Positions 1-64,000 of a stretch of DNA of 64,000 nt are shown here, one piece after another. The DNA lies in contig JBJBCN010000002.1 of assembly GCA_047285805.1 (NCBI GenBank), positions 864,001 through 928,000 on the forward strand. Direction: 5' to 3'. The stretch is from Synechococcus sp. (lineage in GTDB: Bacteria; Cyanobacteriota; Cyanobacteriia; PCC-6307; Cyanobiaceae). Every line of letters starts with the position of its first letter. Position 1 is the first letter of the stretch. A model generated the notes under the pieces. The model was not told the DNA's origin, did not search any database, and saw only the letters and a list, made by a program, of their open reading frames with translations. Both the position numbers and the translations under genes were made by a program.

Positions 1-464
1 AGATGGCGGCCTACCGAGCCGCGGCCGATTGCACGAGCCCAGATGGCCTCATCCAGCTGGCGGCCGACTGGGTGGATCGCTACGGCGCAATCCCCGCGCC
101 GGTCATCTCCCTCCTGCAGCTCATGGAGTTGAAGTTGCTGGCGAAACGCTGCGGCTTCTCCAGAATCAAACCGGAGAGACCCAACATCGCCCTCGAGACG
201 CCGATGGAGGAGCCGGCCTTCCGCCTGCTACGCCAGGGACTTCCCCAACACCTGCACGGAAGGCTGGTCTATCAGGCCAGTTCCGGCCACACCGCCAAGG
301 TGCTGGCCCGGGGGCTAGGGGTCCTGCCGATGGAGAAGCAGGTGGAGGAACTGATGAACTGGCTCAAGCAAATGGTCGAGCAGATCCCCGGTGCCGATGG
401 GCTCACCGACGCCCAACGGGCCGAACAGCTCAAGGCCAAAAACGAAGCGGTACTGGCGATTTAG
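1..464 (+). CDS. mfd: Transcription-repair coupling factor, C-terminal part (gene begins before the window)
   Basis: TRCF C-terminal domain pattern 'AAYRAAADC...W.DRYGAIPAPV..LLQLMELKLLAKRCGFSRIKPE'; stop TAG at 462-464. Confidence 0.9.
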   Translation, partial: MAAYRAAADCTSPDGLIQLAADWVDRYGAIPAPVISLLQLMELKLLAKRCGFSRIKPERPNIALETPMEEPAFRLLRQGLPQHLHGRLVYQASSGHTAKVLARGLGVLPMEKQVEELMNWLKQMVEQIPGADGLTDAQRAEQLKAKNEAVLAI

Positions 465-540
465 GCCGGCTGCGGGCGAAATACGAGCGAGCGACGCAAA
501 ATTCCGTTACAGTCTTAATGAAGCAATGTTACGGACATCC

Positions 541-729
541 ATGGGTCCTGCCCTAGGCGAAGTTATCGATCTCGGCACCGGCTTCGGCGGTGGTCTGAGC
601 CTGATCTCCGGGCTTGTTAGCCTGGTTGCTCTTGGAGTCTTCGCACTGCTCCAGTCGGACACCGGCAATGACGATGACGACTCCACACCGGGCGGCGGTC
701 TGATGCAGCCAGTGGGCAGCGCCGCCTGA
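541..729 (+). CDS. Small single-pass membrane protein with acidic tail (62 aa)
   Basis: ATG at 541; hydrophobic helix followed by 'NDDDDSTPGGGLMQPV', a tail I recall from small picocyanobacterial proteins. Confidence 0.6.
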   Translation: MGPALGEVIDLGTGFGGGLSLISGLVSLVALGVFALLQSDTGNDDDDSTPGGGLMQPVGSAA

Positions 730-793
730 CTCAATACAGACACGTATTCTTCGGTCTGCGGCGCCAGCCTCAGACCTTATCTATGCATTGGCC

Positions 794-2146
794 CTACTGA
801 ACCGGTGTAGCCAAAGCCGCAGGGACATTGGCACTTGCCGGGTTGTAGGGCCGAGACTTAGTCAGGCTGCTGGCCGCCTTCACCTGCTTGAGCAGCGTTG
901 ACTCCGCCACGCGGTACTGGCTGTCCTTCTGGGTGCCCAGGTCCTCCAACCGCAGACTTTGGATCTCACGGGCGCTGAGATTGATGCGCACATCTGGATC
1001 AATGCCGTGCTTGTGGATGTCACGGCCGCTGGGGGTTAGGTACTTGGCGATCGTGACGGTCACCCCCGATCCATCGATTAGCCCCCGCACCGATTGCACG
1101 AGGCCCTTACCGAAGGTGGTCTCACCGACGAGGACAGCGCGGTGGTTGTCCTGCAGGGCGCCGGAGAGAATTTCACTGGCGCTGGCTGAGCCCTCATTCA
1201 CCAGCACCACGACGGGGCGCTCGGTCAGAGCACGACCAACAGCCCGCTTGGTGTCTTGAATGCCATCGCGGGTCTTCGTCGAGACGATGACGCCCTCGTT
1301 GAGCCATTGACGCGCAATCGCGATGCTAGCCACCAGCAAACCGCCCGGGTTGCTGCGCAGATCCAGCACATAGCCCTGGACCTGCTGCTTCTCAAGACCC
1401 TTCAACGCCTGCGCCATGTCCTTGGCGGCATTGGCGTTGAACTGCTTCAGGCGGATGTAGCCAATCTTGGTGCCATCGGCACTGGTGTTCACCTGGGTGT
1501 CAACCGCATGCAGCTCAATCCGAGCCCGAACCAAGGGGGTATCAACCAGCTTGCCGTTCCGGCGCAGCTGCAGGGTCACCGTGCTGCCGGGCTTCCCTCG
1601 GATCAGCTTGACCGCATCCTCAGTCGTCATCCCCTTGGTGCTCTTGCCATCGATCGCCGTGATGACGTCCTTCGGCATCACCCCGGCACGAGACGCCGGA
1701 GACCCTTCGATGGGGCTCACAACCGTGAGCTCTTTGGTGTCCTTATCGAGGCTCAGCTGAATCCCGACCCCGGAGAGTTCCCCAGAGGTGTCGATCTGCA
1801 TCTCCTTGAATTCACGCGGATCGAGGAAGCGCGTGTAGGGATCGTCAAGGGTCGCCAACATCCCCCGAATCGCCTCATAGCTCTCCTTGGTGCTGCCGTA
1901 ACTCTTGGAGAGAACCTGGCGACGCAGGTCTTTCCACTTATCAGTGGTGTATTTGCCGTTGGTATCGAGATAGTCCCGGAAGACGATCTGCCAGGTCTGA
2001 TCAATGACTTCCTTGGGGCTGTCGCTCACCAGCGAGGCCGAACCCGGCAGCAGCAGCGGCGGTAGGGAGATGGCTCCAACCGCACCGGCGCCGGCGAGAA
2101 CAATCAAGGCACGATGACGGGAGCGGCTGCCGCGAGGCTGAGTCAT
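794..2146 (-). CDS. Carboxyl-terminal processing protease (S41 family, CtpA/CtpB-like)
   Basis: 'LDDPYTRF', PDZ 'GVGIQ', 'DLRSNPGG', catalytic 'SASASEI' and 'TFGKG'; start taken at ATG 2146. Confidence 0.93.
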   Translation of the reverse strand: MTQPRGSRSRHRALIVLAGAGAVGAISLPPLLLPGSASLVSDSPKEVIDQTWQIVFRDYLDTNGKYTTDKWKDLRRQVLSKSYGSTKESYEAIRGMLATLDDPYTRFLDPREFKEMQIDTSGELSGVGIQLSLDKDTKELTVVSPIEGSPASRAGVMPKDVITAIDGKSTKGMTTEDAVKLIRGKPGSTVTLQLRRNGKLVDTPLVRARIELHAVDTQVNTSADGTKIGYIRLKQFNANAAKDMAQALKGLEKQQVQGYVLDLRSNPGGLLVASIAIARQWLNEGVIVSTKTRDGIQDTKRAVGRALTERPVVVLVNEGSASASEILSGALQDNHRAVLVGETTFGKGLVQSVRGLIDGSGVTVTIAKYLTPSGRDIHKHGIDPDVRINLSAREIQSLRLEDLGTQKDSQYRVAESTLLKQVKAASSLTKSRPYNPASANVPAALATPVQ

Positions 2147-2247
2147 CAAGGCGCTCCTGACACCGGGAGATTGCTTCAACGTAGCTACAGTTCTCCGACC
2201 TAAGTTGACCTGAAAACCGGAGAAATCTGAGGGTTAACCGATGGCCC

Positions 2248-3471
2248 TCAGGGATCCACCCAACGGCCGTCTTCCTTGATCAAGGCAATCAAGGCCTCCA
2301 CGCCTTCGGCCTCGGGAACACGACGGATCTCGTCGCGGCCGCGATAAAGAGAAATCACGCCGGGGGTTTTGCCGACGTAGCCGTAGTCCGCATCGGCCAT
2401 CTCGCCGGGGCCATTGACGATGCAACCCATCACCGCTATGTCCAGACCGGTGAGGTGAGAGGTGGCGTTGCGCACCTTGTTGAGCACGTCCTCCAAGTTG
2501 AACAGGGTGCGGCCACAGCTGGGGCAGCTGACGTACTCGACCATGGTCTTGCGCAGACCCAGGGACTGCAGGATCGAGTAGCAGACAGGAATTTCCTTCT
2601 CTGGAGCCTCGGTAAGTGACACCCGAATCGTGTCGCCAAGGCCATCGGCCAAAAGGGTGGCAATACCCGCGGTACTCTTGATGCGGCCGTAGTCCCCATC
2701 GCCCGCCTCAGTCACACCCAGGTGCAGGGGGTAGTTGAAGCCCTCGGCGTCCATTCGGTCCGCCATCATCCGGTAGGCCGCCAGCATGACTGGAGCCCGC
2801 GACGCCTTCATCGACACAACGATGTTGTGGAAGTCGAGGCGATCGCAGATCCGGATGAACTCCAGGGCGCTCTCCACCATCCCGAGGGGGGTGTCGCCGT
2901 AGGTGAACAGCATCCGCTCCGCTAAGGAGCCATGGTTCACGCCAATGCGCAGCGCCTTGTCCTGTTCCTTCAGCAGGCTGACCAACGGTTCGAAGGTCTC
3001 GGTGATGCGCTCACCGACCTGTGCGATCTCCTCGGGGGTGAATTCGGTTCGATTCGGATCGGGCTTATCGAAGACGAAGAGCCCCGGGTTGATGCGGACC
3101 TTGTCGACATGATTCGCCACTTCCAGGGCGATCTTCATCCCGTTGTGGTGGACATCCGCCACCAGGGGCACGGGCTGGTAGGTGTCTTCCAGGCGTTTGC
3201 GGATCTCGCCCATCGCCTTGGCGTGGGCCAAGGACGGGACCGTGACGCGCACAATTTCACAGCCGGCTTTGTGTAGGCGGCGAATCCCTGCGGTGGCCCC
3301 CTCGATATCGAGGGTGTCCTCATTAATCATCGACTGAACCAACACGGGGTGATCGCTGCCGATCCAGAGGTCGCCGACGCGAACACTGCGGGTATGGCGA
3401 CGGCGAATGACCGTGTCGTAACGGGAGGACAGCTGCCCCGCCTCGGGCGTTGCGGTTAAGGAGGCTGTCAT
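2248..3471 (-). CDS. ispG: (E)-4-hydroxy-3-methylbut-2-enyl-diphosphate synthase
   Basis: 'VQSM', 'RINPG', 'RIGVNHGSL', 'HLGVTEAG', 'SCPSCGRT', '[10 protein letters not shown]'. Confidence 0.97.
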
Positions 3472-3508
3472 GGCAGCAGGGTTGGGCAGGCCGATTGGGG
3501 CAAGCCTG

Positions 3509-4108
3509 TCACAACGGAGCGTCCAATTGGGCCAAGCGGCGCTGCACATCCTGAAGGTCCTGCCAGGTGAGCCACTTGGGTGCCCCCCTCTCCTTGGAGG
3601 GATTGCGCAGGAGATAGGAGGGATGGAAGACCGGCATCAACCAGCGGCCCTCCCACTGGCGCCACTGGCCGCGGATCTTGGTCATCCCACCTTTGATTCC
3701 CAGCAACCCTTCCACGGCCGTCGCCCCCGCCAAGAGGATCACCGCCGGATCCACCAGGGCAATCTGGCGATCCAACCAGGGCTTGCAGGACGCCATCTCC
3801 AAGGCCATGGGCTTTCGGTTCTCCGGCGGACGGCATTTGACGATGTTGCAGACATAGGCATCGCGGTTGCTGTCGATGCCGACGCTCTCGAGCATCCGAT
3901 CCAGCAGCTGCCCCGAGCGCCCCACAAAGGGCTGTCCCTGCTTGTCCTCCTGGGCACCGGGCCCCTCGCCGATCACCATCAGACGGGCCTTGGGGTTGCC
4001 GCGGCTCACCACCACTTGACTGCGGCTGCTGCCCAACTTGCAGAGGCGGCAGGCATCGCAACTCTCCGCCAAGGAAGCCAGATCCTGTTCAAGGGAGGTG
4101 GCCGTCAT
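3509..4108 (-). CDS. Uracil-DNA glycosylase family 4
   Basis: 'C..C.LC', 'GEGPG..ED..G.PFVG..G', 'KCRPPENR', 'FHPSYLLRN'. Confidence 0.93.
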
Positions 4109-4118
4109 CGCCCTGCAA

Positions 4119-4526
4119 TCACTCGCGCGCCTCTCTAGCAATCAGCAGCAGCGCATTGCCTTCGGGATCGTTCAGCCAGGCCTCCCAACCAAAGGACTCC
4201 TGGCGCGAAGGCTCCAGCAGCTGGCCGCCGTGCTCCTGGGCCCTAGTGATCGCGGCCCCCAGTCCCGTCTCACCGCCACTGAGCTCGAGAGCCAAGGCAA
4301 GACGTCCCCGCTGCCTGGGTAGGGCCCGAGAGCGACTGGGGGCATAGACATCAAGCCAGATGGATCCCGGCAAGGGCACCCTCCAGTGGGACGCGCTCAA
4401 ACCCGGCTCCGCGGCGGCACCACAGACGTGGCCGTAGAAGCGGGCCAAGCCCGCGGGTTCGTCGGCCGCCAACACCAGGCCAACGAACGGTGATGGTGCA
4501 GCTGACATCGAAATGGGGCCCGGCAT
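4119..4526 (-). CDS. VOC/glyoxalase family protein
   Basis: 'LARFY' near N-terminus and 'ESFGWEAWLNDPEGN' at C-terminus. Confidence 0.75.
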   Translation of the reverse strand: MPGPISMSAAPSPFVGLVLAADEPAGLARFYGHVCGAAAEPGLSASHWRVPLPGSIWLDVYAPSRSRALPRQRGRLALALELSGGETGLGAAITRAQEHGGQLLEPSRQESFGWEAWLNDPEGNALLLIAREARE

Positions 4527-4590
4527 GCGGCAGGATGCACAACAACACCGGTAAGCCGCAAGGCGTTACCCCCCTGACGTCGCTGCTCGA

Positions 4591-5769
4591 ATGCCGCGCC
4601 CGTTGAAACTCTCCGCCCGGGCCCAAGCGCTGCAGCCCTCGTTGACGCTGGCGATCGCGGCCCGCGCCAAGGCCCTGAAGGCTGACGGACGGGACATCTG
4701 CAGTCTGAGCGCCGGCGAACCAGATTTCGATACTCCAGCCTTCATCCGCCAAGCCGCGGCCCAAGCACTCGAGAGAGGTCTGACCCGCTACGGCCCCGCC
4801 GCCGGCGAACCGGCCCTGCGGGAGGCCATCGCCCAAAAACTGACCCATGAGAACAAAGTCCCCACAAGCGCCGACCAGGTCCTGGTTACCAACGGTGGCA
4901 AGCAGGCGCTCTACAACCTCTTTCAGGTCTTGCTGGAGCCGGGCGATGAGCTACTGCTCCCTGCTCCCTACTGGCTGAGCTATCCGGAGATGGCCCGTCT
5001 GGCTGGGGCCTCGGTTCGCCTGATCCCGAGCTCCGCCGCCGAAGGCTTCCGGTTGGATCCCGAGCGACTGGAAGCGGCGATCATCCCGGCGAGCAAGCTG
5101 CTGGTCCTCAACAGTCCCGGCAACCCCACCGGCACAGTTCTCAGCCGCAGCGACCTGGAAGCGATTGCCGAGGTACTCCGCCGCCATCCCCAGGTGGCCG
5201 TGGTCTGCGACGAGATCTACGAGTTCCTACTGGCCCCGGGCCACAGCCACCAAAGCTTCGCGGCCATTGCCCCCGACTTGGCCGATCGCGTCTTCACGGT
5301 GAATGGCTTCGCCAAGGGCTGGGCGATGACGGGCTGGCGAATCGGTTGGTTAGCCGGCAACAGCGCAGCCCTCAAGGCCGCGAGTGCCCTGCAAAGCCAA
5401 AGCACCAGCAATGTCTGCACCTTCGCCCAATACGGGGCCCTAGCGGCGATGACCGGCTCCCGCGATTGCGTGCAGACCATGGCCGCCCAATTCACCCATC
5501 GGCGTCAGCTGCTCAGCGATGGCCTCCAGGCAATCAACGGCGTCCAACTCTTGCCCCCCCAAGGAGCCTTCTACGCCTTCCCAAACATCAGCAGCAGCGG
5601 CCTGGACTCGATGGTGTTCTGCGAGCGCTTGCTCGAAGAGCAGGGTTTGGCGGTGGTGCCCGGTGGCGCCTTCGGCGACAACGACTGCATTCGACTCTCC
5701 TGCGCCGCCTCCGATGCCACGATCCAGGACGGCCTGGCCCGGCTGCGGCGCTTCATCGAAAGCTTCTAA
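4591..5769 (+). CDS. aspC: PLP-dependent class I aminotransferase (aspartate aminotransferase-like)
   Basis: 'SAGEPDFDTP', 'NSPGNPTG', 'DEIY', 'GFAKGWAMTGWRIG'. Confidence 0.88.
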   Translation: MPRPLKLSARAQALQPSLTLAIAARAKALKADGRDICSLSAGEPDFDTPAFIRQAAAQALERGLTRYGPAAGEPALREAIAQKLTHENKVPTSADQVLVTNGGKQALYNLFQVLLEPGDELLLPAPYWLSYPEMARLAGASVRLIPSSAAEGFRLDPERLEAAIIPASKLLVLNSPGNPTGTVLSRSDLEAIAEVLRRHPQVAVVCDEIYEFLLAPGHSHQSFAAIAPDLADRVFTVNGFAKGWAMTGWRIGWLAGNSAALKAASALQSQSTSNVCTFAQYGALAAMTGSRDCVQTMAAQFTHRRQLLSDGLQAINGVQLLPPQGAFYAFPNISSSGLDSMVFCERLLEEQGLAVVPGGAFGDNDCIRLSCAASDATIQDGLARLRRFIESF

Positions 5770-5802
5770 GGCCAAAATTGTGAATCGGCCTGTAATCCGT
5801 AC

Positions 5803-6756
5803 ATGACCATCCGCTTCACCGGCCGAGAACCTTGGACCTTCGTGGCCTTGGGCGCCTCGCTTCTGCTGCCGGCGGTAGCCACCCCTCTGCCCTTGATAAG
5901 CAGTGTCCTCACCCCCGCAGCCGTTGCACAGACGAACAAACAAATGCTGCGGATCGGTGCCATTCCCGATCAGAAGCCAGAGAAGCTGAACCGGCTCTAC
6001 GGATTGGTCGCCAATGAACTCAGCAAGCAGCTTGGTGTTCCCGTCAAATATGTCCCCGTCACGAACTACGCCGCGGCGGTCAGTGCCTTCCGCACCGGCA
6101 ATTTGGATCTGGTCTGGTTTGGCGGCCTGACAGGCGTCCAGGCCAGGCTGCAGAAACCCGGCTCCCAGGTAATCGCCCAACGCGACATCGACGCCAAGTT
6201 CCAATCGGTCTTCATCGCGAATAGCAAGAGCCAGCTGAAACCGATCAGCAGCATCAAAGGCCTGAAGGAGCTAGAGAGCAAGCGCGTCACCTTCGGTTCC
6301 CAGAGTTCCACCTCAGGGCGCCTGATGCCCCAGTACTTCCTGATGCAGGCCGGGGTGAAACCCAGCCAGTTCGCCGGTGGAGCGCCTGGCTTCAGCGGCA
6401 GCCATGACGCCACCGTGGCCCTGGTGCAGAGCGGCGCCTATGACGCCGGTGCCCTGAACAAACAGGTCTGGGAAGCCAACCTGGCCAGCGGCAAAGCCAA
6501 CAAGGCCAAGGTGTACGCGCTCTGGACAACCCCCGGGTACCCCGACTACCACTGGATCGCCCAGTCCGACCTGAACCAGCGCTTTGGAGCCGGCTTCACG
6601 GACAAGCTGCGTCAGGCGATCTTGAGCTGGCGCAACAGCAACCCTGAGCAGAAGGCGATCCTGGAGCTCTTCGGGGCCCAGCGCTTCATCGGGGCGCAGG
6701 CCAGGGATTACGCCAAGATCGAGCAGGTGGGCCGGCAAATCGGCAAGATCCGCTAA
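5803..6756 (+). CDS. phnD: PhnD-type (phosphonate/phosphite/'selenate') ABC substrate-binding protein
   Basis: Signal peptide; 'GAIPDQ', 'WFGGLTGVQAR', 'SSTSGRLMP', 'SGSHDAT', 'YPDYHW'. Confidence 0.85.
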   Translation: MTIRFTGREPWTFVALGASLLLPAVATPLPLISSVLTPAAVAQTNKQMLRIGAIPDQKPEKLNRLYGLVANELSKQLGVPVKYVPVTNYAAAVSAFRTGNLDLVWFGGLTGVQARLQKPGSQVIAQRDIDAKFQSVFIANSKSQLKPISSIKGLKELESKRVTFGSQSSTSGRLMPQYFLMQAGVKPSQFAGGAPGFSGSHDATVALVQSGAYDAGALNKQVWEANLASGKANKAKVYALWTTPGYPDYHWIAQSDLNQRFGAGFTDKLRQAILSWRNSNPEQKAILELFGAQRFIGAQARDYAKIEQVGRQIGKIR

Positions 6757-6769
6757 TTCCAGGAGCAGA

Positions 6770-7033
6770 ATGCGGGGGTTCGGCGTAATCCCCTCGTTGT
6801 CCACGACCCTGCTTACTGACCTGCTGCTGCTGGTAGCTGGCCTGCTGCTTTGGCAGCGGAGCTGCAGCGATGGGGATGAGGTATGGGTGCTGTTTCTCCG
6901 CTCGATTGCCGCCATCGACCTGGCGGTGATCCTCTTAAGCAATGGGGTCCTCTGGCTGGAGATCCCCTTGCTCGTTTTGGTCTTTGGCCTGCCGTCGGTA
7001 GCCAAATTGGAAAAACGGGAGGGTCGCGGATGA
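6770..7033 (+). CDS. Hypothetical membrane protein (87 aa)
   Basis: ATG preceded by AGGAG; about three hydrophobic segments. Confidence 0.55.
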   Translation: MRGFGVIPSLSTTLLTDLLLLVAGLLLWQRSCSDGDEVWVLFLRSIAAIDLAVILLSNGVLWLEIPLLVLVFGLPSVAKLEKREGRG

Positions 7034-7116
7034 ACCCGCGCGGCCCCGACGTCATTGAACTCACCCTGGTAGGCCTGATCCTGGCCCTGATGGTGTTCCG
7101 CTTTACCCAGACCTAA
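7030..7116 (+). CDS. Putative 28-aa hydrophobic micro-protein
   Basis: ATGA overlap with the upstream stop; MNPRGPDVIELTLVGLILALMVFRFTQT; ends 7 bp before phnC. Confidence 0.4.
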   Translation: MNPRGPDVIELTLVGLILALMVFRFTQT

Positions 7117-7123
7117 CGGCCCC

Positions 7124-7873
7124 ATGCCTGCACCCGTCCTGGAGTTGAGGGGTGTCCGCGTCAACGGGCGCCAGCAGCCCAGGCTCGATCGGATTGACCT
7201 AAGCGTTCAGCCCGGGGAGCGGATTGCCCTGTTGGGTCCAAGCGGTGCGGGTAAGAGCACACTTCTCGCGGTCGCCAACGGGCTCCAGCCGATTGATCAA
7301 GGGCAGGTGCTCTGGTCCAGTGAGCCCATCGCCAAGCGCGCCGGGCTTAGACGGCGGCAACAGCGGCAGATTGGAACGCTCTGGCAGGACCTGCGCCTGA
7401 TCAACGAACTCAGCGTGCAACAGAACCTCAACTGCGGCCGACTCGCGCAATGGGGCTGGCCCCGGGCACTCCTGAACCTGCTCCTGCCCCTGGAGACCGA
7501 GGCCTGCAGCGCATCGCTGCGGCAACTCGATCTGGATCCAAGCCTGCTGAACCAGTCGGTGGCGGACCTCTCCGGCGGCCAACGGCAACGGGTCGCCATC
7601 GCACGGCTGCTGCGGCAGGACCCCGTGCTCTGGCTCGCCGATGAACCCCTCTCCAGCCTGGATCCACGGCTGGCCAGGGAGTTGCTGGCGCTCCTTCTGC
7701 TGCAGACCGAGGCACCGAGGGCACTGGTGATGAGCCTGCACCGACCCGATCTGTTGGCGGGCTTCAGCCGCGTGATGGGTCTGCGGGAGGGGCGGATTCT
7801 CTTTGATGTCCCCGCCAGCGCCCTCGAAGACGAGGCCCTGCAGTGCCTCTACGCCGGTACGCCTGCCCCTTGA
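7124..7873 (+). CDS. phnC: PhnC-type ABC ATPase
   Basis: Walker A 'GPSGAGKS', signature 'LSGGQRQRVAIAR', 'ADEPLSSLDP'. Confidence 0.85.
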   Translation: MPAPVLELRGVRVNGRQQPRLDRIDLSVQPGERIALLGPSGAGKSTLLAVANGLQPIDQGQVLWSSEPIAKRAGLRRRQQRQIGTLWQDLRLINELSVQQNLNCGRLAQWGWPRALLNLLLPLETEACSASLRQLDLDPSLLNQSVADLSGGQRQRVAIARLLRQDPVLWLADEPLSSLDPRLARELLALLLLQTEAPRALVMSLHRPDLLAGFSRVMGLREGRILFDVPASALEDEALQCLYAGTPAP

Positions 7874-9405
7874 AAGTCTCGGCGCCGCTAAAGGTTCTGG
7901 TCCCGGCCGCGGTGATCCTGCCCATGGCTCTCGTGCTGCCGGGTCTCTGCCATGGCGGGGGGTGGGAGCTGATCGGGGCCTTCGCGACGGCGGCCATGCA
8001 GCCCTCCCTCGATCCGGTCGTCCTCGAATCCCTCTTCAGGGGGCTGGGGGTGACGGTCGGGGTAGCCCTAGTGGGCTGGGCCCTGAGCCTGCTACTGGGC
8101 CTAGTGTTGGGAATGGCGAGCTCGCGCCTGGTCTGGACGACGCTCCTCGGAGGAGCTTGGCCCGCGGAGTTGTTGCGCCGACTGCTGGCCCTGCCCCGCT
8201 CGATCCATGAACTGATTTGGGGCCTGCTGCTGCTGCAGGTTCTCGGACTGCAGCCAGCGGTGGCCGTGCTGGCGATCGTGATCCCCTATGCAGCCTTGGT
8301 GGCCCGGGTGATCAGCGATCAACTCGACGCCTTGCCGAATCAACCTCTGCAGGCCCTACTCAGCGCGGGCAGCAACGGCCCGGCGGCATTGATCAGTGCG
8401 ATCGCTCCTCCGCTGCTGCCGAGTGCGATCAGCTATGGCGGCTACAGGCTGGAGTGCGCCCTTCGCAGCGCGACCCTGCTGGGGGTCTTTGGCCTGGGGG
8501 GCCTGGGCAATGAACTGCTGCTGACACTCCAGTCCTTGGAGTTTCGCGAGCTATGGAGTGGCCTCTGGCTCCTGCTAGCGGTGATGTTCGGCCTGGAGAG
8601 CCTGATTCGCGCCCTGCGACAACGCTGGGGTGTGCACAACCGCTTTAGCCGCAGCCAGGCGGGGGTTGGGCGCCGGGGCCAAGAGCTCCTGCTGCTCATT
8701 CTGGCCCTGGTGCCCCTCTTGATCGCCATCGCCCGCAGGCTGGGCATCGATCCCGCAGCCCTGCTCCAGTGGCAAGTGCTGCCGCCCATGGACCTGAGCC
8801 ACTGGCGGGAGGCCTTGACCCTGCCCTGGGCACACATGATCAGCAACACCCTGGGCCTGACCCTGCTGGCGGCCTGCCTGGCGGTGGGGGGCGCGCCACT
8901 GCTGCTCCTGCTGGTGGCCCCCTGGCGGCTGGGGCAGCTCGTGCTGAGGATGCTCTGGGCGCTGGGCCGGCTATGGCCACCGCCGCTCACGGCGCTCTTG
9001 CTCCTCTTTGTCTTCAAGCCCGGGATCTGGACGGCCGCGCTGGCCTTGGGCTTCCACAACCTGGGAATCCTGGGTCGGCTGTTGCTGGAGGGGGCGGAGT
9101 CCTGCAGCGACGCTCCGGAGGCATCACTGCGCGGCCAAGGCGTGGGGCCACGGGTCGCGATGCTCTACGGACGCTTCAGCGGCCTTGCCCACTCCTACCT
9201 GGCCTACGGGGCCTACCGCAGCGATGTGATCCTGCGGGAGACCGTCGTGGTCGGCCTGATGGCGGGGACTGGCCTGGGATCACAACTGCAGGAAAGCCTG
9301 AGTTCCTTTGCCTGGGATCAGATCGCCCTGTTGATGGTGGTCTATGCGGTCCTGACCCTAGTGGGTGAAGATCTGAGCGACCGCGCCCGGCGGCGCCTGC
9401 TTTAA
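7843..9405 (+). CDS. phnE: PhnE-type ABC permease (two fused permease domains)
   Basis: 'RSIHELIWGL', 'YRLECALRSATLLG..GLGGLG', second repeat 'YRSDVILRET.VVGL'; exact start uncertain. Confidence 0.85.
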   Translation: MPLRRYACPLKVSAPLKVLVPAAVILPMALVLPGLCHGGGWELIGAFATAAMQPSLDPVVLESLFRGLGVTVGVALVGWALSLLLGLVLGMASSRLVWTTLLGGAWPAELLRRLLALPRSIHELIWGLLLLQVLGLQPAVAVLAIVIPYAALVARVISDQLDALPNQPLQALLSAGSNGPAALISAIAPPLLPSAISYGGYRLECALRSATLLGVFGLGGLGNELLLTLQSLEFRELWSGLWLLLAVMFGLESLIRALRQRWGVHNRFSRSQAGVGRRGQELLLLILALVPLLIAIARRLGIDPAALLQWQVLPPMDLSHWREALTLPWAHMISNTLGLTLLAACLAVGGAPLLLLLVAPWRLGQLVLRMLWALGRLWPPPLTALLLLFVFKPGIWTAALALGFHNLGILGRLLLEGAESCSDAPEASLRGQGVGPRVAMLYGRFSGLAHSYLAYGAYRSDVILRETVVVGLMAGTGLGSQLQESLSSFAWDQIALLMVVYAVLTLVGEDLSDRARRRLL

Positions 9406-9411
9406 CCCTCC

Positions 9412-10089
9412 ATGGTCTTGGCCATTCCCCGTAAGTTGATCGTGCTCGGGGACAGCGGTGTATACGGCTGGGGGGATCCCGAAGAAGGGGGATGGTGCGA
9501 GCGGCTGCGGCGCGACTGGATGGGCCTGCCAGGGGGACCGGTGCTCTACCCCCTAGGCGTCCGCGGAGATGGACTGGAGCGTGTGGCAGCGCGCTGGGCC
9601 AGTGAATTCGCCAGCCGTGGGGAACTGCGGCGGCAGCAGCCCCAAGGAATCCTTCTCTCGGTCGGCTTAAACGACACCGCCCGGGTGGGGCGCCAGGACG
9701 GTCGCCCTCAACTGGACCCCGAAGCCTTTCTCTTCGGCCTGCAGCAGCTGCTCAAGCAACTGCAAACGGCAGCGCCGCTTCTGGTGCTGGGGCTGACCCC
9801 GGTGGATGAGCACATGATGCCCTATGCCGATGTGCTCTGGTACGGGAACGAGCAGATCCGTAAGTACGAGGGGCTGTTAGAGGAGGCCTGTATGGAGGCC
9901 GACGTTCCATTCCTGCCGCTGTTGGACAACTTGATGGCGGATCCGGACTGGCTGCAATGGCTCTCCCCCGATGGGATCCACCTGAACAGCGAAGGACACC
10001 GTCAGATCTACGAACGGTTGCACCGCTGGGGCCCGCTGTTGGGCTGGGCGAACCTTCAGCCCAACAGCGCCGGGACCCCCCTCTACTGA
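9412..10089 (+). CDS. GDSL/SGNH hydrolase
   Basis: 'GDS', 'GVRGD', 'GLND', 'DGIHLN..GH'. Confidence 0.9.
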   Translation: MVLAIPRKLIVLGDSGVYGWGDPEEGGWCERLRRDWMGLPGGPVLYPLGVRGDGLERVAARWASEFASRGELRRQQPQGILLSVGLNDTARVGRQDGRPQLDPEAFLFGLQQLLKQLQTAAPLLVLGLTPVDEHMMPYADVLWYGNEQIRKYEGLLEEACMEADVPFLPLLDNLMADPDWLQWLSPDGIHLNSEGHRQIYERLHRWGPLLGWANLQPNSAGTPLY

Positions 10090-10167
10090 GGGAAATCAGA
10101 CCCCCTCAAGAGTGAGCCAGCCAGCGGCCCAAGCAGTTGAGAGTGAGGACAGAGCAATGGATCCACC

Positions 10168-10918
10168 ATGGCCGTCCAAGACCAACAGCAGTGGCTCTTG
10201 AGCCGGTATCTCAAGCACCCCAACCCCGAACACCGCAACGCCGTCGTGGCCGCCAACCTGCCCCTGGTCTGGAAGGTGACCCGGCGGGAAAGCGAACGCA
10301 GTCGCCACAGCTTTGAAGACCTGGTGCAAGAGGGCGTCAGGGGTCTGATCAAGGCCATCGAGCGCTTGAATCCCAGCGTGGGCAACGCCTTGAGCACAGC
10401 CGCGGTGCCCTGAATTCGCGGGGCCATGCGCCACTATCTCCAGGACCGCTGCCGCGTCTGCGGTGAAGCCAGCAGCGTGATCGAACTGCTGCAACGGGGA
10501 GCGGCCTTGCAACGCCGCTGAGAACTCCAGGGACTGGAGCTCTTAGATGCCAGGGGTACAGCCAAGGTCCTGGGCTGCTCGCTGCAGCGCTGGCAAGAGG
10601 CCGAGGCCCTGAAGGCCTGTTTACGGATCACAAGCCTGGATCAACCCGGAGCTGGCCAAGACCTATAAACACCGCTGGTGGAGCAGCTCAGCGACCAGCA
10701 GGCGCCCGATTCCTACGACTGGCTAGAGCGCTGTGAACTGCGCCGCCGACTCTGGAGGGGGCTGAAACCTTGAGTGCCCGCCAACGCAGGTGTTGCTGGC
10801 CCGGGTGCTGCAGCAACGCAGCTGGCAGGAGCTCGGGGGCAGGGCAGGACTCAGTGCCCGGGCCGCCGAACGGCACTACCAGCAGGCCTTCGCCAAGGTG
10901 CGCCAGCAGCTCGCCTAG
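10168..10918 (+). pseudogene. Decayed group 3 (SigF/FliA-like) sigma-70 factor
   Basis: 'RNAVVAANLPLVWKV..FEDLVQEG..GLIKAIER..ALSTAAVP*IRGAMRHYLQD'; in-frame stops at 10411, 10519 and 10666; region 4 ('LSARQRR'/'VLLARVLQQRSWQEL...AFAKVRQQLA*') split by frameshifts. Confidence 0.85.
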
Positions 10919-11679
10919 GCCAGTGCAAGGCGGGCGGCGAAGCCCATGGCCAGCAGGGCTGCGATCATGGTCTGAAGCGCATTGACCAGTTCATTGCTCA
11001 ACCAGGGGAGACGGTCCTGGACCGTCGCGCCAATCAAGCTCTCGATCAAGGTCGCCACCAGACCCACCAGGGTGACGAGCAACCAGGTCGCACCGCCCTG
11101 GATCAGGCCCAACTGAAGCATTAGGAACGCCATCAGGGCACTGCCGCCGGCACTCGCAAGCGTCCCCTCAAGGCTGATCGCCCCCTCGGTACCGGGGGCG
11201 ACCGGTTGGAAGCGGGTGATAGACATCGTGCGTCGGCCCCAGCGCTTGCCGATCTCACTGCCGCAGGTGTCGCCCAACTTGGCGGCGAAGCTGGCCGCAA
11301 AGCCAATCTTCAGAAGGATCACCGGCGCCATGGGCCAGACGCTAAGAACAGCCAGGGCCGCACCCGTGGCCGCCGATCCCCAAACGTTCTCAGGACCGCG
11401 CCGGCCGCCGCGCCCCTCCGCCAGGCCCTGCTCCTGCTTGCGCCGGTAGCCCAATCGGGTGACCAAAGACCCCAAGGCCAAATAGAGGGCGACCGCCAGC
11501 CAACCCGGCCAATCCAGGCTGCCCAGCATGATGGTGCCCAAGATCCCGGCATGTACCCAACCTGAGCGGGTAAGCAGGGGCAGGCGCTGGGCAGTGGCGA
11601 TCAGCACCCCGTTAATCAGCAGGGCTGCCAGCCAATGCTGCAAACGCTCTGGGCCAAGCAAGATCTGCAGATCGAGCAT
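10915..11679 (-). CDS. DUF92/TIGR00297 integral membrane protein
   Basis: 'GGRRGPENVWGSA', 'KLGDTCGSEIGK', 'PGTEGAISLEGT', 'ESLIGAT', 'NELVN'. Confidence 0.9.
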   Translation of the reverse strand: MLDLQILLGPERLQHWLAALLINGVLIATAQRLPLLTRSGWVHAGILGTIMLGSLDWPGWLAVALYLALGSLVTRLGYRRKQEQGLAEGRGGRRGPENVWGSAATGAALAVLSVWPMAPVILLKIGFAASFAAKLGDTCGSEIGKRWGRRTMSITRFQPVAPGTEGAISLEGTLASAGGSALMAFLMLQLGLIQGGATWLLVTLVGLVATLIESLIGATVQDRLPWLSNELVNALQTMIAALLAMGFAARLALA

Positions 11680-11806
11680 CCCTGGGATCAGCCACTGCCT
11701 CCAGAAGAACACAACTGCTGGTACTTCTGTTGCACTGCTCTACGGGCGCTGTTCAGATGCACCGCCAACAACGGATAATCCTGCAAAGGTTCAATTAACC
11801 GGCGCC

Positions 11807-12178
11807 ATGGTGTTCAACCGCAAGGGCAGCTTCTTCCTCGAACTCGATGAGAAGGCGGCTGAGACGTCGGTGACTGTGGCACCCGTCGCAGAGAAGCGAG
11901 CCAAAGCCAAGGCTGTGAAGGCCAGCAAAACTGAAGCAGTGGCTCCGGCCGCCAAGACCGAAGCCACTGAAGCTCCGAGCGGTGCCGTTCAAACCACCGC
12001 TGAAGCGATCGCCGCTGAACTGGCCGCCGAGCAGGCCGCCCGTCCTGTCCAAACCGACTCCACGTTTGCCCCCGAGTGCGTGACAGCTGGGGGGGCTCTG
12101 CCCATGCGCCGCCGTCGCGCAGGAGCCAACATTGCTGGCTTCCGCGACATGGCCAGTGGCATGTTCGGCAAAAAGTGA
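11807..12178 (+). CDS. Conserved hypothetical Ala/Lys-rich cyanobacterial protein
   Basis: 'FFLELDE' N-terminus, 'TFAPE' and 'RRRAGAN...FRDMA' C-terminus. Confidence 0.65.
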   Translation: MVFNRKGSFFLELDEKAAETSVTVAPVAEKRAKAKAVKASKTEAVAPAAKTEATEAPSGAVQTTAEAIAAELAAEQAARPVQTDSTFAPECVTAGGALPMRRRRAGANIAGFRDMASGMFGKK

Positions 12179-12189
12179 TCTAACGGTCG

Positions 12190-12936
12190 CTAGATCCCGC
12201 AGCGCTCCGCCCGGGCGCTCGCCAGACCACACAAACCACTTATGCAGGCCGTTGAGCTACGCAGGATGCGAGGTCCCAGATCCACTGGCTTCCATCCCGC
12301 CGCCTCAGCGGCTTCTTCTTCGTTTGGGGACCAGCCCCCCTCCGGACCACAGGCAAGCCAGAGGCTGGGGAGACTCGTGAGCGGCAGCCCCGCAAGAACC
12401 GGCCCCAACAGAGGGAGATTGTTCTGCCGGGTGGTCGTCCAGAGCCCTGGGACCCCGGGATCCTTAAGGGCCAGGAGCTGCCTGAGTTCCATCGGCTCCT
12501 CGATGACCGGGGACCAGAGACGCTCGCACTGCTCGGCCGCCTCAGCGGCAATGCTGCGCCAGCGCTCAGCACGCAGGTTCCCTTGAACCGCGGTTCGCTC
12601 GCAGAGCAGCGGGATGAAGCGATCCACCCCAAGCTCCACAGCCATCCGGACCACCAGCTCAAAGTCTCGCTTGACCACCGCCGCAGCCAGGACCAATGAG
12701 GGGGCCGGCGGCTCATGCTGCTCCAACGGCGACGTCAGGCCCTGCTCCAGCTGAGCACAACCGTTCTCCTGAAGCACGGCTGTCCAAAGGGACCCCTGTC
12801 CGTTGATCACCGCAAAGCGATCCCCTGGCCCAAAGCGCAGCACCCGAGTGAGATAGCGCTCCTCCTCACGGGTCAACGCGACCTGCGGAGCAAAACGCTC
12901 CGATGCGATCAGCAGCCGGCGCAGCTCCCGGGCCAT
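12190..12936 (-). CDS. rsmE: 16S rRNA (uracil1498-N3)-methyltransferase
   Basis: 'YLTRVLR', 'ELGVD', 'EAAEQCER', 'GPEGG', 'LGPRILR'. Confidence 0.92.
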   Translation of the reverse strand: MARELRRLLIASERFAPQVALTREEERYLTRVLRFGPGDRFAVINGQGSLWTAVLQENGCAQLEQGLTSPLEQHEPPAPSLVLAAAVVKRDFELVVRMAVELGVDRFIPLLCERTAVQGNLRAERWRSIAAEAAEQCERLWSPVIEEPMELRQLLALKDPGVPGLWTTTRQNNLPLLGPVLAGLPLTSLPSLWLACGPEGGWSPNEEEAAEAAGWKPVDLGPRILRSSTACISGLCGLASARAERCGI

Positions 12937-12941
12937 CGGCG

Positions 12942-13400
12942 CTACGCGTCAGGAGCACCGACGGGGAAGAGGCTCTCGGGATGCTCTTCCACCGGCCACT
13001 CCTGATTGGCCCCACCAATGAGCAGTTCCTCGATCTGGACAACATCTGAATCGATCTGGCGCAGGGTATTGATCAGGACGTCGATCGCGAAGCCGTCGCT
13101 TGTGCCCAGGTCCATCCAGCAGCGAGCCCAGTCGCCCTGGTATTCGATTTCGCCCATGTTGTGCATCAGAGCAGGCATGGCGCGCTCGGCCGTCTCGGCG
13201 TCGTAGCCCATCCAGCTGACTTCGGCGCCCTCCTCGTGGACCTGGAGGTTCTCGGCATTGAAACCGCCTAACTTGCCCAAAAAGAACCAGCTGTCCAGGG
13301 TGGTTTCGATGTACCCCCTCTCCCCCTGGCCGGGGGGATTGCTGAAGCGCAACCAAATCCAGCAATTGAAGGGGTCAAATTCTCGGAAACGAATCTCCAT
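12942..13400 (-). CDS. DUF3531-family protein
   Basis: 'MEIRFREFDPFNCWIW', 'SWFFLGKLGGFNAENLQ', 'WARCW.DLGTSD'. Confidence 0.8.
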   Translation of the reverse strand: MEIRFREFDPFNCWIWLRFSNPPGQGERGYIETTLDSWFFLGKLGGFNAENLQVHEEGAEVSWMGYDAETAERAMPALMHNMGEIEYQGDWARCWMDLGTSDGFAIDVLINTLRQIDSDVVQIEELLIGGANQEWPVEEHPESLFPVGAPDA

Positions 13401-13468
13401 CTCAGCGACCGCAGCAGGGCTTGCTCCCATCAAACATGCTGGGGGCACCTCAAGGCCATGGGCCAGCG

Positions 13469-14113
13469 ATGCTTGAGCTCGAAGCGCTCCGCTACCACGC
13501 GGCAACGGCACCCGAGCCCGTCCTGCGGGGGGCCAGCCTGCGGATCGAGCCAGGGCAGATAGCGCTGGTTGCGGGGCGCAGCGGCTCCGGCAAGTCGACC
13601 CTTCTGGAGCTAATCTGCGGGCTGGCGGACCCCAGCCAAGGGGTGATCAGTTGGCATGGCAAAGCGATCAACGCCCGCCAGCGCCGCTGCCTTTGCGGTC
13701 TGGTCTTTCAGTTCCCCGAACGGCACTTCCTGGGGCTGACCATCGGCCAAGAACTGCGCCTGGGCCAGCGGCGCCTGCCGAGTGAAAAAGCAGAGGCCGT
13801 CCTGCATCAGGTTGGCCTCAGTGGCCTCTCCTTCCAGCAGCCACCCGAGGAGCTGAGCGGCGGCCAACAACGGCGCCTGGCAATGGCCGTACAACTGCTG
13901 AGGGACCCCAAGGTGCTGCTAATGGATGAACCCACCGCCGGGCTGGATTGGTCGGTGCGCTCAGAAATCATCGAGCTCATAGGGCAACTCAGCCGCGATC
14001 GCATCGTGCTGATCGTCACCCACGAACCCGAACTGTTCGAGCCCCTGACCACGCCAAACCAGCGCTGGACCCTACGCGACGGGCAACTCCAGCCCGCACT
14101 CAACCCCTGCTGA
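13469..14113 (+). CDS. ABC transporter ATP-binding protein (ECF/CbiO-like)
   Basis: 'GRSGSGKST', 'VFQFPERHF', 'LSGGQQRR', 'DEPTAGLD'. Confidence 0.88.
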
Positions 14114-14150
14114 AGCGGCTTCATACAGTGCCCCGAGCAATGGCCTCGGT

Positions 14151-15068
14151 ATGGCAGATCAGTTGGTGCGCGCAACAGCGGCGGGTGGAGGTATCCGCCT
14201 GGTGGCTGTCAGCACCAGCACGACGGTTCGCTACGCCCGCCGCCGCCACAACCTCTCTTTCCTGACCACCGCGCTGCTGGGCCGGGCTATGACGGCGGGA
14301 CTACTGCTGGCCAGTTCCATGAAGATCAGTCATGGACGTGTGAACCTGCGGATCTCCTCCGATGGCCCCCTAAAGGGCTTGATGGTTGATGCCGGACGGG
14401 ATGGGACCGTCCGCGGCTATGTCGGGGCTCCGGACCTGGAACTCGATCTGGTGGACAGCGCCGATGGGACCCATCAGTTCGACTTCAAGCAGGCCACCGG
14501 CACCGGCTATATCCACGTCGTTCGGGACCTCGGGGAAGGGGAACCCTTCAGCTCGACCGTCGAACTTGTCAGCGGCGGCATCGGTGATGACGTCGCCTCT
14601 TACCTGCTGCACTCCGAGCAAACCCCATCGGCGGTCTTTGTGGGGGAGCGCATCGACAGCACGGGTGTGAGGCACGCCGGTGGCGTGCTGGTGCAGGTGC
14701 TTCCCAAGGCCGCCCGCGAACCAGCCCTGGTGGCGCTGCTGGAGGAACGCTGCCGCGAAATCGAGCACTTCAGTGACTGCCTCGCCGCCTGCGAAGGCAA
14801 CCTCGAAGCCCTGCTCCAGGACATCTTCCCTGACCTTGATCCCAAACTACTCGAGGACGCCGAGGCCAGCCAAGACATCAACTTCCACTGCCCCTGCAGC
14901 CGCAAGCGCAGCGTGAATGCCCTCAAACTCCTGGGCCGAGAAGAGCTTTCGCAGATGCTCAGCGAAGACGGAAATGCGGAACTCACCTGCCATTTCTGCA
15001 ACGAGGTCTATGACATCCAGGCCACAGAGCTGCAGGAGCTTATCGACGAGCTGTCCACAGCCACCTAG
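14151..15068 (+). CDS. hslO: Hsp33 redox-regulated chaperone
   Basis: 'ALLGRAMTA', 'DGPLKG', 'YL..SEQTPS', zinc motif 'CPCS...CHFC'. Confidence 0.95.
14977..15068 (+). repeat. Direct repeat copy 1 (attL-like; 3' end of hslO)
   Basis: 92 bp matching 25101-25194 with 8 substitutions and a 2-bp indel by manual alignment. Confidence 0.9.
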
Positions 15069-15151
15069 AGGGTTCTGAAGGATTGCGTACTAGCGATCCA
15101 GAATCGAAAAGAACGACAAGACTGGCAGATTAATCCACAACTAGGCCACTG

Positions 15152-16386
15152 GTGGGCTTTCAAAAGCTGGTTACATAAGCCAAAACCCGCCTCCGTGGCA
15201 GGCGCTGCAAGTGCCGGATTGGGCTCAGAAAAAAAGCGCTCATACTCAGAGCCACACTCCCCTCTGAGGACGGCAGTCAAGCCAAGCAGCAAAGAGTAGC
15301 TATCGGCCTAGCAGCGACGGCAATAGTACTAACCCACGCTGAAATTCAAGCACTAAGGCTTGATAGCGATATCAGGAGCAGCTTTTACTGCTGGAGCGGC
15401 TGGAGCAGAGAAGAATCCAAGCCACGACAACGAACGACAGATACCGAGGAGGAGTTTCTCCAGGCAGCTCACAAACTCCACGCACGGAAGGTGCGGCAGA
15501 AAGAGAAGAGGGATCTCAAAGCCGTTGTAAGACGGCAAAGAGAGCTGGCGAAAACGATGGAGCCCTGCACTGAACAAGCTTCAAGGAGAAAGGCTCACTG
15601 AAGGGTCGCTGCTGAAAACCATTCGATACCTTGGCGAGGGGAGCTCAGTGCGGAGGGAGACAGCTCTTGTTCTCGGGATGGTTGCTGGGGAGATCGGATG
15701 GGATCAGCGATCACTGAGAGAAGCAGGCTCCGACTAAGGGCGACAAATGCTCAGGAAGCGAGACATACCCTCTAACAGATCAATTGAGAAGGCCTTCGAC
15801 AAGTTGATGGAGTCGTCGCCTCACTGGGCACGCATTTGGGGCTTGGTCGAAATGTATGGAGCCAGGCCGAGCGCGCTGGGAACAGCAACACTTCGAGGGA
15901 ATTTCGTTCTGATCATTTCGGAGAGCAAGACGAATCGGCCACTAGCAGAAACCCCTATAAAAAGAGAGTGTAGATCGGTTCCAGTTGCACGAGCTGCCAG
16001 AGCCACCGGGGAAGAAGGATCGCTACTCGATCAGCACCAACTGCAATGCCGCTAGGCGAAGGTGCGGAATCGAGATCCCGCTATTCTCCCTTCGACTAGC
16101 AACAGCAATCTGGCTACTTGGAGCAGGTGTAGCCGCAGAACTCGCAGCCAAGCTGCTGGGACACAGCGGGGCAATTTTCAACGAGACCTGCACCGCTTGG
16201 ACTTCAGATGAGACGATTGTTGGGCTGATGGCGAACTACAAGCTCTTAGACCGGTTATTACCCCTCCGGGGGGTGTTCGCCTGGGGCTTTACGAGAACAG
16301 GCACTCAAGAATCCGGAGTGAAAACCTGTGACTCGCTCGCTGAGGCAAAAACCGCCCTGCCGGCCGGGTTGATGGCTTTGGTATGA
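15152..16386 (+). pseudogene. Tyrosine recombinase/integrase pseudogene
   Basis: N-terminal 'LILRATLP...QQRVAIGL...FYCWSGW'; core 'MYGARPS', 'SKT', 'FSLRLATAIW' (HxxR degraded), 'AAKLLGHS', 'NETCTAW' (catalytic Y replaced by C); stops at 15176 and 15735 and two frameshifts; 3' end approximate. Confidence 0.85.
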
Positions 16387-16781
16387 AGTGATCGACCGAT
16401 TAGATGAGATGCCGAAGCAGTAGCGAACAGCACCGTGGGCGCCAAAGGCATTAAGAAGCGAGTAGCTGATGCAATTGACTAAGGAACCAGTGGAGTTGAT
16501 AGTGCCCTTAAGACAATTTGTGCCTTCTCAGAAGACGCGCGCCTAACCCAAAGCCTTCGTGATAGCCGGAAACCACCTGTCTAACCGCAACCCGATCAGA
16601 ACTGATCCCAACCTCATTGACACGCCGAAGCATGACTAAGCGGGGATGGAGGCACTCGAAGCCAGGTGCCCCTCCCAAAAAAGGAGGCCAGTCAATCCAG
16701 GGTTAGATGTCGCAGTCGCTACTCAATGGAACAGCGACCCTGCCAACGGCGATAGAGCCAGAAACAGTACAGACGGAAGCA

Positions 16782-17642
16782 TCATTCAATGACAGTGAAT
16801 TGGATATCAAACGGACCGGAATCAAAGGCTATGCAGCCAGCAGCATTAGTACATCCTTCATCTCCATTATTTTGGTAATACATAGTGGTCCCGTTGTTTG
16901 TTACCGTAAAGTTGGCCTTGCACTCAGTAGTAGATTCGGTGATCTCTATCGGCGCGTTGAGCTGGACTGTTCCCAACAGATAGGTCGCACCTGTGCACGT
17001 TGTTGACGATGAGTCATCAGCGATAAGGCCTAGAGAAGAGTCGAGGATATATCCAGTCATGGTACCGCTTGAGCTGCTTACGGAGCTGGTTGTTTTGCAG
17101 GTCTTTGGGGATGTATCAAGACCAAATGTATTCAGAGGAGCCTCAAATGTTTGAGCGGGTCCGGAGGTGGCAGATGTCTGATAGGTGCTTGTTGAGTACC
17201 AAGTATTGCCGTTACCCAGAGGTCCATATTCCGCCTGAATTTCGAAAGTCTTCTCAAATAGAAGCACAGCGTGTGTATAAGTTCCATTATCTGGGCGCTC
17301 ACCTTTGGAAAGCTCTACTGCTCCACCAGCAGCAAAAGAAACAGTCTCACTTCCATCAAACGTAAGTGAGCATTTTGTAAAATCTGGGGCTGAGCCAGCG
17401 GCGGCTGGAGCAGGGTCTGCCTTGCAGAGGCCCATCTTCATAACAGTAATTCCATATACTTCTGGTGTCCCAGCACAGCTGCCGACACCAGTCCCCCAAT
17501 TATTTTCAGCAGCGTAACCAGAGGCAGCCGGACAAGGAGTCATTGTTTGCGCCTTCGTCTTATCAAAAGTGGGAGTAAGAATGAGGAATCCGGCAAGACC
17601 TGCAATACCAGTCTTAAGAAGGTTGCTCTTGGTCATGATCAT
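16782..17642 (-). CDS. Secreted Cys/Thr/Gly-rich, probably beta-rich hypothetical protein (286 aa)
   Basis: N-terminal signal peptide, about 9 Cys, C-terminal 'DSGPFDIQFTVIE'; lies 39 bp downstream of the barrel gene. Confidence 0.75.
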   Translation of the reverse strand: MIMTKSNLLKTGIAGLAGFLILTPTFDKTKAQTMTPCPAASGYAAENNWGTGVGSCAGTPEVYGITVMKMGLCKADPAPAAAGSAPDFTKCSLTFDGSETVSFAAGGAVELSKGERPDNGTYTHAVLLFEKTFEIQAEYGPLGNGNTWYSTSTYQTSATSGPAQTFEAPLNTFGLDTSPKTCKTTSSVSSSSGTMTGYILDSSLGLIADDSSSTTCTGATYLLGTVQLNAPIEITESTTECKANFTVTNNGTTMYYQNNGDEGCTNAAGCIAFDSGPFDIQFTVIE

Positions 17643-17681
17643 GGGCTTTAAGTGGATTTAGGTTGAGAAGTAACGTTGGAT

Positions 17682-18992
17682 CTAGGATCCACCAACTGAG
17701 TTAGTGAAATCACCTGATACCTTCTTGACTCGTTCAAGAAGTACCTCGTAACGACGACGAACCGGCTGGGTCATCTGTGCAATCAGGTTTTGCTTGGTGT
17801 TGTTCTTCGCATAGACCACAGGGCGGCCGGTTAGGCGAACGCGAATGCCGAAGTATGGACCAGGTTGGTTATCGATGTCGTTGTCTGAATCAACCGGATA
17901 GGCGGGTATTTCATTCGACGCCCACACCTCAAGGTTTGCGTGGGGGGTGGCCTGCCAATTTACCGAGCCCTCAAGACCGCTGTTGTCGCTGTGATGGCCG
18001 GTGTAATCCCAGTTGAAGCCCCGTACGTACATCGCCAGCTGCGGATAGAAGGGAAGTCGATAGCCCAGCTCTACGTCCCAGCCTGGGACAACCCCCTCCT
18101 GGTATTCGATGTCATTAATGACAACGTCTTTCCGTCCTGAGCCATTTATATACCAGTTATTGCGAAGCTCGAAGCTTTTCCAAAAACCCTCTGCACCAAC
18201 CCCCCAACGGGTATACGCCACAGGCTGTCCAGCTGTTGTCGAGTAGTTGGTGGTTGCCAGATCCCAGAAACCGTTTACCCCCACCATCGCTTCTTCCCCT
18301 AGGCGGTAGCGGCTACCGAGGCCCACGTTGACCTGAGGCTGAGCCGAGGTCTCAAGGGTTACCCGGGCTTGGCCAAACATCAGGCCCATCGGATCGCCGT
18401 CGTTGTCATAGCCCAGCGTCTTGAGGCGCATAAAGCTATCGAAGTAGCCCGTAAGATCGCTGCTTGATGCAGCGTTGAGACCAAGCGAGGTCTGCGCGAA
18501 GAAGGGGATCTTTTTGATCTGCTTGTTGGCGTAGTTCACGCCGCTGCTGATCAGGGTGCGGGTAACTTCGGAGTGGACCACTCCGCCAAGATCAACGCCA
18601 TTGCCATTGACCATCGCCGGCCCGTACTGAGCGGCGTAGCCGGCACCCTTTTGAACAATCCGCTCAAACAGATTGCGGGGTTGACGAACTTCTGCAGGCC
18701 CTAGACAAGCTCGAGAGCGGGGGTCGACGAAGACGTCGCACTTCCAGGGTTGGTACGCCAGCGGCTTTCCGAGGGTGATCGTCTTGCCTTCTATAGGCAA
18801 CTGGTCCTCGCTGATCGGAGGCTTTCCTTGCTCTGTCGATGACGTCTCGTTCAGTCCGAGTTCTGTGGCGGTCAGACCGTCCAGCTGTTTCTCGGCTTCT
18901 TCGGCTACAGCTGCAGTGCTTGCCGTCAGGATTAAGGGAGCAGCAATTAGCGCTCGACCTGACCGTATTAGGCCCTGAGACAGACGCAGCAT
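17682..18992 (-). CDS. Inverse autotransporter (invasin/intimin-type) beta-barrel protein without passenger
   Basis: Signal peptide; 'NVGLGSRYRL', 'VGVNGFWD', 'RWGVGAE', 'ELRNNWY', 'GWDVELGYRLP', end motif 'MTQPVRRRYEVLLE' followed by only ~15 residues. Confidence 0.8.
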   Translation of the reverse strand: MLRLSQGLIRSGRALIAAPLILTASTAAVAEEAEKQLDGLTATELGLNETSSTEQGKPPISEDQLPIEGKTITLGKPLAYQPWKCDVFVDPRSRACLGPAEVRQPRNLFERIVQKGAGYAAQYGPAMVNGNGVDLGGVVHSEVTRTLISSGVNYANKQIKKIPFFAQTSLGLNAASSSDLTGYFDSFMRLKTLGYDNDGDPMGLMFGQARVTLETSAQPQVNVGLGSRYRLGEEAMVGVNGFWDLATTNYSTTAGQPVAYTRWGVGAEGFWKSFELRNNWYINGSGRKDVVINDIEYQEGVVPGWDVELGYRLPFYPQLAMYVRGFNWDYTGHHSDNSGLEGSVNWQATPHANLEVWASNEIPAYPVDSDNDIDNQPGPYFGIRVRLTGRPVVYAKNNTKQNLIAQMTQPVRRRYEVLLERVKKVSGDFTNSVGGS

Positions 18993-19115
18993 TCCAGGGA
19001 ACTCAAAAAGAATTCGCCTAAAAAAGCACAAACCCCAAAGCGAAGCCCACCCGCACGTGCAATTTGACAATCGAACAATCGAGCTTAATAAATGACCATT
19101 AAGCTGGGTTACGAG

Positions 19116-19403
19116 TCATTGCTTTTTGCATAGTTGACGAACAGTGCTCGTCACCAATAGTTGATCATCTTTAGTCGCTCCCTGTGGGAAGTGCATCTTC
19201 CAGGCCTCGGCGACCAGGGCTTCGCTCGCTCCCTCCAGGCGCAATGCACAGATAAGGGCGCCGGTTTCAAGATGCTTGATCTCTCTCTTGAGACTACGGA
19301 CCTCAAAATTGCCCAAAGGGGTGCCGTGCGCTAAGGGCGGCAAAAGCCAGAACTGACTGAGGAAAAGCAAAACTGTGGTGGGTCCGGTGAACTTCGTTCC
19401 CAT
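19116..19403 (-). CDS. Hypothetical exported protein (95 aa)
   Basis: ATG ORF with signal-peptide-like N-terminus, co-oriented with its neighbours. Confidence 0.5.
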   Translation of the reverse strand: MGTKFTGPTTVLLFLSQFWLLPPLAHGTPLGNFEVRSLKREIKHLETGALICALRLEGASEALVAEAWKMHFPQGATKDDQLLVTSTVRQLCKKQ

Positions 19404-19602
19404 AGGGAGTGCGCTCTGTCCTAAGCTGTCTAAGACCCAGTCGACTCTGCCTGCAAGATTTGAGCTTTTGGAGGCCAGCCATTACCCCTCCGGTGCTGTG
19501 TTCCCCTCGGGTATTACAAGAAGAGGGGCTCAAAGATCCAGGGCAAAATCTTGAATGGTTGATGGGCCAACTGGTGGCCTACAGCTTGGCTAGTTGGAGG
19601 AA

Positions 19603-20007
19603 TTAGCTTTTGTAGCATGCTGAGTACTGAATTAGTAAAGGCTTTGCTGGTTCGGTCCAAGATCCATCCCTGAACTCAGATTGCTGCAGGGTGGCGCTAG
19701 AGGGATCTGCTTTATTGAAGACATAGAACCACCTGTATGTCGGACTTGAGTTCGTGTATACGACTATTGATTCGGCGGAGTCTTTAAAGGGGAGTGTCTT
19801 TTCTAGGCCCCATTTATTGTTCGCAAGGTCATACTCTTGGTAAGAAGCGAATGGAATCTCTGGATCAACAATAATTCGCTCTTTAAGTATGAAGTCTCTT
19901 TCGTTTTCACGTTTGACCTCAAGCTCGCACGTCACGTCAAGAATCCGACTTGGAGAGCAGCCCAAAAGGGCAGCTCCAATCAGTGTCAGGAGTAAAAAGC
20001 ACTTCAT
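19603..20007 (-). CDS. Putative lipoprotein
   Basis: MKCFLLLTLIGAALLG-C lipobox-like signal. Confidence 0.6.
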   Translation of the reverse strand: MKCFLLLTLIGAALLGCSPSRILDVTCELEVKRENERDFILKERIIVDPEIPFASYQEYDLANNKWGLEKTLPFKDSAESIVVYTNSSPTYRWFYVFNKADPSSATLQQSEFRDGSWTEPAKPLLIQYSACYKS

Positions 20008-20208
20008 CAATCGACGATCATCAATCGACCTTTCCCGAGCTTGACGCAGTCTTATGCGAAAAGACAAGGGCTGGAAGCAATCGCGGCAGCCATCGCACTC
20101 AATTGATCACTGGCAGAGCAGCGATCAGAAGAAATCCAAGTAAGAATCTAAGGCCAGCTTCCAGTCTCCATTTGCATGACTCCGTCGGTCGTCGGGCTCG
20201 CTTGATAG

Positions 20209-20547
20209 ATGCTCCTGGCAGCCCTAGCTAGCGTCATGGTTGCCTCCTGCTACGACGGGGATACCTGCAGCACCCTCAACGGGGAACGGATCAGACTGGC
20301 CTGCATTGATGCCCCTGAGCTGCAAGGGCGGAGAGCCAACCCAGTACCCGCCAAAGCCTCAAGGGACTACCTGCGATGGCTGGTGATCGGCAGGACCGTC
20401 AACCTGCGCCGGATAACGACCGATCGATATGGGCGCACTGTTGGTGAGCTCTTCATGGGTGGAGTCAACGTGCAGCAGCAGATGGTGAGGAGTGGTTACG
20501 CAGCGATTTACTGGAAGTACGCAGACCAGTGCTCTTGGACCAGGTAG
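20209..20547 (+). CDS. Thermonuclease (SNase-like) family protein
   Basis: 'YDGDT', 'IRLACIDAPE', 'DRYGRTVGE'. Confidence 0.9.
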   Translation: MLLAALASVMVASCYDGDTCSTLNGERIRLACIDAPELQGRRANPVPAKASRDYLRWLVIGRTVNLRRITTDRYGRTVGELFMGGVNVQQQMVRSGYAAIYWKYADQCSWTR

Positions 20548-21354
20548 GTCCGAGTTCATGGGCAAGCCAAGCTCTGATGAAGGCAAGGCCTTGAATGGGC
20601 CCTCGCCTCACCAATTAGGGCTAGACCAAAATCAGACACGGAGAGGCTGTGGAACCACTCACCTATGGCGTCCTAATCGTGCTGTTCCTCTGGGCAGTAG
20701 CGGCGGTCATCCGCCAGAAGACTGCAAAGGAGCCAGACGCTTCCTTCGACGTCTTTTTTAGAGAAGGTGACAAGCACCCCATGAGTGACTGCTGAGCCAC
20801 CAAATAGTGCAGGCGTCTTTCGACCCGCGTATGAAAAGCCTGTCCGGATGTAATAACCAATACTTTCAGGATCTTGAATACGACACAATCAACCGAACCA
20901 AATCTTTAGAGGTCCACATTTGTTATTTTGGAGACATCACTCCACATGTCAGGCTTTATAAAAAGGAGACATCGCCTGACACGCAGAGGAAGGCGGTGGC
21001 GAGTGAACCAACCGATGGACGCAAGGTCGGTTGGAGCTCGTCAGGAAAATAGGTGGTTCGACCCATCCTTGCAATCGCTCCATAACCAAGGTCACATACG
21101 TTCAGGAGTCGACCGTTACATAGGTCATTGTCCGAGACGTGGAAGCGCTCAAGCCCCCCAACTAGACACTCGCCGCTACAGAGCAGTGGTTGGAGAGCTA
21201 TTGCCTGATTTCGCAGGCGTTGCCATTAATCCAATGGACGAGATGCGAACTGTCGCGAACCAAATGGTGTTCAGCCCGCCTTAGCCACCACCACATCCTT
21301 TCGCCGCGGCGCCGATGAAGCCGGGGGAGCTGTAGCGATTAAGCAGCCCTGTAG

Positions 21355-21660
21355 TCACCCAACCTTTATCTGATCCATTGCCCAGCACACCGAGGCACCG
21401 CCTGAAAACAGGCAAACCATGGTCTGATCAGGGTCAATGACTCTATAGGTAGAACCATCCGCGAAATTCTTCAGCCTTGCGTGCAAGTGGGCAAGGTCAT
21501 GGTCGGGATGTTCTTCGGTTTGCCTCCAGCCTGTGCTGGTCAGTCTTTCGATGGAGAACACGTTCGTGCTTGTGGAACGGATGCACAAGGTCGATCGGCG
21601 CTGCCGACTTGGGTAAAAACAACTGAATCTCCTTGGGATCACACCACCGATGGAGACCAA
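21355..21660 (-). CDS. Hypothetical small protein (true start probably internal)
   Basis: ORF with protein-like C-terminal half 'FSIERLTSTGW...DGSTYRVID'. Confidence 0.4.
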   Translation of the reverse strand: MVSIGGVIPRRFSCFYPSRQRRSTLCIRSTSTNVFSIERLTSTGWRQTEEHPDHDLAHLHARLKNFADGSTYRVIDPDQTMVCLFSGGASVCWAMDQIKVG

Positions 21661-21777
21661 AACGGTGTCATTTGCATCAAAGCTCTATCTGTGGTGTGAA
21701 CTTGGTGAGTAGGTCCTGTCATTGGTTGCAGAAATTTATGACGTCATTACCTTGCGGTTCTCGCCAATCACGAGGAG

Positions 21778-21942
21778 ATGGCATTCGATCGAACAGATCC
21801 AACGCTTCGGGTTGTTCAGGCTGCCAAGGAGGCTGCCAGGGCAGTACTCAATGAGCAGTCCCCAAAGCTCACAGTGCTTGAGAAAGCAATGTGGCTAAAG
21901 CTCAAAGAAGAGCAGCAACAGGCAAATGACAAGGCAGCTTGA
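21778..21942 (+). CDS. Hypothetical 54-aa helical protein
   Basis: Own translation: MAFDRTDPTLRVVQAAKEAARAVLNEQSPKLTVLEKAMWLKLKEEQQQANDKAA; GAGGAG immediately 5' of the ATG. Confidence 0.55.
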   Translation: MAFDRTDPTLRVVQAAKEAARAVLNEQSPKLTVLEKAMWLKLKEEQQQANDKAA

Positions 21943-22341
21943 ACTATGAACTGGCTGCTGGTGCTTGTGATGGGGACGATTGCTGTAGGAACAGTTATCG
22001 GAACGACGCTACCGGCCTTATGAGCTGCCTGTCCTTTCGTAGGTCGGAGCCCCAACTAGCCCCAGCGCCAAGTGGTCAAGCACTAAAAACATGTACCTTT
22101 TGAGCCTGGGAAGACGTGCTTCCTATGAAAAACCTTCGCTTTAGACGAAGAGAGGTAATCCCCGGCAGGTAGCTGGGACATCGGATGTGTTCAGCTTGCA
22201 TAAATACGAACATTCCCCCAAATCCAAATGGCCTAATGAGATTGATGCGTTTCTCTCCGTGAAGGCACCGCCTGGCCGGGACACCTATTTTGTACTGAAG
22301 CAAGATTTCCGCAGCCTCTTCTCCGTCTGCTGGGCGTTGCT

Positions 22342-22524
22342 CTAATCCTGTGGAAGTCTGGCTTCTCGCTCTCTCCGGGTCGGTCCGTAGTACTTACGAA
22401 TCGTGAGGGGATGATCGCCAAAGGATCGCTTCGCAAGAACCAAGGCAACCGCCTCGTTGATAGCCACAAAATGAATGCGCTTCTCCCCGCAAGGGGTATG
22501 AGCAGTTATGTCAAACCCGTGCAT
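22342..22524 (-). CDS. Hypothetical 60-aa protein
   Basis: ATG ORF with plausible composition; no motif recognised. Confidence 0.35.
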   Translation of the reverse strand: MHGFDITAHTPCGEKRIHFVAINEAVALVLAKRSFGDHPLTIRKYYGPTRREREARLPQD

Positions 22525-22660
22525 TGCCTCTGGCGAGTTGAATCAATTCTCTTCTTAAGCACTTTCCTGCATCACGACAACAGGTTTACGAAAAAGTTCT
22601 CCTTCAGCTTGAAAGTGGAAGCAGGGCAGCGATCTTGGAGCAATAGCTACCAAAAGAAAT

Positions 22661-22909
22661 GTGATCCCCAGGACATGGGCGGTTTTCACTACTGCTTCTC
22701 CATCTGATCCACGAGAGCGTTTAACCGACCTTCGTCACCTAGATGTGACCAAGTTCCACAGAGACCAAGCCGAGCTGACTGGCTACACGCTGGACCGCTG
22801 GGATCTTCACGGTGTTCCCTGCGCCTGCTGTGAGTGCACTGCTGAGTACGAGACCCTGCGGCTGATGCAGATCGAGAAGAACAAGCAATTTCTGAGGAAA
22901 GAGGACTGA
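22661..22909 (+). CDS. Hypothetical small protein with Cys cluster
   Basis: 'DPRERLTDLRHLD...HGVPCACCECTAEY'. Confidence 0.45.
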   Translation: MIPRTWAVFTTASPSDPRERLTDLRHLDVTKFHRDQAELTGYTLDRWDLHGVPCACCECTAEYETLRLMQIEKNKQFLRKED

Positions 22910-23129
22910 CCATGGACATTGAAGAGGCCGATGAGCGACTTGCTTCTGGGTGGCATGTCGATCCATCGGAGCTAAATCCCCAGGACAGTCCTCAGCGGCG
23001 GCGCTATCTCAAGACAGTCGATGGCTTCAGAAGTCCGAAGGATCTGGACAGCCAGCGTCAATCCAGCTGAAGAGCAGGAAGCAGGACGTCGAACAGCTTA
23101 TTTGTGATTCATCAGACCCATGGATTACG

Positions 23130-23206
23130 TAAAGGTGGTGTGAGTCCAGGCTTACCTAATCGCACATAAGCGCCTCTACCACCCTCCTCGCGACTGAAGA
23201 GTCGGT
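23130..23206 (-). ncRNA. Candidate structured RNA (Cyano-2-like, GCGA-containing loops)
   Basis: Minus strand folds GGUGGU...GCUUAU-(GUGCGAUUAG)-GUAAGC...ACCACC, with an overlapping upstream hairpin also carrying GCGA in its loop. Confidence 0.4.
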
Positions 23207-23383
23207 CATGGTGCTGTTATCGGTCTTGTTCATCGAGGGACTGCTCGAGGAGTGCCCCCGCCTCTTCCAAGGCTTCGGTCCGCCTTGCGATGTCAAGCTC
23301 CCGCTGATGAGCTTCTGAATAGAGCTGCAGCCTTTCCCCGTTCATCATCTCCGTGTAGGCGAGAGCTCTTGGCTTTGGAGTCT

Positions 23384-23626
23384 TCACGGGTCAGTCAGTC
23401 TGCTTCTCCCAGCGGTCACGCCGGATCTTGGTGCAGAGATCACAGCGACAACAAAGTCATCGCCCTTGGCACCAATGCAGTCCTTGAACCCCTCTTGCCC
23501 CCATCGGGTGTGGGCTGTGTTCGGCCACAACATGGCTAGGTCATCGTCGCTTGAAGCGGTATTCAGAATGACTGCCATCTCTGCATCATGCACATAGATC
23601 CGGAAAAGTGGTTGTATGAGACGCAT
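23384..23626 (-). CDS. Hypothetical 80-aa protein
   Basis: ATG ORF; no family recognised. Confidence 0.4.
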   Translation of the reverse strand: MRLIQPLFRIYVHDAEMAVILNTASSDDDLAMLWPNTAHTRWGQEGFKDCIGAKGDDFVVAVISAPRSGVTAGRSRLTDP

Positions 23627-23717
23627 TTTGCTTCCACAAACTTCAAGCCGAAGACCTAAGCGGAGTTAAAGTAGGGATTCGACGCTAGACACCACCTTGA
23701 CTCCGTGGAGCGCGTCA

Positions 23718-23789
23718 ATAAAAAGCCCCTGGTGTTCGACTCCCAGAGGCTCGGGTCTCCCATGACGCCGGCAAACCCACGCCGGTGCT
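23718..23789 (-). ncRNA. Candidate two-hairpin small RNA with intrinsic terminator
   Basis: Minus strand: CCGGC-loop-GCCGG, single-stranded GUCAUGGGAGACCCGA, then GCCUCUGG-loop-CCAGGGGC followed by UUUUU. Confidence 0.45.
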
Positions 23790-23867
23790 AAGCCAATTGA
23801 AGCGATGACAGCAGCTGTTGCAATCAGTATTTCTACGCGTCAAGCGTCTCAACGTGTTGATTCGGTG

Positions 23868-24086
23868 TCAGACAAAGTCTTTGTAAGAAGCTGAGCGGAA
23901 GTTTGTTGAGTAAGGAAACTGGTAACCAACTTCCATAAAGCTCAGAGATTCCTCAGCACGGTACAGACTGTCGACGAAGTGGCAGCTTCTTTCCTGATCA
24001 CATACAAGGAACTTTCCCTCAGCGATTCGGTCTATCGATGCTCCATGCGGAGTGGTGGTAATTCTCGTGCTTTTTGATACAACCAT
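23868..24086 (-). CDS. Hypothetical 72-aa protein
   Basis: 'TTPHGASID...FLVCD...CHFVDSLY.A', a pattern I recall from small picocyanobacterial island proteins. Confidence 0.55.
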   Translation of the reverse strand: MVVSKSTRITTTPHGASIDRIAEGKFLVCDQERSCHFVDSLYRAEESLSFMEVGYQFPYSTNFRSASYKDFV

Positions 24087-24277
24087 TAGAAAGGCGCTAC
24101 AAGGACATAGCTGTCATGGCTTTGATCGGCAAAGGGATGCCGTATCAGTGAACACTTTTTTGAATCTTGATTGGTTTCTCTAGGCAAGAATCCCTAAGAC
24201 ATTGAATCGGTATTAGCAGCTACGCACTTCAATCAGAAAGATGAGTTATCGATGCGGCAACATCACTGATCGATACG

Positions 24278-24361
24278 ATGGAAATCCTTTTCCTGCTGGC
24301 GATAATCACAGCCACTTCGCTGATGGGTCTCAAGATGACGCCAAGAAAGAGGCTCGACTAG
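24278..24361 (+). CDS. Putative 27-aa membrane micro-protein
   Basis: MEILFLLAIITATSLMGLKMTPRKRLD: one TM helix plus basic tail. Confidence 0.4.
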   Translation: MEILFLLAIITATSLMGLKMTPRKRLD

Positions 24362-25100
24362 ATGTGTGTAAATCTGTAAGTGCTCGCCGAATGCAGACAC
24401 GACTCAAATAAAAGAGTGCCGTTCGCCTTTATGTGTAAGCAGAGCCACTCCCCTAGGGATAGCCAATCGGGAAATCCCCCCAGTAGAAGGTCCTCTCCTG
24501 CCAGGTTAAGTGCCATGGAGGGCCCCTCTTACATCGATCTTTCTTGCTTCTCAGCGGCAAAGTCGCTGGTGAACCATACGACCAATTACGGCCGCCTGAT
24601 AGACCTCAAGGCAATAAATAGAAAGCCAGTCAAAAGAGCCCGTAGTGATAACTATACAGACGGGGACTGGCGCACGTACAAATAAAGCCGCGCAATCAAG
24701 TTCTAACCGTGGTTAAGCCCGGTTAATAGTCGCGCCCGCCCATACACCGATTAATCCTGTTCACTGAGAGAGCTAGATCGAGCATTGACCTGCTCTTCAC
24801 GAAGCGCGTTGGTCGAACCACGCAACTGAGCTATACAGCCGCCAGGAGTCCGACAGGCAAAAGCGAGAGGCCTACAAGGACCAGAGCCACCCCAGTGCCA
24901 GGTGAGTGGATGTTGGCAGTGAACCAGGACCTCTGGGCCATTGCTGTCGTCACTTCCACCACTTTGATAGCAATTGCGGCTGATAGTCGAATTTTTCTGT
25001 CTGCGGCGCCGTGACTTAGGCGACTGACGCAGTAATTAGGCCACTTCTAGGCCACCTTGACTCTCTAAGGCTTCACGAATCCAGTACACAAAGGGCAATT

Positions 25101-25194
25101 CGGAACTCACCTGCCATTTCTGTAACGAGAGGTCTATGACGTCTAGGCCGCAGAGCTGCAGGAGCTCGTCGACGAGCTGTCCCCAGCCACCTAA
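25101..25194 (+). repeat. Direct repeat copy 2 (attR-like; displaced, degenerate hslO 3' end)
   Basis: CGGAACTCACCTGCCATTTCTG...GAGCTGTCCCCAGCCACCTAA; encodes ELTCHFCNE, then a 2-bp insertion. Confidence 0.9.
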
Positions 25195-25273
25195 CGGCTG
25201 AAGAAGTGTCCTCAGGCCATCACTAGACACGCTCGCCCGGAGCTGTAACAAGGTTGTTCTGCAGGTGCTGGCG

Positions 25274-25432
25274 ATGACCTGGTTTCCCCACTGCCTGAAC
25301 TGCAGTCACTTCTGGCTCAGCAGCTCAAACCAAAGCGGCGGCTGCCACCTCTGGGCGATCACGATTCCGGCTGGATCCGCACGGACCCTGCGCTGCCACA
25401 GCTGGATTCGCCTGGGGAAGAAGGCGAATTAA
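25274..25432 (+). CDS. Small Cys/His-rich putative metal-binding protein (52 aa)
   Basis: Own translation: MTWFPHCLNCSHFW...GGCHLW...LRCHSW; CxxCxH/C/CH spacing. Confidence 0.5.
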   Translation: MTWFPHCLNCSHFWLSSSNQSGGCHLWAITIPAGSARTLRCHSWIRLGKKAN

Positions 25433-26115
25433 GCGATCAGCAGGGCACCCAGGAGCAAGAGCAGCAACGCAGGCAGGCTCTGCACCTGATGGGCATCTAG
25501 GGGAAGTCCCAGGGGCAGACTCGGATCCAAAACCTGCAGCAGCAGAGCACCGAGCCCCAGCCCCAAGCTGAGCAGCAGCACGCTGAAGCCCACGGCCTGA
25601 GGGAAACGTCGGTTACGCCGCTGCAGCAGCACCACGCTGAACAGGGTGGAGAGGGCGAGGACCAGTTCAGCCGATGAGGGCGGGGTGAAGAGAAGCAGCA
25701 GGGTCAAGGTCGCAAAGCCACCAAGCGGCAGCCAGCGCTGCTGCCCTTCCGCCAGCTCCAGACTCGGGAGCGAGCTGGAGGGAAGGGACGCCTTGGGCAG
25801 AGCGGGGAGCTTGGGTAGGGAAGGCAGGGAGGGACGCGCGGAAGCCGCAGGGGCCGGCGCCTTGGCTTCGCGAGCGGACGCATTCATGGCTGCAGTGCTG
25901 ACCTTGCCCTGTTGCCGATCCTTGAGGCGGTCCATCAGGACGGCGTCATAAGCCGCCTCAACCTGAGCCCGAGCCTGGGGATTTTCGCCAACTTCTTCCA
26001 GTCGCGCCTGCTTGGCAGCCTGGACAGCTTCAAAGCTGGCGCCGGTCTCAATGCCCAAGCGCTCGTAGGGACTGGGCTGAGAACCGGTCGAGGAGGAGTC
26101 AGGACCATGGTTCAT
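25429..26115 (-). CDS. CPP1-like (DnaJ-like) membrane protein
   Basis: 'SPYERLGI..GASFEAVQAAK', 'VEAAYDAVLM.RL..RQQGK', C-terminal TM helices. Confidence 0.85.
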   Translation of the reverse strand: MNHGPDSSSTGSQPSPYERLGIETGASFEAVQAAKQARLEEVGENPQARAQVEAAYDAVLMDRLKDRQQGKVSTAAMNASAREAKAPAPAASARPSLPSLPKLPALPKASLPSSSLPSLELAEGQQRWLPLGGFATLTLLLLFTPPSSAELVLALSTLFSVVLLQRRNRRFPQAVGFSVLLLSLGLGLGALLLQVLDPSLPLGLPLDAHQVQSLPALLLLLLGALLIA

Positions 26116-26152
26116 GCCACCGAGCGCCACAGGAAATCACGTCTCAGCGTAG

Positions 26153-26377
26153 TCAGAACAGAGGCTCACTCGACTGGAAACCCAGCTGGCTGAGCAACAC
26201 GGAGCGATGGTATTCAGCCTCATCGAGCTGGAGCCAGCAGCGACGCTTCAGCAGGGGCATCTGCGGCGGCAAATGGCTGCCTTCACGCATCTCGATGCCC
26301 GTGCCACCACGGACAAAATTCACGTAATCATTTCCCCCATCTGTCCTGGGGCGAACGAACCAGAGAGAACCAGGCAT
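26153..26377 (-). CDS. Conserved hypothetical protein (74 aa)
   Basis: 'WFVRPRTDGG.DYV.F', 'EGSHLPPQMPLLKRR'. Confidence 0.6.
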   Translation of the reverse strand: MPGSLWFVRPRTDGGNDYVNFVRGGTGIEMREGSHLPPQMPLLKRRCWLQLDEAEYHRSVLLSQLGFQSSEPLF

Positions 26378-26454
26378 CAGCCAATCAGCCTGTGATATTT
26401 CGTTGCGTATGATTCTGGCGCTCCAAGAGATGCAACCGCGAGCGCTCCCATAGC

Positions 26455-28092
26455 TCAGAGAGCAATGGGCTCAACACCACTCACCACAGGGGCCACGGCG
26501 CTGAGTTCCAAGTCGGGATGGTCCTCCGCCAGCTGGTTCAGATTCCAGTGGTTCTTGAACAGCAGCACCGGGCGATCCCAGGCGTCGCGAACGGTCTTGC
26601 AGTTAAAGATCCGACCAACCTTCTCCAGTTCACTCCAGCCGCCAACGACCCACCGAGCCACCGAGAACCCCAACGGCTCAAGCCGGGTCTGCACGCCGTA
26701 CTCGCTCTCAAGGCGGTACTGAACAACCTCCAGTTGCAATTGGCCAACGGCCGCCAGGACCGGATCGCGCTTGCTCTGGTCGGTGTCGTAAAGGATCTGC
26801 ACCGCCCCCTCTTCGCGTAGCTCGTTGACGCCCTTGCGGAAGCTCTTGAAAGCGGACGGGTTTGGGTTGCGCAGCCAAGCGAAAATCTCCGGACTGAAGC
26901 AGGGGATGCCCTCGTACTCAACCCTGGTCCCTAGATAGAGGGTGTCGCCGATGGAGAACACCCCGGGGTTGTTCAAGCCGATGACATCACCGGGGTAGGC
27001 GTCCTCCACCACAGCCCGGTCCTGACCAAAAAGTTTCTGAGGACGGGACAGACGAATGGTCTTGCCGGTGCGGGCGTGCTGCACCGTCATGTCCTTTTCG
27101 AACTTGCCGCTGCAGACCCTCACAAACGCCACGCGGTCGCGGTGTCGGGGATCCATGTTGGCCTGCAGCTTGAAGACGAAGCCGCTGAATCCCGGGCGCA
27201 CCGGTTCGATCTCCCCGGCGCTGCTGGAGCGGGGGGTGGGTTTTTGGGCCAGCTCCAGAAAGGCATCCAAAAACGGCCGCACCCCGAAGTTGGTCATGGC
27301 CGAACCGAAGAACACCGGGCTGAGCTCCCCGGCGTGGACCAGCTCCAGATCGAGCTCGTTGCCGGCGGCCTCCAGCAGTTCCAGTTCCTCGAGAGCCGCC
27401 TCAAGCAAATCCTCCTCAACCGAACCGCGGGCTTCATCGACGCTCAGCACCTTCTCTTCTGAAGCCCGCCCCCGCTCGGCTCGTTGAAAGAGGATCACCT
27501 CTTTCGTACGGCGATCAATCACACCCCGGAAACGATCCCCGCTGCCGATCGGCCAATTCACCGGCCAGCAGGCCAGACCCAAATCCTGTTCGATCTCATC
27601 GAGTAGCTCTAGGGGTTCGCGCCCCGGCCGATCCATCTTGTTGATGAAGGTGAAGATCGGGATGCGACGCATTCGGCAGACCTCGAACAACTTGCGGGTC
27701 TGCGGCTCAAGGCCCTTCGCGGCGTCCTCGAGCATCACCGCATTGTCCGCAGCCGCCAGGGTCCGATAGGTGTCTTCGGAGAAGTCCTGGTGACCGGGGG
27801 TATCAAGCAGGTTGACCGTGCTGCCGCTGTAATCGAACTGCAGGACCGTTGAGGTGATCGAAATCCCCCGCTGCTTCTCTAGCTCCATCCAGTCGGAAGT
27901 GACCTTGCGCTGCTCGCCCTTGGCCTTCACGGCGCCGGCTTGCTGAATAGCCCCCCCGTAAAGAAGGAGCTTCTCGGTGAGGGTGGTCTTCCCCGCGTCG
28001 GGGTGGGAAATGATCGCGAAGTTGCGGCGGCGGGATACGGCTTCCGCCAAGGCCTCGAGCTCAGGGGTGGTGCTCACGCTGCTGCTGGTCAT
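26455..28092 (-). CDS. prfC: Peptide chain release factor 3
   Basis: '[23 protein letters not shown]', '[16 protein letters not shown]', '[14 protein letters not shown]'. Confidence 0.97.
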
Positions 28093-28114
28093 GGCGCCAG
28101 CCTGACAGGTGAAC

Positions 28115-28777
28115 TCACGGCAATTCCCCCCAAACCTCTAAGTAACGGTCATCGACCTCGGCGACCTGAAACATCTCCAAGCCAGAGCGCTGCAACTGCT
28201 GCCTCACCTCAGCGGCGGTAAAGGCGGCATGCAGGGAAGCCAGGTAGTCGTGCTGGAGCACCGGCGGTGCCTCTGCCAGGTAGCGCTCCCGCAATGAGTC
28301 CGCGACCTCGGGACTGGGGGGACGGCGCAGGTCCTTGAGGTAGACCCGCGCCCCCGGAGCAGCCGCTTGGGCGATGGCCAGCCAGAGCATCAGCGGATCG
28401 TGGAAATGGTGCAGCGTGCTGTTGCTCAGCACAGCACTGCAGCCCGAAGGCAGATCCGGCGATGGCAGGCAATGCTCGACAAAGGAGAGGCGTCCGCGCA
28501 GATCCGCTTCCTGGCCCAGGCGACGCTGAGCCAACCGGAGCATCGACGCGGCACCATCTAGGCCAATCACCGCAGCGTCTGGATAGGCCCGGGCCAGACG
28601 AAAGCTGATGTTTCCAGGACCGCAGCCCAGATCCAAAATTCGCTCCCCCAACCCCCTTGGGAAGAGCTCCGCGATGCGGGTGACCAGGCTCTGGTCACCC
28701 GCACTGAAATCAGCCGCGGCATAGGCAGAGGCCTGCTCGGGGGCATCCATCAATTCCGGTTCAGGGGTGCGCTGCAT
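28115..28777 (-). CDS. Class I SAM-dependent methyltransferase
   Basis: '[10 protein letters not shown]', 'ILDLGCGPG', 'SNSTLHH', 'DLRRP'. Confidence 0.88.
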
Positions 28778-28871
28778 CCACAAGCCGAGCAAGTCAGGTT
28801 CAGTCTGACGAAAATTCCAGATTTTCCACATCCCAGTCCCACACAGGCAGCAGAACGGCAGAACCCATCAA

Positions 28872-28919
28872 GCACCGTCGGTAGTGGCAACGGCAACTTG
28901 CAGACCCCATCAGTGGCGT
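28872..28919 (+). promoter_or_regulatory. Possible tandem NrdR boxes upstream of nrdJ
   Basis: Two degenerate 16-mers (28872 gcaccgtcggtagtgg; 28904 accccatcagtggcgt) 32 bp apart, resembling acaCwAtATaTwGtgt. Confidence 0.35.
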
Positions 28920-28950
28920 TAGGGTGCCGGAACGTTGAAGATCGACGCCC

Positions 28951-31293
28951 GTGACCGTGTCAGTTCCTGGAGCCAGTGCCGCAAGCAGCACCAGCGCCCT
29001 GAACAGCCCCAGACCTGACTTTCCAGCGACTGCCCCTGCCGCCAACCCGGTCTTCTACCGCACTTACAGCCGCAAAACACCCAACGGCCGCGAAAGCTGG
29101 AACGAGGTCGCCGAGCGCAACCTGTCCGGCCTGCGCAAGCTCGGCAATCTGAGCGAGGAGGAAGTAACCCTGCTGCGGCGGATGCAGCAGGAGCAAAAGG
29201 CACTGCCCTCAGGCCGTTGGCTCTGGATTGGTGGCACCCCCTGGATCGAGCAGGAGACGAACTTCTCAGGCTCCTACAACTGCACCTCCACCAACTTGGT
29301 CGATTGGGAAGCCTTCGGTCTGATGATGGACCTGGCGATGATGGGCTGCGGCACCGGCGCCATCATTGAGCCGCACCTGATCGAGCGTCTGCCCGCGGTG
29401 CGCAACACAATCAAGGTGACCGGCGTTAGCGACATCGGCGTCACCCCTGCCGGCCAGCGGCAAGAGACTACGACTTACCAGATCAACGGCCAAACCGTGT
29501 CGGTGAGGGTGGGCGACACCCGCCGCGGATGGGTGGACAGCTATCAGCTGTTGCTGGAACTCTGCAGCGACGAGCGCTTCGACACGACCACTCCGATCGA
29601 GGTCAGCGTTGACCTCTCCGATGTTCGCCCCGTCGGCGAGACCCTTAAGGGCTTCGGCGGCATGGCCAATCCGGTGAAGCTCAAGGACCTCTATGGCCGC
29701 GTTGCCCAAATCCTGAACAAGGCCCAGGGCCGCCAGCTCACCTCGGTGGAGTGCTGCCTGCTCATCGACGAAGCCGCCGTCACGATCGTGGCCGGAAACA
29801 TTCGCCGCAGCGCCGGCATGCGCCAGTTCGCTGCGGACGACAGCGCCGCCTCCACCGCCAAGGACAACCTCTGGCAACAGGACAGCGACGGTAACTGGCG
29901 CATTGACCCAGAACGTGATGCCCTGCGCATGGCGAACCACACCCGGGTCTTCCACAGCCGTCCCGACCGCCAGACCGTGCTCGAGGCAGTCACCAAACAG
30001 TTCCACTCCGGCGAAGGCGCAATTCAGTTCGCCCCTGAAGCCATCGCCCGCTCCAACGCCGATCTGCTCTCCACCCCTGCGCTTCGCAAGGAGTTCATGG
30101 ACGTCTACTGCGAGCAGGGACGTGAGGAAGCCAGCCGCTGGCTCACCACCAACCACCCCGACCTAAGCCCCGAGGAGATTGAGCATCGCCTCGGTCGCTA
30201 TGGCCTGAACCCCTGCGGCGAAATCCTGGGAGCGGACTTCCACTGCAACCTCGCCGAGATCCACCTCAACCGGATTGATCCCGACGACCTGGTGGCCCAA
30301 GAGCAGGCCTTCACCGCAGGCGGCCTGGCCGTGGCTTGTCTGCTCAACCACCGCTTTGAAGTGGAGCGCTACCGCCGAAGCCGTGCGTGGGATCCCATCG
30401 TCGGGGTGAGCTTCACCGGCCTGTTCGATTTCTTTGTCCATGCCTTTGGCACCCCCTGGCTGACCTGGTGGGAAGCCGGCCGCCCCGACAGCGAAGAAGG
30501 CCGCGCCTTCAAGAACAAGGAAGCCGAGTACCTCAGCCGCTGGAAGGAGATCGTCAACAAGGCGGTCTGGGACTACTGCGATCGGCACGGCCTGCGCCGC
30601 CCCAACCGCTGCACGACCGTTCAGCCCGCTGGCACTAAGAGCCTGCTCACCGGTGCCTCCCCCGGCTGGCACCCCCCCAAGGCCCAGCGCTTCATCCGCC
30701 GGATCACTTTCCGCAAGAACGATCCTGTCGCCCTGGCCTGCATGGACTACGGCTACTCGATCGTGCCGTCCCAATCCGACAAGGACGAAGAGGGTCGACT
30801 GCTGGACAACCCCTTTGACCCCCGTTGCACTGAGTGGCTGGTGGAAATCCCCACAGAGGTGAGCTGGGCGAACATCCCCGGTGCCGATGCCGTTGAGATC
30901 AACAACTTCTCGGCGATGGCCCAGTTCGACTTCTACATGCAGGTGCAGCAGCACTACACCGCACATAACACCTCGGCGACGGTGGAGTTCCGCGAGCATG
31001 AGATCGAACCGCTAACCGATGCGATCCACAATGCGATCGACAACGGCCAGGGCTACATCTCCGCGGCCCTGCTGGCTCGCTTTGATGCCAATGCCACCTT
31101 CCCCCGCCTGCCCTTTGAGCCCATCCACCAGGCCGCCTTCGAAGAGCTCCAAGCCGCCGTAGTTAGCCGCCGCAGCACCAACAATTTCTTCGAGGCTCTG
31201 CAGCGTTACGACGGCGGTGAATTGATTGACGCCGGCCCCGCGGGCTGCGACTCCGACAAGTGCCTCCTGCCCCTGGCTAAGCCTGAGAACTGA
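28951..31293 (+). CDS. nrdJ: Class II (adenosylcobalamin-dependent) ribonucleoside-triphosphate reductase
   Basis: 'VFYRTYSR', 'PSGRWLW', 'YNCTS', 'VAGNIRRSA', 'GLNPCGEI', 'TTVQPAGT', C-terminal 'CDSDKC'. Confidence 0.95.
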   Translation: MTVSVPGASAASSTSALNSPRPDFPATAPAANPVFYRTYSRKTPNGRESWNEVAERNLSGLRKLGNLSEEEVTLLRRMQQEQKALPSGRWLWIGGTPWIEQETNFSGSYNCTSTNLVDWEAFGLMMDLAMMGCGTGAIIEPHLIERLPAVRNTIKVTGVSDIGVTPAGQRQETTTYQINGQTVSVRVGDTRRGWVDSYQLLLELCSDERFDTTTPIEVSVDLSDVRPVGETLKGFGGMANPVKLKDLYGRVAQILNKAQGRQLTSVECCLLIDEAAVTIVAGNIRRSAGMRQFAADDSAASTAKDNLWQQDSDGNWRIDPERDALRMANHTRVFHSRPDRQTVLEAVTKQFHSGEGAIQFAPEAIARSNADLLSTPALRKEFMDVYCEQGREEASRWLTTNHPDLSPEEIEHRLGRYGLNPCGEILGADFHCNLAEIHLNRIDPDDLVAQEQAFTAGGLAVACLLNHRFEVERYRRSRAWDPIVGVSFTGLFDFFVHAFGTPWLTWWEAGRPDSEEGRAFKNKEAEYLSRWKEIVNKAVWDYCDRHGLRRPNRCTTVQPAGTKSLLTGASPGWHPPKAQRFIRRITFRKNDPVALACMDYGYSIVPSQSDKDEEGRLLDNPFDPRCTEWLVEIPTEVSWANIPGADAVEINNFSAMAQFDFYMQVQQHYTAHNTSATVEFREHEIEPLTDAIHNAIDNGQGYISAALLARFDANATFPRLPFEPIHQAAFEELQAAVVSRRSTNNFFEALQRYDGGELIDAGPAGCDSDKCLLPLAKPEN

Positions 31294-31312
31294 CGCGCTC
31301 TCTTGCCCCTAT

Positions 31313-31348
31313 GGCCGTCCCCAGATCCGCCTGGCGGGCGGCTTTTTG
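31313..31348 (+). terminator. Putative intrinsic terminator after nrdJ
   Basis: GCCGTCC...GGGCGGC stem followed by TTTTT. Confidence 0.5.
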
Positions 31349-31409
31349 CTGGGCATCCACAACCCCAACCCACAGCCGCTTAACATTTCTTCACACGGTC
31401 TTTCTGCTG

Positions 31410-31607
31410 ATGACGGCGCCGACCTCCCTATCACTGGAATCCAACTTCGAACTCGAGCGCATCAAACGCTCCATCGACGCTATGGATGACCTCGAGTTAC
31501 TCAAGCATCTGGCCAAGCAGATGGCAGAGATGATGCATGCACAGAAGGATGTCACGAATCAGCTCATCGGCGGGCGCAAGCGCCAGAGCTTCGGCTTCGA
31601 CGCCTGA
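31410..31607 (+). CDS. Small helical protein, possibly NblA-like (65 aa)
   Basis: 'LSLESNFELERIKRSIDAMDD...LAKQMAEMMHAQK' resembles the NblA 'LSLEQxF' helix-turn-helix pattern. Confidence 0.45.
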   Translation: MTAPTSLSLESNFELERIKRSIDAMDDLELLKHLAKQMAEMMHAQKDVTNQLIGGRKRQSFGFDA

Positions 31608-31611
31608 TCCT

Positions 31612-31782
31612 TTACACGGGTGCAGTTGACGAGAGCAGGTCCAGAGAAATAGCGACCTGCTCCAGCAACTCGCAGCAACGCTCGTACTGATGATCCGGAC
31701 TGAGGCTGACCGGCAGGGTTTCGATCATGTCCGCCAGCTCCCGGGTACGCACAGCCATGAGGTTGGTGGAAAGAATGGCCAT
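31612..31782 (-). CDS. Hypothetical 56-aa protein
   Basis: Own translation MAILSTNLMAVRTRELADMIETLPV...ELLEQVAISLDLLSSTAPV; amphipathic helices. Confidence 0.4.
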   Translation of the reverse strand: MAILSTNLMAVRTRELADMIETLPVSLSPDHQYERCCELLEQVAISLDLLSSTAPV

Positions 31783-31909
31783 CCATTACGCGACCACAGG
31801 GTCGCTGCGCTCTAAACCAACCATGACCACTTATCTCAAGAATCTCGCCAGTGAGACGTCAAATTTGAACGGGCTCATGGAACAATGAATCAGACCCAAG
31901 GTCGTCCCT

Positions 31910-31994
31910 GGAGGGGTGGTCGAGTGGTTGATGGCTCCGGTCTTGAAAACCGGCGAAGTGAAAGCTTCCGTGGGTTCGAATCCCACCCCCTCCG
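31910..31994 (+). tRNA. tRNA-Ser (anticodon UGA)
   Basis: GGAGGGG/CCCCTCC acceptor stem, anticodon loop CT-TGA-AA, long variable arm, GTTCGAATC T-loop; no encoded CCA. Confidence 0.97.
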
Positions 31995-32220
31995 CTTGTT
32001 CTCTACCGGCTGAAGCTCAGAAAGCCTGACCCTCAGCTGGCGCGAGAGCCACGCATTTTGCCGGTCTTCAGACCGTGCGCAAGTGAGACAAGGGAATCTT
32101 CAGATTTCAGTGACGGAGAATTGCAACGTTGGCTTGGGGCCGAACTCTTGAAACAGCAATATTCGCCACACTCTTGAGCCCGAAGGCTCGCTTCGATGGT
32201 TCCCCAGCGAACACTCTCCC

Positions 32221-32412
32221 GTGCGCTACGAACCTGGCACCAGCGAATGCCGCGTCCTGATCAACAGCAAGGAGCAAATCGAAACAATGCTCCTGACCTT
32301 GAGCAAGCTGGAGAACACCGAAGCCATTCGTGAGCAGTTGCGCTCCGTCCACGCCCAGCTCGAGGCATTCCACGATCAGGTGCGTGAACAACGCAGTTCC
32401 GTTCCGGCCTGA
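32221..32412 (+). CDS. Conserved hypothetical protein (63 aa)
   Basis: GTG ORF 'RYEPGTSECRVLI.SKE.IE..L...IREQLRSVHAQLE'. Confidence 0.6.
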   Translation: MRYEPGTSECRVLINSKEQIETMLLTLSKLENTEAIREQLRSVHAQLEAFHDQVREQRSSVPA

Positions 32413-32454
32413 GCATTGCTCTAATCGAAGTAGACCTTCGATTCGGCCGCTTCC

Positions 32455-32802
32455 ATGGCAGCCGCTCCCTTCCACAGCCGCGTGCTCATCCTGATGGCTC
32501 TGCTCAGCGTGACCGTCGGGGTCAGCGCTGCCCAGGAGGTGAGCCTGGTCCGGCAGCAGCCGATCGAGCAGGCGGACGCCAGCCTGCGCACCCAGGGCTG
32601 GCTACCAGCTGAGGCCCTGACTCCGGAGTCCATGGATCGGCAGTTGGCCGGGAATCGCCTGCAGAGCCTGAGTGCCTGCTCCGGCACAGGTCAAGGCTTT
32701 TGCCGCTACGACTACCAGCGGGGAGTCGAGACCCTTGCCGTCATTACCGTTCCTGGCCCTACAGCCCACGGCTTGGTGCTGCAGTGGTTTCAGGGGCGAT
32801 GA
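32455..32802 (+). CDS. Hypothetical exported protein
   Basis: Signal peptide; 'LSACSGTG.GFCRYDY'. Confidence 0.6.
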   Translation: MAAAPFHSRVLILMALLSVTVGVSAAQEVSLVRQQPIEQADASLRTQGWLPAEALTPESMDRQLAGNRLQSLSACSGTGQGFCRYDYQRGVETLAVITVPGPTAHGLVLQWFQGR

Positions 32803-32826
32803 TGCCCGGAGGCGCCACGAGCAACC

Positions 32827-32940
32827 GTGTTTGAGAACGACAAGCGTCCGCCTTGGTTGAACTGGCTGTTCCTAGGGATCTTCCTCTGGAGCTCCTGGCA
32901 GCTGGCCGGCTTCTGGTTCCAGCAGCTTCACGGCAGCTAG
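32827..32940 (+). CDS. Trp-rich 37-aa membrane micro-protein
   Basis: GTG start; MFENDKRPPWLNWLFLGIFLWSSWQLAGFWFQQLHGS. Confidence 0.55.
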   Translation: MFENDKRPPWLNWLFLGIFLWSSWQLAGFWFQQLHGS

Positions 32941-32941
32941 A

Positions 32942-33915
32942 TCAATTGCGGTTCAACAGATCCAAGACATCACCGGTCAACGCCGGGGACTGAACATCAA
33001 GCTGGCGCATCGCTCCACCGCCGCTGAACCTCAAGCGGCACAGCTCCACCCAGATCGGATAGGGATTGCGGGCCAGCTGTAAGGCATAGCTGCCCTGATC
33101 GAGGTTCGCAATCACGGTTGAAAGCATCTGCCAGCTGTCCCCCGCATGACCGCCGGAATAATCCTCAGCGGCCGCCGGAACAGCAAGGTTTGTCATCACC
33201 CTGTAGAAATTCGCCTCAGCCTCATCGGGCGTGGAGGCTTTGGGCAGGGTGCTGAGGAAGGTAGAGGCACGCACAAAACGGGAGGCGGTATCAACATCAC
33301 AGGGCAGCAGCAGCGTTCCCCCAAAGGGCTGGTAGCGCTTTAGGTTCTGCAGCTGCCATGCCGGGGGGGGCTCGTTAATGATCACCCGGGTCTGGTTGCC
33401 CTGATGCACCACCATCCGGCCGACGGTTAACTCGACCACCGCTGAGCGTCCACGGCGATCCGCCAGCGAAAGATGCAGGCTCCAATTGCGATCCAGGACA
33501 TGGTCGGAAACGGTCTGAACCTGTGCAAAGCCTGCAATCGCCTCCTCGACAGTCGCGAAGTTGTCGAGCACAAATTCCACCATCCGCCGGTTGGAGAGGA
33601 CCGGCTTACCGCTCCTGGCGGAGCCGTAGTCACTGACGAAGAGGTACAGCAGGTTGACGTTTAGTCACCTTTAACTCAGGCCATCGGCGAGCACGGTTCC
33701 CACACTCATCACCCCGACGCTGCCGTGCTTCACGCGCCAGCGCTTAGCATTCGGAATGCTTGTGCTGACCAGACCACCGGCCTCCAGGCCGCGGGGCAGC
33801 AGAACCAGGTCCGCCGCTGGCGTCAAGGCCCCAATCAAGAGCAACGCGACGGGCTAAAACCGACGGGCGCCATGGGCAAGCGCGATCGAACGCTCCCCAC
33901 AGGATGTTCAGAACA
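32942..33915 (-). pseudogene. Linear amide C-N hydrolase (penicillin V acylase/choloylglycine hydrolase family) pseudogene
   Basis: 'LVLLPRG', 'W..KHGSV', 'ADGLS*R*LNVNLLYL' (DG.NEKGL motif broken), 'FVLDNFATVEEA', 'SRFVRAS'; 5' end frameshifted and approximate. Confidence 0.8.
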
Positions 33916-33919
33916 GCGC

Positions 33920-34315
33920 CTAGCGGCGACGTTTGCCCTTCACTGATTTGGGGGCTGGGGCCACGACGACCTGAACGAAACGCACCAATCCCCCCAACAA
34001 ACACAGAAGCGCCAACAGGGCGAGACCACCCAGAAGCAGCACCCCGAGCAACTGGAGGATTCCCATCAACAGTTGGGAGAGCCCACCGATCAGATGCGCC
34101 AAGGCGGTGCTCACCAAGAGCAGGCTGTCGAGGTCAATCAGCTGGGGCAGCTTGAGCAACAGCACGAGCAGGCCAACCCCGCCGGCCATCATGAGTACCG
34201 CCTCAAAGATCAGCCTAGGGCGGTTCTTGGCCTTGCGCTTGCGGAAGAGAGGGCGATGACGATCAGCCGCTCCTGAGGAGCTCCCCACTACCCGCAGACG
34301 CCGCTGCCGTGTCAT
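33920..34315 (-). CDS. Hypothetical membrane protein
   Basis: Basic N-terminus followed by Leu-rich TM segments. Confidence 0.6.
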   Translation of the reverse strand: MTRQRRLRVVGSSSGAADRHRPLFRKRKAKNRPRLIFEAVLMMAGGVGLLVLLLKLPQLIDLDSLLLVSTALAHLIGGLSQLLMGILQLLGVLLLGGLALLALLCLLGGLVRFVQVVVAPAPKSVKGKRRR

Positions 34316-34560
34316 GACTCCAGCTGGTGTCCGGCGCCGCGCATCCAGCGTTCAAATTCGATCAAGACCAGCTCATTAGGGCAATCCACCAGGTTCAGGT
34401 CGCCCACGGTGCAATCCCCCTGACCGCCGTGGTGCAACGAGATATGGAAGTCAGGACCACTCAAACCGCACACTTCCGGATCGCTGCGAACGACAACATC
34501 CAGGCAGGCGCCCAGACGGGTGACACGACGACGCAATTCCGACCAGCTCAATGCGCTCAT
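34312..34560 (-). CDS. Conserved hypothetical protein (82 aa)
   Basis: 'LDVVVRSDPEVCGLSG', 'DCPNELVLIEFERWMRGAG'. Confidence 0.65.
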   Translation of the reverse strand: MSALSWSELRRRVTRLGACLDVVVRSDPEVCGLSGPDFHISLHHGGQGDCTVGDLNLVDCPNELVLIEFERWMRGAGHQLES

Positions 34561-34596
34561 CGCAGTACAGCAAGTGTGGGGTGATTCAAACGGACG

Positions 34597-35205
34597 TCAA
34601 CCGCCCTTAGCCGAGGGTTCAAGCTCGGGGGGAGTCTGGGCTGCCGGCTTCGGCGTCGGCAGCATCGCGATCAAGGCAGCACTGATCGCGAGAGCCGCCA
34701 CCCCGGCTACCGGAGCCGCTATCCGGCGGAGCAACGGCTGACGGTGGCGCAGCTCCTTGCGCGCCAGGGGCAGCAGCGGCGGCGCCTCAAACGGAAGCGC
34801 CAGACGGGGATCCAAGCGCAGCTGATCGAGGCAACGCACCAAGTCCGAGAGCTCGGCGTCATCCAGGCGCAAGGTCAAGGGCGATGTATTCGGCTGGCTG
34901 CTGCGCAACTCCAACTGGTGGCAGGACTCACCTGGGGCAATCGCCACCGGTGCATCCGCAGCCCCAAAGGCCTTGGGCACGCCACTGAGCAGATGGCGCG
35001 CATAGGGAATCGCGGCGCTCAGCAGAGCCTGGAGGTGTTCGCGCTTGCCCTCCAGTTCGGTCTGACCCGCCAGCCCCATGGTGAAGCCGGTCAAGATGCC
35101 GATCGTGCTCGCGTCCTGCCCGGCAGAGAGATCAGGCAGACCCTCAACGATCAAGCGGCAGCTGGTTTGTTCGTAGCGCGTGGTGAGTTTCATCTCAGTA
35201 ATCAA
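34597..35205 (-). CDS. DUF4335-family protein
   Basis: 'RYEQTSCRLIVEGLPD', 'LEGKREHL', 'LDDAELSDLVRCLD'. Confidence 0.75.
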   Translation of the reverse strand: MITEMKLTTRYEQTSCRLIVEGLPDLSAGQDASTIGILTGFTMGLAGQTELEGKREHLQALLSAAIPYARHLLSGVPKAFGAADAPVAIAPGESCHQLELRSSQPNTSPLTLRLDDAELSDLVRCLDQLRLDPRLALPFEAPPLLPLARKELRHRQPLLRRIAAPVAGVAALAISAALIAMLPTPKPAAQTPPELEPSAKGG

Positions 35206-35738
35206 ACAGCCGCATCAAGAAGACTGGCCCTAAGGCGCTCGAAGCCACCCTCACCAGCGCAGAGCGCCATCGCTTGCACCAGCTCGCGGCTCAGGGCTGG
35301 TCCCTGCTCGGGATCCAGCAGACGCTGGACACCACCGCGCCGTGGGTTCAAGCGCTCCAGCACCAGCTCCCGCAGGCGCGAGCGAAACAAGTCCCAGCGC
35401 TGTGCATTCAGATCAGGGGGCTCAGCTGAAGACAGGAGCGTCCGCAACATCGGATAGAGACGCTCCGAGAGGGCCGTCAGGATGCGAATCAAAGCGTCTG
35501 TCTCCTCAGGCTTAAGGGACGCCCGGCGGGTGTTGCGGCGCAGGGGGTTGCTGCAGCGGCGCTTCCAGAGCTCCACCCGGTTAGGGAAGAGATCGGTAAA
35601 GCCCATCTCCTCGCTCAGCCAAACCATCGCCTCCCCGCCGTTGAGATCGAGTGCTTCGGCGCAGAGGAGCATCAAATCCAGGCGCTCAATGCCGCGGCGG
35701 GACAAGGGGGGTTGCACGCTCGCTGGGGCTTCGGCCAT
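35202..35738 (-). CDS. DUF3038-family protein
   Basis: '[19 protein letters not shown]', '[17 protein letters not shown]', 'RLRASLLD'. Confidence 0.8.
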
Positions 35739-35777
35739 GGCTGCGATACTGCCAGCTCTGGCGCTGATTCGTCGACC

Positions 35778-36302
35778 ATGACCTCTATCAACCTGCGTCA
35801 GCTGGTTAGGGAAGTCCCCGATTTCCCGCAGCCCGGGATCCTCTTTCGCGACATCATCCCGCTAATGCGCCAACCGGAAGCCTGGCAGGAGGTCATGCGT
35901 CAGCTCGGAGAGGTCTGTGACCGGCTCAAGCCCGACCTGATCGTCGGCATCGAATCACGCGGGTTCATCGTTGGCACCGCCCTGGCAACCGCCAAAAAGA
36001 TCGGCTTCAGCCCGGTGCGCAAACCCGGCAAGCTACCCGGCGAGTTAATCAGTGTGGATTACAGCCTCGAGTACGGCACCGACCGACTCGAAATCGTGCC
36101 CGATGGATTCGAAAACAAACCCCGGGTGTTGATCGTCGACGACCTGCTGGCCACGGGAGGCACCGCCGCGGCATGCGCCCATTTGGTAGAGCAGGTGGGC
36201 GGCGAACTGGTGGGGTTTGCCTTCGTAGTGGAACTGGCGGATCTGGGGGGTCAGAGCAAGCTCCCCGCCGGGGTACCCGTCAACTCATTGATCGTCTATT
36301 GA
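35778..36302 (+). CDS. apt: Adenine phosphoribosyltransferase
   Basis: '[13 protein letters not shown]', 'ESRGF', 'RKPGKLP', 'YSLEYG', '[10 protein letters not shown]'. Confidence 0.96.
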
Positions 36303-36306
36303 GAAC

Positions 36307-36519
36307 TTAAAGATGCAGGTCCTGCCACTGCAGGACCTGATCGAGCTGCTCGAGGCTGATCAAGCCAAAGCGCCAGAGCACAACAGGAAGGGGGGCCTGC
36401 TCGAGCTGCGACTGCTTCAGGCCCAGGCCCAACGCGTTCTCACTAAGCCCCAGCGTGCTGCGGAGGAAGCGCAGCAGCTCGGGATGAGGAGCGGGTTGCG
36501 GCGAGGTGCAGATCACCAT
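36307..36519 (-). CDS. DUF2949-family protein
   Basis: 'LGLSENAL.LG', 'PLPVVLWRFGLISLEQLDQV'. Confidence 0.8.
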   Translation of the reverse strand: MVICTSPQPAPHPELLRFLRSTLGLSENALGLGLKQSQLEQAPLPVVLWRFGLISLEQLDQVLQWQDLHL

Positions 36520-36532
36520 GCCGCCATCCTGC

Positions 36533-37723
36533 TCAGCCCCGCCAGAGGCGGCAAGGCCCGTTGCTCATCGCCCGCAGACTGATCTGTCGCATCCAGCCCC
36601 AACGCACCAGGGCGCTCAGGGCCCAGCGACGCACCAGCAGGAGTGGGGCGAAGCGGTTGGAGAAGAAGCGCACAAGGGCGTCGGTGGCCAGCAGCACCAG
36701 GGCGATGTCAAGCACGCGGGCGCGCCCGTAGGCCCCCGCTAACGATCGGGGCCGCAGACGTCCGTCCGCACAACGCCGAGCCAGACGATGGAGCTGATCC
36801 ACGTCACGCCAACAGAGGTTAAGGCCCTGACCGCCAACGGGATGGCAGCGATGGGCCACCTCGCCCACGACGACCGTGGTGCGGCGGGCCAGAGGCCAGG
36901 ACCACTCCAAGGCAACCGGAAAGGCCCGGGGCTGATCCAAGAGCACTTCCGCCTGGAGCTCTTCGGGCAAGGCCGCGCTGATGGCATCCAGGAAAGCCAC
37001 CGCATCCAGCTGCTCCAACTGGCGCAGGCGCTCCAGCGATGCACTCCAAACCAATTGAAAGGCATCACCCCCAAGGGGCAGGACCGCAAAGGGGCCTTCC
37101 GGGCGAAACAGCTCCCAGGCCTGATCAGGGGCGGAGCCCCGCAAGCGCACCTGCACCGTGAGACAGCCCTGGCGGTAGGACCAACCCCGCTGCCGAATGC
37201 GGGCGGCCTGGCGGGTGGGCGAACGGTGGCCATCGGCCGCCACCAAGAGATCAAAGCCGGCGGAAGCGGACAGCGGTTGGGTACCCAGATACTCTTCAAT
37301 GGCGCCCTGCTTGCCGATGGCCTCGAGCAAGACCCGCATCAAATCCCGGTGCTGCAGGATCCAGCCCACCGGTTGATCGCCACCCCCCAGCCAGGACAGG
37401 TCGGCGGATGTAAAGGGCACCTGAAGGTGGGTGGCCCGATCACAGAGTTCCAGCCGCCGAAACTGGGCCAGGGCTGGAGAGAGGTCCTCCCAGAGTCCCA
37501 ACCGCAGCAACAGTTCGCGACTGGAGTGGGTCAGCGCATAGGCCCGGTTGCGCGCCAGCAGGGCAGCAGCATCGAGGGGATCGCAGATCTCAACCTGCCA
37601 CCCGGCCTCTGCCAGCGCCAGAGCCGAGAGCGCCCCGGTGGGTCCGGCGCCATTGACCCGAGCACGCAGGCCGGAGGGCTTTCTCAGGGGCACGGAACGA
37701 ACGGCACAAAAAAACCGCAGCAC
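36533..37723 (-). CDS. FAD-dependent monooxygenase (UbiH/VisC-like)
   Basis: 'GAGPTG', 'VAADG', 'GE.AH.CHPVGGQGLNL'; start uncertain. Confidence 0.85.
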   Translation of the reverse strand: MLRFFCAVRSVPLRKPSGLRARVNGAGPTGALSALALAEAGWQVEICDPLDAAALLARNRAYALTHSSRELLLRLGLWEDLSPALAQFRRLELCDRATHLQVPFTSADLSWLGGGDQPVGWILQHRDLMRVLLEAIGKQGAIEEYLGTQPLSASAGFDLLVAADGHRSPTRQAARIRQRGWSYRQGCLTVQVRLRGSAPDQAWELFRPEGPFAVLPLGGDAFQLVWSASLERLRQLEQLDAVAFLDAISAALPEELQAEVLLDQPRAFPVALEWSWPLARRTTVVVGEVAHRCHPVGGQGLNLCWRDVDQLHRLARRCADGRLRPRSLAGAYGRARVLDIALVLLATDALVRFFSNRFAPLLLVRRWALSALVRWGWMRQISLRAMSNGPCRLWRG

Positions 37724-37761
37724 AATTCTGTGCTGCGGCCTACGTCAAACGAGAGAGGCAA

Positions 37762-38016
37762 TCAGCCCAAGCCCAGCAGGCCGTGGGTAAAGGACTCACC
37801 ACCCAGGGCCAGCTCGGTGGCGAGCAGGGCGATGAAACCGAGCATGGCCATGCGGCCGTTGAGCTTTTCAGCGCGGTCGTGGAAGCCCCAACCGCTTTCG
37901 GCATCCACCACTTCCATGCGTGGCTCGGTGGCAAAGGCGTTAAGGCGGCCGCCATCTTCTTCGGTGACAGTGGCGCCGCGGATTACCGCAGGGGCGGAAG
38001 GATTGGACTGAGTCAT
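37762..38016 (-). CDS. hli: High-light inducible protein (Hli/Scp)
   Basis: '[11 protein letters not shown]' and chlorophyll-binding '[13 protein letters not shown]'. Confidence 0.92.
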
Positions 38017-38033
38017 CACGCGTCGCTCCGGAA

Positions 38034-38071
38034 CGTAACGAAACTGTAACGCAATATTGCGCCATGTAACA
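38034..38071 (-). promoter_or_regulatory. HLR1-like GTTAC direct repeats upstream of hli
   Basis: Minus strand: GTTACA...GTTACAgtttcGTTACg (three GTTAC copies). Confidence 0.4.
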
Positions 38072-38076
38072 AGCCC

Positions 38077-38724
38077 TCAGCGAAGGCGCTTGAGGCAGAG
38101 CTCCTCAAAGGCAGGACGAAGCAAAAACGGATACTCACCGACCCAAAGCTTCATCTGGGGCAACCAGGCATCACTGAGAGCCCCGACCCGGGAGAAGTCC
38201 TTGCGCTCACTCAGCACCAGGCAGCGCACGACCGCACCCCGGCGTATCTGCTTGTGTTTCTTGTTGTACGGAAACCGAACACTGCCGAGGTAGCCGTCTT
38301 CATCCTCCAGCTCCAAGCAGAGCCAGGTGCGGCGGTTCTCGACGGTCTCCAGTCGCCCCTGCTTGTCGGTGGTCTCCTGGCGACCCTCCACCAATTCCTT
38401 CGTGTAGAGGTCGACCACTTCCCCCTCAAAGATCGCGGCCGCCGGGTACCGGCGCAGGGTCGCGTTCTTGCGACTGGCCTCAACGATCGGCCCCCAGAGC
38501 ACATAGAGCAGGAAGACCACACCGACCATCAGCAGGATCGGAGAGGCCTGACTGTTGATGGCCACCCCCTGGCTGATCAGCAGGCTGATCACGCCGCCGA
38601 TGACCGATATGAACACCCGCTGAAGCACCTTCTGGGGGTTCCCGCTGCAGAAGTTGAACTGGGGGCCACTGGCCACCGCGGGGATCAGACGCGGCAGCTC
38701 TCCGGGGCGAAGCGGGATGAGCAT
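38077..38724 (-). CDS. Conserved hypothetical cyanobacterial membrane protein
   Basis: 'MLIPLRPGEL.RLIPAVA.G.QF', two TM helices, 'WVGEYPFL.R'. Confidence 0.7.
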   Translation of the reverse strand: MLIPLRPGELPRLIPAVASGPQFNFCSGNPQKVLQRVFISVIGGVISLLISQGVAINSQASPILLMVGVVFLLYVLWGPIVEASRKNATLRRYPAAAIFEGEVVDLYTKELVEGRQETTDKQGRLETVENRRTWLCLELEDEDGYLGSVRFPYNKKHKQIRRGAVVRCLVLSERKDFSRVGALSDAWLPQMKLWVGEYPFLLRPAFEELCLKRLR

Positions 38725-38750
38725 GGCGCCAGTGTCTGCTGCTGAAAGGA

Positions 38751-39605
38751 TTAGAGCAAGCGCTCCAGGCCATAAACCAGGCCCTCCAACTGACGCACCT
38801 TGCGTGCTGTCAGGAGCACGCCGGGCATGTACGCGGAGCGATCAATCGTGTCGTGGCGAAGGGTGTAGGTCTCGCCCGGGGCACCAAACATCACCTCTTG
38901 ATGGGCCACCAGACCGGGAAGACGGATGGAGTGGAGCCGCAGACCGCTATCCCGCTGACCGCCCCGGCAACCCGCCAGGGTTTCGTGCTCCTCCACCTGC
39001 AGCGGGTTGAACTGCTTGCCGAGGTCCTCCATCAACTCAGCAGTCTTGATGCAGGTGCCGCTCGGAGCGTCGGCCTTGCGGTTGTGGTGCATCTCGGTCA
39101 GCTCGGCGAAGTCATAAAAGCGGGCCGCCGCCGCAGCGGCCTGCTGCAACAGGACCATCCCGACGGAGAAGTTGGGAATCACGGCACCACCCACGGACGC
39201 CTTGGCTGCAAATTGGGCCAGCTCACTGAGTTGCTCGGGGCTCAGGCCGGTGGTGCCGATCACCGGATGGACGCCGTAGGCGATGGCGGCGCGGGTGTGC
39301 TCGTAGACCACCGAGGGATGGGTGAAATCCACAAGAACCGCGCCCTGGCCAAGGCCGTCATTGCGCACGGCCTGACTGGCCTGGCAGAGGGTGCCCTCGA
39401 AGTCAGCGGTGATCGCCACCTCCAACTCCCCAAGGCCGAGCTCCAGCCCCACATCCGCGCCTTCCTTGCCTGGGGTGGTGTCCACGGCCCCCACCAGCTG
39501 GCAATCGGCGGCCGCAACAACGGTTTTGATCACCTCGGCACCCATCCGGCCCAAGGCACCAGCCACCACAACGGACAGGGGCTTGCTGGCGGCGGGCTGA
39601 GTCAT
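38751..39605 (-). CDS. dapB: 4-hydroxy-tetrahydrodipicolinate reductase
   Basis: 'GALGRMG', 'VDFT', 'GTTG', 'NFSVG', '[14 protein letters not shown]'. Confidence 0.96.
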
Positions 39606-39760
39606 TGGAAGGGCAGAAGGGTGGCCCGAGCCTATGTCGCTCAATACCACGCCTTCTCATCTAGAGGACGCCCCCGAGAACTCCTGTTACAGCAACAAAA
39701 AACCTTCGCGCAGACAGCGCACTCCTACGTAGGCTCCTTCACATTGCTCAATCAGCGCGA

Positions 39761-42700
39761 ATGTTCACGCAGGTCCGCTCCGCCTCCCGCCGCGTCAGCC
39801 CTGCGGAGGTGAACGGCCGGGCCGTGATGAAGGCGGTCTATGTGGTCCTGGAGCCCCAGTATCAGAACGCGCTGACCCAAGCGGCCACCGCCCTGAACGA
39901 GGCCAATGGCCCCCTGGCCGTTGATCTGAGCGGCTACCTGATCGAGGAGCTGCGGGACCCGAAGAACTACGAGGACTTCTGTGCCGACGTCGCTGAAGCC
40001 GATGTCTTCATCGCCTCGCTGATCTTCATTGAAGACTTGGCCCAGAAGGTTGTCGATGCAGTGGCCCCCCACCGCGACCGACTGAAGGCAGCCGTCGTGT
40101 TCCCCTCCATGCCTGAGGTGATGCGCCTAAACAAGTTGGGCAGCTTCTCGATGGCCCAGCTCGGTCAGAGCAAGTCCGCCATCGCGGGCTTCATGAAAAA
40201 GCGCAAGGAGGCCGGTGGTGCCGGGTTCCAGGACGCCATGCTGAAGCTGCTCAACACCCTGCCGACGGTGTTGAAGTATCTGCCGGTGGAGAAGGCGCAG
40301 GACGCCCGCTCCTTCATGCTCAGCTTCCAGTACTGGCTGGGCGGCACTCCGGACAACCTTAGGAACTTCCTGTTGATGCTGGCGGACAAGTACGTCTTCC
40401 CTCTCAGCAGCGAAGACCGTCCCGAGATTCAAGTAGCCGATCCCGAGGTCTTCCCGGACTTGGGCATCTGGCACCCTTTGGCGCCCTCGATGTTCGAGGA
40501 CCTCAAGGAGTACCTCAACTGGAACGCCAGTCGCCAGGACCTCAGCGACAAAGCCCGCAAGGGCCCAGTCATCGGCCTTGTGCTGCAGCGCAGTCACATC
40601 GTTACAGGTGATGAGGCCCACTACGTCGCAGTCATCCAGGAACTCGAGTTCCGCGGCGCCACAGTCGTCCCAGTCTTCTGCGGCGGCCTGGACTTCACCA
40701 AGCCGGTCAACGCTTACTTCTATGACCCGCTTAACCCCGACCAGCCCCTGGTGGACGGAGTGGTCTCCCTGACCGGTTTCGCCCTGGTCGGCGGCCCGGC
40801 CCGTCAGGACCACCCTAAGGCCATTGAGGTCTTAAAGAAGCTCAACCGTCCATACATGGTGGCTCTGCCCCTGGTGTTCCAAACCACCCAGGAGTGGGAA
40901 GAGAGCGATCTGGGACTGCACCCGGTTCAGGTAGCCCTGCAGATCGCCATTCCCGAGCTCGATGGCGCGATCGAACCAATCGTGCTCTCCGGCCGCGACG
41001 ATGCCACCGGCAAAGCCCACACCCTGCAGGACCGGGTAGAAGCCATTGCCGAACGGGCTATCCGTTGGGCCTCCCTGCGGGTCAAGCCCCGCACCGAGAA
41101 GAAGCTGGCGATCACCGTCTTCAGCTTCCCCCCGGACAAGGGCAACGTCGGTACAGCGGCCTACCTCGATGTCTTCGGCTCCATCCACCGCGTGATGGAG
41201 GAAATGCGCGCCAAGGGATACGACGTCAGTGGTCTGCCTCGCACCTCCAAGGAGCTTATGGAGGCCGTGCTGCAGGACCCTGAAGCCCTCGAGGGTGCTC
41301 CGGAGCTGGCAATCGCCCACCGGATGAGCGTTGAGGAATACGAGCGTCTCACTCCCTACTCGGAGCGCCTCGAAGAGAACTGGGGCAAGCCCCCCGGCAA
41401 CTTGAACACCGACGGCACCAACCTGCTGATCTTCGGTCGCAACTTCGGCAACGTCTTCGTCGGCGTTCAACCCACTTTTGGCTACGAGGGTGATCCGATG
41501 CGGCTGCTTTACTCCCGCAGCGCCAGCCCCCACCACGGCTTCGCCGCCTACTACACCTACCTGGAGAAGGTATGGGGTGCCGATGCAGTCCTGCACTTCG
41601 GCACCCACGGCTCCCTGGAGTTCATGCCCGGTAAGCAGATGGGCATGAGCGAGACCTGCTACCCCGACTCGCTGATCGGTGCCCTGCCGAACCTCTACTA
41701 CTACGCCGCCAACAACCCCTCGGAGGCCACCATCGCCAAGCGCCGGGGCTATGCCGAAACCATCAGCTACCTGACACCTCCGGCTGAAAATGCAGGTCTC
41801 TACAAGGGTCTCAAAGAGCTGGGAGAACTGGTGGGCTCCTACCAGCAGCTGCGTGAGAGCTCACGCGGCGTCCAAATCGTCAATGCCGTGGTCGAAACCG
41901 CACGCCAGTGCAACCTCGACAAGGATGTTCAGCTGCCCGAGGTCGATGCGGGTGAGCTGAATCTCGACGGGCGCGATGGCGTTGTTGGCGCGGTCTATCG
42001 CCAACTTATGGAGATCGAGAGCCGGCTGCTGCCCTGCGGCCTGCACACCATCGGTAAGCCCCCCACCGCGGAGGAGGCTATCGCCACCCTGGTGAACATT
42101 GCTGCCCTCGAGCGAGAGGAAGACGGCATCCGTTCCCTGCCTGCCCTGCTGGCGGAGAGCAAAGGCCGCACCATCGCCGATGTCTACAAAGGGAACGACG
42201 AAGGCGTACTCGCCGATGTGGAGCTCAACCGCATTATCACGGAGACCTCACGCGCCGCCATCGGCGCCATGGTCCAGGCCGTCACCGGCAGCGATGGCCG
42301 GGTGACCCTGCGCCGCAACTTCGGTTGGTTCTTCGACCTGCTCGAGCGCTTCGGCTTCAAGCTTCCCAGTCCCTGGCTGAGCGCGTGCCGCTTCGCTGGC
42401 TTCCCCGACGTCGATCAAGCCGAGCTGGAGACCCTCTTCGACTACCTGCAGTTCTGCCTCGAGCAGGTCTGCGCCGATCTAGAGATGGAGAGCCTGCTGA
42501 AAGCCCTCGATGGTGAGTACGTCCTCCCGGGCCCCGGCGGTGATCCGATCCGGAACCCCAACGTGCTGCCCAGCGGCAAGAACCTTCACGCCCTCGATCC
42601 CCAGGCCATACCAACCCGGGCCGCTGTGGCCGCCGCCAAGGTGGTGGTGGACCGCCTGATCGAGCGTCAGCGCAAAGAGCAGGGCACCTGGCCCGAAACC

Positions 42701-43765
42701 ATCGCTTGCGTGCTCTGGGGCACCGACAACATCAAGACCTACGGCGAATCGCTGGCCCAGATCCTCTGGTTCATCGGTGCCCGTCCGGTGCCCGACTCCC
42801 TGGGCCGGGTGAACAAGCTTGAGCTGATCCCCCTCGAGGAGCTCGGCCGTCCCCGCGTCGATGTCGTGGTGAACTGCAGCGGCGTCTTTCGCGACCTATT
42901 CATCAACCAGATGGCCCTGATCGATCAAGGCGTGAAGATGGCCGCCGAGGCCGATGAGCCCCTGGAGATGAACTTCGTGCGCAAGCACGCCCAGGACCAG
43001 GCCGAGAAGGAAGGCGTCTCCCTTCGGGATGCAGCGACCCGGGTGTTCTCAAACGCCAGCGGCAGCTACAGCTCCAACGTCAACCTTGCGGTGGAAAACA
43101 GCACTTGGGAAGAGGAGAACGAGCTGCAGGAGATGTACCTCTCCCGGAAGACCTTCGCCTTCAATGCCGACAACCCCGGCGAGATGGACCAGAAACGCGA
43201 GGTGTTCGAGTCGGTCATGAAGACCGCCGATGTCACCTTCCAGAACCTGGACTCAGCGGAGATCTCCCTCACCGACGTGAGCCACTACTTCGACAGTGAC
43301 CCCACCAAATTGATCCAAGGGCTGCGGGATGACGGCAAGGCTCCTTCGAGCTACATCGCCGACACCACCACAGCGAACGCCCAGGTGCGCTCCTTGAGCG
43401 AGACGATCCGATTGGATTCGCGCACCAAGCTGCTCAACCCGAAGTGGTACGAGGGCATGCTCGACTCCGGCTACGAGGGTGTGCGTGAAGTGGCCAAGCG
43501 CCTCAACTTCACCCTGGGCTGGAGTGCCACCAGTGGTTCCGTGGACAACTTCGTCTACGAAGAAGCCAACGAGACCTTCATCAACGATCCCGAGATGCGC
43601 AAGCGTCTAATGGATCTCAACCCCCACAGCTTCCGCCGCATCGTCGGCACGCTGCTCGAGGTGAATGGCCGCGGCTACTGGGAGACCTCCGACGAGAACA
43701 TCGAACAACTCCAGGAGATCTACCAGGAGATCGAAGACCGGATCGAGGGCGTCAGCGAGGGTTGA
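39761..43765 (+). CDS. chlH: Magnesium chelatase subunit H
   Basis: 1334 aa; '[10 protein letters not shown]', '[14 protein letters not shown]', 'LWGTDNIKT', '[10 protein letters not shown]'. Confidence 0.97.
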
Positions 43766-43787
43766 GTTTCAACCCGACCCCCAGTTA

Positions 43788-43812
43788 GGCCCTTCGGGGG
43801 CCTTTTTTATTG
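43788..43812 (+). terminator. Intrinsic terminator after chlH
   Basis: GGCCC-TTCG loop-GGGCC followed by TTTTTT. Confidence 0.75.
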
Positions 43813-43814
43813 GC

Positions 43815-44648
43815 CTAACGCCACAGTGCGTCGGCCATCCGTGTGACCTGGGCGATGGCCACCCCGTCATGCACCCGCACGACGTCGACACCCGCCGCAA
43901 CGCAGCGCGCCACCACCGCAGCGCTCCCCCAGAGCCGCGCCTTGGGCCGAGGCTCATCTAGAACAGCACCAATAAACCGTTTGCGGGATGGCCCCACCAG
44001 CAGCGGAATGCCGTCAACCTTGAGCTGCTCCAGTCCCCTCAGAAGCTCCAGGTTCTGCTCGGTGGTCTTCGCAAAGCCCAGACCGGGATCCCAGATCAAC
44101 TGGTCCTGACGGATGCCTGCCGCCAAGGCGGTTTCCGTGGACAGGCGCAACTCCAGAAGCACTCCAGCTACGACCCCTGCTGAGCTGTAGTCAACGAGGC
44201 CGTCCATCGTCTGGCTATCGCCACGGGAGTGCATCAAGACATAGGGGCAGCCGGCGTCCGCCACCACCTTGAGGATCTCGGGATCACGGGAACCGCCGCT
44301 GATGTCGTTGATCCAATCAGCACCGGCTTCGAGGGCCGCTTCCGCGACGGAGGCGCGATAGGTGTCGACAGAGATCAGGGCCTGAAGCGACTCGGCATCA
44401 ATGGCCGAGCGAATCAAACGCAGGCTGGGGAGCAGGCGACGCAGCTCTTCCGCCGGTCCGACATCCTCTGCACCGGGACGCGTGCTCTGAGCACCCAGAT
44501 CGATGACGGAGACGCCAGCGTTCGCGAATCGCCGGGCCTGTTTCAGCGCTTGGTCAGGATGACCGAAACGGCCCCCATCGCTGAAGGAATCGGGGGTGAG
44601 GTTGATCACCCCCATCACCTGGGTGCACTGGCCCCAGGAATCCCACAT
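43815..44648 (-). CDS. folP: Dihydropteroate synthase
   Basis: 'MGVINLTPDSFSDGG', 'STRPG', 'DPGLGFAK', 'SRKRF', 'RVHD'. Confidence 0.95.
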   Translation of the reverse strand: MWDSWGQCTQVMGVINLTPDSFSDGGRFGHPDQALKQARRFANAGVSVIDLGAQSTRPGAEDVGPAEELRRLLPSLRLIRSAIDAESLQALISVDTYRASVAEAALEAGADWINDISGGSRDPEILKVVADAGCPYVLMHSRGDSQTMDGLVDYSSAGVVAGVLLELRLSTETALAAGIRQDQLIWDPGLGFAKTTEQNLELLRGLEQLKVDGIPLLVGPSRKRFIGAVLDEPRPKARLWGSAAVVARCVAAGVDVVRVHDGVAIAQVTRMADALWR

Positions 44649-45403
44649 CAGACGGGCTGGAAGTTGGCGATCCGTGCGAACCCTTCGGGATCTAGAGATG
44701 CGCCGCCGACGAGGACGCCGTCGATGTCGCTCTGGGCCATCAGCTGATCAATGGTGGCGGGGTTCACCGATCCGCCGTACTGAACGACGACCTCGGGGTA
44801 GCCAACCCACTCGCGGATCAGGCCGCAGATGCGGTTGGCTTCACTGGCTTCACAGGTCTTGCCGGTGCCGATCGCCCAGATGGGCTCATAGGCCACGATC
44901 AGCTTCGAGTGATCGAGACCATCCACGCCCTGCTGCACTTGGCGACGGATTACCTTCTCAGCCTCACCGGCTTCTCGCTGGGAGTCGCTCTCCCCCACAC
45001 AGAGAATGGGAATGATCCCGTGCTTCTGGGCGCTGCGGGCGCGCAAATTGATCTGCTCGTCGGTCTCGCTGTAGTACTTGCGGGGCTCGCTGTGGCCAAC
45101 GATGGCGTGGCTCACGCCGTGCTCAAGCAGCATCCCAGCGGAGACCATCCCGGTGAAGGCGCCCTTCTCCTGCCAGTGGATGTTCTGAGCCGAAATCTGA
45201 ATGCAGCTGCCGGTAAGGGCACTGCTAAGGGTGGCGATGGCGGTGAAGGGCGGAGCCAAGACCACCTCGCGGTCAGCGGGAAGATTTGCCACCAGGGGCT
45301 TGAAGGCTTCTGCAAAAGCCTGCGCTTCAGCGCAGGTCATGTGCATCTTCCAATTGCCCGCGATGACAGCCTTGCCCACTGGGTTCTTCGGTTGATCAGC
45401 CAC
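44648..45403 (-). CDS. tpiA: Triosephosphate isomerase
   Basis: 'AGNWKM', 'GHSE', '[11 protein letters not shown]', 'YGGSV', 'LVGGASL'. Confidence 0.97.
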
Positions 45404-45424
45404 CCAACCTAAAGCCTTGCGAGA

Positions 45425-45688
45425 TCAGGCTTCTTCCGGGGGCTTCGCCACGACATGGGTCTGACCATCCAGCTCAACCCGATCACCGGGCTTGAGCTTG
45501 CGGCCGCGCTGGGTCTCCTGAAAGCCATTCACACGAACATCTCCCCCCTGGATGCGCTGCTTGGCTTCACCACCGGTGAAAACCAGGCCCTGCCACTTGA
45601 GGAATTGATCCAAGCGAATCGCGTCTGCCGCCGAAGGGGTTCCGCTCAAAAAAGCGCTGATAGCTTGCCCCGATGCTCGCACCCTCAT
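45425..45688 (-). CDS. RNA-binding S4 domain protein (YaaA/YbcJ-like); true start probably downstream of the ORF start
   Basis: 'RLDQFLK....TGGEAK..IQ.G.V.VNG..ET.RGRKL'. Confidence 0.85.
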   Translation of the reverse strand: MRVRASGQAISAFLSGTPSAADAIRLDQFLKWQGLVFTGGEAKQRIQGGDVRVNGFQETQRGRKLKPGDRVELDGQTHVVAKPPEEA

Positions 45689-47409
45689 CGGCCGGCTTCC
45701 GGCGCCTGCTGCCGCTGCTGAAGCCCCACCGCCCCGCGCTGATCGTGGGTGGGGTTTGCATGCTCATCTTTGTGGGCTGTTGGCCCCTGTTGGCCTGGCT
45801 GGCCGGTCAGTTGATCCCCGCCATCGGTGCCGGGGATTTCAACCGGGTGATCCAGGTCATCGGCCTGGCCCTCACGGTCTTCATGGTCCAGAAGGTGGCC
45901 CAATTCGGACAGGACACCCTGTTGGCCGGGCCGGCTCTGCAGGTCAGCCAGGAACTGCGGCGCCGGCTCTTTGCCCGACTGCAACGGCTCGATTTCGGAG
46001 TGCTCGAGAAGCTCTCCGCCGGAGACCTGACCTACCGCCTCACCGAGGACGCCGACCGGGTGGGGGAGGTCATCTACAAGACTATCCAGGACACCACCCC
46101 GTCGGTCCTGCAGCTGGTGGTGGTCTTCGGCTACATGGTCTGGCTGGACTGGAAGCTCTCCATCGGGACCCTGCTGCTAGCCCCCTTGGTGGCGGTGCTG
46201 GTCAGCCTGTTCGGCGCCAAGGTCATGGGCGCCGCCGAGAAGAGTCAGAAACAGGTCAGCGAACTGGCTGCCCTTCTGGGGGAGGCCATCTCCGGACTTC
46301 CCCTCGTCCGGGCCTTTGCCGCTGAACCATGGTTGCAGCAGCGTTTTGAAATCGAGATCGACCTACACCGCAAGGCCCGCTATCGCACCCAGAAACTCCT
46401 GGCTCTGCAGTACCCCGTCGTCGGCTTCCTGGAAGCAGCGGGCATCCTGGCCGTGCTTCTGATGGGTGCCGCGCGCATCCAGAGCGGTGACCTCGATGGC
46501 CAGGGCTTCAGCAGTTATGTCGCCGCGCTGCTGATGCTGATCGACCCGATTAGCCACCTCACCACCAACTTCAACGAGTTCCAGCAGGGCCAGGCCTCGC
46601 TGAAGCGCCTGCGGGAAATTGAACGGGAAGCGGTCGAGCAGCCGGATCGCCCCGACGCCCAACCCTTGGGCCGGGTCGCCGGTGAACTGCGGCTGGAGCA
46701 GGTCAGCTTTGGCTACGACCCGCAGCAACCGGTTCTGAAGAACCTCTCGCTCCAGGTCAAACCCGGCCAGGTCGTCGCATTGGTTGGTCCCTCCGGAGCC
46801 GGTAAGAGCACCCTCTTCTCGCTGCTGCTGCGCTTCAACACCGCCCAGGGCGGCCAGGTGCTGCTGGATGGGCGAAACCTGGCGGACCTCAAGGCCACGG
46901 AATTACGGACAGCGGTCGCTCTGGTGCCACAACAAAGTGCCGTTTTCTCGGGCTCGGTCGCTGAGGCGATCGCCTTTGGACGCCCGGCCAGCCGCGAGCA
47001 GATCCAGGCGGCCGCCCGCCTGGCCAATGCGGACGGTTTCATCGAAGCCCTCCCCGGCAGCTATGACGCGCGCGTCGAGGAGCGGGGCAGCAACTTCTCC
47101 GGCGGCCAGCTCCAGCGTCTCGCCATCGCGAGGGCGGTGCTGGGCAACCCGGCCGTCCTGCTTCTGGATGAGGCCACCAGCGCCCTGGATGCCGAAGCTG
47201 AGGAAGCCGTGCAGCGGGGTCTGAATCAGGCCATGAAGGGCCGCACGGTGCTTGTCATTGCTCACCGCCTCTCCACCGTCCAGGAGGCCGACTCGATCCT
47301 GGTGCTCGACAACGGCCAGATCATCGACCAAGGTAACCACGATCTGCTGATCAGCCGCCCGGGCCGCTACCGAGACCTCTGCGAGCGCCAGCTAATTCGC
47401 GGTGCTTAA
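45673..47409 (+). CDS. ABC exporter, fused permease/ATPase (MsbA-like)
   Basis: TM domain plus 'GPSGAGKST', 'FSGGQLQR', 'LDEATSALD', 'IAHRLST'. Confidence 0.9.
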   Translation: MLAPSSAGFRRLLPLLKPHRPALIVGGVCMLIFVGCWPLLAWLAGQLIPAIGAGDFNRVIQVIGLALTVFMVQKVAQFGQDTLLAGPALQVSQELRRRLFARLQRLDFGVLEKLSAGDLTYRLTEDADRVGEVIYKTIQDTTPSVLQLVVVFGYMVWLDWKLSIGTLLLAPLVAVLVSLFGAKVMGAAEKSQKQVSELAALLGEAISGLPLVRAFAAEPWLQQRFEIEIDLHRKARYRTQKLLALQYPVVGFLEAAGILAVLLMGAARIQSGDLDGQGFSSYVAALLMLIDPISHLTTNFNEFQQGQASLKRLREIEREAVEQPDRPDAQPLGRVAGELRLEQVSFGYDPQQPVLKNLSLQVKPGQVVALVGPSGAGKSTLFSLLLRFNTAQGGQVLLDGRNLADLKATELRTAVALVPQQSAVFSGSVAEAIAFGRPASREQIQAAARLANADGFIEALPGSYDARVEERGSNFSGGQLQRLAIARAVLGNPAVLLLDEATSALDAEAEEAVQRGLNQAMKGRTVLVIAHRLSTVQEADSILVLDNGQIIDQGNHDLLISRPGRYRDLCERQLIRGA

Positions 47410-47418
47410 CCTGGTCCC

Positions 47419-47805
47419 ATGACGGACCAGGGACCCACCGCAAAGCCACTCGGTGAGATGCCCGTCTGGGAGTACCGGGTCATCCACATCAATGTGGAAA
47501 ACAACAACCCGCCAGCCCCCCCGGACCCGAAGGTGGCAAGCGAGCGGATGGGCGGGAAGCTCAGCCCGGAATTCATCAGCCGGGAATTTCCGCAGCAGTA
47601 CGGGCACGAGCAACAGGCCAAGGCGAAGGCCGCCCCGAAGCATCCGGCCGAACAGCTCCAGCACTTCCTGAACCTGTTGGGCAAGGATGGCTGGGAGCTG
47701 ACGACCACCACTCAGGTGGGTCAGTTGCTGATGTTCTTTTTCAAGCGGCCGTTGCGACCACTGCCCAAGCAAATTCCGCCGGCAGAGACCAAGAAAGCCC
47801 CGTAA
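47419..47805 (+). CDS. Conserved hypothetical protein
   Basis: 'WEYRVIHIN...FLNLLGKDGWEL...FFFKRP'. Confidence 0.65.
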   Translation: MTDQGPTAKPLGEMPVWEYRVIHINVENNNPPAPPDPKVASERMGGKLSPEFISREFPQQYGHEQQAKAKAAPKHPAEQLQHFLNLLGKDGWELTTTTQVGQLLMFFFKRPLRPLPKQIPPAETKKAP

Positions 47806-47831
47806 GGTGACCCGGACTACAGCCTTGTGTC

Positions 47832-48059
47832 GTGACCGACTCCGCCGCCCAGATCCCACCCGTTCTGACCTTTGAGGGGAAGCGCTACGACCTCAACGCG
47901 CTACCTGAGGAGGTCAAGGAGTTGGTGCGCGGCATGCAGGTTGCCGATGCCCAGCTGCGCATGCACGAAGACACCCTGAAGGTTCTGGCTGTCGGCCGTC
48001 AATCCATGGCGATGCAGCTCAACGACAAGCTGCAGGGCGTCACCCCGATGGCCGACTGA
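47832..48059 (+). CDS. Conserved small protein (DUF6447-like)
   Basis: 'LTFEGKRYDLN.LP', 'QVADAQLR'. Confidence 0.7.
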   Translation: MTDSAAQIPPVLTFEGKRYDLNALPEEVKELVRGMQVADAQLRMHEDTLKVLAVGRQSMAMQLNDKLQGVTPMAD

Positions 48060-49040
48060 TTAACCGATCGGCAAGCCGCACTCGTTGAAGATCCCCTCGA
48101 AGAGTACCGAGCTGAGATACCGCTCGCCGGAGTCAGGGAGAACCACAACGATCGTCTTGCCGGCGTTGGCTGGATCCTTAGCCAGACGCAGGGCTGCCAC
48201 AGTGGCGGCCCCACAGCTGATGCCTGCCAGGATCCCCTCCTCTTTGGCGAGGCGGCGGGCCATCTCCACGGCCTCGTCATCACCGACCTGCTCCACTGAA
48301 TCGACCATGGCCAGGTCGAGGTTGCCGGGCACAAAGCCCGCGCCGATGCCCTGAATCTTGTGGGGGCCAGGCTGCAGGGCATGACCACCCTTGGTCTGGC
48401 TGATCACCGGGCTGTTGATCGGCTCAACGGCGACCGTGTGCAGCGGCCTGTCCAGGGTGTTCTTGATGTAGCGGCTAACGCCGGTCAAGGTGCCTCCGGT
48501 GCCGACGCCAGAGACAAAGAAGTCAACGTTGCCGTCGGTATCGCTCCAGATCTCAGGCCCGGTGGTGTCGTGGTGCACCTGGGGGTTCGCGGGGTTCACG
48601 AACTGCTGCAGCAGCACGTAGCGATCGGGGTCGCTCGCAGCTATTTCCTTGGCCCGGTTCACGGCCCCGGTCATCCCCAGACGACCTTCGGTGAGCTCCA
48701 GATGGGCACCGAAGGCGGTCAGCAGCTTGCGCCGCTCAAGGCTCATCGTTTCCGGCATGGTCAGGGTGAGCTTGATCCCCTTACTCGCCGCCACAAAGGC
48801 CAACGCAATACCGGTGTTGCCACTGGTGGGCTCGATCAGCTCCTTACCAGGACCCAGCAGACCATCGCGCTCGGCTGCAGCGACCATCGCGGCACCGATC
48901 CGGCACTTCACCGAGTAGGCCGGATTGCGGCCCTCAATCTTGGCCAGCACACGCGCACCGCAGCCCTCTGTGATGCGGTTGAGCTGGACCAATGGGGTGC
49001 GGCCGATCGTGAGGCTGTTATCGCTAAAGATCGCGGCCAT
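48060..49040 (-). CDS. cysK: Cysteine synthase A
   Basis: 'IGRTPLV', '[11 protein letters not shown]', 'EPTSGNTG', 'GVGTGGT', 'HKIQGIG', 'DSGERYLS'. Confidence 0.95.
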
Positions 49041-49140
49041 GGGGCTTTGGGCTGCACACACAACTGTTTCGGCACCCTAAGAACTGTGGGGGCAAAAAGG
49101 GAAAACGTTTCTAGCGTTCGGTTGATTTTGTGATCGGGCC

Positions 49141-49632
49141 GTGGACCCCAAAACCCTGCGTCGCGTCGCGGCCGTGTTGCTTTTTCTGGCGGGGGTCACA
49201 TCGATCGCGCTCCCCTTCATTTCCTCGACCGCGCTGACCTTGAGCATTGGCGTGATCGCCGCGGTGGCCGGCGTCACGCAACTATTGCGTCTTGGGCAGG
49301 CCGAGGACACCAAAAGCAAGCTCTTCCGTGGCCTTTCCGGCCTCTTCTACGTCGTGGCAGGGATCTGGGTGGTGGCCTATCCGGTTGAGAGCGAAATCAG
49401 CCTGACCCTCTTCGTCGGCCTGCTCCTGATCTTCGAGGGAGTAATGGAGCTCGCCTCCTCCGCCACCAGCCAAGCGCAAGCGCGGGGCCTGGTGCTGGCA
49501 GATGGTCTGGTGACGGCCCTGCTGGGTGGCCTGCTGGTGGCCGAGTGGCCCAGCGACAGCCTCTGGGCCGTCGGCACCCTCTTTGGCCTCTCCCTGTTCT
49601 TCACTGGGTTTAGGCTGGTGACGGCTGAGTGA
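49141..49632 (+). CDS. HdeD/DUF308 family membrane protein
   Basis: Six short TM helices; 'WPSDSLWAVGTLFG'. Confidence 0.75.
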   Translation: MDPKTLRRVAAVLLFLAGVTSIALPFISSTALTLSIGVIAAVAGVTQLLRLGQAEDTKSKLFRGLSGLFYVVAGIWVVAYPVESEISLTLFVGLLLIFEGVMELASSATSQAQARGLVLADGLVTALLGGLLVAEWPSDSLWAVGTLFGLSLFFTGFRLVTAE

Positions 49633-50828
49633 CCCGACCGCCCTGCTTCATCGTTGTCGGAGCGGGACCCGCTGGGTTGAGCCTGGCCCTGCAGCTGGCC
49701 GAAGGCGGAACCAAGGTCACGCTGATCGAAGCCAGTGACCGCTTCAGCCGACAGTTCCGCGGCGAAGCCCTGATGCCCAGCGGCCAGGAGGCCCTGGCCC
49801 ACATGGGAGTACTGGCGATGCTGGAGGACCTCCCACAGCGGCCCTTGGAGGGATGGAGCGTCTGGCTGGAGCGCCGATGCCTGTTCCGCGTCGCCGAACC
49901 CATGGGCTCCTTGATGCCCTGCACCCTGGTGCCCCAAGATGCACTTCTAGAGGCACTGCTCGAGAGGGCGCGGCGCTGCTCGACCCTGCAGTGGCAGCCG
50001 GGGCAAGCCGTCAGACAGCTACTGAAGCGGGGGACACGCATCAGCGGCGTCGAACTCAGCAGCGGCGAGCAACAAGAGGCCGACCTGGTCATCGGCTGCG
50101 ATGGACGCGGATCCCTACTGCGTCAACAGGCCGGAATCCAGCTCAAGCGCTTGGGCAAGCCGCTGGAGCTGCTCTGGTTTGAGCTGCCCGGACCGATCCC
50201 CAAGGACTGCGTCTGGGGATTTCAAACCCTGGTGGCGGGAGGGAGGATCGGCAGTGCCTGCCTGAACGCCTCAGGTCACCTACAACTGGCCTGGTTGATC
50301 AAGCCAGGGGAGGAGCGGGACAACCTCTCTTCTGGGGAGTGGGGGCTGCGGCTGGCCAACCTGGCACCCGCCCCCCTGGCGCAGTTGCTGATCGAGCGTG
50401 GAGCAGGCCTGGGTGCACCCGTGCGCTTCAAGGTGCAGGTGGGCATGGCAGAGCGTTGGCAGAAACCCGGCCTGCTCCTCCTTGGCGACGCCGCCCACCC
50501 GATGAGTCCGATTCGCGCCCAGGGGATCAACTTGGCGCTGCGGGACAGCGTGGTTGCAGCCGAGGCCCTACTTGCCGGCGGAGACGTGGAAATCGCGTCG
50601 ACGACGATCGAGCAGCAACGGCGACCCGAGGTGCGCCGTTTGCAGAAGCTCCAAGAAGCCGAGGCTCGCCAGGGGCATCTGATTGGCTATAGCAACGCTC
50701 TGCGCTATGGACTCACGCTGACCCGTGGATGGATGGGCCCCCTCGCCCAAAGGGTCTGGCTGGCCAGACAAGGCCCCCTCAGAGATGGACTTCCCGAGCA
50801 GCTGCCAAAGCCGTGGGTCGAGCCGTAA
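49629..50828 (+). CDS. FAD-dependent oxidoreductase/monooxygenase
   Basis: 'VGAGPAG', 'FRGE', 'GCDGR', 'GDAAHPMSPIRAQGINLALRD'. Confidence 0.88.
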   Translation: MTRPPCFIVVGAGPAGLSLALQLAEGGTKVTLIEASDRFSRQFRGEALMPSGQEALAHMGVLAMLEDLPQRPLEGWSVWLERRCLFRVAEPMGSLMPCTLVPQDALLEALLERARRCSTLQWQPGQAVRQLLKRGTRISGVELSSGEQQEADLVIGCDGRGSLLRQQAGIQLKRLGKPLELLWFELPGPIPKDCVWGFQTLVAGGRIGSACLNASGHLQLAWLIKPGEERDNLSSGEWGLRLANLAPAPLAQLLIERGAGLGAPVRFKVQVGMAERWQKPGLLLLGDAAHPMSPIRAQGINLALRDSVVAAEALLAGGDVEIASTTIEQQRRPEVRRLQKLQEAEARQGHLIGYSNALRYGLTLTRGWMGPLAQRVWLARQGPLRDGLPEQLPKPWVEP

Positions 50829-50912
50829 ACCTCATGTTGAACGACGTGACTTAGCAAGAAGACAGGCCTGAAGGGAAGAGCCAGGGGCAGACCGCAAGAT
50901 CGAGCACGTCCT

Positions 50913-51914
50913 CTATTTCCAGCCGTTATCAACCATCAGTTTGAGTGCCGGCTTGAGCTGTTTCGCAAGATCGCTAATGGCAACACCATCTGGCTCAAGC
51001 TCGCCGTAATCCTTCAGCTTTTCAGAGGTGCCATAACCAACAAGAGGGTATTCAAAAGTTGAGCGAGCTAATGAGGCGCTACCACGCCTCGAAGTCAAAT
51101 ACTCAACCAGCCGGAAACTTTCAACGAGATTCTTTGCCGTCTTCGCGACTCCTACAGCACTGATATTTATATGCGCAGGCAAAGGAATAGTCAAGGCAAC
51201 GTCACGGGTCAATTCAGCATCTCTTGCACCATTTCCACCAGCCTGCATTCGCGCCATGTAGTAATGGTTGACCACGGCAACCCCACAATTGCCCTGAGCA
51301 ACAGCACGAATCAACGAAGTATCACTCGAGAAGAATGGCTGGGACACATTGGCAATCATTCCCTTGATCCACTGTTGTGTTGAAGCCTGTCCAAACAAAG
51401 CAATTTGACCGGCCACGAGAGATTGATTGTAGACATTTGCACGCTTTCTTAGGCATAACTCGCCCTTCAAACGAGGAGAGGATAGATCCCTGTATTGGCG
51501 AATCGAACTAGAATCAACGCGTTGCGTGTTAGAGACAATCGCTCTAACACGACGAGTTACACCAAACCATCGACCAGCGGGATCCCTGAAATTCGCAGGA
51601 ACTTGACGGCGAAGGACCTCTGAGCTCAAAGGCCTCAAGAGGTCCTGATCAGCTGCAGATTGAATCCGGGCAGCATCAACCAAAATAATGACATCTGCTT
51701 GGGAACGTTCGCCCTCGCGCTTGAGGCGTTCAACGAGCGACACACCTTTTGCCTCAAGAAGACGAACTCGAATGCCAGTCTCCTTGGTAAAAGCTTTATA
51801 AACCTTCCGATCCGAGTTGTAATGGCGTCCTGAGTAGACGCGAACCTCAGAGGCCCTCGAAGCGACGGGAAAGACAGACACAAGAGCAATAAGGGCCAAC
51901 ATGTATCGCCGCAT
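50913..51914 (-). CDS. futA: Fe(III) ABC substrate-binding protein (FutA/IdiA family)
   Basis: Signal peptide; 'VYSGRHY', 'ADV...VDA', 'YNQSLVA', 'VNHYY', 'HINIS', 'FEYP'. Confidence 0.85.
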   Translation of the reverse strand: MRRYMLALIALVSVFPVASRASEVRVYSGRHYNSDRKVYKAFTKETGIRVRLLEAKGVSLVERLKREGERSQADVIILVDAARIQSAADQDLLRPLSSEVLRRQVPANFRDPAGRWFGVTRRVRAIVSNTQRVDSSSIRQYRDLSSPRLKGELCLRKRANVYNQSLVAGQIALFGQASTQQWIKGMIANVSQPFFSSDTSLIRAVAQGNCGVAVVNHYYMARMQAGGNGARDAELTRDVALTIPLPAHINISAVGVAKTAKNLVESFRLVEYLTSRRGSASLARSTFEYPLVGYGTSEKLKDYGELEPDGVAISDLAKQLKPALKLMVDNGWK

Positions 51915-52032
51915 TGAAGTCAAGCCAAGGGACATATTTTACTTGAGCCAAGACTGCTCAGGTCCCTTGGAGCAACTGGCACCTCTCGGCATCCATAGAA
52001 TTGATTGCAGCTCATCCTTAACGGAAAGCGCA

Positions 52033-52701
52033 ATGGAAGCTCTAAGGACAGAACTGATCTCAGGCGGTGAAGCGAGGCGCTTGGAGCAGGAACTGATTCA
52101 GCAGCAGCAGGAGGACTGGAGAGATGGCTCACTCACTGCAGGACCTCACGCGGCCGAGGTCAAGAAGAACAAGCAAATGCATCCAGAGAGTGGTGCTTCA
52201 AAAAAGTTGTGCCGCTTTCTCCAAGAGAAGCTGGCATCAAATCCATTAACACAGGCTTATGCGATTCCAAAGCGGATTCACAGCATGATGTTTTCCAGAT
52301 CAGAGGTTGGGGACGGCTATGGATGGCATGTTGACAATCCATTTACCTCCTCAGGAAGACGAGACCTGTCGTTCACGATCGCCTTGAGTGATCCAGAAAG
52401 CTATCGAGGTGGTGAGCTCGAGATCCAATCCATTCAATCCCAAACCTCATTTGAGCTGGAACTCGGAGAAATCGTGATTTATCCCAGCTCATCCCTTCAC
52501 CGAGTCAAGACAGTGAGCAGCGGAATTAGGCACGTCTGCATCGGATGGATCGAAAGCTACGTCAAGTCGGCGGAAGATCGTCAAATCCTATTTTCTTTAA
52601 ATGCAGGGGCAAAGGGACTCCTTGCAAAGCATGGGAGGAGTGAAGAACTCGATCTTGTGTTTCAGGCTTACACCAATGCTCTACGAAGACTTTCAAGCTG
52701 A
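52033..52701 (+). CDS. Fe(II)/2-oxoglutarate dioxygenase (PiuC/YbiX/PKHD-type)
   Basis: 'W.DG..TAG', 'VK.N.Q', 'YGWHVDN', 'DLSFT..LSDP..Y.GGEL', 'YPSSSLHRV', 'WIESYV'. Confidence 0.9.
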   Translation: MEALRTELISGGEARRLEQELIQQQQEDWRDGSLTAGPHAAEVKKNKQMHPESGASKKLCRFLQEKLASNPLTQAYAIPKRIHSMMFSRSEVGDGYGWHVDNPFTSSGRRDLSFTIALSDPESYRGGELEIQSIQSQTSFELELGEIVIYPSSSLHRVKTVSSGIRHVCIGWIESYVKSAEDRQILFSLNAGAKGLLAKHGRSEELDLVFQAYTNALRRLSS

Positions 52702-52770
52702 TAGTACTGTGTTTACAGGGGCTCTTTATGGGTCAGAAAGTCCTATAATTGAGTCAAACCAATTACCCAA

Positions 52771-53001
52771 ATGAAAAGATCCCCTGCTGCAATTCTTTTG
52801 GCGGCGACAGCAGCTCTTTCGACCCAGGCAGCCATTCCTGCATTCTCCCAGTCTTCGCCTCAAGGAGGCTTTCAAGAGTGGACGACTGACCAAGAAGTTG
52901 ATGATGAGGCCAAGCCAGATGCTGAGCTAAAAGCTTTCAAGGAGAAAGCCGAGCAAGAAGAGGTTTGTGTGCCGATTGGAGAAGGTGAGAATTGTTGGTA
53001 G
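52771..53001 (+). CDS. Small secreted acidic protein ending 'CVPIGEGENCW'
   Basis: Signal peptide plus C-terminal two-Cys motif; located in the iron cluster. Confidence 0.7.
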   Translation: MKRSPAAILLAATAALSTQAAIPAFSQSSPQGGFQEWTTDQEVDDEAKPDAELKAFKEKAEQEEVCVPIGEGENCW

Positions 53002-53046
53002 TTCTTACTTCTGAAGCCCTCCTAGCCGAGGGCTGTTTATGGCAAT

Positions 53047-53072
53047 AAAAAAGGCCTCCTTTCGGAGGCCAG
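53047..53072 (-). terminator. Intrinsic terminator after the minus-strand porin
   Basis: GGCCTCC-TTTC-GGAGGCC hairpin with an A6 tract on the plus strand (U-tail on the minus strand). Confidence 0.75.
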
Positions 53073-53086
53073 TGATTCTGTGAGGG

Positions 53087-54697
53087 TCAGAATTTGAAGG
53101 TGGTCTTGACCAAAGCGCCAAGGGCGCCGAATGAATCAGCACCAGTTCCGCCGTAGGTATCGTTCGTGCCAGTCAGCTCACCGAAGGGGCGAGACAGGTA
53201 ATAGACAGCAGGAGTAACAGTGACGTTGTCAGACACTGCGTATTGGTAATAGAGCTCCATTGCGTAATTCCCGTCTTGGGGAGTTGTGTTGCCGGAGCGT
53301 CCTGTCTCAAACTGAGGCTGACCGATGGCAAAGCCTAGAAGGTTGCCCTTAACGAAAGCATCTTTCCATCCCAAGCCAACCATCCAGTCCTGAGTCTGGA
53401 ATTTTTCACCAGTACCGAATTCGGTTTCGGAGCTGTCAAAGGCAGTCAAACCCCAGCCTGCGCTGACTGCAGGAATCCAGCCACGGTTCTGAGGTTGCCA
53501 CCAGGCATTCAGAGCAACGGCATTTGCCGAATCAAATCCGCGTGATACGGATGTGTTGCCGCTCCCCACAACAGTGGTATTTGCACCGAGCGGTGTGCCG
53601 TAGCCGACAGTCGCACCCTTCTGGATGTAGGCATAGGCAGCAGTCAGGTTCCAAAAGTTGGTGCCATATCCAGCTTGAGCTAAGAATTTTCCTTTGGACT
53701 GATCTGTGCCAATACCACCATTACCATTGCCACCATTTTTCGCTGTGTAGTTTGCACTTACGCTAAAGCGTGGCATCCCACTTCCTTTGTAGGCTTGCTT
53801 CCAGCTGACACCGGCTCCAGGTGATGTGCTCGCGCCATAAACTCCGTAGTAACCGCCAAGCTTGAACTGTTTGAGGATGGGTCGATAAACACTGGGTGTG
53901 CTGCCCAGCATGTAGTAATTCTCGATCAGTGGTCCAACCCAGACCTTGAGCTCATTGCCAACTGGGAATTGATACCAGAGCTTGTCGACCTTAAGGATGT
54001 TGCCAGTCTCCTTGGCAACATTGAGCATTGTTTGGTTGCCTGTGTAGCCCTTGCCCGAGAAGAAGTTTTTGTTGAAGTTGCCAGACCGCAGTCTGGTGTA
54101 AAGGAGGTCTTTGCCCGTAAAGCTTGTATCGAGATTTAGGGTCAAGCGGTAGTTGAACGTGACAACATCTTGACCGGTGTACTTACCACTGGATGTTGTC
54201 AGACCTGAGGTATCACCCGTGTAGGCCCCCCCACCAACGACAAAATCAGCCTTGCCGCGTAACTTGGTAGTAGTGGAGAACTGAGTAGCTTCCAGTTCGC
54301 CGACGCGGGCCTCGAGGCCATCAACGCGGCCGCGGAGCACAGCCAGCTCACGCTCGAATTCCTTCATCAGGCGCTTGAGCTCGTCAGTCACCTCAGTGAT
54401 CCGGTCGAGGCAAGCGTTCAGCAGTGCGGCCGCTTCATAGCGGGTCATCGCACGGTTGCCGCGATAGGTGCCGTTGGGGTAACCAGCGACGCAGCCGTAG
54501 CGCTCGATCAGGTTGCTCAGTGCCTGATAAGCCCAGTCGGTGGGCTGCACGTCGGAGAACTGGGTGATCGAAGTCACCTGCTCTTCGACGCCGTACTGGC
54601 TCAGGCCAGCAATGTTGACGTCAGCGGCGTTTGAAGCGACAGGAGCCAGAAGGCCCAGTGCTGCAGGCGCCAGAAGAAGCTTCTGGAACAGTTTCAT
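53087..54697 (-). CDS. som: Cyanobacterial SLH-domain porin (Som/'iron uptake porin' family), copy A
   Basis: Signal peptide, SLH 'FSDVQPTDWAYQAL', coiled coil, 'QFSTTTKL', 'SFTGKDLL', terminal 'KTTFKF'. Confidence 0.93.
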   Translation of the reverse strand: MKLFQKLLLAPAALGLLAPVASNAADVNIAGLSQYGVEEQVTSITQFSDVQPTDWAYQALSNLIERYGCVAGYPNGTYRGNRAMTRYEAAALLNACLDRITEVTDELKRLMKEFERELAVLRGRVDGLEARVGELEATQFSTTTKLRGKADFVVGGGAYTGDTSGLTTSSGKYTGQDVVTFNYRLTLNLDTSFTGKDLLYTRLRSGNFNKNFFSGKGYTGNQTMLNVAKETGNILKVDKLWYQFPVGNELKVWVGPLIENYYMLGSTPSVYRPILKQFKLGGYYGVYGASTSPGAGVSWKQAYKGSGMPRFSVSANYTAKNGGNGNGGIGTDQSKGKFLAQAGYGTNFWNLTAAYAYIQKGATVGYGTPLGANTTVVGSGNTSVSRGFDSANAVALNAWWQPQNRGWIPAVSAGWGLTAFDSSETEFGTGEKFQTQDWMVGLGWKDAFVKGNLLGFAIGQPQFETGRSGNTTPQDGNYAMELYYQYAVSDNVTVTPAVYYLSRPFGELTGTNDTYGGTGADSFGALGALVKTTFKF

Positions 54698-54719
54698 TGG
54701 TCCTCACACCAATAGAGGA
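54288..54719 (-). repeat. Inverted repeat arm 1 (porin 5'UTR plus N-terminal coding region)
   Basis: Reverse complement matches 62826-63257 over 432 bp with 4 mismatches by manual comparison. Confidence 0.92.
54701..54710 (-). promoter_or_regulatory. Yfr1 sRNA seed-complementary site in porin A 5'UTR
   Basis: GGTGTGAGGA just 5' of the ATG, complementary to the Yfr1 motif ACUCCUCACAC. Confidence 0.7.
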
Positions 54720-55009
54720 GCCCTTACCAAAGCCGCTCGGACCCTATCCAAGCGGCGACTGAGGCAGCCCGCCAATAGGCACCAGGACACGTCGCAAATG
54801 TCACAGGCAGGCCTTAGGGAGAAGCGGCCAGATCAAGCCTTGAAGAAAAACAAGAAGACTCTCTATAGATCAGAGAGAAGATATTTAGAGGGACAGAAAC
54901 AAGAGCAAATACTCAGACCACAGATGGTATTGAGTGATACATTCAAGATGGACATAAGCGAGCCGACGCTTTCCATCCCCGTAAGAAGCCCAAGTAACCC
55001 AATAATTCC

Positions 55010-55216
55010 ATGGAAAAACGTCTTCTCAACCTCCGCGAGTCCCGCGACGTCCTACAACAACAACGCAGGAGAATTCGCGAAGAAAACCTGGCCAAAAACG
55101 CTTCCAGAATTTCAAAGCCCATCTCACTGTTTCAAGAAACAAGAGCCACATCCAAAAACACCGGGGTGATTCGGATCCTCAACCGCGTGGTTGCCAAGCT
55201 CACAAAAAGGCACTAG
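55010..55216 (+). CDS. Hypothetical basic protein (68 aa)
   Basis: ATG ORF only. Confidence 0.35.
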   Translation: MEKRLLNLRESRDVLQQQRRRIREENLAKNASRISKPISLFQETRATSKNTGVIRILNRVVAKLTKRH

Positions 55217-55493
55217 GTCGCCCAACCCACGTTGCAGTTGGGCCAAGAAAAAAGGCCAAGCACCGGCCCGACCTCTCCTCGCCAGAACCGAAGTCCCGCG
55301 CAGCACGTAGTTAGGACTGGCGACAGAAGAAATCGAAAGCAAACAGGCCGATCCAACACAATGCAGCTGAGAGCCAAAGGGCTCTCGCAATTCACAGGCA
55401 TCGAGAAGGTGATGCAGCCGCAATCAGTTGTGCCCCAGGCGACACCACTGATCATCCTGGCTTGCGAACACTGTGGTCAATCTGAACCCACAA

Positions 55494-56414
55494 ATGGGCT
55501 TTCCTGCCTTTGTTGCTCTACTGCTGCACTTCGCATAGGGGCTGCTGCTGAGCCGTATCCGCTTCTGCATGGTGGGGACTGTTGGCCAAGCCCTCCTGGG
55601 CGAATGGGCTGATACACAAGCCACCTTGATCATCTGCTCAATGATCACCGGTGTGCAGCTGCTCGCCGGGCTCGCCGAACACCGCCTCTTGGAGCATACG
55701 GCGCTCCATTGCATGTGCTCGCAGGAGGCCTGCTGTTTGGTGTCACAGCGGTCTAGAACAAAGGGTGCTTTGTCGTCACGAGTATTCAGCTGATGGCTGG
55801 CGACCTGCGCGGTTTGATCAGCGTGGCGGGCTGGATCCTGGGTTTTCGCCTCCTCGGCTCCCCCATGGTGGTACCCGCCCTGCCTTCGAGTGATGGCCGA
55901 GCCTTCATCACATTGACTGTCCTGGTGATTCCTCTGCTGGTTCTGCTGTGGAGAAACCGGCTGCGGTCATCCGCAGGCCTCCAGAAGCAAAGGTGGACTG
56001 GCGATCCTCCGTCCTTTGCAGCGTGATGTTGGGTTTGCTTGATAAGAACCTCTGGAAGTGGAATCCATCAGCCGTTGCCATGGCCCTGTCTCAACCCATG
56101 GCCCTCTTGTAGGCCTGGCAACAGGGGCAGGGGCATGTGGTCTTTGGCTTGATGCTCTTGGTCGGAATGCTTGCTAACGCGCTCATTCAACGGCGTTGGC
56201 GCTGGAGAGCGGTCGACTGGCGAGTCGACCCCGCCTTGGCTACAGCATGGCCATCGGGGCCGTCCCCGCTATGGGAGGCGATGAAACTCAATTGTTGCGG
56301 TACCTGCCCAATGGCTCGCCTAAAGGTTGGCTGGCCGTTCCAGCCATGGTGGTTGGAATCGTCGCGGGATTCAGATTGCTGAAGAGCTCAACATCAAACA
56401 GAACTGAGGCCTGA
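55494..56414 (+). pseudogene. YeeE/YedE (sulfur-compound transporter) family pseudogene
   Basis: 'FA*GLLLSRIRFCMVG', 'AGGLLFGV.AV*N', 'GCF....QLMAGDLRGL', 'MAIGA..AMGGDE.QLL..LP..SP' spread across frames with stops. Confidence 0.7.
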
Positions 56415-56655
56415 CAGCAACCGGCAGCGTAGCCATCGTGAGCCCAATAGTCTGATGCTCGATGGGAAAAGCTTCTGATCTGCGCTGTCGCCCTGATGGC
56501 CTTAGCCCCGTCCATCGCATGGAGAGGCAACGTGGACATCAACGAGTTCACCAATTAGCTAAATAAGGACCGACAAACAGAGCTGAACGCTTGCCGGGAA
56601 GAGCCATTGTCAGAGGATCAAGAAATCGATCCGGCCTGCTGGCACTAACGACCAT

Positions 56656-56685
56656 AAAAAAGCCGGCCTTTGGGCCGGCTTTTTT
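56656..56685. terminator. Bidirectional intrinsic terminator downstream of glnN
   Basis: AAAAAAGCCGGCC-TTTG-GGCCGGCTTTTTT. Confidence 0.85.
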
Positions 56686-56722
56686 GCGATCAAGGGATGC
56701 TGACTCGCCACAGGCTCGTCGC

Positions 56723-58891
<2,169 letters not shown>

Positions 58892-59245
58892 GGCCACTTT
58901 GGTATCAGTGTGACACCATCATCGGGGACGGCCTGCCAGCTAGCGCAGGGTGCGCCAGTCGCCAGTGGGCGTACGGCGCTCAAGGCCCACAAACTGGCTC
59001 ATCAATTGCTCCTGCCGCTCGACGGGGAATGCCGGATCGATCAGGCCCTGATGGACCAGCCAAGCCAATGCGGTGCTCTGGGCCAGCTCATGCTCTGAAA
59101 CAAATCATGAGCACTGGATGGGGCTCGCCGACTCGATGCGTCAGCCGGAATTCCACGGTGAAAGGACTCAAGAGGGTGATGGCTCCAAGCGTCGCCGCAA
59201 CGGCAGATCAGTGCAGCAACGCAGAACACAGCCGCGCGTGTCCCG

Positions 59246-59938
59246 CTAACTCAGCTCAAAGAGCAGCAGATCCACTCCCTCCGCTCCAGCCTCAAGGGAA
59301 GGCAGGGCCTTGCCGGCCAAGAGGCCCAGGCCATCGCCGCGGCTCAGGGGCTGAGGGGCCGCCAGGCCGCCGTTGATGATCTGAATCCAACTGGCGCATC
59401 GTTCGGAGGCCGGCCAAGGCAGTTGGGTTCCGGCTTCCACCTGCGCCCGCCAGAGCCGCACGGGCCGATGGATCGCCATCGCCTCGCCAATGGCTTCGGG
59501 ATCAATCAGAGGTGTCCAGCCCTGCTGCAGAGCGAAAGGTTTCTGTTCGTAGGCAGGGTCAATGCCGGCTGTGGCCGGTTCGATCCAGATCTGCAGCAGA
59601 CGGCAAGGGGCTTTCCCGCCGTTGAGCTCGCTGTGGACCACGCCAGTGCCGGCACTCATACGCTGCACTTCGCCAGCGCGCAGCACCTCGGCGTGGCCCA
59701 TGGAGTCGCGGTGGTGCAACTCTCCCTCGACCATCACCGTGATGATCTCCATATCCCGGTGCGGGTGCATGCCGAACCCCTTGCCCGCGGCAATCACGTC
59801 GTCGTTAATGACGCGCAGGGGACCAAAGCCCATCCAAGCCGGGTCGTAGTGGCTCGAGAAGGAGAAGCTGTGCCAGCTGTCGAGCCAATCGAGCTGGCTG
59901 TGAAAACGCTCAGCTGCAGGGCGCAACAGCGGGGGCAT
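59246..59938 (-). CDS. Pirin family protein (YhhW-like)
   Basis: 'WLDSWHSFSF', 'GFGMHPHRDMEIIT', 'QRMSAGTGVVHSE', 'LQIWI'. Confidence 0.92.
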   Translation of the reverse strand: MPPLLRPAAERFHSQLDWLDSWHSFSFSSHYDPAWMGFGPLRVINDDVIAAGKGFGMHPHRDMEIITVMVEGELHHRDSMGHAEVLRAGEVQRMSAGTGVVHSELNGGKAPCRLLQIWIEPATAGIDPAYEQKPFALQQGWTPLIDPEAIGEAMAIHRPVRLWRAQVEAGTQLPWPASERCASWIQIINGGLAAPQPLSRGDGLGLLAGKALPSLEAGAEGVDLLLFELS

Positions 59939-60447
59939 TACTGGGGGGCTTGAAGCGTCTGCAGTCTGGTGAGCAGATCCGCAATGCTGTCGTCCTTGGC
60001 CGGGTGGTTGGCGTTGCTGACCAGCTGACGGCCAACGACGTGGGAGCCCAAGTGCGCCAGCTGGAGGCGCAGGGCGGTCATGACCATGGTGCCACCACCG
60101 CCGGAGTGGGTGGCGATGACCACCGGCCGGCCATTGAAGAGAGTACGGAAGTCACTTCCCTGGACCGAGAGCCAAGCGATGGCGCTGGTGAGCACCGGCG
60201 GAATCGAGCCGTTGTATTCCGGGGCGCAGATCACCCAGCGAGAGGTATCCATGAGCTTCTGCTGGATAGCAGCCAAAGCCGCCGGAGTGCCCTGCTCCTG
60301 GGCCCGCGGCGTAAACAGCGGCAGATCAACAGCGGTCAGGTCCAGCACCTCAGCGCTGCGGCCTTGGCTTCGGGCGGTCGCCGCAAAGCGTTCCGCCAAC
60401 TTGAGGTTTTCCCCGTTGCTCGCGGCCAGGACGAGAAGGTCAGCCAT
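59938..60447 (-). CDS. NADPH-dependent FMN reductase
   Basis: 'APEYNGSIPPVL.SAIAWLS', 'THSGGGG'. Confidence 0.88.
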   Translation of the reverse strand: MADLLVLAASNGENLKLAERFAATARSQGRSAEVLDLTAVDLPLFTPRAQEQGTPAALAAIQQKLMDTSRWVICAPEYNGSIPPVLTSAIAWLSVQGSDFRTLFNGRPVVIATHSGGGGTMVMTALRLQLAHLGSHVVGRQLVSNANHPAKDDSIADLLTRLQTLQAPQ

Positions 60448-61673
60448 TACTTCACACCAGGGATAAAGCGACGCTCGTGGTCACCGCCCTTGAGCATCCG
60501 GTTCCAATAGACCCAGGGCAACACCGCGGTCTTCATGACCCACATGCTCCAGCGTTCCTTGGTGGGATCCAGGGGGAAGGAGGGAACGGGCTGCTGCTGG
60601 TAGTTGAACTCGGCCATGATCGTCTTGCCGTAACCGGTGATCAGCGGGCAGCAGCTGTAACCGTCGTAGGAACCCTGACCCTGGCCACCCTCGAGCTGGG
60701 CGATCAGGTTGGTCACTAGAACCGGGGCCTGACCGCGAACCGCGGCGGCGGTCTTGGAGTTGGGCATTCCGCTGACATCGCCAATGGCGAAGACGTTCGG
60801 GAAACGAACATGTTGGAGGTTGTGCTTACCCACCTCGACAAAACCACTGGAGGCAGCCAGGGGGCTTTGGGCGACGACGTCGGGGGCCGTCATCGGCGGG
60901 GTGACGTGCAGAAGCGCGTAGTTGATGACTTCCTCGCGGGGCTCTTCACCTTCTTTGCTGACCTTGAAGACCGCCTCTTTGCTGTCGGGACGGACTTCGA
61001 TCAGGGTGTGGGAGTAGCGGGCATCAATGCCCTTCCGCGCGACCACCTCCCGCAGGGGTACCGCATAGGTCGGAACCCCAAAGATTCCTGGGGTGGCCGT
61101 GGCGTAGATGACCTTGCTCTTGGCGGCGATCGCTGGATCGCGATTGATGGCGTCGACGGCCAGATAGGCGATCTTTTGGGGCGCCCCGGGGCACTTGATT
61201 GGCATCGGCGCGCAGGTGAAGACCGCGTTACCGCCCTTGAAGTTCTGGATGCACTCCCAGGTGTAAGCCGCGAAATCCTTGGAGTAGTTGCTGCAGACCC
61301 CGCCTTTGCCCAGGGCATCCGGGAGGCCCTTGATGGCATCCCATTTGAGCTTCATGCCGGTGGCCACGACGAGCGCGTCGTAGCTGATGGTTTGGCCGCT
61401 GCTCGTGCTGACGCGGTTGCTCTCAGGCGCGAAACCTGCCACGGACTCACGGATCCAGGTGACGCCAGCGGGGATCAGGCTGGCCTCATTTCGGTGGGTC
61501 TGCTCGAGGCTGAAGACCCCGCTACCCACCAGGGTCCAACCCGGTTGGTAGTAGTGATCGCTCGAGGGCTCAAGGATGGCGATATCCAAGGCCGGACGGG
61601 CTTTCTTGAGGCGAGCTGCCACCGTGATTCCGGCGGCACCGCCGCCTACGATCAATACCTGGTAGTGGCGCAT
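60447..61673 (-). CDS. sqr: Sulfide:quinone oxidoreductase (type II-like)
   Basis: 'GGGAAG', 'HYYQPGWTLVG', 'VCSNY', 'IKCPGAPQKI', 'SKTAAAV', 'YDGYSCCPL', 'AEFNY'. Confidence 0.85.
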   Translation of the reverse strand: MRHYQVLIVGGGAAGITVAARLKKARPALDIAILEPSSDHYYQPGWTLVGSGVFSLEQTHRNEASLIPAGVTWIRESVAGFAPESNRVSTSSGQTISYDALVVATGMKLKWDAIKGLPDALGKGGVCSNYSKDFAAYTWECIQNFKGGNAVFTCAPMPIKCPGAPQKIAYLAVDAINRDPAIAAKSKVIYATATPGIFGVPTYAVPLREVVARKGIDARYSHTLIEVRPDSKEAVFKVSKEGEEPREEVINYALLHVTPPMTAPDVVAQSPLAASSGFVEVGKHNLQHVRFPNVFAIGDVSGMPNSKTAAAVRGQAPVLVTNLIAQLEGGQGQGSYDGYSCCPLITGYGKTIMAEFNYQQQPVPSFPLDPTKERWSMWVMKTAVLPWVYWNRMLKGGDHERRFIPGVK

Positions 61674-61959
61674 GGCCGCCGAAAGAAGACGCGCTTATCC
61701 CAGATCTAACCAGAGGGGGCGAACTCGGCAGCCCTGCTTCGGGATTCAAAGCCGCAATAGATAAATCAGTAATGAGTCCAAGCGGCCGAGACCTAAGCGG
61801 AAATGCCCATTCAGCTTCTCTTACGCATAACGATTTCGACTTGACACCCATTGTTTCTGGGGTCGATGCAAGATCGATGGACCACGACAACTTGCAGAAC
61901 CTCGAAGCGAGCCCAGGTAGCGACCCGTGGTCCTATGCAGTGAGCTTCAGTGAAATCAA

Positions 61960-62547
61960 CTACTCGCCGGCGCCGTTGATTTCGATCACCCAGCTGCCCA
62001 GGTAGCCCGAGATCGGAACTGCACCAGGGGCCTGACCGAGGGCGTTGAACTGATACATCCCAGCGCTCGGGTTGAAGATCTGCATGTAGACGCCGATGGT
62101 GGACCCGGTCGGCACAGGCCGATCGGGGAAGATCTCAATCGAAGTGCCATCGGGGGTGACCTCCACAGTCGCCGGAATCGTCTCAAGACAACGGGTCCTC
62201 GAGACAACGCCGCCCTTCTTGATCGTGCAAAGACTCACGTCTGAGGGGTTGATCTTGGCGTCGAAATAGGAGGGAACGGAAATCGCGAGCTTCAGCAGGG
62301 CGGTTTTGCGGTCTTTCGGACCCAACACCAAGTAGTAATCCGAGCGAGCTTCCGCATCCGCCAGAGTCAAGAAGTAGTAAAGCTTCCTGAATTCGCGAGA
62401 GTTATCCCAACGAAACTCGAAGCCCGAGCTCGAGCCTGCCTGCGCGTAAGCGACTGGTGCTGACAAGGGAGCTGCCAGTGCCAAGCAAAACGTCGAGAGC
62501 GGCAGCAGACGTTTGATCAACTGGGTGGGGCTATTACGCATGGCCAA
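61960..62547 (-). CDS. DUF2808-family exported protein
   Basis: Signal peptide; 'FEFRWD...FRKLYY', 'EIFPD.PVP', 'NP..GMYQFN', 'YLGSW'. Confidence 0.8.
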   Translation of the reverse strand: MAMRNSPTQLIKRLLPLSTFCLALAAPLSAPVAYAQAGSSSGFEFRWDNSREFRKLYYFLTLADAEARSDYYLVLGPKDRKTALLKLAISVPSYFDAKINPSDVSLCTIKKGGVVSRTRCLETIPATVEVTPDGTSIEIFPDRPVPTGSTIGVYMQIFNPSAGMYQFNALGQAPGAVPISGYLGSWVIEINGAGE

Positions 62548-62665
62548 ACTTTATCGAGTGAAGCCCCATCCCAATCCAGGACAGCCGATCAACTGACTGG
62601 AGAAGAGAGTAGATCGCCTCAACAACAAGGAAGACGACCAAGGGATTGGAACGGGGTCCTACCAA

Positions 62666-62709
62666 CAGTTAAAGGGCGGTTAAGAGCGCTTAAACAAACA
62701 TTTAAGACC
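62666..62709. promoter_or_regulatory. Pho-box-like TTAA repeats between DUF2808 and porin B
   Basis: TTAA at 62669, 62680, 62690 and 62702; minus strand reads CTTAACCG-ccc-TTTAACTG (PyTTAAPyPy, 11-bp period). Confidence 0.4.
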
Positions 62710-62825
62710 CGCAATAGCGAGAACCAGTATGTATGCAGGCACACAATCTGCATACAGCCATGATTACCGAATGGTAATTTTTCGGCAGCTAATTTTCAGC
62801 TGACTCTTTTTTAAGTCGTCCCAAT

Positions 62826-63257
62826 TCCTCTATTGGTGTGAGGACCAATGAAACTGTTCCAGAAGCTTCTTCTGGCGCCTGCAGCTCTGGGCCTTCTGGC
62901 TCCTGTTGCTGCAAACGCCGCTGACGTCAACATTGCTGGCCTGAGCCAGTACGGCGTCGAAGAGCAGGTTACTTCGATCACCCAGTTCTCCGACGTGCAG
63001 CCCACCGACTGGGCTTATCAGGCACTGAGCAACCTGATCGAGCGCTACGGCTGCGTCGCTGGTTACCCCAACGGCACCTATCGCGGCAACCGTGCGATGA
63101 CCCGCTATGAAGCGGCCGCACTGCTGAACGCTTGCCTCGACCGGATCACTGAGGTGACTGACGAGCTCAAGCGCCTGATGAAGGAATTCGAGCGTGAGCT
63201 GGCTGTGCTCCGCGGCCGCGTTGATGGCCTCGAGGCCCGCGTCGGCGAACTGGAAGC
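62826..63257 (+). repeat. Inverted repeat arm 2 (porin 5'UTR plus N-terminal coding region)
   Basis: Matches the reverse complement of 54288-54719. Confidence 0.92.
62835..62844 (+). promoter_or_regulatory. Yfr1 sRNA seed-complementary site in porin B 5'UTR
   Basis: GGTGTGAGGA just 5' of ATG 62848. Confidence 0.7.
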
Positions 63258-64000
63258 CACCCAGTTCTCCACCACCACCAAGCTCCAAGGCGACTACTAC
63301 TGGGCCCTGGGCGGCGTCACCGCAACCGGCGGCAGCAGCAACAGCACCGGCACCGGCACCGGCAGCCGCGACTACTACAACGCTAACTATGCGGCGTTGC
63401 ACATGGTCTACGACGCCCGTCTGAACCTCAAGACGAGCTTCACCGGCAAGGACCTGCTGTACACCCGCCTGCGCGCAGGCAACTTCGACGACAGCCCCTT
63501 TGATGGCAACGGCTTCAAGCTGACCAAGTTCGACAAGGCTGAAGCCACTGAGAACATCATCAAGGTCAGCCGTCTCTATTACCGCTTCCCCGTCGGTAAA
63601 GAGTTCAAAATCGCCGTTGGCCCCATTGCTCGTAACACCGAGTTCCTGGGTACCAAGCCCTTCTATTACAAGGGTTGGTCTGGTCTGGACTTCTTCCAGC
63701 TGAACGGCGCTCCTGGCACCTACAACAAGATCACCGGCAGCCTGCTGGGTGCGATCTGGAAGCAGAAAGTGAAGAAGGGCCAGCCCTACTTCACCGCCTC
63801 AACCAGCTACGTCACCCCCAAAGGCTCCAACGGCAGCCCTGAGTCGGGTGGTATCGCCACCAAGTTCAGCAAGTCGAGCTGGCTGACCCAGCTGGCCTAC
63901 AACCAGAAGCAGTGGAAAGCCACCTTCGGCTGGAACTACACCCAGTGCGGCAACAAAGCTCGCAGCGGCACACAGGCCTCTGTCCAATCTCAGGCATGTG
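62848..64000 (+). CDS. som: Cyanobacterial SLH-domain porin (Som family), copy B; runs off the window and is absent from the ORF track
   Basis: ATG 62848: MKLFQKLLLAPAALG...FSDVQPTDWAYQAL...QFSTTTKLQGD...SFTGKDLLYTRLR; open to the window end. Confidence 0.92.
   Translation, partial: MKLFQKLLLAPAALGLLAPVAANAADVNIAGLSQYGVEEQVTSITQFSDVQPTDWAYQALSNLIERYGCVAGYPNGTYRGNRAMTRYEAAALLNACLDRITEVTDELKRLMKEFERELAVLRGRVDGLEARVGELEATQFSTTTKLQGDYYWALGGVTATGGSSNSTGTGTGSRDYYNANYAALHMVYDARLNLKTSFTGKDLLYTRLRAGNFDDSPFDGNGFKLTKFDKAEATENIIKVSRLYYRFPVGKEFKIAVGPIARNTEFLGTKPFYYKGWSGLDFFQLNGAPGTYNKITGSLLGAIWKQKVKKGQPYFTASTSYVTPKGSNGSPESGGIATKFSKSSWLTQLAYNQKQWKATFGWNYTQCGNKARSGTQASVQSQAC

Follow-up and report, generated by a model that had tools for sequence, protein, structure and literature searches.

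The analysed window, a stretch of 64,000 nucleotides from the genome of a marine picocyanobacterium, Synechococcus sp. (here called G000), contains two porin genes in opposite orientation. Porin A (53087–54697, minus strand; 536 aa) was assigned to the SLH-OprB (por_somb) family by family profiles and is near-identical to a second copy in the genome, A2. Porin B (62848–64000, plus strand, continuing to window-equivalent position 64521; 557 aa) matched the same por_somb profile. With NF033921 (por_somb), porins A and B and two further paralogs, C and D, scored 274–302 bits against a cut-off of 100. The proteins have an SLH domain (Pfam PF00395) at residues 47–90, coiled-coil helices up to residue 136 and a C-terminal porin barrel ending in Phe, that is, the same SLH-stalk-barrel plan as SomA/SomB-type SLH-OprB porins (NF033921; PF00395 plus PF04966). 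The nearest solved sequence was OmpM1 of Veillonella (8BYM) and the top fold match was OprB (4GEY). A terminator-like hairpin (53053–53070) lies at the 3' side of porin A.

The 5' parts of the two genes form a 432-bp inverted repeat (arm A, 54288–54719, minus strand; arm B, 62826–63257, plus strand). The match spans −22 to +410 of each ATG, with 4 mismatches (+39, +60, +64 and +123) and a longest run without mismatch of 287 nt. A repeat finder extended the arms to 466 nt at 97% identity with a spacing of 8106 nt, the second-longest inverted repeat in the window being only 38 nt at 76%. Each arm comprises 22 nt including the RBS, followed by the signal peptide, the SLH domain and the coiled coil (codons 1–137), according to the repeat search, the Pfam match and the modelled helices; we refer to this unit as the 5' module. 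Identity breaks up abruptly from +411 (codon 137), in EATQFSTTTKL, and the barrels of A and B share 40% protein identity. In the predicted structure, the helices stop at residue 136 and the first strand begins at 143. The near-identity of the 5' parts and the strong difference of the barrels, both pointed out in the initial annotation, were thus confirmed.

The segment between the arms (54720–62825), which was recovered as one 8166-nt contig in each of three sequencing runs, carries a second insert (55311–56715), glutamine synthetase III (56723–58897) and genes for a pirin, an FMN reductase, a sulfide:quinone reductase-like protein and a DUF2808 protein. A crossover between the arms would flip it, and the computed products agree with the earlier expectation of two intact porins: both frames are open (557 and 536 aa) and no gene is broken. 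As had also been noted before, no invertase is visible; no tyrosine or serine recombinase (PF00589, PF00239) matched within 290 kb, and recA was found in the genome. Opposed genes, shared 5' DNA around a segment and genes that stay intact after crossover, as in an inversion switch, are all present here. Short crossover sites and a linked recombinase, as in site-specific invertons, are not, the repeat being 432 nt of coding DNA. The switch proposed earlier would be adaptive and free of a dedicated recombinase, with RecA-dependent crossover flipping the 8.1 kb often and under selection and swapping the barrels of A and B between promoters. In a variant of this proposal, the flip would turn B off if the DNA upstream of A is silent, as in Lactobacillus acidophilus slpA/slpB.

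The earlier view of a divergent pair was right about the repeat but overlooked three further copies of the module. All five SLH-OprB (SomB-type) porin genes in G000 (A, A2, B, C and D; A2 is located at position 1325523 of contig C2) carry the same 5' module, ending just before the first barrel strand. Over +1 to +410, A2 and D showed 0 differences, A differed from A2 and from D by 1, B differed from A2 and from D by 3 and from A by 4, and C differed from the others by 21–23. The copies most like the module of porin A thus lie 400 kb off or on a different contig, and that of B is less like it, which argues against a switch. With five copies, and with A absent at this site in relatives, A and B do not form a dedicated, conserved pair with a repeat of its own. 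On the other hand, they are the only close and inverted pair among the five, and the core module of B lies 1 nt from its paralogs in G000 but 20–21 nt in G023 and G049, two congeneric genomes that have no A nearby. This stronger homogenisation is a hint that A and B recombine.

Within-genome likeness of the module was also observed across Cyanobiaceae. For 54 of 64 paralogs from 17 genomes, the nearest 5' module lies in the same genome, whereas the barrels follow orthology; the other 10 have their nearest module in another genome, so homogenisation is patchy. The median difference at four-fold sites of the module was 0.065 within genomes (36 pairs) and 0.235 between genomes (399 pairs), compared with 0.52 and 0.51, respectively, for the barrels. 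In G051, module copies have 0 differences within the genome versus 113 when compared with any other, and the barrels share 27% identity; the corresponding module values are 0 versus 82 in G059 and 0 versus 18 in G042. Such an excess of likeness within genomes, restricted to one segment and including synonymous sites, is characteristic of concerted evolution. The trees of the two segments conflict as well. In the 5' tree, A, A2, B and D of G000 form one clade (98/89), whereas the barrel tree unites the B genes of different species and likewise the A genes (100/100); the sole AU test, in which the B genes of G000 and G023 were held together in the 5' tree, did not reject that grouping (p = 0.236). 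Module identity was also found in genomes whose paralogs lie hundreds of kb apart and in any orientation, a further point against a switch. Gene conversion, already mentioned as an alternative in the initial annotation, is therefore the favoured source of the identity.

Purifying selection on protein and codons could in principle keep the modules alike without conversion. It would fit the slow divergence of the module, in which 3 of 56 four-fold sites differ between G000 and G023 (0.17–0.30 for seven neighbouring genes), and the abundance and stability of som transcripts described for Prochlorococcus in the accessible part of PMC2897979. However, it is contradicted by paralogs that share species-specific synonymous states: the A2 and D modules are identical inside G000 and likewise inside G023, whereas 14 codons differ between the two species, 11 of them synonymously. 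Considering also the 0 differences within versus 82–113 between genomes, we regard selection acting alone as highly improbable. The slow change of the module between species suggests that codon-level selection or inter-species exchange contributes.

Another explanation is an assembly artefact, which would account for the identity or for the second copy of porin A. We compared contigs, which break at the module, from three sequencing runs (X1–X3) that are possibly the source of this DNA. In all three, module contigs had ~4.4–4.5x and barrel A ~2.4x the depth of the unique block, and the loose ends of the module contigs matched promoter sequence of A2, C and D and barrel sequence of B and C/D. 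Such depths and ends indicate that the element really is multi-copy, and not several divergent genes collapsed into one. A and A2 each had both flanks on contigs of their own, and the pattern recurs in 17 assemblies. Collapse, which would have undermined the initial annotation, is thus extremely improbable. It should be noted that the contigs differ from the assembly at window position 53553 in all three runs, and that the +64 mismatch (window 54634) may be an assembly error, as the listed contigs carry another letter (one at ~2.7x depth); single letters in these repeats are therefore unsure. The identity may also be slightly overstated, since assemblers can level out a few differences between repeat copies. 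A fourth run (X4) represents only a distant relative and is uninformative, with no cover over the iron cassette; one of its contigs skips the second insert. A metagenome scan with the DUF2808 protein yielded 66 loci, three of which had an adjoining porin module (two with B-type barrels and one on a contig ending in the module); none of the 66 showed an A-type barrel or porin A at the other end, and the scan does not address flipping in this lineage.

Porin A is part of a low-GC insert (50813–54985) with an iron-uptake cassette; the insert does not occur at this site in G023, G049 or the locus L065. In G023 and G049, the orthologue of porin B lies at the position that B has here. The insert contains a solute-binding protein gene (50913–51935, minus strand; 67% identity with its counterpart at the A2 locus), which we take to be futA/idiA-like, an Fe2+-dependent dioxygenase gene of the PRK05467 family (51901–52701, plus strand), presumably piuC, that is intact here and broken at the A2 locus, a 76-aa ORF (52771–53001, plus strand) that is conserved behind A-type porins and matched no Pfam or NCBIfam family, and porin A with its upstream DNA. 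The dioxygenase and binding-protein genes come after the A-type barrel in 27 of 29 loci. Pairwise comparison revealed a 2172-nt tract (52547–54718, minus strand), 99.6% identical to the A2 locus, that holds the entire porin A, the small ORF and the 3' end of the dioxygenase gene. The synonymous divergence of barrel A from G023 was 0.63 (0.17–0.30 in neighbouring genes), its GC3 is below that of its module, and it is mosaic against L154. By its near-identity to the A2 locus, porin A is a recent copy, specific to this lineage. The lineage-specific arrangement of A and B speaks against a switch, and a flip would add no new surface because barrel A already exists at A2. The cassette context suggests a role of porin A in iron uptake; iron-responsive oprB-like porins have been reported in Synechococcus, as far as the available parts of PMC9723758 and PMC12274634 go. 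A large inversion between A and A2 (407 kb) was considered and rejected, G023 being collinear inside and outside it at the places compared. Phages were likewise rejected as module donors: the module is encoded by 273 viral contigs, of which the best 80 do not exceed 87% identity in protein and 76% in DNA.

Both promoters had been placed between the arms. That of porin B is conserved: TTAA(G) repeats with ~11-nt spacing (62667–62706, plus strand), which we assume to be pho-box-like, form invariant columns in six aligned upstream regions, and the promoter precedes a B-type barrel in G023, G049, L063 and L064. For porin A, however, none of the fetched loci had a homologue of the 281 nt upstream, and promoter signals there did not exceed chance (1 sigma-70 site versus 1.1 expected), as might be the case for a silent copy in a switch. 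A pattern search ahead of A, A2 and further A-type genes found no convincing Fur-like boxes. The sequences upstream of the A-type barrel at A, at A2 and at the G023 site are not homologous to one another. Gene context and motif likeness make it probable that the paralogs belong to distinct nutrient regulons: presumably the iron cassette for A and A2, a metal cluster with a cobalamin riboswitch for C, an NtcA-type box for D and the pho-box-like repeats for B. Homologous promoters were detected in 16 of 371 cross-genome pairs (14 at ≥60% and two at 55–56%), all 16 within the same barrel group, as were all 13 homologous-promoter pairs of a second, partly overlapping set; no promoter-barrel swap between species was seen in these comparisons. 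Given a five-copy module, a pair that is not the closest, a recent porin A and promoters that stay with their barrel types, the inversion switch proposed earlier is unsupported, and we consider it quite improbable.

Thus, segmental concerted evolution of the SLH-OprB (Som) porins most probably produced the repeat as a local side effect: it represents two of five copies kept alike by conversion, which are found in many relatives too, rather than a dedicated flip switch. Homogenisation within genomes ends at a sharp boundary and leaves the pairing of promoters and barrels stable; we infer RecA-mediated conversion as its cause. Every paralog would need the same periplasmic anchor (signal peptide, SLH domain and coiled-coil stalk), and under this protein constraint the 5' modules would stay similar enough to undergo gene conversion of RecA type, mostly non-crossover, and so pass genome-specific variants on to the remaining copies. 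Conversion would halt at the stalk/barrel junction because barrels of 35–57% identity have diverged too far for pairing. An iron-uptake cassette was probably inserted in this lineage 8 kb from porin B in opposite orientation, its porin, small ORF and dioxygenase 3' end being overwritten by, or copied from, the A2 locus; two modules would then have come face to face by accident.

Some systems with exchange between surface-protein genes have been described. In Campylobacter fetus, RecA-dependent inversion takes place between conserved 5' regions of sapA homologues, with one promoter and clustered promoterless cassettes, whereas the porins here are five dispersed genes, four of them with their own distinct regulatory context. 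In L. acidophilus, slpA and slpB face each other ~6 kb apart and share a 5' stretch. According to the accessible part of PMC3666127, 0.3% of chromosomes carry the segment inverted, so that the silent gene comes under the active promoter. In that species the arrangement is fixed and one gene is silent; here, in contrast, A is a recent passenger that duplicates A2. The frequency of the slp inversion is of interest for a further, neutral possibility compatible with segmental concerted evolution as its side effect, namely that a few conversion events resolve as crossovers and flip the block in a minority of cells with no selected role. Homogenisation itself shows ectopic recombination among modules, and crossover between A and B breaks no gene; on the other hand, no inverted junction was seen among the contigs of X1–X3, all of which end at the module, and a flip would take five block genes off the strand suggested as leading by a weak GC skew (−0.019). 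We regard such rare flipping as possible, although somewhat doubtful.

Gene conversion and concerted evolution of the Helicobacter pylori bab genes were reportedly the subject of work by Pride and Blaser in 2002. Like the porins here, babA/babB/babC are dispersed outer-membrane paralogs, and they are exchanged by intragenomic homologous recombination; in the available part of the source (PMC4552749), bab genes have shared ends and variable middles, and isolates often show chimeras and locus swaps, tied to CT-repeat phase variation. In the porins, by contrast, only the 5' end is common and between-species swaps of promoter and barrel were not seen. It is conceivable but unlikely that the porins work as a system of constant and variable regions, in which the genome-specific module acts as a standing recombination handle for capturing barrels from foreign DNA, losing them between tandem copies and re-pairing them with nutrient-specific promoters, as hinted by the synonymous divergence, lower GC3 and L154 mosaicism of barrel A and by its non-homologous upstream DNA. 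It seems no less doubtful that A/B exchange, reversible by inversion, could change the surface loops when phages or nutrients act as selective agents. A literature search, mostly of freely readable text, did not find the within-genome identity of the Som 5' module described; another with the same coverage, on porin conversion and phage receptors in picocyanobacteria, gave nothing on point.

On the surface of the most abundant marine phototrophs, Som porins are among the major proteins. Nothing here shows a working inversion switch, which would be more striking; the homogenised module would offer a simple route for new barrels to join a native anchor and promoter. If 5' halves are homogenised, full-length trees, N-terminal dN/dS, read mapping and qPCR on som genes would mislead, and short-read and single-cell assemblies would break at the module, as did 10 of the 29 contigs with an A-type barrel, which stop within 150 nt before the barrel.

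Porin A (ATG at 54697, minus strand) and porin B (ATG at 62848, plus strand) are SLH-OprB porins of the NCBIfam family por_somb. The inverted repeat reported in the initial annotation was confirmed: the two genes match from -22 to +410 relative to the ATG with four mismatches (+39, +60, +64 and +123), and identity is lost abruptly at the barrel, as described, with only scattered matches up to about +435. No other inverted repeat longer than 38 nt was found in the window. In an AlphaFold model of porin A (mean pLDDT 81, alignment of 54 sequences), stalk helices run up to residue 136, and barrel strands start at residue 143; on the basis of this boundary, the identical part comprises the ribosome-binding site, signal peptide, SLH domain and stalk (together, the module) and ends at the barrel. 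The nearest solved sequence was OmpM1 (8BYM), and the best fold match was OprB.

The genome holding the window (G000; 2.37 Mb, three contigs) contains five module-type porins: A, B, A2 (C2:1325523), C (C2:378659) and D (C3:805316). The facing modules of A and B are therefore not a pair but two of five copies. Over +1..+410, A2 and D were identical (0 nt), A differed from each of them by 1 nt and B by 3 nt, A and B differed by 4 nt, and C differed from the other paralogs by 21-23 nt. A and A2 also have in common a tract of 2172 nt (99.6%) that includes the whole porin gene, the small ORF and the end of the dioxygenase gene. It had been considered that the A/B identity might reflect assembly collapse. 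In three sequencing runs (X1-X3) whose contigs possibly represent the same DNA, the unique block had depths of 581, 510 and 987, barrel A was found at about 2.4x and the module at about 4.4x this depth, and the loose ends of module contigs corresponded to flanks of other paralogs. These values, contig depth not being copy number, are consistent with two barrel-A and five module copies and argue against a collapse. At base 53553 of the window all three runs disagreed with the assembly, and single letters are less sure.

Ten congeneric genomes supplied 35 porin genes, of which 30 were compared at four-fold sites after two divergent and three partial ones had been set aside. The median difference in the module was 0.065 within genomes vs 0.235 between them, and in the barrel 0.52 vs 0.51. 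This synonymous 5' versus 3' comparison favors gene conversion, which the initial annotation had offered as an alternative. A, A2, B and D of G000 formed a single clade in the module tree (98/89), and the barrel tree grouped orthologues from different species (100/100). Across 17 genomes, the nearest module lay inside the same genome for 54 of 64 paralogs, a count covering fetched rather than all paralogs and leaving out three single-gene genomes. Among these genomes, G051 and G059 had identical modules (0 differences within vs 113 outside in G051, whose barrels are 27% identical, and 0 vs 82 in G059). At 14 codons that differ between G000 and G023 (a complete genome of the same genus, about 92% identical), A2 and D agreed inside each genome; 11 of these are synonymous, and therefore protein-level selection cannot explain them. 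Ten of 29 A-type barrel contigs ended within 150 nt before the barrel, as expected where repeats break assemblies. Family-wide segmental concerted evolution of the porin 5' modules is thus well supported.

On the other hand, 10 of the 64 genes did not follow the pattern, including B of G023 and of G049, another Cyanobiaceae genome. B differed from its own-genome paralogs by 20-21 nt in these two genomes and by 1 nt in G000, which hints, from three genomes, that A-B recombination may homogenize B more where A is near; the donor is not nameable because A, A2 and D do not differ there. A module tree holding the B modules of G000 and G023 together was not rejected (AU test, p 0.236). Only 3 of 56 four-fold module sites differed between G000 and G023, compared with 0.17-0.30 in seven neighbouring genes; because of this slow change, codon selection or between-species exchange acts besides conversion.

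Promoters stay with barrel types across genomes. Homologous upstream DNA was found in 16 of 371 cross-genome pairs (29 genes), all 16 with the same barrel group, as had all 13 such pairs in another set of 42 genes that overlaps the first in part. The upstream region of porin B was kept in six sequences and contains TTAA(G) repeats spaced about 11 nt, which we take to resemble a pho box; this region precedes a B-type barrel in G023 as well as in G049, L063 and L064, these three probably belonging to one species. Upstream of D is a GTA-N8-TAC box in common with G023, and porin C is preceded by a cobalamin riboswitch and the gene for ZupT. At L018:4935-8216 the riboswitch comes first, then the genes for a small membrane protein, ZupT and porin C; a serine resolvase gene lies some 2 kb further downstream, and porin C is a candidate cobalt/B12-regulated porin within a mobile island. 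For the 281 nt upstream of A, the fetched loci contained no homologue, and promoter signals did not rise above chance.

The flanks are collinear in G023, with window 50813-54985 and 55311-56715 absent, and G049 and a metagenome locus (L065) have other DNA, and no porin, at the junction; porin A is at this site in none of the three. This monooxygenase/glutamine synthetase III junction (window 50813-56715) holds 5.9 kb of insert in G000, almost none in G023 and different inserts of about 3 kb in G049 and L065, and appears to be a small insertion hot spot. The second insert (55311-56715, 1.4 kb) had no homologue among fetched loci; one short ORF in it, with a weak Sulf_transp match below cut-off, is perhaps a gene remnant.

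The insert carrying porin A encodes a solute-binding protein (presumably futA/idiA-like), a PRK05467 Fe2+ dioxygenase (which we take to be piuC), a 76-aa ORF and the porin. Among 29 A-type barrel loci, nearly all marine Synechococcus and Prochlorococcus going by record titles, the dioxygenase and binding protein were both downstream in 27, with conserved order. The binding protein shares only 67% identity with the A2-locus copy, whereas the A/A2 tract is as close to the G023 A2 locus as A2's own flank; because of this difference, we infer that the cassette is foreign and that A2 sequence overwrote its porin end. Porin A is a recent passenger at the site. The dioxygenase gene is intact in the window and broken at A2, and the cassette may be a replacement for it; the piuC-like copy behind A2 (L017:11523-11942) has frameshifts and stops, and the window and G023 copies are open. 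In the accessible parts of two papers, idiA, iron porins and piuC are treated together (PMC12274634) and oprB-like porins respond to iron (PMC9723758). The barrel end of another locus, L154, was 90% identical in DNA to G000 vs 79% to G023, and its downstream genes were nearer G023, suggesting a mosaic iron cassette. A third futA-like binding-protein gene in G000 (C2:225649-226608) aligned across three frames, and is either frameshifted or an assembly error.

The adaptive inversion switch first proposed for A and B thus found no support and seems very improbable: the repeat also occurs outside this pair, the layout is of recent origin, and A2 already encodes barrel A. Rare flips by crossover between the two modules are plausible, if less likely than not. 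As had been anticipated, the predicted products keep both frames open, and this is the sole short, harmless crossover among the five copies; no flipped block was observed, in contigs that cannot reveal orientation. The expectation that no invertase lies nearby held, with no site-specific recombinase within 290 kb and recA present in G000. We consider it likely that modules undergo RecA-type non-crossover conversion, which would be seeded by protein constraint on the module and bounded by barrel divergence, and that the facing layout arose once the iron cassette landed near B.

The geometry of C. fetus sapA resembles the A/B layout, but A and B are not a dedicated pair. The same holds for L. 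acidophilus slpA/slpB, which, in the portions of the reports available, was inverted in 0.3% of chromosomes (PMC3666127) and showed no inversions in 21 NCFM derivatives (PMC11697832). The porin modules would function more like H. pylori bab conversion, as far as covered in the available part of PMC4552749. A literature search of partial coverage turned up nothing on gene conversion between porins of cyanobacteria or on such porins as phage receptors. A Synechococcus porin with elevated N-terminal dN/dS (PMC3170327) and a 2-kb Prochlorococcus deletion hitting a porin and riboswitch (PMC12379486) may bear on the same phenomenon, which neither text names.

Several other observations were made. 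The porin 5' module was encoded by 273 viral contigs (at most 87% protein identity among the best 80, L212-L291), and phages thus carry the SLH-OprB family widely. In three marine Synechococcus genomes (L126-L128, L134) the A-type porin directly follows one same upstream gene, presumably aroA-like; L126 has an extra porin in between, as if tandem copies were gained or lost via the common module. The second tandem porin of G023 (L016:9107) has ATC in place of the ATG start seen in others, and its barrel matches one of G049 at 95% identity. Finally, a direct repeat of about 110 nt (85-92%; 14970-15080 and 25094-25206, 10.1 kb apart) possibly marks the ends of an integrated element.
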